A model generated the notes under the pieces. The model was given only the letters and a program-made list of their open reading frames with translations. It was not told the origin of the DNA and made no database searches. DNA of 64,000 nucleotides, taken from assembly GCF_009914755.1 (NCBI RefSeq), contig NC_060928.1; one strand, 5' to 3'. Within the stretch, counting starts at the first letter, position 1. Each line of letters opens with the position of its first letter. This DNA is from the human T2T-CHM13v2.0 reference genome, Homo sapiens. Positions 1-64,000 of the stretch are shown here, piece after piece. The translations under genes were made by a program, and so were the position numbers.

Positions 1-417
1 ATCCTTATAGCAGCACCCCACCTCTAGTACCAACTTACTGTATTAGTCTGTTCTCATGCTGTTATAAAAAACTGCCCAAGACTGTGTAATTTATAAAGGA
101 AAGAGGTTTTATTGATCTACAGTTTTGCATGGCTGGGAAGGTCTCAGGATACTTACAATCATGACCAAAGGGGAAACAAACACATCTTTCTTACATAGTG
201 GCAGGAAGGAGAAGAATGAGAGCTGAGTGAAGGGGGAAGCTCCTTTATAAAACTATCAGATTATGTGAGAATTTACTCACTATCATGAGAATAGCACAGG
301 GGAAACCACCGCAATGATTCAAGTACCTCCCACTGGGTTCCTCCCATGACATGTGGGGATTATTGGAACTACAATTCAAGATGAGATTTGAGTGGGAACA
401 CAGCCAAACCATATCAG
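1..417 (-). mobile_element. THE1-type MaLR LTR (39-417) plus start of internal sequence (1-38)
   Basis: tgtattagtc...gccaaaccatatca termini typical of THE1; adjacent ttatagcagcaccccac...gtaccaa matches the THE1-int boundary. Confidence 0.85.
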
Positions 418-1473
418 TCATTCCACATATTGAGTGATTTCTCTCTTCTATTCAGTATTCTTCCACAGAGAGGGACCCATAGTCATTACCTTCAAGGAAC
501 CTAAATCCTGGTGTTTTTATGGTTACGGGTGGCATATAATATACAGGTAAGCCAATGTTACAGGATGTTGTGAAACTATTCCTATTCTTCCATAAGTAGC
601 CACTAGGACCACGGCTGAAACCAAGAGGCACTGATTACCACCTCACTCTAAAGAGAATTACTGAGTTTGTGTTCACTGCTGGGGCCAGATCTCTTTGCAG
701 GGCTATGTTAGGCTTTACACAATGTGACCCTCTAGTCTGTACAAGGAGAGGAATGCAGAGGGAAAGCGATTCACTGGAGTCTCTCGTCAGTGACCTGGTG
801 GTGAATATATGGTAATGGGTAAATCCCACTTCACCTAATGAAGAAAAGGAGAAGGATGCACTTCATTCTTAGAATCTAAGCAGGAACAGGAAAGGGAAAA
901 TCTAGGAGAAAAGCTTACAAAGACTGTAAATGCCTTCAAGAAGGTGAGAGAAACTAATATTTGGTTTACTGTCAGCAGTCTGTTCGGGCGGCATTTTGCC
1001 AATATAGCCCTATCCTAAGGGAAAGGGAATTGTGGTTGGACAACCGAGTTCTGAGAAAGGCAGTGATTGAGCAGCTGAATTCCATCCATTTGGTGGGTAA
1101 GGACCCCAGAGTATTCAAAGTATCAAATGGAATGTGACTGAAGAGTTATCTTGCTGATCTTACCCAGGAGGACTGTCCCCTAGGCAAGGGGACACCAAAC
1201 ACAATGAGGCATGGGATAAGGATTTCGTGATGAGAATCGGGCAGAACTGGAGTTTAATCCTCATGTCATGGTAAGGCCCTCTGAAATTCTCTCTACGCCT
1301 TTGAGAGACTCAGCATTTAGTTTCTGACTCCTAGAGTCCCTTAGTAGCCAGTCAACGTAAGCCAAGTTAGTAGCTACAGCCGTCAGGCACACAATTACAC
1401 CATGAACAGTGAAGTAAAAAAATGTCCTTTCTTTGCTTTCTTCCTCTAATCTCAATCCCAGAGGCATGAAAAC
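90..1473 (-). other. GYPE: Candidate GYPE distal alternative terminal exon
   Basis: Strong acceptor CTACTTTCTTTTTTCTAG|GTTTTC at 1474/1473; AATAAA at 113-108 inside a sense-oriented THE1 LTR. Use as an exon is inferred. Confidence 0.55.
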
Positions 1474-1824
1474 CTAGAAAAAAGAAAGTAGCTGTATAGC
1501 TTTCATTTACATATAAGATTGATGTTTTGAAATTTTAATAACAAAAACAACCAGAAAGTTGCCTATCTCCCCAAGATGTTTCTAGGGAATAGGAATAAGA
1601 AATAGGAAAAGTATATTCCATGCAGTATAAGCAAATTTAAAAAATTAATTTTTTTTACCCTACTGAATTGAGACTTGCCAATAACCAGTTATACAAATAA
1701 AGAGGCTAGTCCTGGGAGCTGAGTGCTATGAAAAAAATACAGGTAGAAAATGAAAGAGAAATTAATGGGAAGGAGGGAAGAAGACTACAAGCTGCTTTGC
1801 GTTGGGTAGGCAGGGAAGACCTAT

Positions 1825-2330
1825 TTCATTCAATGAAATTTTACTGAGTTTTCCTGTGTTCTAGCCATTATTCTGCGCTCTGAGGATACATCGTAAACAA
1901 AGCAGATAAAAAATACAGTCATCAGAATTTTCCTTGAAGGTGTGAGACAGGAATAATATGGAGGCAGTCAAGCAAAGATATGAAGCAAAAAAAGGAGAAA
2001 AAATTAGAACAAAGTTCCTAAGAAAGAGCAAGCTTAGTAAGTTGGAGTTTTGGGGAAAAGTTCAGTGGTTGCAACCAAATGACAGGAGAGAGTGGGAGAG
2101 GGTTGGGGGGGCAGGCCAGGTGAGCTGAGCATGTGGACAGGTCAGAACTTCAGAGAGCATGCTAACAAGTGGTGATTTTATTCTGGTGCAGTGAAAAACC
2201 TACTGGAGATTTTAAGTAGGAGAAATACATGATCTAATTGATAGTTTGAAAAAATTGCTCTGTGAAGGAGGGAATATAAAAAACAAGAGTAGAGACAGGG
2301 AGACAAGCTGTGGGGCTGTTACTATATTCC
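1825..2330 (-). mobile_element. L2 LINE fragment
   Basis: cattcaatgaaattttactgag... resembles the reverse-complement L2 3' end, followed by degenerate L2 body. Confidence 0.55.
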
Positions 2331-4534
2331 ATGCCATCTCATCCATTCTTTTTAGTAAGAATAAATTCTGCTGGTCACCTTTTAGTGATTTCTTTTTAAA
2401 ATTTCAAAATATTCAGAGATGGGGATACTTTAATCTGAGGACATTAAAATATACAGCATTTTTATGCTTTGCTAGGCCTAGAAAAAGTTTAATAGACTTA
2501 GGTAAGACTTACATTAAACTGATTACTTTTGATTTAAAGGTAATAGCGTTCAGCTGAGAATGGAAATAATTTTCACCTGGTTGGCAATATTTGCAATCAC
2601 TTCTGAACCTTCAGTTTTATCCAGTTGAATAATAAAGGTCTAAAATTTCCTTTATTTGCTTTTGTCAGAGCAAATTATGTTACCAATAACACAACCTACA
2701 AGAGAGAAGAGCCATGAGAAGGGTCAAGAACAATCTATGAGTAACTTAAGTGGAGGCTGATATAACATATTCTCTAATATATGATGCTCTGATAGCATTT
2801 GACAAGACCATCTGGAAGAGACCCAGATAGAGACAACAATTCTAGTTAATATGCTCCATTGAGTGATGTTCATCAGCTGATTATGTGAACTCAGGCTGAA
2901 CTCTAGTCATAAAATTTGGAAAGAAGGCAGTTTGAGAAATGGTATATTCTTCACTGTGAAATGATTGACCTGAGCATGAAATCAATTCTAAAAATAACTA
3001 AGGGGCAGATAAGTTCATGACCAAGCTTATAAAAATGAGAACCACTCAAAAGATCTCCAGTTTTATTCCTAAACCTATCTGTGCTGAAGAACTTTTTGGA
3101 TGCTTCCCACAGGACTGAAATTCCTGCCTCTAATTTGGACAATGACAGTTCTCTGTAATCCACAATTGAATGGTCACTGGAACATGTTAGACATGCAACA
3201 TAGTCAAAGAATGCATAGATTAGGGTAACTATGTCAATTATAAGTAAAACCCCATGTAGACTAATGTAACTCTGTTAGGGAGATGTGTACTAGCAACTGT
3301 CTTGTTGCTATATGTATATATGTATATATATGTATATATGTATTTAGTTTTGAAAAAGTTAATGGCTTTTGTTATTGTCTCTTTAAAAATGTAATATAGT
3401 TTTGTTACAGAAAATTAAGAAGCTAGAAAAAAAGTGTAAAGAAAAAGACAAAAATTAGCTATAATCCCACCAAGTGAAATTAAGCTCTATACATATCCTG
3501 GCATCTCCCCCATCCCACAGCCCCCTCACCCACAGAAAGAACTTTTAATGTAGAACTGTCTGCAATCTTTTAAACATGCAACAAACACCATTCCTTGTCA
3601 TCAGACCTACCAGATTTTATCATGGTGTGACTGTAATGTCTGAGGTTTCTGAAATAGTTTAGAATTTATACATTCAAAGCAGTCACCTTGACAGGTAATA
3701 ACATTCATTTATTCAAATGCAGATGCGGAACATAGCAGATTTGTGACAATCTCTTACTGCTCACTTAGGGGAGGCATACAGCATATGGCCAAGGCCTGCT
3801 CTACGTCCTGTTTTTAGGATGGGAGAAAAGAGACCTCAGACACTCCTCCTTCTGACTCCAAGGATAAGGCAGTCAGAATGTATCTGGTGTGTACTCGAAG
3901 AGGAAACGTGCTGCACATTGGGACCCCAGGTCCTTTAGTTCAACCTGTCCTTTCTGAGGTGTGGGCATCCTGGAGTCCCTCAGAGATTTCTGACCCAGCC
4001 ATCTCAGTAAGATCTGCTGTGTCCTGGAGGTGATGAGTGCTCTCCAGAGTTCATTTGAAAGTCAGGCCCTTCTCTATGTGCTCCTACCCCTGTGCCTGTC
4101 ATTCTCTTTACTGTTGAGGAGGGACCTTAACTCCTGGCAGGTGAACTATAATTAAGATCAATGGATGCTAAAGTAAGCCTATCAAGAATCTGGTTTTTGA
4201 CAAAGATTTGAATAGAACTTGGTCCTTGCCCTCAAGGATCTCACAGTATGATAAACTTGTCTTTGCTTTTTAAATTACAGTGCCATTTCAGCAGTCAGGC
4301 ACCTTGGGTACTTGACTGAATCTTGTTCTTTTCCAACATATTTCACATGAGACTTCATGTTATCCTGGACAGCCACCTAATGAGAGTCCAGGCTGAAGTC
4401 TTCATTCCCCTTCTGCATGTGCTCTGCTGTTGGCTTTGTTCAGACCCTTCTTTCTTCTCATCTATCCTACTGTAATGGGCTTTACATTTTAAACATAGCT
4501 TGAAATAACAAATCATGACTATACTACATGCAAA

Positions 4535-4729
4535 TAATTTGTATTTTGTTTTATTTTTATTGAGAAGTAGAGAATACAGTAATAGGCAGGAGAACAGGGA
4601 GTTAGGATAGCCAAGGGTTGGGGCATAAGCAAAGGAATAGCAGGTGCAGCCAGTTTGCATAAGCAAGAGAACAGCAGGTGCAGCTGGTTCTAGGCAAGAT
4701 CAGGCAGCATGCAGGCCACATCCTCATGC
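4535..4729 (-). other. GYPE: GYPE proximal terminal (3' UTR) exon, homologous to the GYPB last exon
   Basis: Acceptor CTTTTTATCACAG|GCATGAGG (GCA TGA is the GYPB Ala-stop as I recall it); tandem AATAAA signals at 4561-4556 and 4555-4550. 3' end approximate. Confidence 0.85.
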
Positions 4730-4907
4730 CTGTGATAAAAAGACAGAAGTTTCCACTTCAGCCTCTGCTTGACCATGAGCTACGCCTCCACTTCAGCCTC
4801 TGATTGGTCACAGGCCAATCCTTCATAGGGTGTAGCCAATTGGAGGCTTCTAAAGGGTACCTAGGGGTGTTGCCAAGTTCTTTTGGCTTTATAAAAACCC
4901 TAATTGG
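4561..4907 (+). mobile_element. Truncated ERV-type LTR (U3 part; family not determined)
   Basis: Begins TG; internal 34-bp tandem (gcataagcaa..gcaggtgcagc) and duplicated ccacttcagcctctg; three CCAAT boxes at 4802-4843; TATAAAA at 4890-4896; cut off by an Alu at 4908. Confidence 0.6.
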
Positions 4908-5216
<309 letters not shown>

Positions 5217-5315
5217 CATTAATGATTCAAAAAAAATCACTGATGTTAAGAATTCATGGGTGGAAATTTGAAAAATCTGTTGCAAAATATGTGAGAATTA
5301 AGAAAGGCAAAAGGT

Positions 5316-5600
5316 TTATTTTGTTTATTTTTATTTATTTATTTATATATTTATTGAGACAGGGTCTCTGTTGCCCAAGCTGGAGTGCAGTAGCATGATC
5401 ACAGTTCACTGCAGCCTTTATTTCCCAGGCTGAAGCAATCCTCCCACTTCAGCCCCCTGAGTGGCTGATACTACACGTGTGCACCACCACGCCTTTCTAA
5501 TTTTCATATTTTTTGTATAGACTAGGTTTCACCTTTTTGCTCAGGCTGGTCTCAAACTCCTGAGCTCAAACAATCCTCCTGCCTTGGCCTCCCCCAAAGT
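5316..5600 (-). mobile_element. AluJ-like, 5'-truncated
   Basis: (TTTA)n tail, gagacagggtctc...tcactgcagcc, AluJ-type motifs. Confidence 0.9.
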
Positions 5601-5974
5601 TTTAAACATATGTAAATATATTATTTTAAACATTTTATTCACTAATAGGGTAAATACTATAAGTAGCATCTTAATATTTCCTCAATATCCATCAAAATAT
5701 GTGAAAGCAAGTTAGACAAAACTTAGGGAGAGCTTTCATTGGGAAAATGGGGGACAGATTTATATTTAGAGGCTCCCTTTAATTGGGCAAATGCAAAAAA
5801 TAAATTATGCTAGAGAAACACAGTGACTTCTATGTGTCCAGTTGAAAAAGATGGAATTTTATGCAGTTCTGTTTCTCTTTTGAGTTTAACTGAACTCAGA
5901 GGAATAAACCCTCCGAGAGCTGTTCACACTGGTATTTAGAGCAAAATTAAAAACTGAATTCTCACCTTTATCAG

Positions 5975-6223
<249 letters not shown>

Positions 6224-7340
6224 TTAAAACTGTGTGCTTTACAGTAACCTTGTGGGAAACTGGGACTGTGGGTGATCAAGTCTTTTGTCCAAGGTCGCAC
6301 AAATAGTTGATGACAGAACTAAGACCTGAGGCTTCTGATTCCAGACCCAGCGTTCTTCACTAGTGTAACTGTAGATAAGAACTCAGTGGACGTTCTCCTC
6401 AGATATGGGGAAAAAACCACAAATTCTCCCATAGTTTGGAAATTATGAGAGAAAACAATGTCTTAACATATAAAAGAGCATTGAACAGATCATAGAATCA
6501 TAATTTTGGAAAGAAACTGGTATAAACAGTTTACAAATGAAGAAAAGAAGCTGAATAAGGTTAACTTAGCCTTGGTCAGACAACTAGTTAAAAGTAGAAT
6601 TATAACTATAATGCAGGTCATCTATATTCTAAGCTTTATTCCTTCCACAGTATTCTTATGCATAGTCCCCAATATAGTCAATAAAAATGCTTGTTAAGTC
6701 ATTTGTATGTTGGGAATGAAACAACTTAAATCAAGTAAGAGATATTTCCATATTTATAGCATATTTGTAGTGCTTCCAGTTGAAGTAAATAGAATGGAAG
6801 GCTAGACATAAAGGTAAAATGGCTCATTTATTTGCCTAATTAATATTTAAAAGTCCTATTATTGATAAAAAGTGAAAGTAGCATTTCCTCTTGCTGGTGT
6901 TGCCCAGCCTTCTTGACCACTTAGCTTGAATGTATGCGATAGTGATGAAGTTCTATGATGTGCTTTTTACCCTGTGAGCCATGGACACGGCCAAGTGTGA
7001 AGGGAGGGTTAGAATGCAGAATAGCAAATGAGCACACACAGTGATACTCAAGTGAGGGGAAGGGATGTCCCTTCAGCAGAGGTTGTCAAGATGGTCCCTA
7101 AGTGGTTGCATTGGGCCAAAAATGAATCAAGGCTGAGATTTACCCTTGAAATACAGTACCAGTTAATTAGATGATTTTAAATGCCTTGCTTTTTACATGA
7201 GGGCAGAGGGAACTTCACTTGTTTTATAAGCTCTTATGAGGCTTCTTTCAAGTACTCAGGGTTGGTTAGAAAGGTAAAACATCTAACTTAAGAGAAAAAC
7301 TATTACCAAATTATGTATTTCTATTTCCAAAATGTTTTTA

Positions 7341-7655
7341 TTTATTTTTATTTACTTATGTATTTGTTTTTGAGACATGGTCTTACCAAGGCTAGAGTAC
7401 AGTGGCACAGTCATAGCTCACTGCAGCCTCAAACTCCCAGGCTCAGGCAATCGATCCGATCCTCCCACCTCAGCCAGCCTCCCAAGTAGCTGAGACTATA
7501 GGTGCATGCCCCATCCCAGTTAATTTTTGTATTTTTTGTAGAGATAGATTTTGCCATATTGCCCAGGCTGTTCTCATATTCCTGGGCTCAAGCGATTAGC
7601 CAGGCTTGGCCTCTGAAAATTCTGGGATTATAGGCATGAGCCACTGCCCCTGGCC
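7341..7655 (-). mobile_element. AluJ-like
   Basis: Alu body; TSD ccaaaatgttttta at 7327-7340 and 7657-7670. Confidence 0.92.
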
Positions 7656-7858
7656 CCCAAAATGTTTTTAAAAATAAGAAATGCCTATTTTAATTTTAAA
7701 AAGAGAATATTTTCTTTGCCTTTACAATTTTGTGTGAATAAAGTTAACAACATATGCTCTTCTGTTTTAAGATTGACACATTTTCTTAGGCATTTGAAAC
7801 AAGCAATGGGATAGTTTAAAATGGAATGATTTTGATTCTTTGTCAAATATTAACATAT

Positions 7859-7897
7859 CTGCTTCAGGGAAACGATGGACAAGTTGTCCCCTTTCTC
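7859..7897 (-). pseudogene. GYPE: GYPE pseudoexon homologous to GYPA/GYPB exon 4
   Basis: Acceptor TTTCGCTTTATAG|; 39 nt, GERGQLVHRFPEA; donor reads ATATGT instead of GTATGT. Confidence 0.92.
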
Positions 7898-8829
7898 CTA
7901 TAAAGCGAAATTTCAATGTAAGTCCAAATAAGTAAGACGTGCAAAGAAAAAAATCATTTTGGAATCGAACTGTTCTGTGGGTTTCCTTTTCTTAATCATA
8001 TTTTGAGAGTTGTTGGTCAACTTTCAACATCTAGCTAGTAAAATTTATGAGGGAATGTGTCAGTCCTACCATTAGTAATTTCAGTATCTACTTTTAATGA
8101 CCCAACAAGTATTCATGGATGACAAATAAGCAAATTGTCTTATAACTGAGGGGAAAGGAATGAGAAAGTATTGGAAGAATCACTTATTGACTTCCACAAG
8201 AAGCAATGCATTTTTAAAAAATATAAAAATAATGAGAAGAAAGGAGGCATATGGAGCCATTACTCCACACAGATGCCAGTCCCATGCAAAGAGGGATCAT
8301 GCGGCCATCAATTTTCCAGATGTATGCCACAGCCACTGTCTGAATCTAAACTGTTACTGTGTCTCATTTGAGCTTTTGCCAATAGTCTCTCTGGATTCTA
8401 TGTCAGCAGCAATTGATAGTATGGTTGCCTTACTGTTCCACCTGTGCTAACCTTCCCTCTCAGTCCACATCTTACTTATGTCTCTGTCTCCACTTGCCAT
8501 TTTACATCATGAAGCTCTCTTACTACCAAAGCCACACAATTTTCTAGAGTTTAATTATTACAAATTACTTAGTATATACTACGTTGTTTGATGATTGAGG
8601 ATTCAGGTATATTTTTTCATTCTTTAGGCTTTACGTACAAAGGTTAATTGGGGCTTTCCTTCTCTTTCTTGGTTACAGTTAATGGTTGTGGGTGGTATAT
8701 GGGCTTTGGAGTAAAACAGATGGGTTTTCTGTCACAAAAGCTTGAGAACTGTCATGAGTTACAGCTCGTGTAAACAGAGTTCAATCACAACAATGACTCC
8801 AGAGCAACTATTTAAAACTAAGAACATAT

Positions 8830-8922
8830 CATTTTCCTCTTCTGGAGGGTAAACAGTTGTAACAGAATTTTCTGAAACTTCATTAACACTATGAGCTGGA
8901 TATGTGTCCCGTTTGTGCTTAT
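8830..8922 (-). pseudogene. GYPE: GYPE pseudoexon homologous to GYPA exon 3
   Basis: Intact acceptor TTATATGCAG|; 93-nt open frame DKHKRDTYPAHSVNEVSENSVTTVYPPEEEN; donor reads ATATGT instead of GTATGT. Confidence 0.92.
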
Positions 8923-9427
8923 CTGCATATAAGAGAAGTTGAGAAAGGGAACAAGAATGAGGTGACTGCGTGGACATAAAGTGTATCATGAAAGACAAAT
9001 CTCCCACATCCCTCCCAGCAGCAGCTCCAGAATTTCTTCTTCTCCCCTGAAAACTAACAAGAGAGACTGCCACCAGATTACTCTTATCTCAGCACCCAGC
9101 TTTGCTTATTGTTTATCAGTCACTGAGAATGTGTGAGGCTCTGAGCTAATAACTTTTAGACACTTCTTCTTATTTAGCCTTTAGAGAAATGCTGTGAGAT
9201 AAGTACTGTGTTATTGGCCCCATTTTAAAATTAATGGGATAGAAACCCTGCAGGGCAACTCACCCTGGGTCAGCAGCTGGCATAGAGCTGAGCCCGGGTC
9301 TGAGCTGAACTCATTTTGCCCACAGACCCTCCGCACCACCGCACTATTAGGTCCCCTTTATCTGGCCCACTATTTCATGGTCACGTGCATCATTTCTGTG
9401 CTTTGCCACATTGTTTTAATTTCTTTA

Positions 9428-9757
<330 letters not shown>

Positions 9758-10324
9758 TTAAGAACGAGGTGACTGAGCGGACCATAAAGCATATCACAAA
9801 AGACAAATTCCCTCACATCCCTCCAGTCCCTGAGCTAAGCGCTTTAGTATATATCTTACATAATCTTTAGAGAATTGCTGTGTGGTAAGTATTGTATTAT
9901 TGGCCTTATTTTAAAATTAAGGGGCCAGAAGCCCCTCCAGAATTTCTGCATGGCAGAGGTTTACAGATAAAGTGTGCCTTGGTTTTCTCATCTGTACAAT
10001 AATAATACTTGCCTCAAAATGTCATTGTGAGAATGAAATTAGTTTAAATATGTGTATGTGGTGTGTGTGTATGTGATGTGCATGTGTTAGTATAGTACTT
10101 GGCACATAAAGAGCATTACATGTATGTTGGGTATTATTGTTATTATGCTTATAAAGGGGTAACTTGAAGTTGCATTTTGGAAACTGTCTATGCTAAGAAA
10201 GGTGGAAGCGCATAATAATTATATAGAACAAAACTTCTGTCCCATATCTCAGTGTCTCCATCTGCTAGGGACAATCTTACTTCTTCAATAAAAATGGAAA
10301 CAATAATAAAACACTATTACATTG

Positions 10325-10424
10325 CATGAACCCAGGAGGCAGAGCTTGCAGTGAGCTGAGATCACACCACTGCACACTCCAGCCTGGGTGACAGAACGAG
10401 ACTCCGTCTCAAAAAAAAAAAAAA
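10325..10424 (+). mobile_element. 5'-truncated Alu (3' end of right arm, AluY-like)
   Basis: gaacccaggaggcagagcttgcagtgagc...gagactccgtctc followed by A14. Confidence 0.9.
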
Positions 10425-12203
10425 CCACGCACGCAAACATGAAATCAGAATGTAGACTCATATATATCCTTTTAAAATCTCATTAAATAAATTGTGAATT
10501 ATTTCTGTAATTAAACACTTTTTATTCTTAAATGCAATACATTTCAAATTTATAAGTTATTTTATAAAATTTTATAAATTAAATTCTTTAAATTGCAAAA
10601 GTAATATAGATTCAATAAAGAAAATTTGGGAACTACAAGAAAGCACAAAGAATAATATAAAATTCATCTACAGTCAGCCTATGCAAGGTTGAACATTTGA
10701 CACATTTTGATATATAGCCATCTGAACTTTTAGTTGTTATATCTAAATATGGGATCATGGTGTTTAAATATATATGAATATGTATATAATGTTTACAAGT
10801 CTGACTTTCTACTTAATATGCCACAGATATCCCTATGCTGTCAAATATTCTTCTATGAGAAGATTTTTATGACTGCAAAGTATTCCATTATATGAATGTT
10901 CTGTGGTTTATTTTTCAATCTTCTATTCTGTGCATTCATGTGTTTTTCACTCTTCTGAGAGTTATAAATCATTATGATAAACGTCAGTACCCTGAACTCT
11001 GTAGATGTACCTTTGCTCATCTCTTTGAGATATTCAAATGAGGGGAATGGCACCCAAGTGCAATGGAGTGGAGGTGGAAGGGCTTCTCCTCAGAGGCAGC
11101 CAACTTGGCCCCTCAGCTGAATGCTCAAAGTTTCCTGGAGAGCACACAAACAACAGAAAACATCTTCTCTGACACCTCTCATTAGTCTACTCAAGGAAAG
11201 AGTTCTAAAACCTTTCTCTATTTATCAGCTGATAGGTAATCAGTTTACCTCCAAATCATGGAGAAGACATGATCTATTGTTCCTAAACTGTCTATGTTTT
11301 CTCTTCTCTTTTAAGTTCTTTTCTGGCCTTGCTCTTTAACTTGGCCTGCCACCTGATTCCATCATGTGTGTATAAACGATTGCCATATGAATTCACTAAA
11401 TAGCATGCAAAACAATTACTGAATGTTTCTAAGTTGTTCAGCATTCAGGTATAATGGCTTTTAAGATAATATAAAAACCAATGCTTTTAAACAATAACCT
11501 GGTGATAGGGATTTTGAAGTTCAACAAATATTAAAATTACAGAAAGAAACATCTTTATGAGTCAATTAAAGTATGTAAAAATTATTTACAAAGATAACTA
11601 ATGAACAAAAATAATCCATCTCTCTTAATAAATGTTAGATATGAGCTTCGGCTTATTTGTAGATAATGGAATATGGACCATCTATTGTATTTTTGAAAAG
11701 GCATACAACCTGAGTAAAATAGGTTTAGCTATGAAAGTGTTATGAAAATAGCTAATAAAATAACAAGCCAAAAAAAATCAAAAGTGTTAATGGCCAGAAG
11801 CCTTAAATGGGCATGTAACAATAAACTTGAGATCAGCCTTTGGCTCAGCTACATGGGAATACAACTGGAAAAGGCAGCTGGAGCTCTCATCCTTCACTCA
11901 GGTGTGCTTGTCACTTCCATTTCTAACTTTCATCCTCTCCATGCTTCTCCTTTTAATCCTCCACTCCTTCTTTACACCTTTCAGTTCAGTGTAATCCACT
12001 TACATTTAGGGTGCACATTTCTTATCCCTGTGGATACAAAATGGGCTCTTCTGAAACATAAAACTTGTTCCTAAGACTTCCATATCCCATTATTTTGAAT
12101 TTTCTCAGCATGAGAATAGTGCTTTATTCATAAAAGATGTTAAATGAAATGTTAATTGTTATAAATGCTTGGACAAATTCTTATGGAGAAAGAATTAGGT
12201 GAG

Positions 12204-12635
12204 TGGTATGGTTTGGATCTGTGTCATCATCCAAATCTCATGTGGAAATGTAATCCCCAATGTTGGAGGTGGAGCCTGGTGGGAGGTAATTGAATCATGG
12301 GGCTGGTTTCTCATTGCTTAACATCATCCCCCTTGATGCTGTCGTGGACATAGTAATTTCTCATAAGATCTGGTTGTTTAAAAGTGTGTGGCACCTCCCC
12401 ACTCTCTCTTGCTCCTGCTCCAAGGCTCTCTCTCCCGACTCTCTCTCTTGCTCTTGTTCCAGCCATGTAAGACGTGCCTACTTTCCCTTCGTCTTTTGCC
12501 ATGATTGTTTCCTGAGGCCTCCCCAGAAGCAGAAGCACTATGCTTCTTGTATAGCCTGCAGAACCATGAGGCAATTAAACCTCTTTTCTTTATAAATTAC
12601 CCAGTCTCAGTTATTTCTATATAGCAGTGTGAGAA
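12204..12635 (+). mobile_element. MST-type MaLR solo LTR
   Basis: tggtatggtttggatctgtgtc...aattaaacctcttttctttataaattacccagtctcag. Confidence 0.88.
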
Positions 12636-12669
12636 GAAATGGGTTTTCAGATTGCATCTGAATGGGAAC

Positions 12670-13100
12670 ATAATAATTTAAATAATAAATTTAATTTATA
12701 ATTAATAATAACATGTAATTAATTATAAATTAATTTATAATTAATAATAACATGTAATTAATTATAAATTTATAATTAATAATAACATGTAATTAATTAT
12801 AAATTAATTTATAATTAATAATAACATGTAATTAATTATAAATTAATAATTAATAATAACATGTAATTAATTATAAATTTATAATTAATAATAACATGTA
12901 ATTAATTATAAATTTATAATTAATAATAACATGTAATTAATTATAAATTTATAATTAATAATAACATGTAATTAATTATAAATTTATAATTAATAATAAC
13001 ATGTAATTAATTATAAATTAATTTATAATTAATAATAACATGTAATTAATTATAAATTAATTTATAATTAATAAATTTAATTAATAAAATTGTTTAATAA
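12670..13100. repeat. AT-rich minisatellite, 35/39-bp units, about 10 copies
   Basis: ACATGT anchors at 12711, 12750, 12785, 12824, 12859, 12894, 12929, 12964, 12999, 13038. Confidence 0.97.
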
Positions 13101-16100
13101 ATTAAACCAAATGACAAAATAGCACATGCAGAATGAATGCAAGCATCTGGAAAAATAAGCATCATTTTAAGACCAATGAAATATTTTCAACATTTCAATA
13201 GCAAGCATACTTTTGCTAACATAAGAAAAAAAAACAAAAAGTAAAAAATAAAAATACACAAAACATAGTCTGTAAATGCCATCTAGTAGTTTTGACTGAG
13301 TACAAATATACATATTCCTCCAAGTTTCCTAACTGTTCAGCAGGATGTTAGGGACTACCTGAGTCAGAATTCCAGGGGTTCAGGTAGAGAGGTGTTTTCA
13401 GTCTATGGGAGGGTGCTGCAATTTTCTTTGTGAACACCTGCAAGACTCTGAATGGTCCAGTCCTGCTTGCCTCGCATCTTCATTGCTTCGCCCTTCCCTT
13501 CCCTTTTGGGGCTCCAGCCATTCTGCACATCTGTTTTCTCTATGACTGCACCATACCCTTTTCCGTGTCCTAAATCTTGTGCCATCTCCTCCCTTTGTCT
13601 GAAATATTTCCCTCCCTATCTTTGCCTAACTACTGGCTTTTCAAGTCTCAGTTCAATGCCACTTCCTTTGGGAGGTCTTCGCTGGCCTCTCTAATAAGAT
13701 TTAGACTAAAAGCTCTCTGAAGTCCCTGGTGCTTAACATGGTGTTGTAAAACCTTATGATTATTTAGAATCCAGATATGCATTCCTTAGGCCTTGATGTT
13801 TACTGGGGGCCTTGGGTGTTTCTTAATTTGTTCAATTATTTACAAAAGGTTTTTTTTGGGGTGGGAGGTATAGGCTGTGGGCTATGTACTAGGAAGACAA
13901 TGATAAATAATACATGGCCTTTCCTTTCAGGGTAATTCCAGTGCAGTAAGAGCGACAATTATTAATCTAAGTATAATAAGTATTTTAGGATGGTGGTGGA
14001 AGTGGGGACACAAAGGAGACAGCGGTCAACTCTACTTGGAGAGGTAGAAAGACCTCATGGAGGTGTCTTTGAATTTATCTTGAAAGAAGTCTAGGATTTT
14101 ACCAGGCAGGCTGTGTGGTACCAGCAATGCCTTGGAATTTGAGACATCATTGCACGTTACAAAAACTGCAGGTTATCTATGTGGCTGCAGCACAAGGTGT
14201 GAGAAGGAGAGGAATAGAGAAATGGGTGAACAGCAACTGAGAGGCTGAAGAGGTGGTGAGGCACCAAATGCTGTGGGCCATGTTCTAGAATTTGGACTTT
14301 ATCAAGGCAGTGGAAAGAGAATGAATGGTTTGAAGCAGTTTTTTATTTAGGGAAAATCACTGTCAGTAGTATGGAGGATAACTTAGGGGAAAAAAAAACA
14401 TGCCAGAGCTTTGCAGTAGAGGGTCCCATCTTGTGTTCAAGAGTGGCCAAGATAAGCAGTCCCTTTGCAAACAAGCCACTTCTGCTCACAGAAGGTCCTT
14501 ATCACTTCTTAACATTCCTTTGGTGGAGAAGCCCTATAGCCTGAGGCTTTAAAGGGGGCAGAAAATTACAGCAGATTGTCAAAAGAATATGGCAAAGAAC
14601 CAATAATGGGAGCTAACATCTCTTAAAATTGGCACTTTAATTATTTTAATTTTAAATGAAGTCAGAGGAGGTGAAAAGTATTTTAAATTTTTAAGCAAAG
14701 TATATGTAACTGTTTTATAAAAATGAAAACATGCTTAGGGAGAGAGAGCTTATTTAGATAAGTTTTGAGCTTTATCAAAACAATTTTAACACTCTAGCAA
14801 ATAGGTAGACTTCTTTCTTCTTCAACAGTTTCTTTCTTCTTCAACAGCTACTCCTCACAGTAAATGAGCACTTGGTGGAAATTTTGTTCTGAAGTGAAGG
14901 CTGAAACCCCAGAGATCAAACACTGTACTCAAGTATACAAAGCTGGACTCAGACCCTAACACTGGCTTTAAAATTTGTCCTAACTTAGACCATAATGCCT
15001 CTCTTTCCAGCTGGATCTACATGCCTCCACTCTGGCTTTTAACAAGGCTCTGAACTATTGTCAGAACTTGGGAATTTCTAACATTGAAGGTAACACATTG
15101 ACACAATTTCCTCGATGTAAAATTGTATACACTTCATCCAAGTCGCATCTGAGCATGTTATGTCCTATTTGTACCCTTACAAAAACTGATTGGTGGCCAA
15201 ATTGATTTGAGATTGAAAGTTGCCACTTATGTTCTTAGAAATACTTGCTTTAATTCTCCAGAATCAGTTGCTCTGATACAACTTCTTATAGTCACCTAAG
15301 TCAACACAGTAAGAAAATAAACATATAAATGCCCTAAAGATAATTTGATAAAAATTGTTTTTATATCATTTCCTCAACAATCTCATAATGGTAGCTGACC
15401 TATAAAATGACCTTTTTCATAGTTTATTTTCCTTCCATTTCTGGAAAAAAGATAGCATAAGCCTTTCAGTAGGAATTCATACCCATGCTTGCTTAGTGGT
15501 AAGAGGAAGGCACAGAGGCTTGTTATTGGAAGCCTATAGTTTACAAAACAGTGTCATCTTGAAGGAACAATAGTTCCCATAAAAATGAGTTTTCATATTT
15601 TCTAGTATTAATTAACTTTAAAATAATTTGTTATTCCAGAGTAGAATCACATGGGGGCAATTTAAAGAATTTCATCAATAGCTTCAAATTAAATAAACCA
15701 GCATCTGGTTGAAAAAAAAAAATCACTTACCTGGAAGGAGAAACAAAAGAAACATCCTCAAATGCTAAAGCTTCATTCAAAATTCAAGGTAAGGAAACCA
15801 AATTTCCACAATATGATCCCTTAAAATCACCAAGAATGTTCAAAACTACATTTGATAACAACAGCTCACACAACTACTTGGCTCCCCTAGATTCCTAAGA
15901 CCCTAACCAGCTAATAGACATCTGTGGACATATTCAATTCTGCAAAGCTGCAAAATATCTGTGAGAAGATGGTTTTTGAAAAGGACTTTTTACTATAGCT
16001 ATATACTATTTAGTTCAGTAAACTGGGTAGAAAGCACTGAAGCAAACTCGTAACCATTGAACAACAAACTTTAGTTTGCCAAAACTGCTTAGGGACTGGA

Positions 16101-18904
16101 TTAAGGGAAGCCTCTCCTGTTATTTTTATCTCTTTGCCTTTGGAGCTCTCAGCTTTCTGTAGCTAAATTAGCTTTCAAAAATCTACTTGTGTCATTCCTA
16201 GATTAAAGGTCAGTTTAAGTATTGTCCTGTTGAATTCAGAAGGTACATTTAAGCTAGAAAACCACTTGCAGCACATCTAATCCAAATTGCCAACTTTACA
16301 GATAGACATTTGGTCTCATAAAAATTAAATGACTAGCTCAGATTAGCATAACTGGTAAGGAGCAGAACTGAGACTTAATTCTGCTGACCCCCAATATTAG
16401 TCTCACCTTCCAGATCTCGCTGCTTGGTTGAGATGTTGTCAGCAAGATTTCTCTAATGTTTTAGTACATTAGTCAGCAAGCATTGGGGCATATTGTACAT
16501 ACAAAAAAGGACAACTAAATTCCTGAGCTCCCTGGACATCCTAAAAGCTAGAATTTTAATAAAAACCATGTAGTCTTCATTTTGATGATTTTTTTCCACA
16601 CTGATTTATTGTATTACTTAGATTATATCTCTTACCCCTCAGTGTGCTTATACTGTAGCCACTACGAGAAATCATGTTTTGCTCTAGCATTACTGAGATG
16701 AGAGTCAGTGTCTTAATCCCTTCACATCTTCTGGCAGCAACACATCCAGTCTATACCTGAAAAATTTCACCTCTCTCTCCAAGTGAAGTATATTTACCTT
16801 GTGGTGTTATGAAAGATGTGTCCAGCATCTGGCTACCCAGGAATAGACAGACCTTGTGCCAACACTGCACATTTTCTTAGCTGCATAGGCCTCTGAGAAA
16901 CATACTCTCAAGACCTTACCCCATGCCTACTTGCAAATGAATCACTGGATGAACCCTGAAGGATGGGCAGAGTTTTAGGTGAAGATGCAGAGGAGGGAGG
17001 GATAAAGAAATAGCATGGGCCTAACATATGGAGAAAGGGGAGTATAACATGCATTGATGTGGAGGCTTAGGGCACGTAGCAGGCAAGTGTTGGCAAATCT
17101 CTCAGATGGATAAAAGTTTCATGTTTAAGTGGCAAATTAGTGCAAAATAAAATATAAAGGTATGTTTTGTCATTAGTGAGGCCTCAAACTCCTACTTTAA
17201 ATTTATGTTTTTCAGTTTTCAGGCACTGAAATGGCATTTGCTATGGTACTTAGTACATAGTAAATCTGTGTGACCTGAATTGAATTCTGTAATTTAGGTT
17301 TGAGAAGGGTGGAATGAATTGGTATACTTTCTAGAAAATGAAATATTCAAAATTTGTGTTTGGCTCATCTCACAGCTTATACTTGTATAACATCGGATAT
17401 GTTCCAGAACATTTCACCTCTCTTGTCTCTTATCCCCATGTGTTGGGGGAGAGAGCATGGACTTCTGCCACTGTTCCCATTGTACCAAGGAGGTGGGGTG
17501 ACTTGGGGGCCCAAGACATGTTAGGATAACAACTGGAAATAGCCAGCCTCCTAGCTCTCTGCTATATGCTTTATCTACCAGACCACTCAGCTTTCCCAAA
17601 TAATTGACATTTCTAACCTGGAATGCTATTAGAAACAATAAAAATAAAATGTGATATTGTATAAGTACCCTTCAGTTTTGCTGTATGCCAAAACTTCCAG
17701 TGGCTGAGCTCTCATCAAGATGTGATAAGCTGCTGGTTTGAGTTTTGGTTCGCTCCTGACTTGCAGCTGAAAGAAGCCTTATCTTGCATAAGCAAACTCT
17801 TACAAGGACACACCCTTCATATGAAATGCCTTAAATAGTTTCCAAGTCTGAAAACTAAATTTTCTAAATGCTACAGTTTTTTGGCATTGCAATGACCATG
17901 AAAACTACTTGATAAATGCATCTGTGGAAGTTATGCTCAGCTAATTTGTGGTAAAACTGGGACAAAAACTCATATCCATTGACTTCCAACTCAATGCCTT
18001 TTCTGCCCAATCTCATTGTCTTGGAAAGAATTAACGTATAAATGGGAATCTTGCCTGTGCTAAAAGATGTTTGAAGAAGACTGTTCCCATGAAGCAATAT
18101 TTTAAGGGAACGATTTTGTTTGGCTCTTGAACCAAAGGATTGGCACGTTCAATCTTGGTCAAGTTGTGATAATATAGTTAGATACCCATACTGTCTGTGG
18201 CCATTCATTTTTCTTTTTTGGAAGGTTTTTATTAAGCCAAAGCAGCCAACTACAATTTAGAAAAATTGAACTTAAGGATAAAGTGCTTTGTGTGATAGCA
18301 TCTGAGCCTACTGTTTTGGATAGCCTATTCTCAATACTTTTTATTTGAACTCTTCAGCCAATGGCTCTGGAGAAAAGCGTGGCCTATTAACTGGTGCAGT
18401 TAGTGTGCTAGATGCCAAATGGAATGAGCCAGTTTCTGCTCATCTTCAGACTGGCGTGCTTTGGCAGTCCCCATACAACTAATTGGTAACACTTCTTCCT
18501 TTCCTAACTTGGTAGAGAAGGGTGCTGTATTTATTCTATCTCGAAGGTGTTGTGGCCTAGGAGGACTGCAGCTTCCCTTCAGGAAGCCTGAACTTTTTAG
18601 CCTCGCTCTGTACTATCCAGCTTCTGGTCATCCACACTGTCCCAAACCATTGCTGAGACAGCAGAGGTGGAGAAAAATATTGGTCACTCTGTCATTCCAG
18701 CCAGTGCACATTCTTCAGCCTGGACAGATGGAAATCAAGATGAATTTCTGTCCACTGTCCCAGTGGGAAAGGAGAGCAGAGTTCTCTTCCTGGCTTTGCC
18801 ACCAAATGGTTGGGGGATCTGTGCAAGTCTCTGAAATTATCTGAGCCTCAGTTTTCTGGCCTCTAAGATGAGAGTAGTGGAACAGATGTCTCTCTTTTTA
18901 AACT

Positions 18905-19045
18905 TTAAAAAAAGTTTTGCTTTTTTCTTGAGATAGGGTCTCACCATATTGCCCATACTAGCCTCAAACTCCTAGGCTCAAGCAATTCTCCTGCCTCATT
19001 CTACTGAGCAACTGGGACTATAGGTGCGCACCGCCATGCCTGGCC
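18905..19045 (-). mobile_element. Alu monomer (FLAM/AluJ-like)
   Basis: gagatagggtctcaccatattgccc...caccgccatgcctggcc. Confidence 0.8.
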
Positions 19046-20446
19046 TGGAATGGATGTCTTCTAAGATGCTTCACCATTCATGAATCATGGAAATCTGTAT
19101 GTCTAAGATAATAATATTTGTAGTTAACACTTACTGCACACTTACTCCATTCCACACATCTCTCTAACCATTTTTAAAACCACTAGCTGAGACCCTATTG
19201 TTATATATTAATTATTCTTTGTGGAGGAGGAAAAAAAAACATCAGAAACATTGCCCGACTTGCTTAAGTTCACACAGCAGCCAAGTGGCAGAGCTGGATT
19301 TTGAATTCAGACCTGTGTAACTACAGAACTGTCTGCCAAGGTCTACTGTGATCTATGTAGCAGAAAGAGAATGAGAGAATCAAGTAAGTTGTCATTGAGA
19401 GATTAAATTCTCACCAAATTATAATGCAACCAATTCTCAAGCAAGCCTTCACTTCAGCAAATCAGGGCTAAATGAAGAGATATAAAGATGATAATTCACC
19501 TTGTTTATAGCCTGAGGGTAGGAGTGTTGTACCTCTAACATAGCATTGTAGGGTGACCTGCAGTGGCAAATCCACATTACGGAAGAACAGATGGTTCTGG
19601 TTATTAACAGTTTGTTAACTTGAATCTTAATTTTTCCAGCCAAGCATATTCCAGTCTGGTCACTCCTGCCTACTAAAGAATCCTCAGAACAAAAGGGGAT
19701 TTCACATATTTTACCTGTGTCCACTTTAGTCTAAGGTTTGGTATTTCTGTAGCTGAACTTCACACACATTAAATTTGGGCTTAAGGAAGTTGGGCTGAAT
19801 GAAAATAATTTCAATTGAAAACAAAAACTTTATTCCAAAGTTCTCACACCACTGGTACTTCCTTTCTCTGGTTGAACAATACAAAATTGCAGAAATGAAA
19901 CTAGTTTGTTCTCATCCTTGACTGCATGGTAGAATCATCTGTGATATCCAGGCATTGGATTCTGATGTGCGGCCAGCGGCGAGAACAACTGCTCCAGTTG
20001 GTAATATAGATTAATGTATGTAAACTTCATCTTCCTGAGTTTCAAGGTCCATTCTTACATTGTCTATGGTTCTAGTGTCACCTTTATCTATAAAGTGAAC
20101 AGCTACAGTATGGGATATTAGCCTGAACGACTTTAGAAATAACATCATTTGCCATCTTAAATGTTGGTGTTTCTTAGGGTTTTGTTTTAGAGCCACAGTC
20201 TCCCTCACTTCCTCCCTCAATTCGCATTTAATTTTACTTTAATCATTTTCCAAGGATAAGCTCATCAGTGTGTGAAACAGACAGAGTTGAACTGCTTGGT
20301 GGAAGCTGGCCTGAGTGTTTGGCCTGCAGCCTCACAACCTGTTCCCATCTCTACCTGGCAGCTTCAGAAAGCTCCACAGGAATTTAGATTGGAAATCTTT
20401 AGTCTAAAACTTAAGTTTTTCAAATTGTCTGTTGAGAGCCCTTAGT

Positions 20447-21111
<665 letters not shown>

Positions 21112-21265
21112 TATTAGCATAACTAGAATCTTTGGATGTGAAACCCAATCAACAGTGCTACAGAGATTCTCTGAGAAAATTCAAACCTGCAGTCAAGATG
21201 GTGCATTCCTCTAGTAATGGGCTATGAAATCAGTCCAGTGGGTTGTCACTGGCACTAAAAATTTA

Positions 21266-26547
<5,282 letters not shown>

Positions 26548-26559
26548 TTAAGTTGTATT

Positions 26560-26853
<294 letters not shown>

Positions 26854-27429
26854 TTAAGTTGTATAAAATAGGAGAGAATATATCAAAGTACATCACACAG
26901 AATAAGGGAAGGTATTATTTTGTGGAATTTTATTTCAGACAAGTGTGTGTGTGAGTCTGTGTGCTGTGAGTTGTAGTGCACATTAACTGTGTCTCAATAA
27001 TACTTGATTATGTTTTGAGCCTGATGAACCTGGTTATACCCTATGTGAATACCTGGCTGCCAGATCAATAGCATATGAAATACCTGAAATGCACTCACGG
27101 CCTGCACAAGCCATTGACCAGTGGCTCATGCACACCTTTATCCAGCTTATCTAGCTCCAGAAAGTCTAAGACTTTCTATGTGTGCTGCACCACTAAAATG
27201 GGAATTCTGAGAGAGAATGCTTTCAAAAACATAAAGTTAGCTAATGGGACAATTTCAAGTAGGCTATATACTTTAGAAACACATGAAAGGATAAGTGCAA
27301 ATAAAACATAGTATATATATCAAAAGAGCAGAAACAAGGAATCATAAAATATGAAATAGGATAACAGAAATAAGATGCTAAATGTCAGTTGTGAATTAAT
27401 GAATTCATATGGATTATGGTTTTGTATTA

Positions 27430-27779
<350 letters not shown>

Positions 27780-28829
27780 TCAAACAGGAATAACCATATT
27801 AATCTTAGGCAAAGTAGAATTAAGAGCAAAGACACTACAAACAGTGAAAAAGATTTACTTGTGTCATTAAGCAATATATTTCACAATGATTCTTAAGTAA
27901 TTATGGACCATTTTAGCCCAATAATATAGCAACGAGAAACATAAAGCAGAATAAGAAATTGGCAAAAATACAATACCATTGAGAAATTTTAAGTTTTCTC
28001 CAATTGTGATAGATCAAGAAAGCAAAAAACAAACACAGAAAGGATCTGAAATATATCTGCTTGCAATCACAAGCTATGGATTTATATGATTTTTTGCTAA
28101 CGAATCAATGAAGACAGATTTTATTAGGCATTCCCATATTCCCATACACTCATTTTGAAAGAACATTTCTGTATTTCCTGATACAATGTTTCTGAGGTCT
28201 GAATCTAGCAGAATAGTTCAGGAAAGGTAGCAAGGGGAGAACTTTTGTGGTCTTTTTCCTAGCAAAATGCAATTTCAGTGCCATGATCTCTATTCTCAGT
28301 TGCCTCAAATAGCTGTACTATTCATGTTTTATGTTTTGTATTTATTTCCTTCTATTTTGGTTTTTAAAAATATAATGATGACTGGGAAATAAGTGATAAC
28401 ATCAAAAGGAGGCCTCCAGAATTTAAAAACATTTTCTATAGCCCATATAAAAAGGAGCAAAAGGCTAACATAACAGCCACACAGTTAGAGTTCCTTAGCT
28501 GCACCACGTGAGGAAGACAGACCGTCAACCTTCATTAAAGTCTTCAGCTTGGTGAAAGCACAAGCAGAACACTGAGTGACAATGTTGTAAGAGTAACGGA
28601 GCCAATCCTGGAACATCACTAGGTATGGTACAGGCAACATAACATATTCTCCAAGTGCACAGATTCTGCAGTGGAACTGCCTAGGCTCAAACTGATTCCT
28701 CTAGCAACTACCTGAGACCTTGCAAAATTAACTTGATCTCTATATTTTTGTTCCATCATTATACATGGATTAGTCTCTACCTTATAGAATTATTGAACAG
28801 ATTAAGTTAAAATGCACATAATTTTTTTT

Positions 28830-30385
28830 TGCAAGAATGGAAAACCTAATCCTAAAATTTCTATGAAATTGTTAGGGATCTAAATAGCTAAAACAATCTG
28901 GAAGAAGAACAAAGTTCAGTGAATCACACTTCATGAAATCAAAACTTCTAACCAAGTAACAGCAATAAAATCTGTGTGATTTTGCCCCAAGAATAGACAT
29001 ATTCTTCGGATAGAATTGAGACTCCAGAAATAAACTCATATATCCATGGCCAATTAACTTTCAAGAAGGGTGTCAAGACCATTCAATGGGCAAAGGATAG
29101 TCTCTTCAACAAATGGTGCTGGGACAGCTGCAAAATAATAAAGGTGGACTCTTATCATACATCATATAGAAAAATTAACTGATAATAAACCAAAGATCTA
29201 AATATAAGAGAAGAAATACAAAACTCTTAGAAGAAAACATAAGGGAGAAATTTTTATGACTTTAAATTTGGCAATTATTTTTAGATATGATATCAAAAGC
29301 GTAAGCAGCAAAAGAAAAATAAATTGGACTTGAAAATGAAAAACATTTGTGCATCAAAGGACACTATCAAAAGTAAAAACAAAAATCTACAGAATGAAGG
29401 AAAAGATTTGCAAATAGTATATCTGATAAGACTCTTTATCCAGAACATAGAAAGAACTCTTACAACTTAGCAACAGAAAGACAAAAATAGATTTAAAAAT
29501 GGGTGAAGGACTAGAACCAACATTTCTCCAAAGATATGCAAAATGCAGTTACCAACAACTACATGAGAAGATTCTCAGCATCATTAGTTACTAGGAAAAT
29601 GCAAGAAACCACAGTGAAAAACCATTTCATACCCTCTGAAATGGCTATAATTAAAAAAATGAAAAAGTACAATTTCTGGCAAGATTGTGGAGAAATTGGC
29701 ACCTCATACACTCTGGTGAAAAGGTAAAAAGGTGCAGCTCCTGTGGAAAAGAGTTTAGCAGTTCCTTAGTAAGTTAAACATAAAATTACTATGACCCAGC
29801 AATTCTACCCCTATACATCTTTGAGTATTAAAAGTGGGTTCAAACAAAACTAGTACAGGAATATTTATAGCAGCACTATTCACAATAGCCAAAAGGTGGA
29901 AACAACACAAATTTTAATCAAATGATGGATCGATAAGCAAAATGTGATATACCAACCCAAATTTTCATCAAATGATGGATGGATAAACAAAATGTGATAT
30001 ACCAACACAATGGAATAACATTTATTATAAAAGGAATGAAATACTGATACACGCTACAATATGGATGAACTTTAAACACATTATTTTAAGTGAAAGAAGC
30101 CATACACAAAAGGCTACCTATTATATGATTCCATTTATATGAAATATCTAAAATGGGTAAATCTGTAGAGGTAGAAAGCAAATTAGTGGTTTCCAGGGGC
30201 TGGAGGAATTGGAAGTGGCTGCTAATGGGTAAGAGGTTTCCTTTTGGAGTGATGAAAATGTTCTGGAGCTACATAATGGTGATGGGTGTGCATCATTTTG
30301 AATGCATTAAATGCTACCGATTGTACACTTTAAAATGGTTCAAATGGTAAACTTATGTGTATTTTACTACAATTTTAAAAATTAA
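28830..30385 (+). mobile_element. L1MB-type 3' portion
   Basis: Degenerate ORF2 C-terminus (ctcttcaacaaatggtgctggga) and L1MB-style 3' UTR (aaaatgttctggagcta...ttgtacactttaaaatgg); includes a 50-bp tandem duplication at about 29908-30008. Confidence 0.85.
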
Positions 30386-31867
30386 GTGTATGTAAATCGC
30401 TTAGAACAGTGCATGGCACAAAGTGAGTGCTATATCACTGTTGGTTTTTATTATTCAGAACCTGCCTATGTACGGAACCTAACCTGCTGTATATAAATCT
30501 AGGGATGGAAATACCAAAGTTGATCAAATAGCTGTTTATAGAACTTTGTACACTACAAACAAAGATGACATCATTTTTCCAGAGCTTACATATAATAATT
30601 TGGGTTAGACAGAAATTCTTAATAAATATCACAAATAAATTGTACAGTCATAGTCTATGACCAACGTACAAAAATGAAAGACTTCTTAGAAAGCAGAGAT
30701 TGTGTTTGTTCGATTTACTTTTTAAAATATATTAAAACTTGTCCTGATTATATTATATGGTTCTCTTTGCAGAAAATTTAGAAAGTATTTAAAATGAGAA
30801 AAAAAATAAAACCTTACAATCCCAACACTCAGAGATACACCCGGAATTTTTTTTCAACATTTTTGCTTTAGTTTTAGTTTAGTTCATTTATCACAGAAAA
30901 CTACACAGATAGGTACTTACTAAAGATGTGGATATGATAATAATGGCTGGAAATCTATGATGTAAAAATGTAGGTCCAGCCTGATTTTGTCAGCACCATA
31001 TAAGAAGGATTGGGTTTTTTTTTTTGAGCAAAAGATATTACATTTGCAGTTGGTGTCAAAATATAATCTGTAAGGATAACTTGGGGGAAATTCCTCAAAA
31101 GTATACTTCTCAAATAGTCTCACAGATGTTTTGAATAATCTTCTAGAAACCAAGGTGAAAAGAAATTTATCACAAGAATGTGAAGCTAAATTTCCTAATT
31201 TAAAATCACTACGAAGTAAGTTTGAGATACCATCCCTACTTTCCCCTCTATTCAGACGTTTTCTGCAAAGGAGTTCACAGTGGGTGTCTGTTTCTCTCTA
31301 AAAACCCTATCTCACACCATGCTAAATATATCTATAGATTTGGCAACTAGTCCAGCTCATCTCAGGCTGAATTTTGGGGATTCATTGGGGTTTACAGATG
31401 AAAAATGACTGTAGATACCATCTACTCGGCGCTTTATTGAATAGGCACAAGAAAACTGAGGCCCACGGGTGTTAAATGATTTTTCATGGCTAAACTAGTC
31501 TGCCACAAAATTCTGGTCATTTGTCATTTGTCATTTTGAGTAGTTGATACTGACTGCCTACTATGTGGCTGACAATGTGTGGGACACATAAGCGAAGACA
31601 CAGGTTTTGCTTTTAAAGAATTTATAGTCATGTATTCCCTGGCATACAGTTCCTGTAACTCTTTCCTGTGCCAATTAAATAGACAGCTAGCAAGGCTCTC
31701 TTCTTGGATCCCTGAAAAAAAAAAAAAAAAGAGATGCCTTGTTTCTTCACTTAACATGTGCTTTTCAGACTGATGTACCTGCTGTGGTATTAGTCAGATG
31801 CACAGGGCAATAATGATCTGTCTATGCGGAGCACTCACTGTGTCTAACCAGATGAAAACAAATATTT

Positions 31868-32042
31868 CCTCTTTCCTTTCCTCCTCCCCTTCCTCCTGTC
31901 TCTTCCTTTCCCTTCTCTCTTCTCCCTTCTTGCCTCCCTCTCTCTCTCCATCCTCTCTTCTTTCCTTCCTTTTTCCTTTTCCTTCTTCCTTTCTCTCCCT
32001 CTCTGCTTATCTCTCCTTTTCCCTCCCTTCACCTCCTTCCTT
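31868..32042. repeat. Polypyrimidine (CT-rich) low-complexity tract
   Basis: About 175 bp of nearly pure C/T on the plus strand. Confidence 0.9.
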
Positions 32043-34842
32043 GCTTATTCAACCAGTATGCTACTATAAATACCAATCGGGAACTGTGCTAGATTCTGGG
32101 GATACACGGATGAATAAAGTAGGCATGATGATATCACACCAGTCCCTTTGTTTCCTCCAATTAAATTAGTATATTATGACCTAGAATGCAAATTTTGTAT
32201 GAATTTTTAAGTAAACACAAAAAAGCTTTTGGAGACTCCTGGTTTATGCCATAATTTCCTAGTTGAAGTGATATAGTACTGTATTTTCAAATTGGTTCTT
32301 AGCTTCAGAATCTGATTTTCAGATAAAAGCTCCAGCTTTTCCTTGAAAACACTAACTTACCTCCTGTTTCAGAATTTTTGCTCTTGCTCTTCCCTCTGCC
32401 TTCTGTCCTCTTTTCCCAGAATTTTCAGGGTTGGCTCCATTCTCCTTGTTCCACGTTTAGCATAAATGTCATCTACTCAGAAAATAATTCCTTGCTACCC
32501 TTTTCTTAAGCAGTTTTCGGCATTCATGTTTATCATCTTACCTGGTTTTATATGCTTTGTATTATTTTTGACTGTTTTTATCTTATTTTAATAAGATAGT
32601 TGTTGTTCCATTTATTATCTGCGTTCCCTCCCACCATCCACTGTGCCCAACCTCCGTGTATCCTCCATGGGAGCCCATTTTTCTTCCTGCCCTGGGCTCA
32701 GTGTCTGGTTCACAATCTGACATGTAATGACTGAATCATCAAATGAGTGCAGGAATTCAGGGACTGCGAATCAAGTCATATTAGAAAAAATGGTTCTCCA
32801 TTTGGAAGAAGATCTCTGGTAAGTTTAGAATTAGAAATATTGGCTTTATTCTTAAGATTCCTGGAGAAAGCAAGGCAATCGTCTTTTTTTCATAGCAAAA
32901 AAAAAAAAAAAAAAAGAAAAAAAAAGAAAAAGACTTCACCATGTTTAGTCTTCAGCTAATCAGTATGGGGGAAAAACTTGATCTTACACCTTTCTGTTAT
33001 ACTATTAAGTAGCCACATCAAGAGAGTTTCCTTGGAGGGTTTCTGAAGCTACGAAGATGATAACAGCTTGGGTACTGGAGACCATTGTAGCTTTCAGGGT
33101 CATCTTGCCCCAGTGACCTCTTTATTAAGTGCCATTTAAGGCTTTAATTCACTATCTGCTTGTGTAGTTGTAGAAATTAAAAAAAAAATCATTTCTTTGC
33201 CAGGAACCCTTTCCAAATTTGGGGCACTTGTAAGTCACACAGAGTTTTCCCAAATGCTGGGCACACCCCCCAGTAGAGTATGCAGTGTCTAATTTTGTTT
33301 GAGTTACATCCAGTTTGGTTTGCCCCATGGAGCAACACAAAGAATACATCTTTTTTTTCTGTGTAATAGCACTTCAAATATATGAATACATATACAAATA
33401 TTACACTACATCCCTTTCATTTGTTTTTTCTTCAAACTAAATGTTTTCATACTTTTCTGCTTAAAAAATTAGAGTAGCTATGTTTGTTTTCTGTTTTCTT
33501 TCTGTAATTTTCTTTTCTCTCTGACTTTTCAGAAATCACCAATCACATAGGTAGGTTTGTTCCCTAGTCTGTAACTATTGATAGCTACTGCTTATTTTAA
33601 TAATATATTATTAATACTTATTAATCATGATAGTTAATTCTAATCATAGAAAATGCATAGTAAGCTTAACATTTTACTTTGTTTCAGGCATCAGTAAGTG
33701 TATTCCATTAAACATTTTGTTTAATCTTTACGCAATTATTATAAGGCAAGTGCCAACATTGCCTGCATTTTAAAGACAAGGACACATAAAAATGTGGGCA
33801 CATAATTTGCCTTAATGTTCCCCAGCCTTGAGAAGTAAAACTAGATTTGAACCCAGTTCTGTGTGTTCCTCATGCCTGTGCTCTTAACTATTGCACTATT
33901 TTATCCTCCCCTAGGGTATCTTAGAAAATGCTGATCTCTCTTCCCTGTATGCTACAGAGTATGCTCAGTAGACCCTCTCTTCCCTGTATGCTACTGTATG
34001 CTCAGTAGATCCTTGATACTTGCTCTCACTTGGATTACAGCAATGTCTAATAGACTCAGAATGTTTCAAGCAACTGCCTGCCCCCTGTGTGCTGGGCACT
34101 AGTATTGCTAACACATAAGCACTGCACTTGAGAGGATGTTTAACTATAATATTCTCAGAAAGAGGCCAAAATCATGTTTATTTAATACACTAAATTAATA
34201 ATTAAATTTAAACTAAGTTAAATTCAAATTATTGAATACAATTTAATAATGACCCTATGATATTTATTTTAATGGATTTAAATTTCTCCTAAAATTCACA
34301 TGACACCTAAGCCAGTAAGAGTTGTTTTTGTTTTTGTTTCTTCCTATGTGACACTTTAGTAATGGACCCACAGAGAAGCGAACAACTCCCCACGGTTTCA
34401 GTGTTCATGCTTTTGGCTTCTCACCATTTGGCAGAAATAGGAAATTATACCTTTTTAAAACTAAAAGCCATATAACACCTTTGTTAATAACTCTTTAGTT
34501 TGGAAATGAATCTCCTTATAACTCAAACAAAGCAATACATTTATTCACAGAGAGCTATTTCTCATAGCATTTGATAAAATTAGTTTAATTCTAGCTAGAC
34601 TTAGAATTGAAGTAAGCTTCTCATACTAGAAAACTGGATTCGGCCATAAATACTGGGCTCCCTTGTGCCATTTCCCCCACATTGGTAGCTGAGTTCCAGT
34701 AAAATCCATCCACCAGACTGGAAGAGGAAATACTACTCATTTATGCATTTAAATAAGATAGAACTAAAATAGGGTAGTTTACATTTTATTCTATGATCTC
34801 ATACCCAATATAACAGAACCAAGATGAAATAAAATCACTTAC

Positions 34843-34879
34843 CTGACAATAGTAATACAAAGATTATTTTTCCATACAT
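34843..34879 (-). CDS. GYPE: GYPE exon 1 coding part (signal peptide MYGKIIFVLLLS)
   Basis: Minus strand reads CAGG ATG TAT GGA AAA ATA ATC TTT GTA TTA CTA TTG TCA G|GTAAGTG, a canonical phase-1 donor. Confidence 0.97.
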
Positions 34880-34935
34880 CCTGAGATCACGAGCTGGCTC
34901 CTGAAGTTAGTGCAAAAAAACTACCAAAGACAACT

Positions 34936-35030
34936 GCAAGTGTCAGTGTCTGGCCTTAGCCTGCTAGCTGTTATCTTCCAGGCCCACCTTCCTGTGGCCA
35001 TCATCAGCTGATAGGCAGGGGAGGCATTTT
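34936..35030 (-). promoter_or_regulatory. GYPE: Erythroid TATA-less glycophorin promoter
   Basis: AGATAA at 34976-34971 (about -37), GGTGGG box 34983-34988, CAGGAAG Ets-like site 34988-34994, overlapping E-box CAGCTG (35005-35010) and GATA site TGATAG (35009-35014). AP-1/NF-E2-like TGAGTCA further upstream at 35402-35408. Confidence 0.85.
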
Positions 35031-38000
35031 AAATGATGCAAGTTGTTAAGCGCCTGTTAATAAAGATACATGGATATCTTGGGGCTATGAAAGTGGTAAG
35101 TACAATTTTCACTGCAAGGAACAGGTGGCTACTTGTGATATTAACTTTGCATCAGTTAAGTGGGCATGGTAAGGTGGTAGACAGGAGCCACCCAACTGGA
35201 CAAAGAACTGGACTGTGAATCTCTGAGGCCAGGGCACGTGCCAGGCTGAGGTAGCTGTTGTGGAGCCATAGACCTTCTCATTTCTAATGTCAAGACCCGG
35301 TGGTCCAGATGAAAGTGACTTCCTATATGTGAAATGAACATATTTGAGAAATTTAAATCATTTGAGTGTTCTGAGGTTCTGAAAGACTCCCAAACTCATG
35401 GTGAGTCACACAGCAATGTAAGAGACATGAGATGCAACAAATCTTTCAGTGAAAATAGAGTTTGAACTGAAGAGCTAGTGCTGTGCAGCTATGAAACCAG
35501 TGAGCTGTTTCTGTCTGAAATATACCTTGCTAAGTAAGCATAAATGAATACCAAGACAATAAATGAAAACAGTCAGAAACAAAACCCAACAAACCAAAAA
35601 CCTTATCATTAAAGTAGGTTAAAATGAAAGGTATGGAAATGTGAGGAAGCTCAATTTTAAAGGGAGACAGAACAAAAAATATAAATTAGGTCTGAAATGG
35701 TTCAACAGAAGGTGACTGGATACTCCATCTAAATCATCTTACTTCCTGTAAGATTTTTGTGAAAGTCTTTCCTGCCTGACCCAGAAAATCAATTTGCTAT
35801 GTAAGCAATTTGCCACATATATCATACTTACATATTTACCCAAAGTGTGGTTTAAAAAAATCATTTATGAAGCTAATGTTTGCAGATTCAGGAAACTGGA
35901 CCACAGAGAAAAAAAAGTATTTACTGGATAAAAGATGGAGATAAGTATCAGCAGAGCATCCCAGAGAGGGAGGAGCCTGAGATTGAGGGACTAATGGATG
36001 GAGGGAGTGGAGATGCAGACTTGGGAGAGACGGAAGAATGAATGACACAGACGGGGTAATCTGAGCAGCAGGAAAAGAATCCAGAGTGCCTCTTAAGGCC
36101 CTGCCAATTCATGTAAAACAACTGCAGCAAATTTTATTAAAAACTTAAAATTAAACAATACATAATAATTTAATACCTTCCATAAATTCAGTGTTTGTTA
36201 TGGCTGGATATCAGTTTGGGTTGCAGGAATTGTGCTCAAGAGTCAACCAAGTAAAGGAAATGTTGTTGATATTCATATAAGCAGTAAGAATTAATTCACA
36301 TGATTTTATATTGACAAAGGGAGAGCGATTAGCATGAGTCTTAAAAATGCTATTTCTGAAAATGGGTAAATAAATGTCACTATTCTTACGATGGACTATT
36401 AGAGCAACTATTAAAATCATGTTTTCAAAAATAAAGATATGGAGACTCAGGATAAAATGGATAAGTGGAAAACAGCAAGATCTGAAAATTGTATATACAC
36501 AAATAAAATCCTATTGGATTCTTTTTTTCCTGGGTTGTGCTATCTTCACCTGGAATACACCTACTCCTTTTTAGGTGGCCTCCAATTCTGCTTAGGGTCT
36601 TCATTGAATAGTACTTCCTCCACGAAGCCTTCCCTGACTTCCTGTCTTTGTCAGGTGCCCCTGCTCTATACTTGTGTGGTTCCATCTTCTTCCCTTATCA
36701 CAGGACTTATTACACTACGTTGCAATCATTGTGTCTCCACTGGACTACAGTTTTTAAGTGGACACACCCTGACTATGGCTATCTTATTTACCAATGAGTG
36801 CTTGGGGCACACTTGACAATAAATATTTCTCAAATCAATAAATGACAAATGAATATTGCAGTGCAGAGGAAAGCAACTACTCACGGGCAGTCCTGGGTGT
36901 ATAGGCTGATCATTTTTTATATATCCTGCGGGTAACCTATGTCATATCCTAGCTTCAGGTTCCCTCCAGTATGGAGGTCCATTGCTAAGGCAGGAAGGGG
37001 AAAATGAAAAGGAAACTCAGCCTAAAATTCAGCTTTCATACCTTCTTCAGCCTGGACTGGTCAGAGTCTGAGAGTGCTTTCTTTTCCATGACCTCCCACT
37101 TTCCTTTCCTGCAGAATCACATCGTTAGCAATTCTCTAAACTCCTGTAGTGCTGACACAGGCCTGTTTATTAACACCTGTCTCAGGTTGTTGTGAACAAT
37201 CTGTTGCTTTGTATTTGTGGGTCCTGTCTCTGTTGTTCTGTTTCCAGCATCTGGCACAATGCCCTATAGAGTACCTGGCCCTATTAAAGTAAGTCAAAAC
37301 CTGGAGGGTTCTCAATGAGGAAATCAGAGGTCAGATTCAGCACCTCACACAGGGTGTGAGGAAGCAGTGCCGTACAGTGCTCTCTAGTGGCGTATCTGCA
37401 CAATGGAAGGAAAAAATGTGAGCCCCGTAAATGCAACAACAAAAAAAATACATCAGATTACATTTTTCTCTTTCAGGCATTCCTTAATCTTCTTTAAATT
37501 TTTCAGAAATATTTTTACTGAAGTACACATTCATAATTATCATAAAATTCTACCTATGAGCTATATCATGCAAATTATTAGACAAATCCACATCTTTTAA
37601 GAATTTTGAATCTTTGCATAAAATAAAACAAGTACTTTTGAGGCATTTAATCAAACATAAAAAACTTATCCAATTTTCTTGATACTACATGTCTTTAAGC
37701 TATTTTTTGAATTGCCTGAGTCATTTCTATGACGTAGTTAAGAAGGATGAAGTTCAATGTTATAATCTAGGAAAGGCAACTTGGATCGATCAACACAAAC
37801 TTATACCTTGCTTGTTTCATGACAGAGAACCATTCATTTTTGTCAATTACTTACCTCTCAACTATTTCAGGCTTAGATTATTCCTGAAGATGGTTGCATG
37901 CTAGTCTGATCTGCCAGTGGAGAAGTGTGCTTTTCATGTTTTGCATGGAGGAGTGGAGAACAGGGGAGGGGCAGGAAAGTTGAGGCACTGTGGTTTATAC

Positions 38001-40870
38001 TACTAGCCTCCTTGGTACCTCATCGCCTTAGAATTGTCCAGCCTGCCTTGCCAGAGTAGTCTAAGAACTTTCCCTGACCTTTGTTAGTTTATCATTTCAA
38101 AATTTTTTTAAAATAAAAAAACAATTACAAGTAAGATAAATCTAACACTCAAAATAACCCTGTTAGAGAGGCAGAACAGATATTAGCATTCTTATTTTAT
38201 TTTATTTTATTTTTATTTATTTATTTTTTTGCAATTAACTTGTACTTTATTTTGAAGTTGTGACCGGAAAGTTGTTTTAAAGTCTGTCTTTAAACTTACA
38301 AATATTATGTCAAATTGCTCCTAAGAGAGGATCAGTAGAGATTTAGTTCTTATAGTATTTCCTCAATTATATTTGGCAAATTAGATTTTCAAAACAAGAG
38401 TTTAACTTGTTATTAATTCTTCATGTTTACATACTTAAACCTCAGGTAGAAAAGTATTACAAGCTATCAGTGGCGTCTGCAATATAGGTGGGAAAGGTGA
38501 GTGCAAAGAATAACACATATTCTATATTAACAGTAAACATAGCTATTTCTGTTCTCCCTCAGCTACCAAAAACTGTCTTAAGCCTCCAGATTTAAAACCG
38601 CTGGGTTCATTCACTCATTCAGCCATTTATTTTTGTGAGCATCTCTTAGGCAGTCATGTGCTATGCTAATCCTATCTGACTCTTCCCTCTCCTTTGTCCT
38701 TCAAACCCCGTTAGTGGCCAAGTCCCATTAATTTGGGCATGTCCCACTTCTCCTCTTTCCAAATTTCTGAAGTATAGGTCAAGTCCTCATTAACCACTGA
38801 ATATGCACCAAATGGAAGATTATGCAGTCATTAAAACCACTCATAAAAAGTATACAACATGAAGAAAATCATTCAAGTAAAAAGAACAGAAAACTGTACA
38901 AAATATTATATAATCACATCCATGTAAAAAAAGAATTTGGCATGGAAAAAGATGAAGAAAATAACATACTAAGAGGATCTCTGGTGGACAGGTACTTTGC
39001 CTTTACGTTACTGCATTTTGCAAATTTCCCGTAATAAGCAGTTATTATTCTAGAAGAAAATATAAATGAGCTTTATTTTTAAAACTTACTATTTTAGTTA
39101 GATAACAAATTATTCCTGAGGTTCAGAACTGTATATCAGAAATAACCAAAATAAACACAAGCATGCAGCTAATTCTTTAACCTAATTCCTTAAAAACTAA
39201 AAGGTGCTTTTACCCATGCCTCTTACTGCATTTCCACATGCCTAGAAAACCTCTCCTCTACAATGTTCCAGTGAGACTCCGATGTCAGCTTTCATAAAAT
39301 AAGTTGTTCTTACCAACTATTCCACATTATTTTTAAAACTTCAGTGATCTGCTTTCTCCTAAACTCTAATTCTCATTTTTCCTTCCAAAGCATCCTAGAT
39401 TTGCCTTTTCCTATTACCACTGGTACCCACTGGTACCTGCAATCCTCTTTTCTCTAGGAATCTACCCTTAATTCTAGTACAAAACTAATCTTTAAACACT
39501 GCTTTCATAAAATCACTTGTCTTTCCGAAATGTGCAAGAGCTTCCACTTGACTCAAATCTAAGCCTATTGTTGAACCACAAATCTCCACTCGACCTTACA
39601 TCTTATTTCTTCAAACCAGGCAGAACTACACTGTTCCTTATATTTAAACCATGCCTACTCTGTTTTCATTGTGCTATTCCCAATTTTCCATGTAAAATGT
39701 CCTTCTTCTGGCCCCTGTTAATCTAAAGGCCAAGCTCAAGGCCCACTCCAAGTCCTCCAATCATCTCTTTAAGTATTCCAGCCTATACTCATCTCTCTTC
39801 TGATTCCCTGTTGCACTTACAGTTAGTATCACAAAGTGTAACAATTGTTCTGTGACTATTGTGTATAGATTGGTTTTGTTTCCACAAATAAGATACTAGA
39901 CAAATAAGGTACCAGAAAGCAGAGACCAACAGACCCAAGGAAAACGCTAGACACATAAACAGTTAATACTAAATGAATAATTTTTTTCTACAGTCAAAAT
40001 ACTAATGCTCCAAACCATTTTTAAGTCGTCTTATTTGAAGTTATGTGAGCCAAAAAGTAAATCTGTCTCACATTTTATTTTTATCCTGCCAAAATTTAAA
40101 GTCTATAACTTGGTAGAAAAAAACAATCGGACAAGAAAGTTTAATTTTCCTCTCACTTAATTTTATCTGGTAAAACCAGGACTTCAGGAATAAAGTAGAA
40201 CTGTACATTTCTCCCATCTCTTCTGCTCCTTTCAGAAGTATCTCCAACTCAGGAGATATGGAAAGTACCTTCTTTTCTTAAATTATATGGTAATATTTTT
40301 TGTCTGTTACAAAAATAATAAAAAGACATGCTCAACACATAATTAACCATATGACTATAAGTCTTTTTGATCAACTCAGGAAATAATTCTTGAACTACTT
40401 TTTGTTCAGAGAAAAAGTGCAGGATCTAGCGAAGTAATGTGATTGCTCAGGGTATCACTGACCATGCCCAGTTGTTCCTATTCTTCTTTCCTTTCCCAAG
40501 TTCGTCAAGTGTCTCTGAGGACTCAGTCAAGTGTCTCTGAAGATTTACCCTTCCCATTATTCTACCAAACCTAAACCTAAATTCAGCCCAACTGGAGACA
40601 TTAAATTCTCTAGGTTTTCAAGGGTCACAGCATTAAGAGACTAGACAGCCTTGAGATAAGTACCAAGTTTATATAACATGAGTTAATAAAATAAATGGTC
40701 ACAAGGACTCTTCCATTCAGTGTAGATTAACAACTATTTGCACACAGGCTTAAGCAGGACGAGCAAAGTGGAAAAATATTTCGCTAGTAGTATTTGTCCG
40801 TGTCCCAAGAAAATCTAGAAAAGAACATCTTTTTAATTGACATGTCAATAAATATAAACTACTATATTAT

Positions 40871-41425
40871 TTATAATGTTAAGCTACCTGAAGCATGCCT
40901 CCCCTGATTCTGTGGCATTCTTTGGAAGAGATCATGGTTGTATTCATAATATCTGTAGTCTTCATGTGCACGATCTCCAAGTGGCCGCTTTCTCTGACCA
41001 TCAACAAAATTGTCTGAATAATAATATCGGGAACCAGAGTCTCCATTTTCAACAGCAAAACTAACTTCCGTTACAAATGACTGAGAAGAACCATACTCTC
41101 TAGGGACATCTGCTAGACTTCTGGCAAGATAAGAAGGTGCAGATAATCTGTTGCTTTCTCTTCTCATTATTTTATGAGGTGTTCTTTGAATTGGAGTTCT
41201 AAGGAAACTCTGGTTTCTTGAAACTACTCCATCTCCAGAAGTTGAAAAGGCATTAGGGCTTGAATCTGGAAGACAGATATCAGTTCGTCCTGGAATTTTT
41301 GGACCATGCTGGATGAATGAAGGCATAAGATTCCGAAGCAGAGGCGACGTCTCCTTCTTCACGTACTTCCCCTGCACCTCGGCCGGCTTGGACACTTCGT
41401 TTTTGGTTTTCTGTCGGGACAGCAT
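40871..41425 (-). CDS. Intact 184-aa ORF of the SAV1 retrocopy (N-terminal region only, no WW or SARAH domain)
   Basis: MLSRQKTKNEVSKPAEVQGKYVKKETSPLLRNLMPSF...MPQNQGRHASG|SLTL*; GAAGGATGC start context; no frameshift or internal stop. Translation unproven. Confidence 0.55.
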   Translation of the reverse strand: MLSRQKTKNEVSKPAEVQGKYVKKETSPLLRNLMPSFIQHGPKIPGRTDICLPDSSPNAFSTSGDGVVSRNQSFLRTPIQRTPHKIMRRESNRLSAPSYLARSLADVPREYGSSQSFVTEVSFAVENGDSGSRYYYSDNFVDGQRKRPLGDRAHEDYRYYEYNHDLFQRMPQNQGRHASGSLTL

Positions 41426-41730
41426 CCTTCTCGACCAGGCCCGAGGCCGCGCTGAACTGCCTCGCTAGGGCTCCGCGCCGGGCGCCGGCCGTCTCCGCCG
41501 CCACCTCCGCCGCCACCTCCGCCGGCGCCGCCGCCTCCTTCCCTCCGGAGCCGCCGCCTCCGCCGCTGCCTGTCCGGAGCCTGGGGTCGCCCGCAGGGAC
41601 TGCCGCATGTTCAGGGCGCTAAACGCGCCGGCCGCCGCTCAGTCGCTGGTCACTTCCTTCCCGGAAGTCGGCCCGCTCTGCGACGCTGCTCGGGGACCCC
41701 TTGAGGAAAGCCCAGCGACGCCGGGCCAGC
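41335..41730. promoter_or_regulatory. CpG-island-like segment carried by the SAV1 retrocopy
   Basis: Dense CpG/GCC repeats in an otherwise AT-rich window; ETS cores ACTTCC 41652-41657 and CCGGAAGT 41661-41668. Confidence 0.7.
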
Positions 41731-42039
41731 GCATTCTTATTTTATGTATGAGCAAACTATGGAATGGAAAAGAGATTATGAGTTATTACTTGATTTGATT
41801 TGCCCTAAGTGTTTTTTAAACGTATGGATTTAGCGCCAACATTTAAAAAGAAGGTATATTTTAATTAAAAATCAGGAATTGATTTAATTTAAAATTTGGC
41901 TCCTCTTACAGGAAGATCTGGCAAGAGTTAGCGTGCAGTTCTACATTGTGACAATTCATGAGAGCTAAGGACTGGCTGTCTCTTGGGACAAATAGGCTTT
42001 CTTGAGTCTGGTAAGTGCTCCACTTGATGCTTGCTTCCA

Positions 42040-42440
42040 TTTCTTAGATTAGGTTCTACTGTGGTAAGGCCTCAAAATCTCAGTGTCTTGCAGCAACACT
42101 GGTTCATTTCCTGCTCACATTACATTTGGTCTATGACGGTGACAAGTTTCAGGATCCAGACTGAAGGAGCCACCCCCATTTGGAATATGCTGTTCTTGTT
42201 GCAAACTGGGGGAAAAAGGCCAGATAAGGAATGGCTTTTAATGCTTCCTCTCAGACTGTGTTATGGTTTTTTTCTCACATTCTATTAGCCAAAGTAAATC
42301 AGTGGCCAAGCTGACCTCAATGGGACAAGTAAATATAATTCTTCCAAATGGAAGTCCTGCAAGTCATAGGTCAATGGTGAGGATATATAAAACACTTACA
42401 GGAAGGGCCCTAATAATTGGGAGCAAAACCACAATCCATC
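42040..42440 (-). mobile_element. Old MLT1-type MaLR LTR
   Basis: atctcagtg.cttgca.caaca..ggtt.atttc.tgctcac and cacatt..ttagccaaag.aa.tca.tggccaag motifs. Confidence 0.6.
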
Positions 42441-43448
42441 GCATTCATTTATACTCTTTCTAAGCTTTTGGCATTTGGGTTTGGAAATCTAATTTATTTA
42501 GGAGTCTTCTTCAACACCTTCTAGTGATGAGATTTCTTTAACCCAGTTTTCAGTTTCCTTTCTTTAAAATTATAATGAGATGTGATGTGCGTTGAAGAAA
42601 CCCCAGAAGTGAGAAACTCTCATCACTACAATGGTGATGTAGACAGTGGAAAACTGTTCCCAGTTGCCTCTAAGTCCATCGTGCTATACTGCTGGAATCA
42701 GGTATCATACATAATCTTTCTGCTGAGAATTGATAGGTCCAGCTTGTTCTACATCCAAATAATAATTCAACCAATGATTTGTGAGCACCTACCGGGCACT
42801 GTGCCAAGTGTGGAAGACACAACCTTCAGTAACTCAAGTTTCCCTTCAGGAACTGACAGCTTAATTTGGAAACAAATAAATTAAGAAGGCAATTGCATTA
42901 TGGAGTGTCAAGTGGATGATAGTAGTAAGCAAAGGGTGTTATAAGGGTACATAAGAGGGGTACCTAACTCAGGGTTGAGGTTCTGGAAAGGTTTTCCAGA
43001 GCAAGCAATGAGACCTAAAGGATGAGTAGACAAGTCACGGGAGAAGTAAGAACATTTTAAGCAGAGAAAACAGCATGAGCAATGGTCTGATATCAAGAAA
43101 GGCAGAGATAGTGCAAGAATACACAATGTAGTAGTTTTCAAAACTGTTTGAAATTTTAATCTCACATTTGTTCTTTTCAATGTCTAGGATATCAATTCAT
43201 TCTGCGATTTACCTTTGTAAAGATGAATTTAGCCCTGGTTCTCTATATGAATACTAGAGGAAGTATATTGATAAAAGAAAAGGAACAAATATGTAGTCAT
43301 TTCTAAGATTTATTTTTATTAAAATGTAACACTCACAAACTGTAAGTGTGTAACTCATATATATATACACACATATACACACACATACATGAGTATATGT
43401 GTGAAACTGTCACTCAAATCAAGACATAGAACATTTCAGATGTATTCC

Positions 43449-45693
43449 AGAGATCATGGTGGATGGGAGGCAGGACTGGATTGCAGCTCCCACTTGGACA
43501 GACAAAGCAGCGTGTGGAGGCTTGTATCATGAACTTTGACTGCAGGAATAAATCAGGAACACTGAGAGAACCCACAGACCCTCAGAAAGAAGCGGATTGC
43601 TCCTGCAGGTCTCAGGAGACACCCCAAATGCTGTGGGAGCCCAAACTGCAAACTGTGGAAGTGGGAAAGGGGAATAGTCAGCTCCGGAACACACATCCTC
43701 ACTGGGGAACCTAAAGGTCTAGATCACAGGAGAAGATTTTGACCTTACTTGGAGCTGAGTCAATTTAGAGAGCCAAGTGACATACACTGCTAGAGAAAGC
43801 AGGGCGAAAGGCCCTGTGGGCTCACTGGGTTCCCTAGCCATCCATTTCTGCCTTGCCTCACGGGGTTCCTTGAGGAGGGCTACCAGAGGCACTGGGAAAT
43901 GGTCACAAAGAGAAGGAAACTTCCAGCTGAACTTTAAAACAATTTGAACAGATTGAGAAGTCTCCTAGCCAGAACTTGGGGGAGGGCATGAATCCAGTGT
44001 GCAGACTCTACAGGTGGGGAAGTACCAAAGCCCTACTTGCTTTTGCAGCTGGGAGGCTGGTAGCCTGGGGCAAATTCTCAGCCCTGCTCACCCACTGCCT
44101 GGAAACAGACTCGGTGCTGTTGCAGGGGCTATGGTGGGAGTGAGACCAGCCCTTTGGGTTATGTGGGAGCTGGGTGAGGCCTGTGACTTCAACTTCCCTG
44201 ACAACCTGCATGGGATAAAAATCAGGGATAAAAATCACTACAGCTCTGCTCTCAGGAAGCCACATCCCTGGGAAAAGTGGGAGAGTACTACATCAAGGGA
44301 ACACCCTGTGGGACAAAAGAATCTGAAGAACAGCCTTGAGCCCTAGACTTTCCCTCTGACAGAGCCTACCCAAAGGAGAAGGAACCAGAAAGCCAACTGT
44401 GGTAATATGACAAAACAAGGTTTTTTAACACCCCCCCAAAATCTCACTAGCTCACCAGCAATGGATCCAAATGAAGAAGAAATCCCTGATTTACGTGGAA
44501 AAGAATTCAGAAGGTTAGTTATTAAGCTAATCAAGGAGGTACCAGAAAAGGCAAAGCCCAATTTAAGGAAGTGAAAAAAAATGATACAAGAAATGAGGGG
44601 AGAAAGTTTCAATTAAATAGATAGCATAAATAACAAACAATCAAAACTTCAGGAAAAAAATGGATGCGCTTATAGAAATGCAAAATGCTCTGGAAAGTCT
44701 CAGCAATAGATTCCAACAAGCAAAAGAAAGAACTTCAGAGCTCGAAGACGAGGTTTTCAAATTAACCCAAACCAACAAAGACAAAGAAAAAAGAATAAGA
44801 AAATACAAGGAAAGCCTGCAAGAAATCTGGGATTATGTTAAACAACCAAACTAAGAATTATCAGCCTTCTTGAGGAAGAAGAGAAATCTAAGTTTGGAAA
44901 ACATATTTTGGGGAATAATCAAGGAAAACTTCCTGGCCTTGCTAGAGACCTAGACATCCAAATACAAGTGCAAAGAACACCTGGGAAATACATTGCAAAA
45001 AATCATTGCCCAGGCACATTGTCATCAGGTTATCTAAAGTTAAGATGAGGAAAAGAATCTTAAGAGCTGTGAGGTAAAAGGACCAGGTAACCTATAAAGG
45101 AAAACCTATCAGATTAACAGCAGATTTCTCAGCAGAAACTCTATAGACTAGAAGGGATTTCGGCCCTATCTTCAGCCTCATTAAACAAAATAATTATCAG
45201 CCAAGTATTTGTATCCACTGAAACTAAGCTTCATAAATGGAGGAAAGATACAGTCTTTTTCAGACAAACAAATGCTGAGAGAATTTGGCACTACCAAGCC
45301 AGCACTACAGGAGCTGCTAAAAGGAGCTATAAATGTTGAAACAAATTCTGGAACAACATTAAAACAGAGCCTCTTTAAAGCGTAAATATTACAGGACCTA
45401 TACAACAACAACAATAACAAACAAACAACAACAACAACAGAACAAGGTATACAGGCAAGAAATAGCACAATGAATGGAATGGTACCTCACATCTCGATAC
45501 TAACATTGAATATAAATGGCCTAAATGCTCCACTGAAAAGATACAGAATTAAAGAATGGATAAGAATTCATAAACCAACTATCTGCTCCCTCCATAAGAC
45601 TCACCTGACACATAAGGACTCACATAAACTTAAGGTAAAGGGGTAGAATAAGACATTCCATGCAAATGCAACCAGAAGCAAGCAGGAGTAGCT
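43449..45693 (+). mobile_element. L1PB-type 5' portion (5' UTR, degenerate ORF1, start of ORF2), abruptly truncated
   Basis: agagatcatggtggatgggaggcaggactggattgcagctccc 5' end; ORF1 remnants; ORF2 start atgaatggaatggtacctcacatctc at about 45470; ends at agcaggagtagct. Confidence 0.85.
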
Positions 45694-46981
45694 TTTCTTT
45701 TTTTTTTTTTAATTTTATTATTATTATACTTTAAGTTTTAGGGTACATGTGCACAATGTGCAGGTTTGTTGCATATGTATACATGTGCCATGTTGATGTA
45801 CTGCACCCATTTACTCATCGTTTAGCATGAGGTATATCTCCTAATGCTATCCCTCCCCGCTCCCCCCACACCACAATAGTCCCCGGTGTGTGATGTTCCC
45901 CTTCCTGTGTCCATGTGTTCTCATTGTTCAATTCCCACCTATGAGTGAGAACATGTGGTGTTTGGTTTTTTGTCCTTGTGATAGTTTGCTGAGAATGATG
46001 GTTTCCAGTTTCATCCATGTCTCTACAAAGGACATGAACTCATCATTTTTTATGGCTGCATAGTATTCCATGGCGTATATGTGCCATATTTTCTTAATCT
46101 AGTCCATCATTGTTGGACATTTAGGTTGGTTCCAAGTCTTTGCTATTGTGAATAGTGCCGCTATAAACATACGTGTGCATGTGTCTTTATAGCAGCATGA
46201 TTTATAATCCTTTGGGTATATACCCAGTAATGGGATGGCTGGGTCAAATGGTATTTCTAGTCGTAGATCCCTGAGGAATCGCCACACTGACTTCCACAAT
46301 GGTTGAACTAGTTTACAGTCCCACCAACAGTGTAAAAAATGTTCCTATTTCTCCACATCCTCTCCAGCACCTGTTGTTTCCTGACTTTTTAATGATCGCC
46401 ATTCTAACTGGTGTGAGATGGTATCTCACTGTGGTTTTGATTTGCATTTCTCTGATGGTCAGTGATGATGAGCATTTTTTCATGTGTTTTTTGGCTGCAT
46501 AAATGTCTTCTTTTGAGAAGTGTCTGTTCATATCCTTTGCCCACTTTTTGATGGGGTTGTTTGTTTTTTTCTTGTAAATTTGTTTGAGTTCATTGTAGAT
46601 TCTGGATATTAGCCCTTTGTCAGATGAGTAGGTTGCAAAAACGTTCTCCCATTTTGTAGGTTGCCTGTTCACTCTGATGGTAGTGTCTTTTGCTGTGCCG
46701 AAGCTCTTTAGTTTAATTAGATCCCATTTGTCAATTTTGGCTTTTGTTGCCGTTGCTTTTGGTGTTTTAGACATGAAGTCCTTGCCCATGCCTATGTCCT
46801 GAATGCTATTGCCTAGGTTTTCTTCCAGGCTTTTTATGGTTTCAGGTCTAACATTTAAGTCTTTAATCCATCTTGAATTAATTTTTGTATAAGGTGTAAC
46901 GAAGGGATCCAGTTTCAGCTTTCTACATATGGCTAGCCAGTTTTCCCAGCACCATTTATTAAATAGGGAATCCTTTCCCCA
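45694..46981 (-). mobile_element. 5'-truncated L1PA (about 1.3 kb)
   Basis: Poly(T), L1 3' UTR and ORF2 C-terminal ORF 46313-46980 ([15 protein letters not shown]...). Confidence 0.96.
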
Positions 46982-47224
46982 TGTGTTTAAAAGAATGTGA
47001 TGCCTCCTCCCCAGCCACTTGCTCCCTCTTGCTATGTGATACACCAGCTCTCCCTTTGCCTTCTACCATGATTGGGAAGCTTTGTGAGGCTCTCACCAGA
47101 AGCAGATGTCAGCACCATGTTCCCTGTACAGCCTGTAGAAACATAAGTCAAACTAAACCTCTTTTCTTTATAAATTACCCAGCCTCAGGTATTCCTTTAT
47201 AGTAATGTAAAATGGACTAACATA
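46982..47224 (+). mobile_element. MST-type LTR, 3' half only
   Basis: ...ccatgattgggaagc...aaacctcttttctttataaattacccagcctcaggtattcctttatag...ggactaacata; 5' half absent. Confidence 0.85.
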
Positions 47225-48789
47225 CTGGGGGAGCCACATTATCTTCTTCCAAAAGCTGTTTCCAGACCTCTCCTCAATCACCTCTTTTATCAGAACCCTG
47301 GCCCAGGGTGTGCACTGCCCACCACTTTGCCCTACATGGGATTCATGGACAGAGCCTCTTCTCATTCCTTCCCAGGGACAGCTAACACAAGACTATCATA
47401 TATGAAATAATTTTACTAAGGGTTTAGAGACAATAGAGAGGAATTCCAGCAGAGAGGAGAAAACAACACTGAGTCTGAAGCCTGCAAGCCATCTTCATAG
47501 GGAATCCCCTCTCGGTCAGCTCTCTTCTTGGTCCTGGCATGTCACTGTATTGCTATGATTCATTCCTCAGAATTGAATTCCTTCTCCTTTTTTTCTTACT
47601 TCCTCAGGACTCCATCCTCCTGGCTTTTCCTGTATTCTTCCTCAGTTGTTGAGGAAAAGCAGAATATTCCTTAGTTTTTCTTTTTAAACCCAAATTTCTG
47701 ATTCAGAAAGGTACTCTCCTACTTTATTAAGCAGGGTAATACATCTGTTTATTGACTATGTTTTATAACAAAAGTCTTTTTTAATGAAAAATCAGTTGTC
47801 TCTGTACTCCGGATAAATTCTACAGCCCGATAAAATAGTTTTTAAAATATAATATTTTTTAACCTACTCAAATAATTGCCTCTCAGTGTAACAAATACCA
47901 TGGTGGAGGTAAGTGCAAAGTGAAAGCTGTTAGAGCTGGAATATAGGGTCTGAGACCAGGCTGTAAACAGCTGGAGATGAGCCCCCAGCAAAGAGTTTCT
48001 GGATAATGTAATATGAATTTTGAAGGATAAGTAAGAGTCAACAAATAAAAAGAGAAGAGAATAGTGGAAGGGGTAAATATGGTGACTAAATGTGGAATAT
48101 GCTGGCTTTGAAAGACTATGGAATATTCAAGTGGAGTAAATGTCCAAATATCTATGATAATTGAAATCACGGGAAAGAGTAAGTTTAGCAAGAGTGAGAG
48201 GAAATAGGGCTAAAATGTGCACTGGAGAACTGAACAAAGCATAGGAAGAAGAGTGGCCATAACGGGTCCAGAGGAGGAATGGTGTTGGAGAAATGAGAAA
48301 TACCAGAGAAGGGAGGTGTTCCTAAAGTCACAGAAGGACAAGGAAAGAGGATTTTAAGAATGGAAAAACAGTCTTCAATACTGCAGAGAGATCAAGTAAG
48401 AATGATTAAGATCATCCATAGGGTTTAACACCAGCGATGTCATCCAGGCTCTTACATGATGAAGTTCTCCTAAGATGGGTCAGAGCTCGGCAGCCAGGTG
48501 CTCAAACTGAGATTTTTCTTCTCTTGAGACTCAGATTTCTGCTTACAATGTTGTATACTCAGACATTCATTCTGAAGTTCCATACCTGGTCATGGAAGAG
48601 CAATACATTTCTCTTTGAAGTTTCTTTCTTGAGCAATAGGACATCTATAGCACTGACTCCTGTTGCCTTTGTTATCTCACAACAATACGAGTGTCTCTCC
48701 ACCTAATAACTCCTTCCTAGTAGTCTAGTCCTCAGTTGTTTTCCCCTTTACCTTTATTAGGAACTTAACGGGAATAGGCAAGTCATAAA

Positions 48790-49357
48790 TGAAAATGCAT
48801 GTCCATTCCAGATCTATTAAAAATATAAGTCAAGTCACAATAGTTATTTGCTCAGAATCCTCTAATAGTTCCACATTGTACTAAGAAAATCAGCCAAGGG
48901 CCTACATGATCAGTCCTTCCTACCTCTTTGACCTTGTCTCCTTCAACTCTCCCCTTTAGTAATTCTGTCTTTTGGGCTGCTACTTCAACAAGTCAGACCT
49001 CAGGACCTTTTTGCTTTGATGCATCCTTCTGGAATACTCCTTTGCTATATAATTTCTTGGCTCATGTCTCTTTTAAGATCTTTACTCAAATGTCACCCTT
49101 TAAAGATAGCTCCCTTGACTAACCTAAATTGCAACCAGTCCGTAACAATCTTTTTCTTACTTCCCAGCTTTAATTTTTTCTGTAGTACTCATGACCATTT
49201 AACATACTATATACTCTTTATCTCACTAGATGTAAGCTCCAGGAGAGAAGGATTTTTGATTATCTTTTTATTTCTGGATCTTCAGAATCTATAATAATTC
49301 CTGGCAGAAAATAGACTCTAAATAAATATTTGTTGAATAAATGAATGAATGAATAAT
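48790..49357 (+). mobile_element. L2 3' end
   Basis: ctagatgtaagctccaggag...aataaatatttgttgaataaatgaatgaatgaa. Confidence 0.8.
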
Positions 49358-49914
49358 AAGCTGGTCACTCCTCTCCACCTGCTTGGTCATCCCTGCAGGT
49401 CTCCCAACCTGCTAATAACCCCTCTCCACCTAACTAGGGGCCTCTGTGGCCCTGGGGACCTACAGTCATCCTAAGACCATCTGACTAGTAGGGAATGGGA
49501 GAGTGGTAGTGGGGCATGAAAGGTGGGATGTAGGAGAGAACACAGAGGAAGATTTCAAAGTGGGAAGAGTTGGGGAGAGCTCAGTCAGGTTCTATTGGCT
49601 GCACAATTGGAGATTAAAGCAAGTAAACAAATATTTATTCATAGGTGTAAGCATTTGTTTCAAGAAGGGCAATTTGAAAGGTACGGAGGGCTCCGGTCCA
49701 GTAGAGTTGATACTGCAACTTTTCCTTCAGTTCCTTTGGCTCTGCTTTTACGCTTCACTTATCCTATTTTTCTTTCAAATTTCAAACTTTTCTTTAAAAA
49801 ATGCTACTGCCCTGTGTTGCCACTTTCTGCTGTCAGCTTGGTTGTTGAAGTAGAACATGCAGACAAACCACAGGAAGCTTTTCTTTTGTGCAAGTCAGAA
49901 GCTGAGATGAGTTT

Positions 49915-50246
49915 CTTTTTTTATTATTTTACTTTACATTCTGGGATACATGAGCAGAACATGCAGGTTTGTTACCTAGGTATACACATGCCACATGCCA
50001 TGGTGGTTTGCTGCACCCATCAACCCATCGTCTACATTAGATATTTCTCCTAATGCTATCCCTCCCCTAGACCCCCACCCTCGACAGGCCCCAGTGTATG
50101 ATGTTCCCCTCCCTGTGTCCATGTGTTGTCATTGTTCAAGTCCCACTTATGAGTGAGAACATGCGGTGTTTGATTTTCTGTTCCTGTGTTAGTTTGCTAA
50201 CAATGATGCTTTCCAGCTTCATTCATGTCCCTGCAAAGGACATGAA
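49915..50246 (-). mobile_element. Short 5'-truncated L1PA 3' end
   Basis: L1 3' UTR flanked by TSD ctgagatgagttt (49902-49914, 50247-50259). Confidence 0.92.
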
Positions 50247-51306
50247 CTGAGATGAGTTTATCTATCTATACTTTACATATGAGAGATCAGCAGGACATGG
50301 GTTTGAATACAGTGTTTTGAGTAAGAGTGTTTTTGAATTTTGTTACAAGGGCAACTGTTTCTAAAACAACATTTTGACCCAACTGAGCTGTGTTTTTTAA
50401 ATCCCTTCAGTGGAGTCTCTGTCTCTCTCTCTTTTTTTTTTTTTCTCTGAAAGCAGATATTGACTTTAGACAAAGACTCATTCTTCCCGAATACACACCA
50501 AAAAGGTGATCTGGCTGTTAAAACAGAACTGACAATTCTTCAGGCAGATATTTCAAGGCTAAGTGTTTTTCCCAAGGCTGAGTATTTGATTTAAAGCAAC
50601 AAAACAAGCTGGCAGTTACAGGCTGGACTTGAAACATTCTCAGTATCAGTGATGAAGTGCATCACGCGCTCTTGGGTTTTCTTCCCAAGGCATCTAAGAA
50701 GCAGCCAGATTTCCAGTTTGTGTGAACCAAATGACAGCCTAAGGAAGTGACGGCACTTACCCTCTTTTGCATCAGCAGTGGTCAGTGAGTAAAATGAAAT
50801 GAACCCCAAACTTCCGCTTAATGTTACCTTATCAACCAAATTGTTCTACCACGATACACTTAATTTCCTATTTTTCCTTTAAGAAAGGTGAAAAAAAAAC
50901 AAAGTCGATATATTGCTACATACATGAGCTTTGCTTTAAATTAAAACCCACTTCCTTCCCAGAGCCATGAGAGATGAAATCTGAGTTTATGTTCCCCCAA
51001 CAAATTGGAGGACACATTTATTTCAGAATTCAACAGAAGATAGGGAAAGACTAATAGGAAGAAAAAAAAGAAAGACTATTATAAATAATTTTACAGCAGA
51101 ACAAGAGATTTATGTCTTTTTCGATTGTACACAAGGTTGTTTCATAATCTCTTGTGAAAGATTAAAAACTGCTGAGCATACTAAGACACTTCTCTGTATT
51201 TATAACCCATTCTGAAATTGTGATTTAGAACCCTGGGCCCTAATTAGTTAAGTGATATTGACAGCAGATGTGATACTTATTGAAAAATGTAACCTTGGGT
51301 GAAAGG

Positions 51307-51366
51307 CTCTCTCTCTCTCTCTTTCTGTGTGGGGTGTGTGTGTGTGTGCGTGCATGCGCATGTATG
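51307..51366. repeat. Compound (CT)n/(TG)n microsatellite
   Basis: Direct reading. Confidence 0.85.
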
Positions 51367-51664
51367 TTGACCAAATAATTATAATATTTTACTACCTAGA
51401 CTCTTATTCAATTATGCAAGGTGTCATGCTTTCACATACATGGCTTACTGAAGGCAAGCCTCACAATAAGCCTATGAGGACGCGGGTGTTATTGTTTCTC
51501 TTTTGAAGAGAAGAGAGCTGAGTTTCTGAGAGGCTGAGAGTCACACAATTAGTAGGATAGGACAAGGTCACCTGAATGCAATGACCTTTTCACTGCCCCA
51601 TAAGATTTCACCTACCCATCCATCCACTCAGCATTAAATCAGAACTTCCTACATGTTATGAGTT

Positions 51665-53280
<1,616 letters not shown>

Positions 53281-54559
53281 ACATGGGTATTTATATATTT
53301 CATATAGTTTTTAGGATAACCCTGCAAAGTGCCCACTTTATGGGGGAAATAATTGAGGTAGAAATCATTTCATGAACTTGTCTAGGGTTTCTCGGTCAGT
53401 GCCAGGTGTCATATTGTCACTGTGGATTTCTGGTTCCAAAGCAAGTGTTCTTTCTACTACATCCTGCTGTCTGAACACATTTCTTAAAATATTTCTATCC
53501 TTTAAAAATAAAAGCAAAAAGAAAAAACGGAAAAACAATACAAGAAAAAAAAACCAAAAATCGTGATGAAGTTTTAGACAAACACAATTATAAGTAAAGG
53601 TACATTAAGCCATGTTTATAGTAGGACATCATAAAAATACAGCTTATGCGAAATTTTGACTGTTACATGATGAGTATAAGGTAGTTTTCACCTTTATTGT
53701 GCTACATTTAATGGTTCGTAAGATCCTCTTTCAGTGAGCTTCCCAATAATGTAGTCATTACTGCAAGTTAACATTTTCCTTGACTAAGAGGCAGAGGACT
53801 CCTTATGCACTGGAGTACCTGTGAGGTGTTTGGTGGAGAGGAGGTTATCTCATATTTCCAGGTCATACAGTAAAAAAAAAAGCGGGATGATTGAAATTCT
53901 ATGGAGCATACTTTATCTGATTCTTTAAAGTAAAATAAATGCTTTTGAATGATACAAAATCAGTTTTATATTCATTTAAAAGATGCTAAAGAACAAAAGA
54001 CCAAGTCTAATTACTTAGATACCTAAAGTTCTATATTTTTAACTTCATTTACTTCTGTAAAGACAAGTATTTGCATAGAAAAATTTCTCTACAGAAAATG
54101 CCAGTTTCCTGAAGGAGGAAATTGATTCCTGAAAGCATTAAAAAGGTGAATAGAGATGAGAAGGATTTTTAAGGACAGTAGGCCATAGAACTACATGGCA
54201 TCTCCAAGAGACCTCAAATTTCTTTTTGGGCTCCACAGCCTTTTCTTAGAGATCAGATCCTGCTCTCAAAGTTTTTTCTGAAACCCAAAGGAACCCCATC
54301 TCCTTGGGTCCAGAGTAGATAGGGTGAGTATACTTAACAATAATTTATTTTGTATATTTCAAAATAAATAACTATAAAAGTAGATTTGGAATGTTCTCAA
54401 CACAAAGAAATGATCATAAATGTTTGAGGTGATGAAAATCCTAATTACCAAGATTTGATCCTTACACATGGCATGCTTGATCAAAATATCGCATGTATCC
54501 CATAAATATGTACAACTGTCATGTACCTATGAAGATTAAAAACAAAAACAATGAATTGA

Positions 54560-55062
54560 CTGTATTAGTTTTTTTTGGTTGTTGCTATAACAAATTACCA
54601 TGAACTTAGTGGAATAAAACAAGAATTTATCTTAAATTTCTGGAGGTCAGAAGTCCAAAATGGGTCTCACTGGGCAAAAATAATTGTTGGTATGGCTGGG
54701 TTCTTTCTGGAGACTCCAGGGGAGGTTCTGTTTCTTGCCTTTTCCAAATTCTATAGGTCACTCACATTTCTTGGTTTATGGCCTCTTTCTCCATCTTCAC
54801 AGTCACAACATCAGACTGAGTCTTTTCATGATGTCATCTCTATGATTCTCTCCTTTGGCCTCCCTCTTCCACATTAGGGACCCTGTGGTTACATTGGGCC
54901 CACCTAGATAATCCAGGATAATCCCCCCTTCTCAAGGTCAGCTGATTAGCAACCTCAATTTCATCTTCAGCCTTACTTCCCCTCTGCCACGTAACAACAT
55001 ATTCACAGGTTCTGGGGGTTGGGATGCAGACCTCTTGGGGTGGGGCATTACTCTGCCTATCA
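54560..55062 (-). mobile_element. MLT1-type MaLR LTR
   Basis: tgtattagtt...gctataacaaattacca...tgggcccacc.agataatccaggataatc...ctgcctatca. Confidence 0.85.
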
Positions 55063-58000
55063 TATTGACTGAATGAACAAAATGGGAAAAATAAGCTTTG
55101 CCTAATCATCTATGTTTTTTTGATTCAAACAATGATTTTGAATTTGATAATGTACAAAGACCTAAAACTTCAAAGTAAACCAATGTACTGGAAGATTGTA
55201 TCCATCACTTTAAAAAGTTGATTAAATATCTCATGACTTTAAAAATAATAAATTACAATGATAATGGAAGATCAAAAACAATTGATTTCATAGACTATTT
55301 AGATCTTTATTCTGTAGAAATAGAACCAAGTACTTTTACCAGAAGAAAGAAACCCAGCTATGCAAAGGCTTGAAACCATTGTTTTTATTTTATAACTGGC
55401 CTGCTGATCATCATAAAATAATTAATATGGACTGAGGGAATGCCCCAAATCTCAAACATGTTATTTCCTATCAACTTTGGATAGAGATCCTCTGCCGGAG
55501 CAAGCCAAATGAACTACAGTGTTTCATCATTATTCTGCTGGGAATCATGCTTAAAGATCTATGCTAAAAGTTCATTTAAAAAAATTTCTGTGACATACAA
55601 CAATGAACGCTGTTCTTTCTACCAATAACCTCGTTGACTGACACTTTCATAATCAATATAAGCACTTAATTGATTATCCACCCCCATCCACCTAGAATCC
55701 ATTTCACCTGGCAAAGTAATCCAGTTTTTATACCTTTTTCCCATCAAAGCAATAAAACTCTACAGAAACACAAACTGTTTGACTCCAATCTGAAGGGCAT
55801 GTACAGTTACATACTGAGATTTCAAAAGAGTTACTAATAGCATCTAGAATATGACATTCTCTCATGTCAAAATGCACTTTGGACCAGTTTTCCCAAATCA
55901 CACCCACAAGACAGTTTTGCATCCTGATGCCTGCTACATCTACATGACAAAAATGACCAAATCAGGAAAAGTAATAATCTCATTTGGAATTTATAATCTC
56001 ACATTTCTTCTTCATTATAATCTCAGTCATGAGAGTTCTTATTTGTCAAGTTTTCTTTTGAGATAGCACTATTGTGGATGGCTTCCAAGTTTTAAGGCAC
56101 AGTTGAAAGCCACGCCCCTGAAAATAGATTTCTAATTCACATCATACTGCTGTATTTGTGGACACTTGTCATCTCATGTTCATGCAAGTATACATCAGAA
56201 AGCTGTCAATTCTGGCCAGTAATTTCTTATTTTCCACATTACTCTTTTTAGTCTAGTCTAAATTAGAGCTTCCCATGCCTCATCTTACTTCAATATTGAG
56301 AACCTATCCCCATTTTACAGGTAATGAAAATGAGGCTAAGCAAAGTGAATATACCTAAAGTCATACTGCTAGAAATGGCAGAGTGGGGATTCTCACAGGC
56401 TCTGAGGCATGCGTCCAAGCTACACCCACCACATGTGCTGCATCCTAGTGCATCTCTCAGGGAGGCTGGGACCAGGGGAAGCGAGGAAATAAGGTGATAG
56501 TTTTCCCAGGACCCCTGGCCTCTACTTGCTCTTTAAATCCTTCTTTAGAGGGTCACAATCCACACTTGGGAAAATGGTCTGAAGAATAAGTATTCATCTA
56601 GTAAGATTTATGCCCTGAAGTCTTCTCTGTATTTTATTAGTAGGAGAGCAAATAGGAGGCCTCTGATTAAGAGTTGGTCACACACAGTGCTCACTCTGTC
56701 ACAATATAGTGGAGTCCCACTCTCTGAAACATCTAAGCACTAATCTTGACTAAACGCAAACAATTGTTCAACATTCTATTATTTATATGTTTTTAAAACT
56801 TTTAATTGTGGTAAAGAACATATAAAATTTGCCTCATTAACCATTCTTAAGTGTACAGTAATCCCCATTTCTTCCTTCTCCCACCCCCCCGCAACAACCA
56901 TTCTACTTTCTATTTCTATGAAGGGGACTATTTTAGATCCCTCATATAAGTGGAATCATACAAATTCATTTCTTTTGTGATGGACTTACTTCACTTAGCA
57001 CAAGATCCTCAAGTTCATTCATGTTGTAACCTGAATGGTATCTCATATATACCAGCTTTTATCCATTTATCTATTGATGGGCACTTGGGTTGTTTCCGCC
57101 TCTTGGTTTTTGTGAATAATGCTGTTATGAACATGGGTGTACAATATCTTCTTGACACTCATATATCTAATAAGTAGTTAATACCCAGATTAGATGAAAA
57201 ACTCCAGTAACTCACAACAGCAAAAAAAAAAAAGCAATTAAATAATGGGAAAAGAACTTGAATAGAGATTTCTCCAAAGATGATATACCTATGGCCAAAA
57301 GTATATAAGAAGATGCTCAATATTGTTAATCATTAAGAAAATGCTGAGCAAAACCACAATGAGATATCACCTCACACCCATTAGAATTTCTATTAACATA
57401 AAAAAATCAGAAAATAACATGTGTGCTTATATATTTTAACATTCATTAGTTTTTCATTGGTTTGATACACTAAAATAAAGCATTCTATGAATTTATAATG
57501 CCATGCAAATAAAAATGTGCTCCAGTTATTGTTTGATGACCTCTGGTCATGGCTTCTCATTCACTGGGCAAGAGGAAGCCCAGAACCAATAACGGAAGCT
57601 CAACATAGTTCTGCAGCACCTTCACAAATTCTGTACTCAGCATGCTTGTCTTATTACTTTTCTGGTCTTTAGGTTGGAACCAGAAAGTAGTCTCACTCCT
57701 GGATTCTTTATGTCCTTGAAAGAGTTATTGACATATATGGTTTCCCTTTTTGGATTAGCATCATACTTCATAGAATCTTCTAGGCTTGTAGGATCTGTTT
57801 CTTAGTTTATAGTAAACAAAGGTCTACCTAGTTCATATTGTTCTTTTGTGAAAAGTAGAAAAAGGTGGCCTATTTGGAAAAACTCACCCTCATGGGCCAT
57901 GTCTTAGTAAGTAGAATGTGGGACTGAACTCAGCATCCACATACCCATTCACTCAGATGCTCTTTTGCAATGGTCAAGGAGAGTAATTTTAGACATTAAT

Positions 58001-58069
58001 TCCTCTTAGAAGATTTAAACAATGTAGTAGTTTGTAACATCACATAATTAGATCTCAAAACAAGCCTTC

Positions 58070-60390
58070 TGTATTAGTCCGTTCTCACATTGCTATAAAG
58101 ATCTACCTGAGACTGGGTAATTTATGAAGAAAAGAGGTTTAATTGACTCACAGTTCCACAGGCTGTACAGGAAGCATGGCTGAGAGGCCTCAGGAAACTT
58201 ACGATCATGGCAGAAGGTGAAGGGGAAGCAAATACATCTTACCATAGTGGAGCAGGAGAGAGAGAGAGTGAAGGGGAAAGTGCTACACACTTTTCAGCAA
58301 TCAGATCTCATGGGAACTCACTCACCATCATGAGAACCGCATGGGGAAAATCCACTCCCGTGATCCAATCACATCCCACCATGTCCCTCCCCCAAAACTT
58401 GGAACTACAAATTGGCTTGAGATTTGGGTAAGGACATAGAACCAAACTGTGTAATTCTGTCCCTGGCCCCACCTAAATCTCATGTTCTTCTCACATTTCA
58501 AAACAAAAGCAGCAAGACTTCTCAACAGTCCCCCAAGTCTTAGCTCATTTGAGTGTTAACTCAAAAGACCAAGTCCAAAGGGTTATCTTAGACAAGGCAA
58601 ATCCCTTCTGCCTATGAGCTTGTAAAATAAAAACAAGTTAGTTACTTCCAAAATACAATGGGAGTACAGGCATTGGGTAAATGCTCCCATTCCAAAAGGG
58701 AGAAATTGGACAAAACAAAGGGGTTACAGGCCCCACGCAAGTCCCAAACCCAGCAGGGCAGTCATAAATCTTAAAGCTCCAAAATAATCTCCTTTAACTC
58801 CATGTCTCACATCAAGGGCACACTCATGCAAGGGGTAGACTCCCAAAGCCTTGTGAAGCTCTGCCTTTATGGCTCTGCAGGGTACAGCCCCTGTGGCTGC
58901 TTTCACAGGCTGATGTTGACTGCCTGTAGCTTTTCCAGGAGCATGGTGTAAGCTGTCATTGGACCTACTATTCTGGGGTCTGGAGGACGGTGGCCTTCTT
59001 CTTACAGCTGCACTAGGGAGTGCCCCACTGGGGACTCTGTGTGGTGGCTCCAACCCCACATTTCTCCTCTGCACTGCCCCAGTAGAGTTTCTCCATGAGG
59101 AGAAGTCTGCCTGCAATAGGCGTTTTAATACATCCTCTGAAATCTAGGCCGAGGCTCCCAAACCTCAACTCTTCCCTTCTGTGTACCTGCAGGTTCAATA
59201 CCATGTGGAATCTGCCAAGGCTTGAGGCTTGCACCCTCTGAAGCAATGGCCCAAACTGTACCTTGGCCCCTTTTAGCCACAGCTGGAGCTGGAGTGGCTG
59301 GGATGCAGGGTTCCATAACCTGAGGCTGCACAGAGCAGCAGGACCCTAAGCCCTGCCCACAAAAGCATTTTTCCCTCCTAGGTCTCCAGGCCTGTGATGG
59401 GAGGGCTGCTGTGAAAGTCTCTGAACTGTCCTGGAGTGATTTTCCCCATTGTCTTGGCAATTAACATTCAGCTCCTCTTTATTTATGCAAATTTCTAAAG
59501 CCAGCTTGAATTTCTCCCCAGGATGGGTTTTTCTTTTCTACTACATATTCAGGCTACACATTTTTCAAACTTTTCCCATTTGCTTCCCTTTTAAACATTT
59601 GCTTATGCAAATGAGTGTAAGTTTTTAAAAGCAGCCAGGCTACATGTTGAATGCTCTTCTGCTTAGAAATTTCTTCCCCCAGATACACTAAATCATCTTT
59701 CTCAAATTCAAAGTTCCACAGATTGCTAGAGCAGGAACACAATACCACAAGTCTTTTTGCTAAAGCATAGCAAGACTGACCTTTACTCCAGTTCCCAATC
59801 AGTTCCTCATCTCCATCTGAAACTACCTCAGCCTGGACTTCACTGTCCATTTCACTATCAGCATTTTGGTCACAACCATTCAACAAGTCTCTAGGAAGTT
59901 CCAAACTTTTTTTCACCTTCCTGTGTACTTCTGATCCTTCCAATCTGTTCCAGCCTCTGCCCATTACCCAGTTCCAAAGTCATTTCCACAGTTTCAGGTA
60001 TCTTTATAGCAATGCCTCACTTCTTTGGTAACAATTATCTTTATTAGTATATTCTCACACTGCTATAAAGAACTACCTGAGACTGAGTAATTCCACAGGC
60101 TGTATAGGAAGCACAGCTGGGAGGCCTCAGGAAACTTAAAATCATGGTAGAAGACAAAGGGGAAGCAAGCACATCTTACCATGGCAGAGCAGGAGAGAGA
60201 GAGTGATGGGGAAAGTGCCACATATTTTTAAAAAAACAGATCTTGTGAGAGCTCATTCACTATCACAAGAACAGCAAGGAGAAAATCCACCCCCATGCTC
60301 CGATCACCTTCCACCTGGTCCCTCCACCATCATGGGGAATTACAATTTGACATGAGATTTGGGTGGGAGACATAGAGCCAAAGCATATTA
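58070..60390 (-). mobile_element. Complete MSTA-type MaLR element: LTR 58070-58454, internal 58455-60039, LTR 60040-60390
   Basis: Two homologous LTRs flanking MST-int; 5-bp TSD CCTTC at 58065-58069 and 60391-60395. Confidence 0.93.
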
Positions 60391-61815
60391 CCTTCTTTTA
60401 TGACTTGATTTTTATAAGTTTTTAACCCCTCATTTTCTTTTATGACTAGACTCCCTATGTGACTAATCTGAGCTACTTTTGTGCTGTGATGCCAGGAGGT
60501 GAATTTCTCAAAAGAAGCTGGCATCTCTGATTCAAAGAGCAACACAAGTGAGGAGGATTCCCAAAGGTCTAATTACATAGCATAGCATTTTAACTAATGG
60601 GGGCAACTGTTCATTTGCTATGGCCAGATTGCAATCTTTAGAAATCCTCTACTTGTTCAGAAAGCTTTTTCTTTCTCTGTATTTAAGTTTTGTGTGTATC
60701 CAAGATCTTTCTATTATTTATTCCTGTGTCCTTGGAGGACATGATATAGACTCCTTCCCTGCTGAGAGAATTAAATATTTGAAAGAACAAGTTAATGAAC
60801 ACATTCTTACATTGTGTTCAAGATATTACATGAAATGTAGGCCAAATAGATCTTGTTGACCATCTGACTCAATTTTATAAATGAAAAAAGTGTAGCCCTT
60901 GATATGAATGGATGGAATTGAATCTTTATGCTTTGGTTATTTTTAATCAACATTTTATCCTAAAAGGCCATTTCAGAACATATGTAAATGGATTAAAGAA
61001 ATTAAAGTTCAAAACCTTGACTTCTTTAGAATAAATTGTCAAATATACTATAATACTCAAGTATTGGGTGTATTTGAAATTAATTTGAAGATTCTAGGTC
61101 ACTCACTAAGAAAAAATAAAATGGTAACTTAAAATAGAAACTTTGAATCGGCAAAATTTATTTTTCTCTTCATATTTGCTATTTTAATCATTATTAAGAT
61201 TTTACTTATATCTAAAGATTTCTTTGTTTACAGTAATAATATCACATTAAGGAATATAGACCAAATAATAAAGCACATTCTTTAAATAACTCTATTGATT
61301 GCTACAACATACACTTTCAGTCTTTAAAGTATTGTTTCGTGCAATGAAATCACTTAATAGCTTCAGAGAATGAGATAAAGAAGTGCAGTTGTTTCTCTAA
61401 GGTAATTCAAGGTTGACTGTATAAAACAAGCAACGGTAGGTATAACAAATCTGTTTCTTTGAAGCAAGAGATGGTGTTAATGTTAAGACAGTCTAGGAAA
61501 CAGACAGACTCCTAGTTAGCATTGTAATTATGAGTTCTTAATATCACCTAAGATGCATAAGATCTCACCATCCCAAACAAAAAATAGGTATCGTTTCTAA
61601 TGTGTATTTTCTTCTCTTTATGCTACTTATCTTTTTACCCAATCAACAGTCTTATTTCATCATATATCAAATATAATTTTCCCATATTGTTGATTGCAGA
61701 CTATAAGTCAGATATTACTTTGAGGCTTTGGTTTTTACATCTTTGATAGAAGATATAATTTAACCTCAGTTTTACCTACTGGCTGGTGCCTGTCAACGTA
61801 TTGCTTAAAGAACAT

Positions 61816-63559
<1,744 letters not shown>

Positions 63560-64000
63560 AAAGAACATTTAGAAGTATAGGCTGGGTGATTATTGATCAT
63601 AGTCAGCAAACCACTGGCCTGAGGTACACCTAAATCAATCTTCACACTTTGTTGCTTAAATTGACTAACAACTCCACAAAAAATAGACTTATTTACAAAG
63701 GAAATGAGATCTCTTGCTCTAAAGTTTTAGATTAACCTTGAGATAGCTGTGCCTTTTTGTGTTAGAGCACAATTATTTTATAAAGATCATGAAATGGCTA
63801 CAATATGTGCTCTGAGAACTCAGCATTCAGAGATGGTACTGTGTGCTGTTTTGTGTAGGAGATATATGCTTCTAAAAACTCATAATGAAATAATGTATTC
63901 AGTGTAGGCATGACTTTTTCATAATTGATGTGGGTAGAGATGAGATTAATAAAAGAATAAAGCTTCCTAGAAATTTAACAGAGCTTGAATAATATTTAAA

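What the first reader, a model, noticed from the sequence alone, without database searches (positions are those of the whole stretch)
38186..41745. SAV1 retrocopy that fossilises an intronic-polyadenylation isoform
Seen: a 3530-bp insert between perfect 15-bp TSDs (GCATTCTTATTTTAT) with AATAAA, a 15-nt spacer and an A-tail, the hallmarks of L1-mediated retrotransposition. SAV1 coding similarity runs uninterrupted through the GC-rich to AT-rich change near 41332, where I recall intron 1 sits, so intron 1 appears removed. Similarity stops at CAG|GTAGCT (40888/40887), followed by about 2.66 kb of intron-like DNA with old L2/MIR relics up to the poly(A) signal. Established: weak 5' splice sites favour intronic polyadenylation. 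Inference: the template was a mature SAV1 RNA cleaved in intron 2. The insert would be germline evidence of a truncated SAV1 isoform and would pinpoint its cleavage site.
Basis: partly seen in the sequence, partly recalled or inferred. Interest (0 to 1): 0.82.

Follow-up and report, generated by a model that had tools for sequence, protein, structure and literature searches.

The report
SAV1 retrocopy of an intron-polyadenylated transcript
A 3.5-kb piece of DNA upstream of the glycophorin E gene is a reverse-transcribed copy of a shortened SAV1 messenger RNA that ended inside intron 2, a tidy but not unprecedented kind of processed pseudogene.

Summary

- **Insert and target site.** Window 38201-41730 (minus strand) is a 3530-bp insert between perfect 15-bp target-site duplications. 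The same target is unoccupied, in single copy, in two paralogous glycophorin repeat units.
- **Match to SAV1 on chr14.** The insert matches exon 1, then exon 2, with the 2253-bp intron 1 precisely removed. It then continues without a break through the first 2667 nt of intron 2 (about 20.2 kb long) at 98% identity.
- **3' end.** Similarity stops 15 nt after an AATAAA, at a CA. The parent has no A-run at that point. The retrocopy carries a 30-nt A-rich tail there.
- **5' end.** One extra G, absent from both parent and target, fits a copied cap.
- **What remains unshown.** I could not test whether this RNA is a regular SAV1 isoform or a one-off premature cleavage product. The "weak 5' splice site" claim is only partly borne out.
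- **Side findings.** The CpG-rich 5' end of the copy holds the annotated starts of a GYPE alternative transcript and of lncRNA LOC101927636. A published "inter-chromosomal SAV1;GYPE fusion" is probably a cis transcript of this locus.

The finding is sound but belongs to a known kind, so interest is moderate to low.

The parts
41731..41745 (.). Target-site duplication, the copy next to the 5' end of the insert
   Evidence: Perfect 15-nt repeat. The same 15 nt occur once at the empty paralogous sites.
41730..41730 (-). Extra G at the 5' end of the insert, present in neither the parent (C at that position) nor the target. It fits a reverse-transcribed cap.
   Evidence: alignment of the 5' end. 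The cap reading is inference; a single C-to-G substitution is not excluded.
41332..41729 (-). SAV1 exon 1 copy: 5' UTR and the first codons, 72% G+C, CpG observed/expected 1.06
   Evidence: Matches chr14:44874016-44874401 with 97.4% identity and one 12-nt GGC-repeat length difference.
40888..41331 (-). SAV1 exon 2 copy, joined directly to exon 1
   Evidence: Matches chr14:44871322-44871762 with 98.9% identity and one 3-nt in-frame insertion.
38231..40887 (-). Copy of the first 2667 nt of SAV1 intron 2, contiguous with exon 2 (composite terminal exon)
   Evidence: Matches chr14:44868655-44871321 with 97.97% identity, K2P 0.0207. Only 2 places in the genome match, the window itself and chr14.
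38246..38251 (-). AATAAA poly(A) signal, 15 nt upstream of the end of similarity
   Evidence: Present in both copy and parent. It is the fourth AATAAA in the intron piece; two ATTAAA also precede it.
38201..38230 (-). Degenerate untemplated poly(A) tail
   Evidence: The parent has unrelated, non-A-rich sequence at this point.
38186..38200 (.). Target-site duplication, the copy next to the A-tail
40871..41425 (-). Open frame of 184 codons: the SAV1 N-terminal part plus GSLTL read from the intron, then stop. No WW or SARAH domain.
   Evidence: Relative to the parent there are 6 replacements, 0 silent changes and one inserted codon. An open frame is expected by chance in 76% of simulations.
37855..41674 (-). 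Annotated first exon of a GYPE alternative transcript. It starts 56 nt inside the retrocopy, reads through its poly(A) signal and tail, and ends at a donor GAG|GTAAGT.
   Evidence: Hub annotation table. The donor at 37855/37854 and the acceptor AG|G at 35053 were checked.
41703..41821 (+). Annotated first exon of lncRNA LOC101927636. It starts antisense, 28 nt inside the 5' end of the retrocopy.
   Evidence: Hub annotation table. The donor GT at 41822 was checked.

Best explanation
An L1-mediated (target-primed) retrocopy of a capped SAV1 RNA. Intron 1 had been spliced out of that RNA. The exon 2 donor was not used, and the transcript was cleaved and polyadenylated at an AATAAA site 2667 nt into the roughly 20.2-kb intron 2. 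This is a composite-terminal-exon intronic polyadenylation product.

The copy inserted 3.25 kb upstream of GYPE exon 1, after the GYPE repeat unit had separated from its two paralogues. The date is roughly between the orangutan and gorilla splits.

Shown: the anatomy, the parent match, the removal of intron 1, the untemplated tail and the empty paralogous sites. Inferred: L1 as the enzyme source, the cap origin of the extra G, the date, and that the template RNA was present in germline or early-embryo cells.
For: - TSD: perfect 15 bp, 0 of 100 shuffles reach 2 copies.
- Parent match in three colinear blocks: exon 1, exon 2 and intron 2. The last two are contiguous on chr14, and the 2253-bp GT-AG intron 1 is missing.
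- 3' end: similarity ends at CA, 15 nt after AATAAA. Parent downstream sequence is U/GU-rich (GTTTTC, GTATGTC) with no A-run at the breakpoint. The nearest A7 run lies about 30 nt further on and is not in the copy.
- Empty sites: both flanks (1500 bp each) have paralogues at chr4:147340004/147340021 and chr4:147461305/147461322. These carry a single copy of the target, 14 of 15 and 15 of 15 identical.
- Nick site: the target reads TTATTTTAT/RT on the primer strand, T-rich as L1 endonuclease sites are (the consensus is recalled).
- Timing: copy-to-parent K2P is 0.0207 in the intron part, against 0.025-0.038 between the paralogous flanks. This fits insertion after the duplication.
- Intron context: intron 2 is large, about 20.16 kb by my placement of exon 3. 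This fits the published trend for composite terminal exon sites (PMC3708835, passages read).
Against: - No transcript evidence was available that this site is used today or was used regularly.
- The RNA passed five earlier canonical hexamers: ATTAAA at 51 and 741, AATAAA at 807, 1821 and 2267.
- There is no UGUA in the 100 nt upstream of the signal (read).
- The intron 2 donor is not weaker than the intron 1 donor by U1 duplex energy.
- The extra 5' G could be a substitution.
- The TSD boundary next to the A-tail is ambiguous by a few bases.
Confidence: 0.92

Rival explanations
1. Same retrocopy, but the template was a rare, accidental premature cleavage product that escaped U1 protection. It was not a regularly made SAV1 isoform, so the copy says little about SAV1 regulation.
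For: - Only one such copy exists.
- The site is the sixth canonical hexamer in the intron and lacks an upstream UGUA.
- The donor is not strikingly weak.
- The library holds no paper describing intronic polyadenylation of SAV1. The search for SAV1 with 'intronic polyadenylation' gave 1 paper, irrelevant. The search for SAV1 with 'alternative polyadenylation' gave 12, none on this by title.
Against: Retrotransposition samples RNAs roughly by abundance (established knowledge, recalled), and the site has a canonical AATAAA, a CA cleavage dinucleotide and a U/GU-rich downstream stretch. The only other SAV1-derived copy in the genome is an old 5'-truncated 3'-UTR copy on chr2, so the canonical mRNA has not been copied much more often.
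Confidence: 0.45
2. Internal priming: reverse transcription began on an A-rich tract inside an unspliced SAV1 pre-mRNA, not on a true poly(A) tail.
For: An A7 run lies about 30 nt downstream of the breakpoint in the parent.
Against: The copy does not contain the 27 nt between the breakpoint and that run. The breakpoint sits at CA, 15 nt after AATAAA, and the parent sequence there is not A-rich.
Confidence: 0.02
3. DNA-level duplication of part of the SAV1 locus, or a template-switch chimera of two separate RNAs (a spliced mRNA and an intron fragment).
For: The copy contains 2.66 kb of intron sequence.
Against: - Intron 1 is precisely removed at its GT-AG borders.
- The copy has a TSD, an A-tail and empty paralogous sites.
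- Exon 2 and intron 2 are joined exactly as in the genome, so one RNA suffices.
Confidence: 0.02

Closest known systems
L1-mediated processed pseudogenes, and specifically partially processed (intron-containing) retrocopies
   Same: TSD, A-tail, loss of an intron and an unlinked position. Intron-containing retrocopies are a recognised class. The review PMC5470649 (passages read) cites Soares 1985, Baertsch 2008 and Zhang 2014 for "partially processed retrogenes".
   Different: The retained intron sequence here is not an unspliced internal intron. It is the 3' end of the RNA, ending at an intronic poly(A) site, so exons 3-5 are absent. RefSeq annotates only the 738-bp exonic part (40885-41622) as the pseudogene, not the full 3530-bp insert.
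Composite-terminal-exon intronic polyadenylation isoforms (IgM, CstF-77/CSTF3 intron 3)
   Same: An unused donor upstream, a poly(A) site inside a large intron, and a truncated coding region (PMC3708835, passages read).
   Different: For SAV1 no transcript evidence was seen here. The only witness is the retrocopy. The donor is sub-optimal but not clearly weak.
Retrocopies that inherited a parental promoter
   Same: Carelli et al. 2016 (PMC4772013, passages read) estimate that about 3% of expressed retrocopies inherited a parental promoter carried within the copied RNA. Here both annotated transcript starts (41674 minus, 41703 plus) lie inside the copied CpG-rich SAV1 5' end.
   Different: Promoter activity was not measured here. 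It rests on the annotation and on CpG preservation. The transcripts made are a GYPE variant and an antisense lncRNA, not a stand-alone retrogene.
Processed pseudogenes used as fossils of past transcript variants (Shemesh et al. 2006, PNAS; recalled, not read)
   Same: The idea that a retrocopy records an alternative RNA form of its parent.
   Different: I found no paper in the library that joins retrocopies and intronic polyadenylation. The search for 'retrocopies' with 'intronic polyadenylation' gave 0 papers. The search for 'processed pseudogene' with 'intronic polyadenylation' gave 10, none on this by title.

Membership tests
L1-mediated retrocopy (processed pseudogene) | Flanking target-site duplication | tested here: met
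   Perfect 15 bp, 0 of 100 shuffles give 2 copies.
L1-mediated retrocopy (processed pseudogene) | Untemplated poly(A) tail at the 3' end | tested here: met
   A 30-nt A-rich tail that is absent from the parent.
L1-mediated retrocopy (processed pseudogene) | Loss of parental intron(s) at exact splice borders | tested here: met
   Intron 1 (2253 bp, GT-AG) is removed. Intron 2 is not spliced because the RNA ended inside it.
L1-mediated retrocopy (processed pseudogene) | Pre-insertion empty site with a single copy of the target | tested here: met
   Two paralogous repeat units on chr4 carry the unoccupied site. Orthologous sites in other primates could not be tested.
L1-mediated retrocopy (processed pseudogene) | T-rich/A nick site of L1 endonuclease | tested here: inconclusive
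   The site TTATTTTAT/RT is T-rich and compatible, but it is not the exact TTTT/AA, and the consensus is recalled.
Intronic polyadenylation, composite terminal exon | Exon and downstream intron contiguous in the RNA, with the donor unused | tested here: met
   The exon 2 and intron 2 blocks abut on chr14 and in the copy.
Intronic polyadenylation, composite terminal exon | Canonical signal 10-30 nt upstream of the cleavage site, with no genomic A-run | tested here: met
   AATAAA, then 15 nt, then CA, with U/GU-rich sequence downstream.
Intronic polyadenylation, composite terminal exon | Independent transcript 3'-end evidence (3'-seq, ESTs, long reads) | not testable with these tools
   No expression or poly(A)-site database was on hand.
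Intronic polyadenylation, composite terminal exon | Large intron with a weak 5' splice site (a statistical trend, not strictly defining) | tested here: inconclusive
   The intron is about 20.16 kb. The donor CAG|GTAGCT departs from consensus at +4 and +5. Its U1 duplex energy is -7.7, against -11.8 for consensus and -6.2 for intron 1. No MaxEnt score was computed.
Retrocopy with inherited parental promoter | Transcription start inside the copied sequence | tested here: inconclusive
   The annotated starts at 41674 (-) and 41703 (+) lie within the insert (hub table). The splice sites of those exons are canonical. No CAGE data were available.
Retrocopy with inherited parental promoter | CpG island kept free of methylation decay | tested here: met
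   CpG observed/expected is 1.06, against 0.29 in the flank. In the exon 1 copy, 49 of 55 parental CpGs are kept and 2 are lost by transition. In the intron copy, 9 of 15 are kept and 4 are lost by transition. Fisher p = 0.017. Polarity was not established with an outgroup.

The most novel reading that the evidence does not exclude
The intron 2 site marks a regulated, germline-abundant truncated SAV1 isoform of 183 residues without WW or SARAH domains. Its retrocopy arrived with a working piece of the SAV1 CpG-island promoter. That piece now acts as an ape-specific bidirectional promoter with two outputs: GYPE-linked transcripts that still carry an open 184-codon SAV1-like frame, and the lncRNA LOC101927636. 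An islet eQTL for that lncRNA co-localises with an HbA1c association signal.
Probability: 0.1. Interest if true: 0.6.

Novelty: new member of a known kind. Interest (0 to 1): 0.35.

Why it matters
- **A testable site in a tumour suppressor.** The copy pinpoints, to the base, a cleavage site in intron 2 of a Hippo-pathway tumour suppressor gene (T2T chr14:44868655). It predicts a two-exon SAV1 RNA encoding the N-terminal 178 residues plus GSLTL. That prediction can be checked directly in 3'-end and long-read data.
- **Corrected annotation.** The annotated pseudogene is 738 bp, but the insert is 3530 bp.
- **Origin of two annotated transcript starts.** It gives an evolutionary origin for a GYPE alternative first exon and for lncRNA LOC101927636.
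- **A likely false fusion call.** It offers a simple explanation for a Sanger-confirmed "inter-chromosomal SAV1;GYPE fusion" (PMC6435891). That is a caution for fusion callers near young retrocopies.

None of this changes the understanding of retrotransposition or polyadenylation.

Tried and rejected
- One search aligned the wrong end of locus L002, because the locus is stored in chr14 plus orientation. That alignment is meaningless and was redone.
The cis-transcript reading of that fusion is therefore inference.
- Literature searches for SAV1 intronic or alternative polyadenylation, for retrocopies with intronic polyadenylation, for 'SAV1-GYPE' and for LOC100420464 gave nothing on topic. Subscription journals and supplements were not covered.
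- Coding constraint on the copy is rejected as unsupported. All 6 coding substitutions are replacements (P = 0.17 under random change), and an open frame is expected in 76% of simulations.
- No MaxEnt splice score was computed. A U1 duplex energy was used instead.
- Other primate genomes are not held, so the date rests on divergence alone.
Full report
**1. The observation**

The 15-mer GCATTCTTATTTTAT occurs exactly twice in the window, at 38186-38200 and 41731-41745. The chance expectation is 0.04, and 0 of 100 shuffles gave two matches (repeat family D8). The 3530 bp between them (38201-41730) read as follows on the minus strand:

- a G+C-rich stretch;
- a reading frame that starts at 41425;
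- the sequence CAG|GTAGCT at 40888/40887;
- 2.66 kb of A+T-rich DNA;
- AATAAA at 38251-38246;
- 15 nt ending in TTGCA;
- a 30-nt A-rich tail;
- the second copy of the repeat.

**2. The parent locus**

The window's own assembly could be searched.

- The A+T-rich 2657 nt (38231-40887, reverse complement) match only two places in the genome. One is the window itself. The other is chr14:44868655-44871321 on the minus strand.
- The 843 nt upstream of it gave 46 matches. One is the window itself.
- Two are on chr14: query 400-843 at 44871322-44871762 and query 2-399 at 44874016-44874401.
- The other 43 are short matches (41 to about 100 nt, 75-90% identity) to the GGC-rich repeat in the 5' UTR.

The chr14 block 44871322-44871762 abuts the intron match directly, so exon 2 and the start of intron 2 are contiguous in both places. 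The 2253 bp between the two exon blocks are missing from the copy. In the parent those 2253 bp begin with GTGAGT and end with TTGTAG.

Global alignments gave these identities:

| Part | Identity | Substitutions | Gaps |
|---|---|---|---|
| Exon 1 | 97.41% | 10 in 386 | one 12-nt gap |
| Exon 2 | 98.87% | 5 in 441 | one 3-nt gap |
| Intron 2 piece | 97.97% | 54 in 2655 (K2P 0.0207) | three gap events |

To place exon 3, I translated the chr14 sequence downstream of exon 2. I recognised the WW-domain frame and later the C-terminal frames, using short recalled motifs. The acceptor CCCGTAG|GTATTGGG keeps the frame and puts the start of exon 3 at chr14:44851159. Intron 2 is therefore about 20.16 kb, and the copy ends 2667 nt into it. 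This exon placement is my inference, not an annotation.

**3. The 3' end**

In the parent the sequence runs ...CAAAATAAAGTACAAGTTAATTGCA and then TACGTTTTCAGATTCAAGTATGTCATTAAAAAAATAAG. An Alu follows. The copy is identical up to TTGCA and then switches to its A-tail.

- The breakpoint is a CA, 15 nt after AATAAA.
- The parent has no A-run at the breakpoint, and its downstream sequence is U/GU-rich.
- The A7 run about 30 nt further on is not in the copy.

Internal priming is therefore excluded and the tail is untemplated. Against a strong site, the RNA had passed two ATTAAA and three AATAAA earlier in the intron. There is also no UGUA in the 100 nt upstream of the signal (read).

**4. The 5' end**

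After the repeat, the copy begins G-CTGGCCCGGCG. The parent has C before CTGGCCCGGCG. The extra G belongs to neither parent nor target. It fits reverse transcription of the cap, a phenomenon known for L1-made copies (recalled). A substitution is not excluded.

The RefSeq pseudogene row starts at 41622, which is 108 nt inside the insert. If that row reflects the 5' end of the reference mRNA (inference), the template RNA began upstream of it.

**5. Empty sites and age**

Each 1500-bp flank has two paralogues on chr4 at 96-97% identity.

- In both paralogues the two flanks are separated only by the target sequence: 147340004/147340021 and 147461305/147461322.
- The alignment shows a single copy of the target, 14 of 15 and 15 of 15 identical, with nothing inserted.
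- The first paralogous site lies about 3.2 kb beyond the annotated end of GYPB. This mirrors the position of the insert relative to GYPE exon 1.
- The second is presumably the GYPA unit. The gene order is recalled and is not in the table.

Flank divergence between units is K2P 0.025-0.038. Copy-to-parent divergence in the intron part is 0.0207. The copy therefore entered after the units had separated. On recalled genome-wide divergences (human-gorilla about 1.6%, human-orangutan about 3.1-3.4%), 2.07% places the insertion between those two splits. This is a rough estimate and was not tested in other genomes.

**6. Verdict on the interpretation**

I put the reading [quoted passage not shown] at 0.92.

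What is not shown is that the RNA was a regular isoform.

- The library holds no paper describing intronic or alternative polyadenylation of SAV1.
- The intron is large. This fits the published trend that composite-terminal-exon sites sit in large introns with weak donors (PMC3708835, passages read).
- The donor departs from consensus at +4 and +5.
- Its U1 duplex energy (-7.7 kcal/mol) is nevertheless no worse than that of the efficiently removed intron 1 (-6.2). Consensus is -11.8.

I give about even odds between "regular isoform" and "rare premature cleavage product".

The genome holds only one other SAV1-derived copy. It is an old, 5'-truncated copy of the canonical 3' UTR at chr2:208146079-208147967, 78-87% identical. 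It lacks the Alu now present in the parental 3' UTR and ends at the parental ATTAAA site. Exon 3 has no second copy.

**7. What the copy does now**

The frame inherited from SAV1 is open for 184 codons. The predicted parental short form has 183, and both end ...RHASGSLTL. Relative to the parent there are 6 replacements, no silent change and one inserted codon. Random change gives an open frame in 76% of simulations and six-of-six replacements in 17%. There is no sign of coding constraint.

The 5' 399 nt have 72% G+C and CpG observed/expected of 1.06. The neighbouring 400 nt have 37.5% and 0.29.

| Region of the copy | Parental CpGs kept | Lost by transition |
|---|---|---|
| Exon 1 copy | 49 of 55 | 2 |
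| Intron 2 copy | 9 of 15 | 4 |

The difference is significant at Fisher p = 0.017. Polarity was not checked with an outgroup. The pattern fits an island that has stayed unmethylated in the germline.

According to the hub's annotation, a GYPE alternative first exon spans 37855-41674 on the minus strand, and lncRNA LOC101927636 starts at 41703 on the plus strand. Both starts lie inside the copied SAV1 5' end.

- The exon borders are canonical: GAG|GTAAGT at 37855, AG|G at 35053, and GT at 41822.
- The copy probably brought a piece of the SAV1 CpG-island promoter that now fires in both directions. About 3% of expressed retrocopies are reported to have inherited a parental promoter (PMC4772013, passages read).
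- I rate this at about 0.6. It rests on annotation and CpG preservation, not on expression data.

**8. A published consequence**

PMC6435891 (section with Table 1 read) lists "SAV1;GYPE" among 24 novel fusion transcripts confirmed by RT-PCR and Sanger sequencing. It classes the fusion as inter-chromosomal.

A transcript that starts in this 97-99% identical SAV1 copy and splices to GYPE exons 3 kb downstream would look exactly like that. The junction coordinates are in supplements I could not open, so this is inference.

LOC101927636 is also reported as one of the strongest islet eQTL genes, co-localising with an HbA1c signal previously assigned to FREM3 (PMC6531807, passages read).

**9. Novelty and score**

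The pseudogene is annotated, but only for its 738-bp exonic part. Its full extent, its intronic-polyadenylation origin and its link to the two transcript starts were not found in print. Subscription journals and supplements were not covered.

Intron-containing retrocopies and the use of retrocopies as records of transcript variants are known ideas (PMC5470649, passages read; Shemesh 2006, recalled). This is therefore a clean new member of a known kind. Interest is 0.35.

Noticed in passing
window 41674 (-) and 41703 (+); 41332-41730: Both annotated transcript starts (a GYPE alternative first exon and lncRNA LOC101927636) lie inside the copied CpG-rich SAV1 5' end. That stretch has kept CpG observed/expected of 1.06. 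It is likely a bidirectional promoter brought in by the retrocopy, and it is absent from the paralogous GYPB and GYPA units, which have empty sites.
   Followed up: partly
window 34843-41674 (-): PMC6435891 reports a Sanger-confirmed 'inter-chromosomal' SAV1;GYPE fusion transcript. A cis transcript from this retrocopy spliced to GYPE exons would explain it. The junction coordinates are in supplements that were closed.
   Followed up: partly
L024/L028/L030 = chr2:208146079-208147967 (+): A second, much older SAV1-derived copy. It is a 5'-truncated copy of the canonical 3' UTR, 78-87% identical and broken up by later insertions. It lacks the Alu now present in the parental 3' UTR and ends at the parental ATTAAA site with a degenerate A-rich stretch.
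   Followed up: partly
L002:1160-1455 (chr14, about 45 nt downstream of the intronic cleavage site): An Alu in sense orientation sits just downstream of the parental poly(A) site. I could not tell whether it was there when the retrocopy was made, or whether it affects use of the site.
   Followed up: no
window 41500-41530 (-): The copy has one more 12-nt unit of the GGC-rich tandem repeat in the SAV1 5' UTR than the parent in this assembly. This is probably repeat-length drift.
   Followed up: no
window 41703-42010 (+): LOC101927636 is reported as a very strong cis-eQTL gene in human islets, co-localising with an HbA1c GWAS signal assigned to FREM3 (PMC6531807). Because it lies in the glycophorin cluster, an erythrocyte-related explanation of the HbA1c signal seems worth considering.
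   Followed up: no
window 40885-40887: The RefSeq pseudogene row extends 3 nt past the exon 2 end. SAV1 exon 3 and intron 2 both begin with GTA, so the mRNA alignment runs on by chance.
   Followed up: yes
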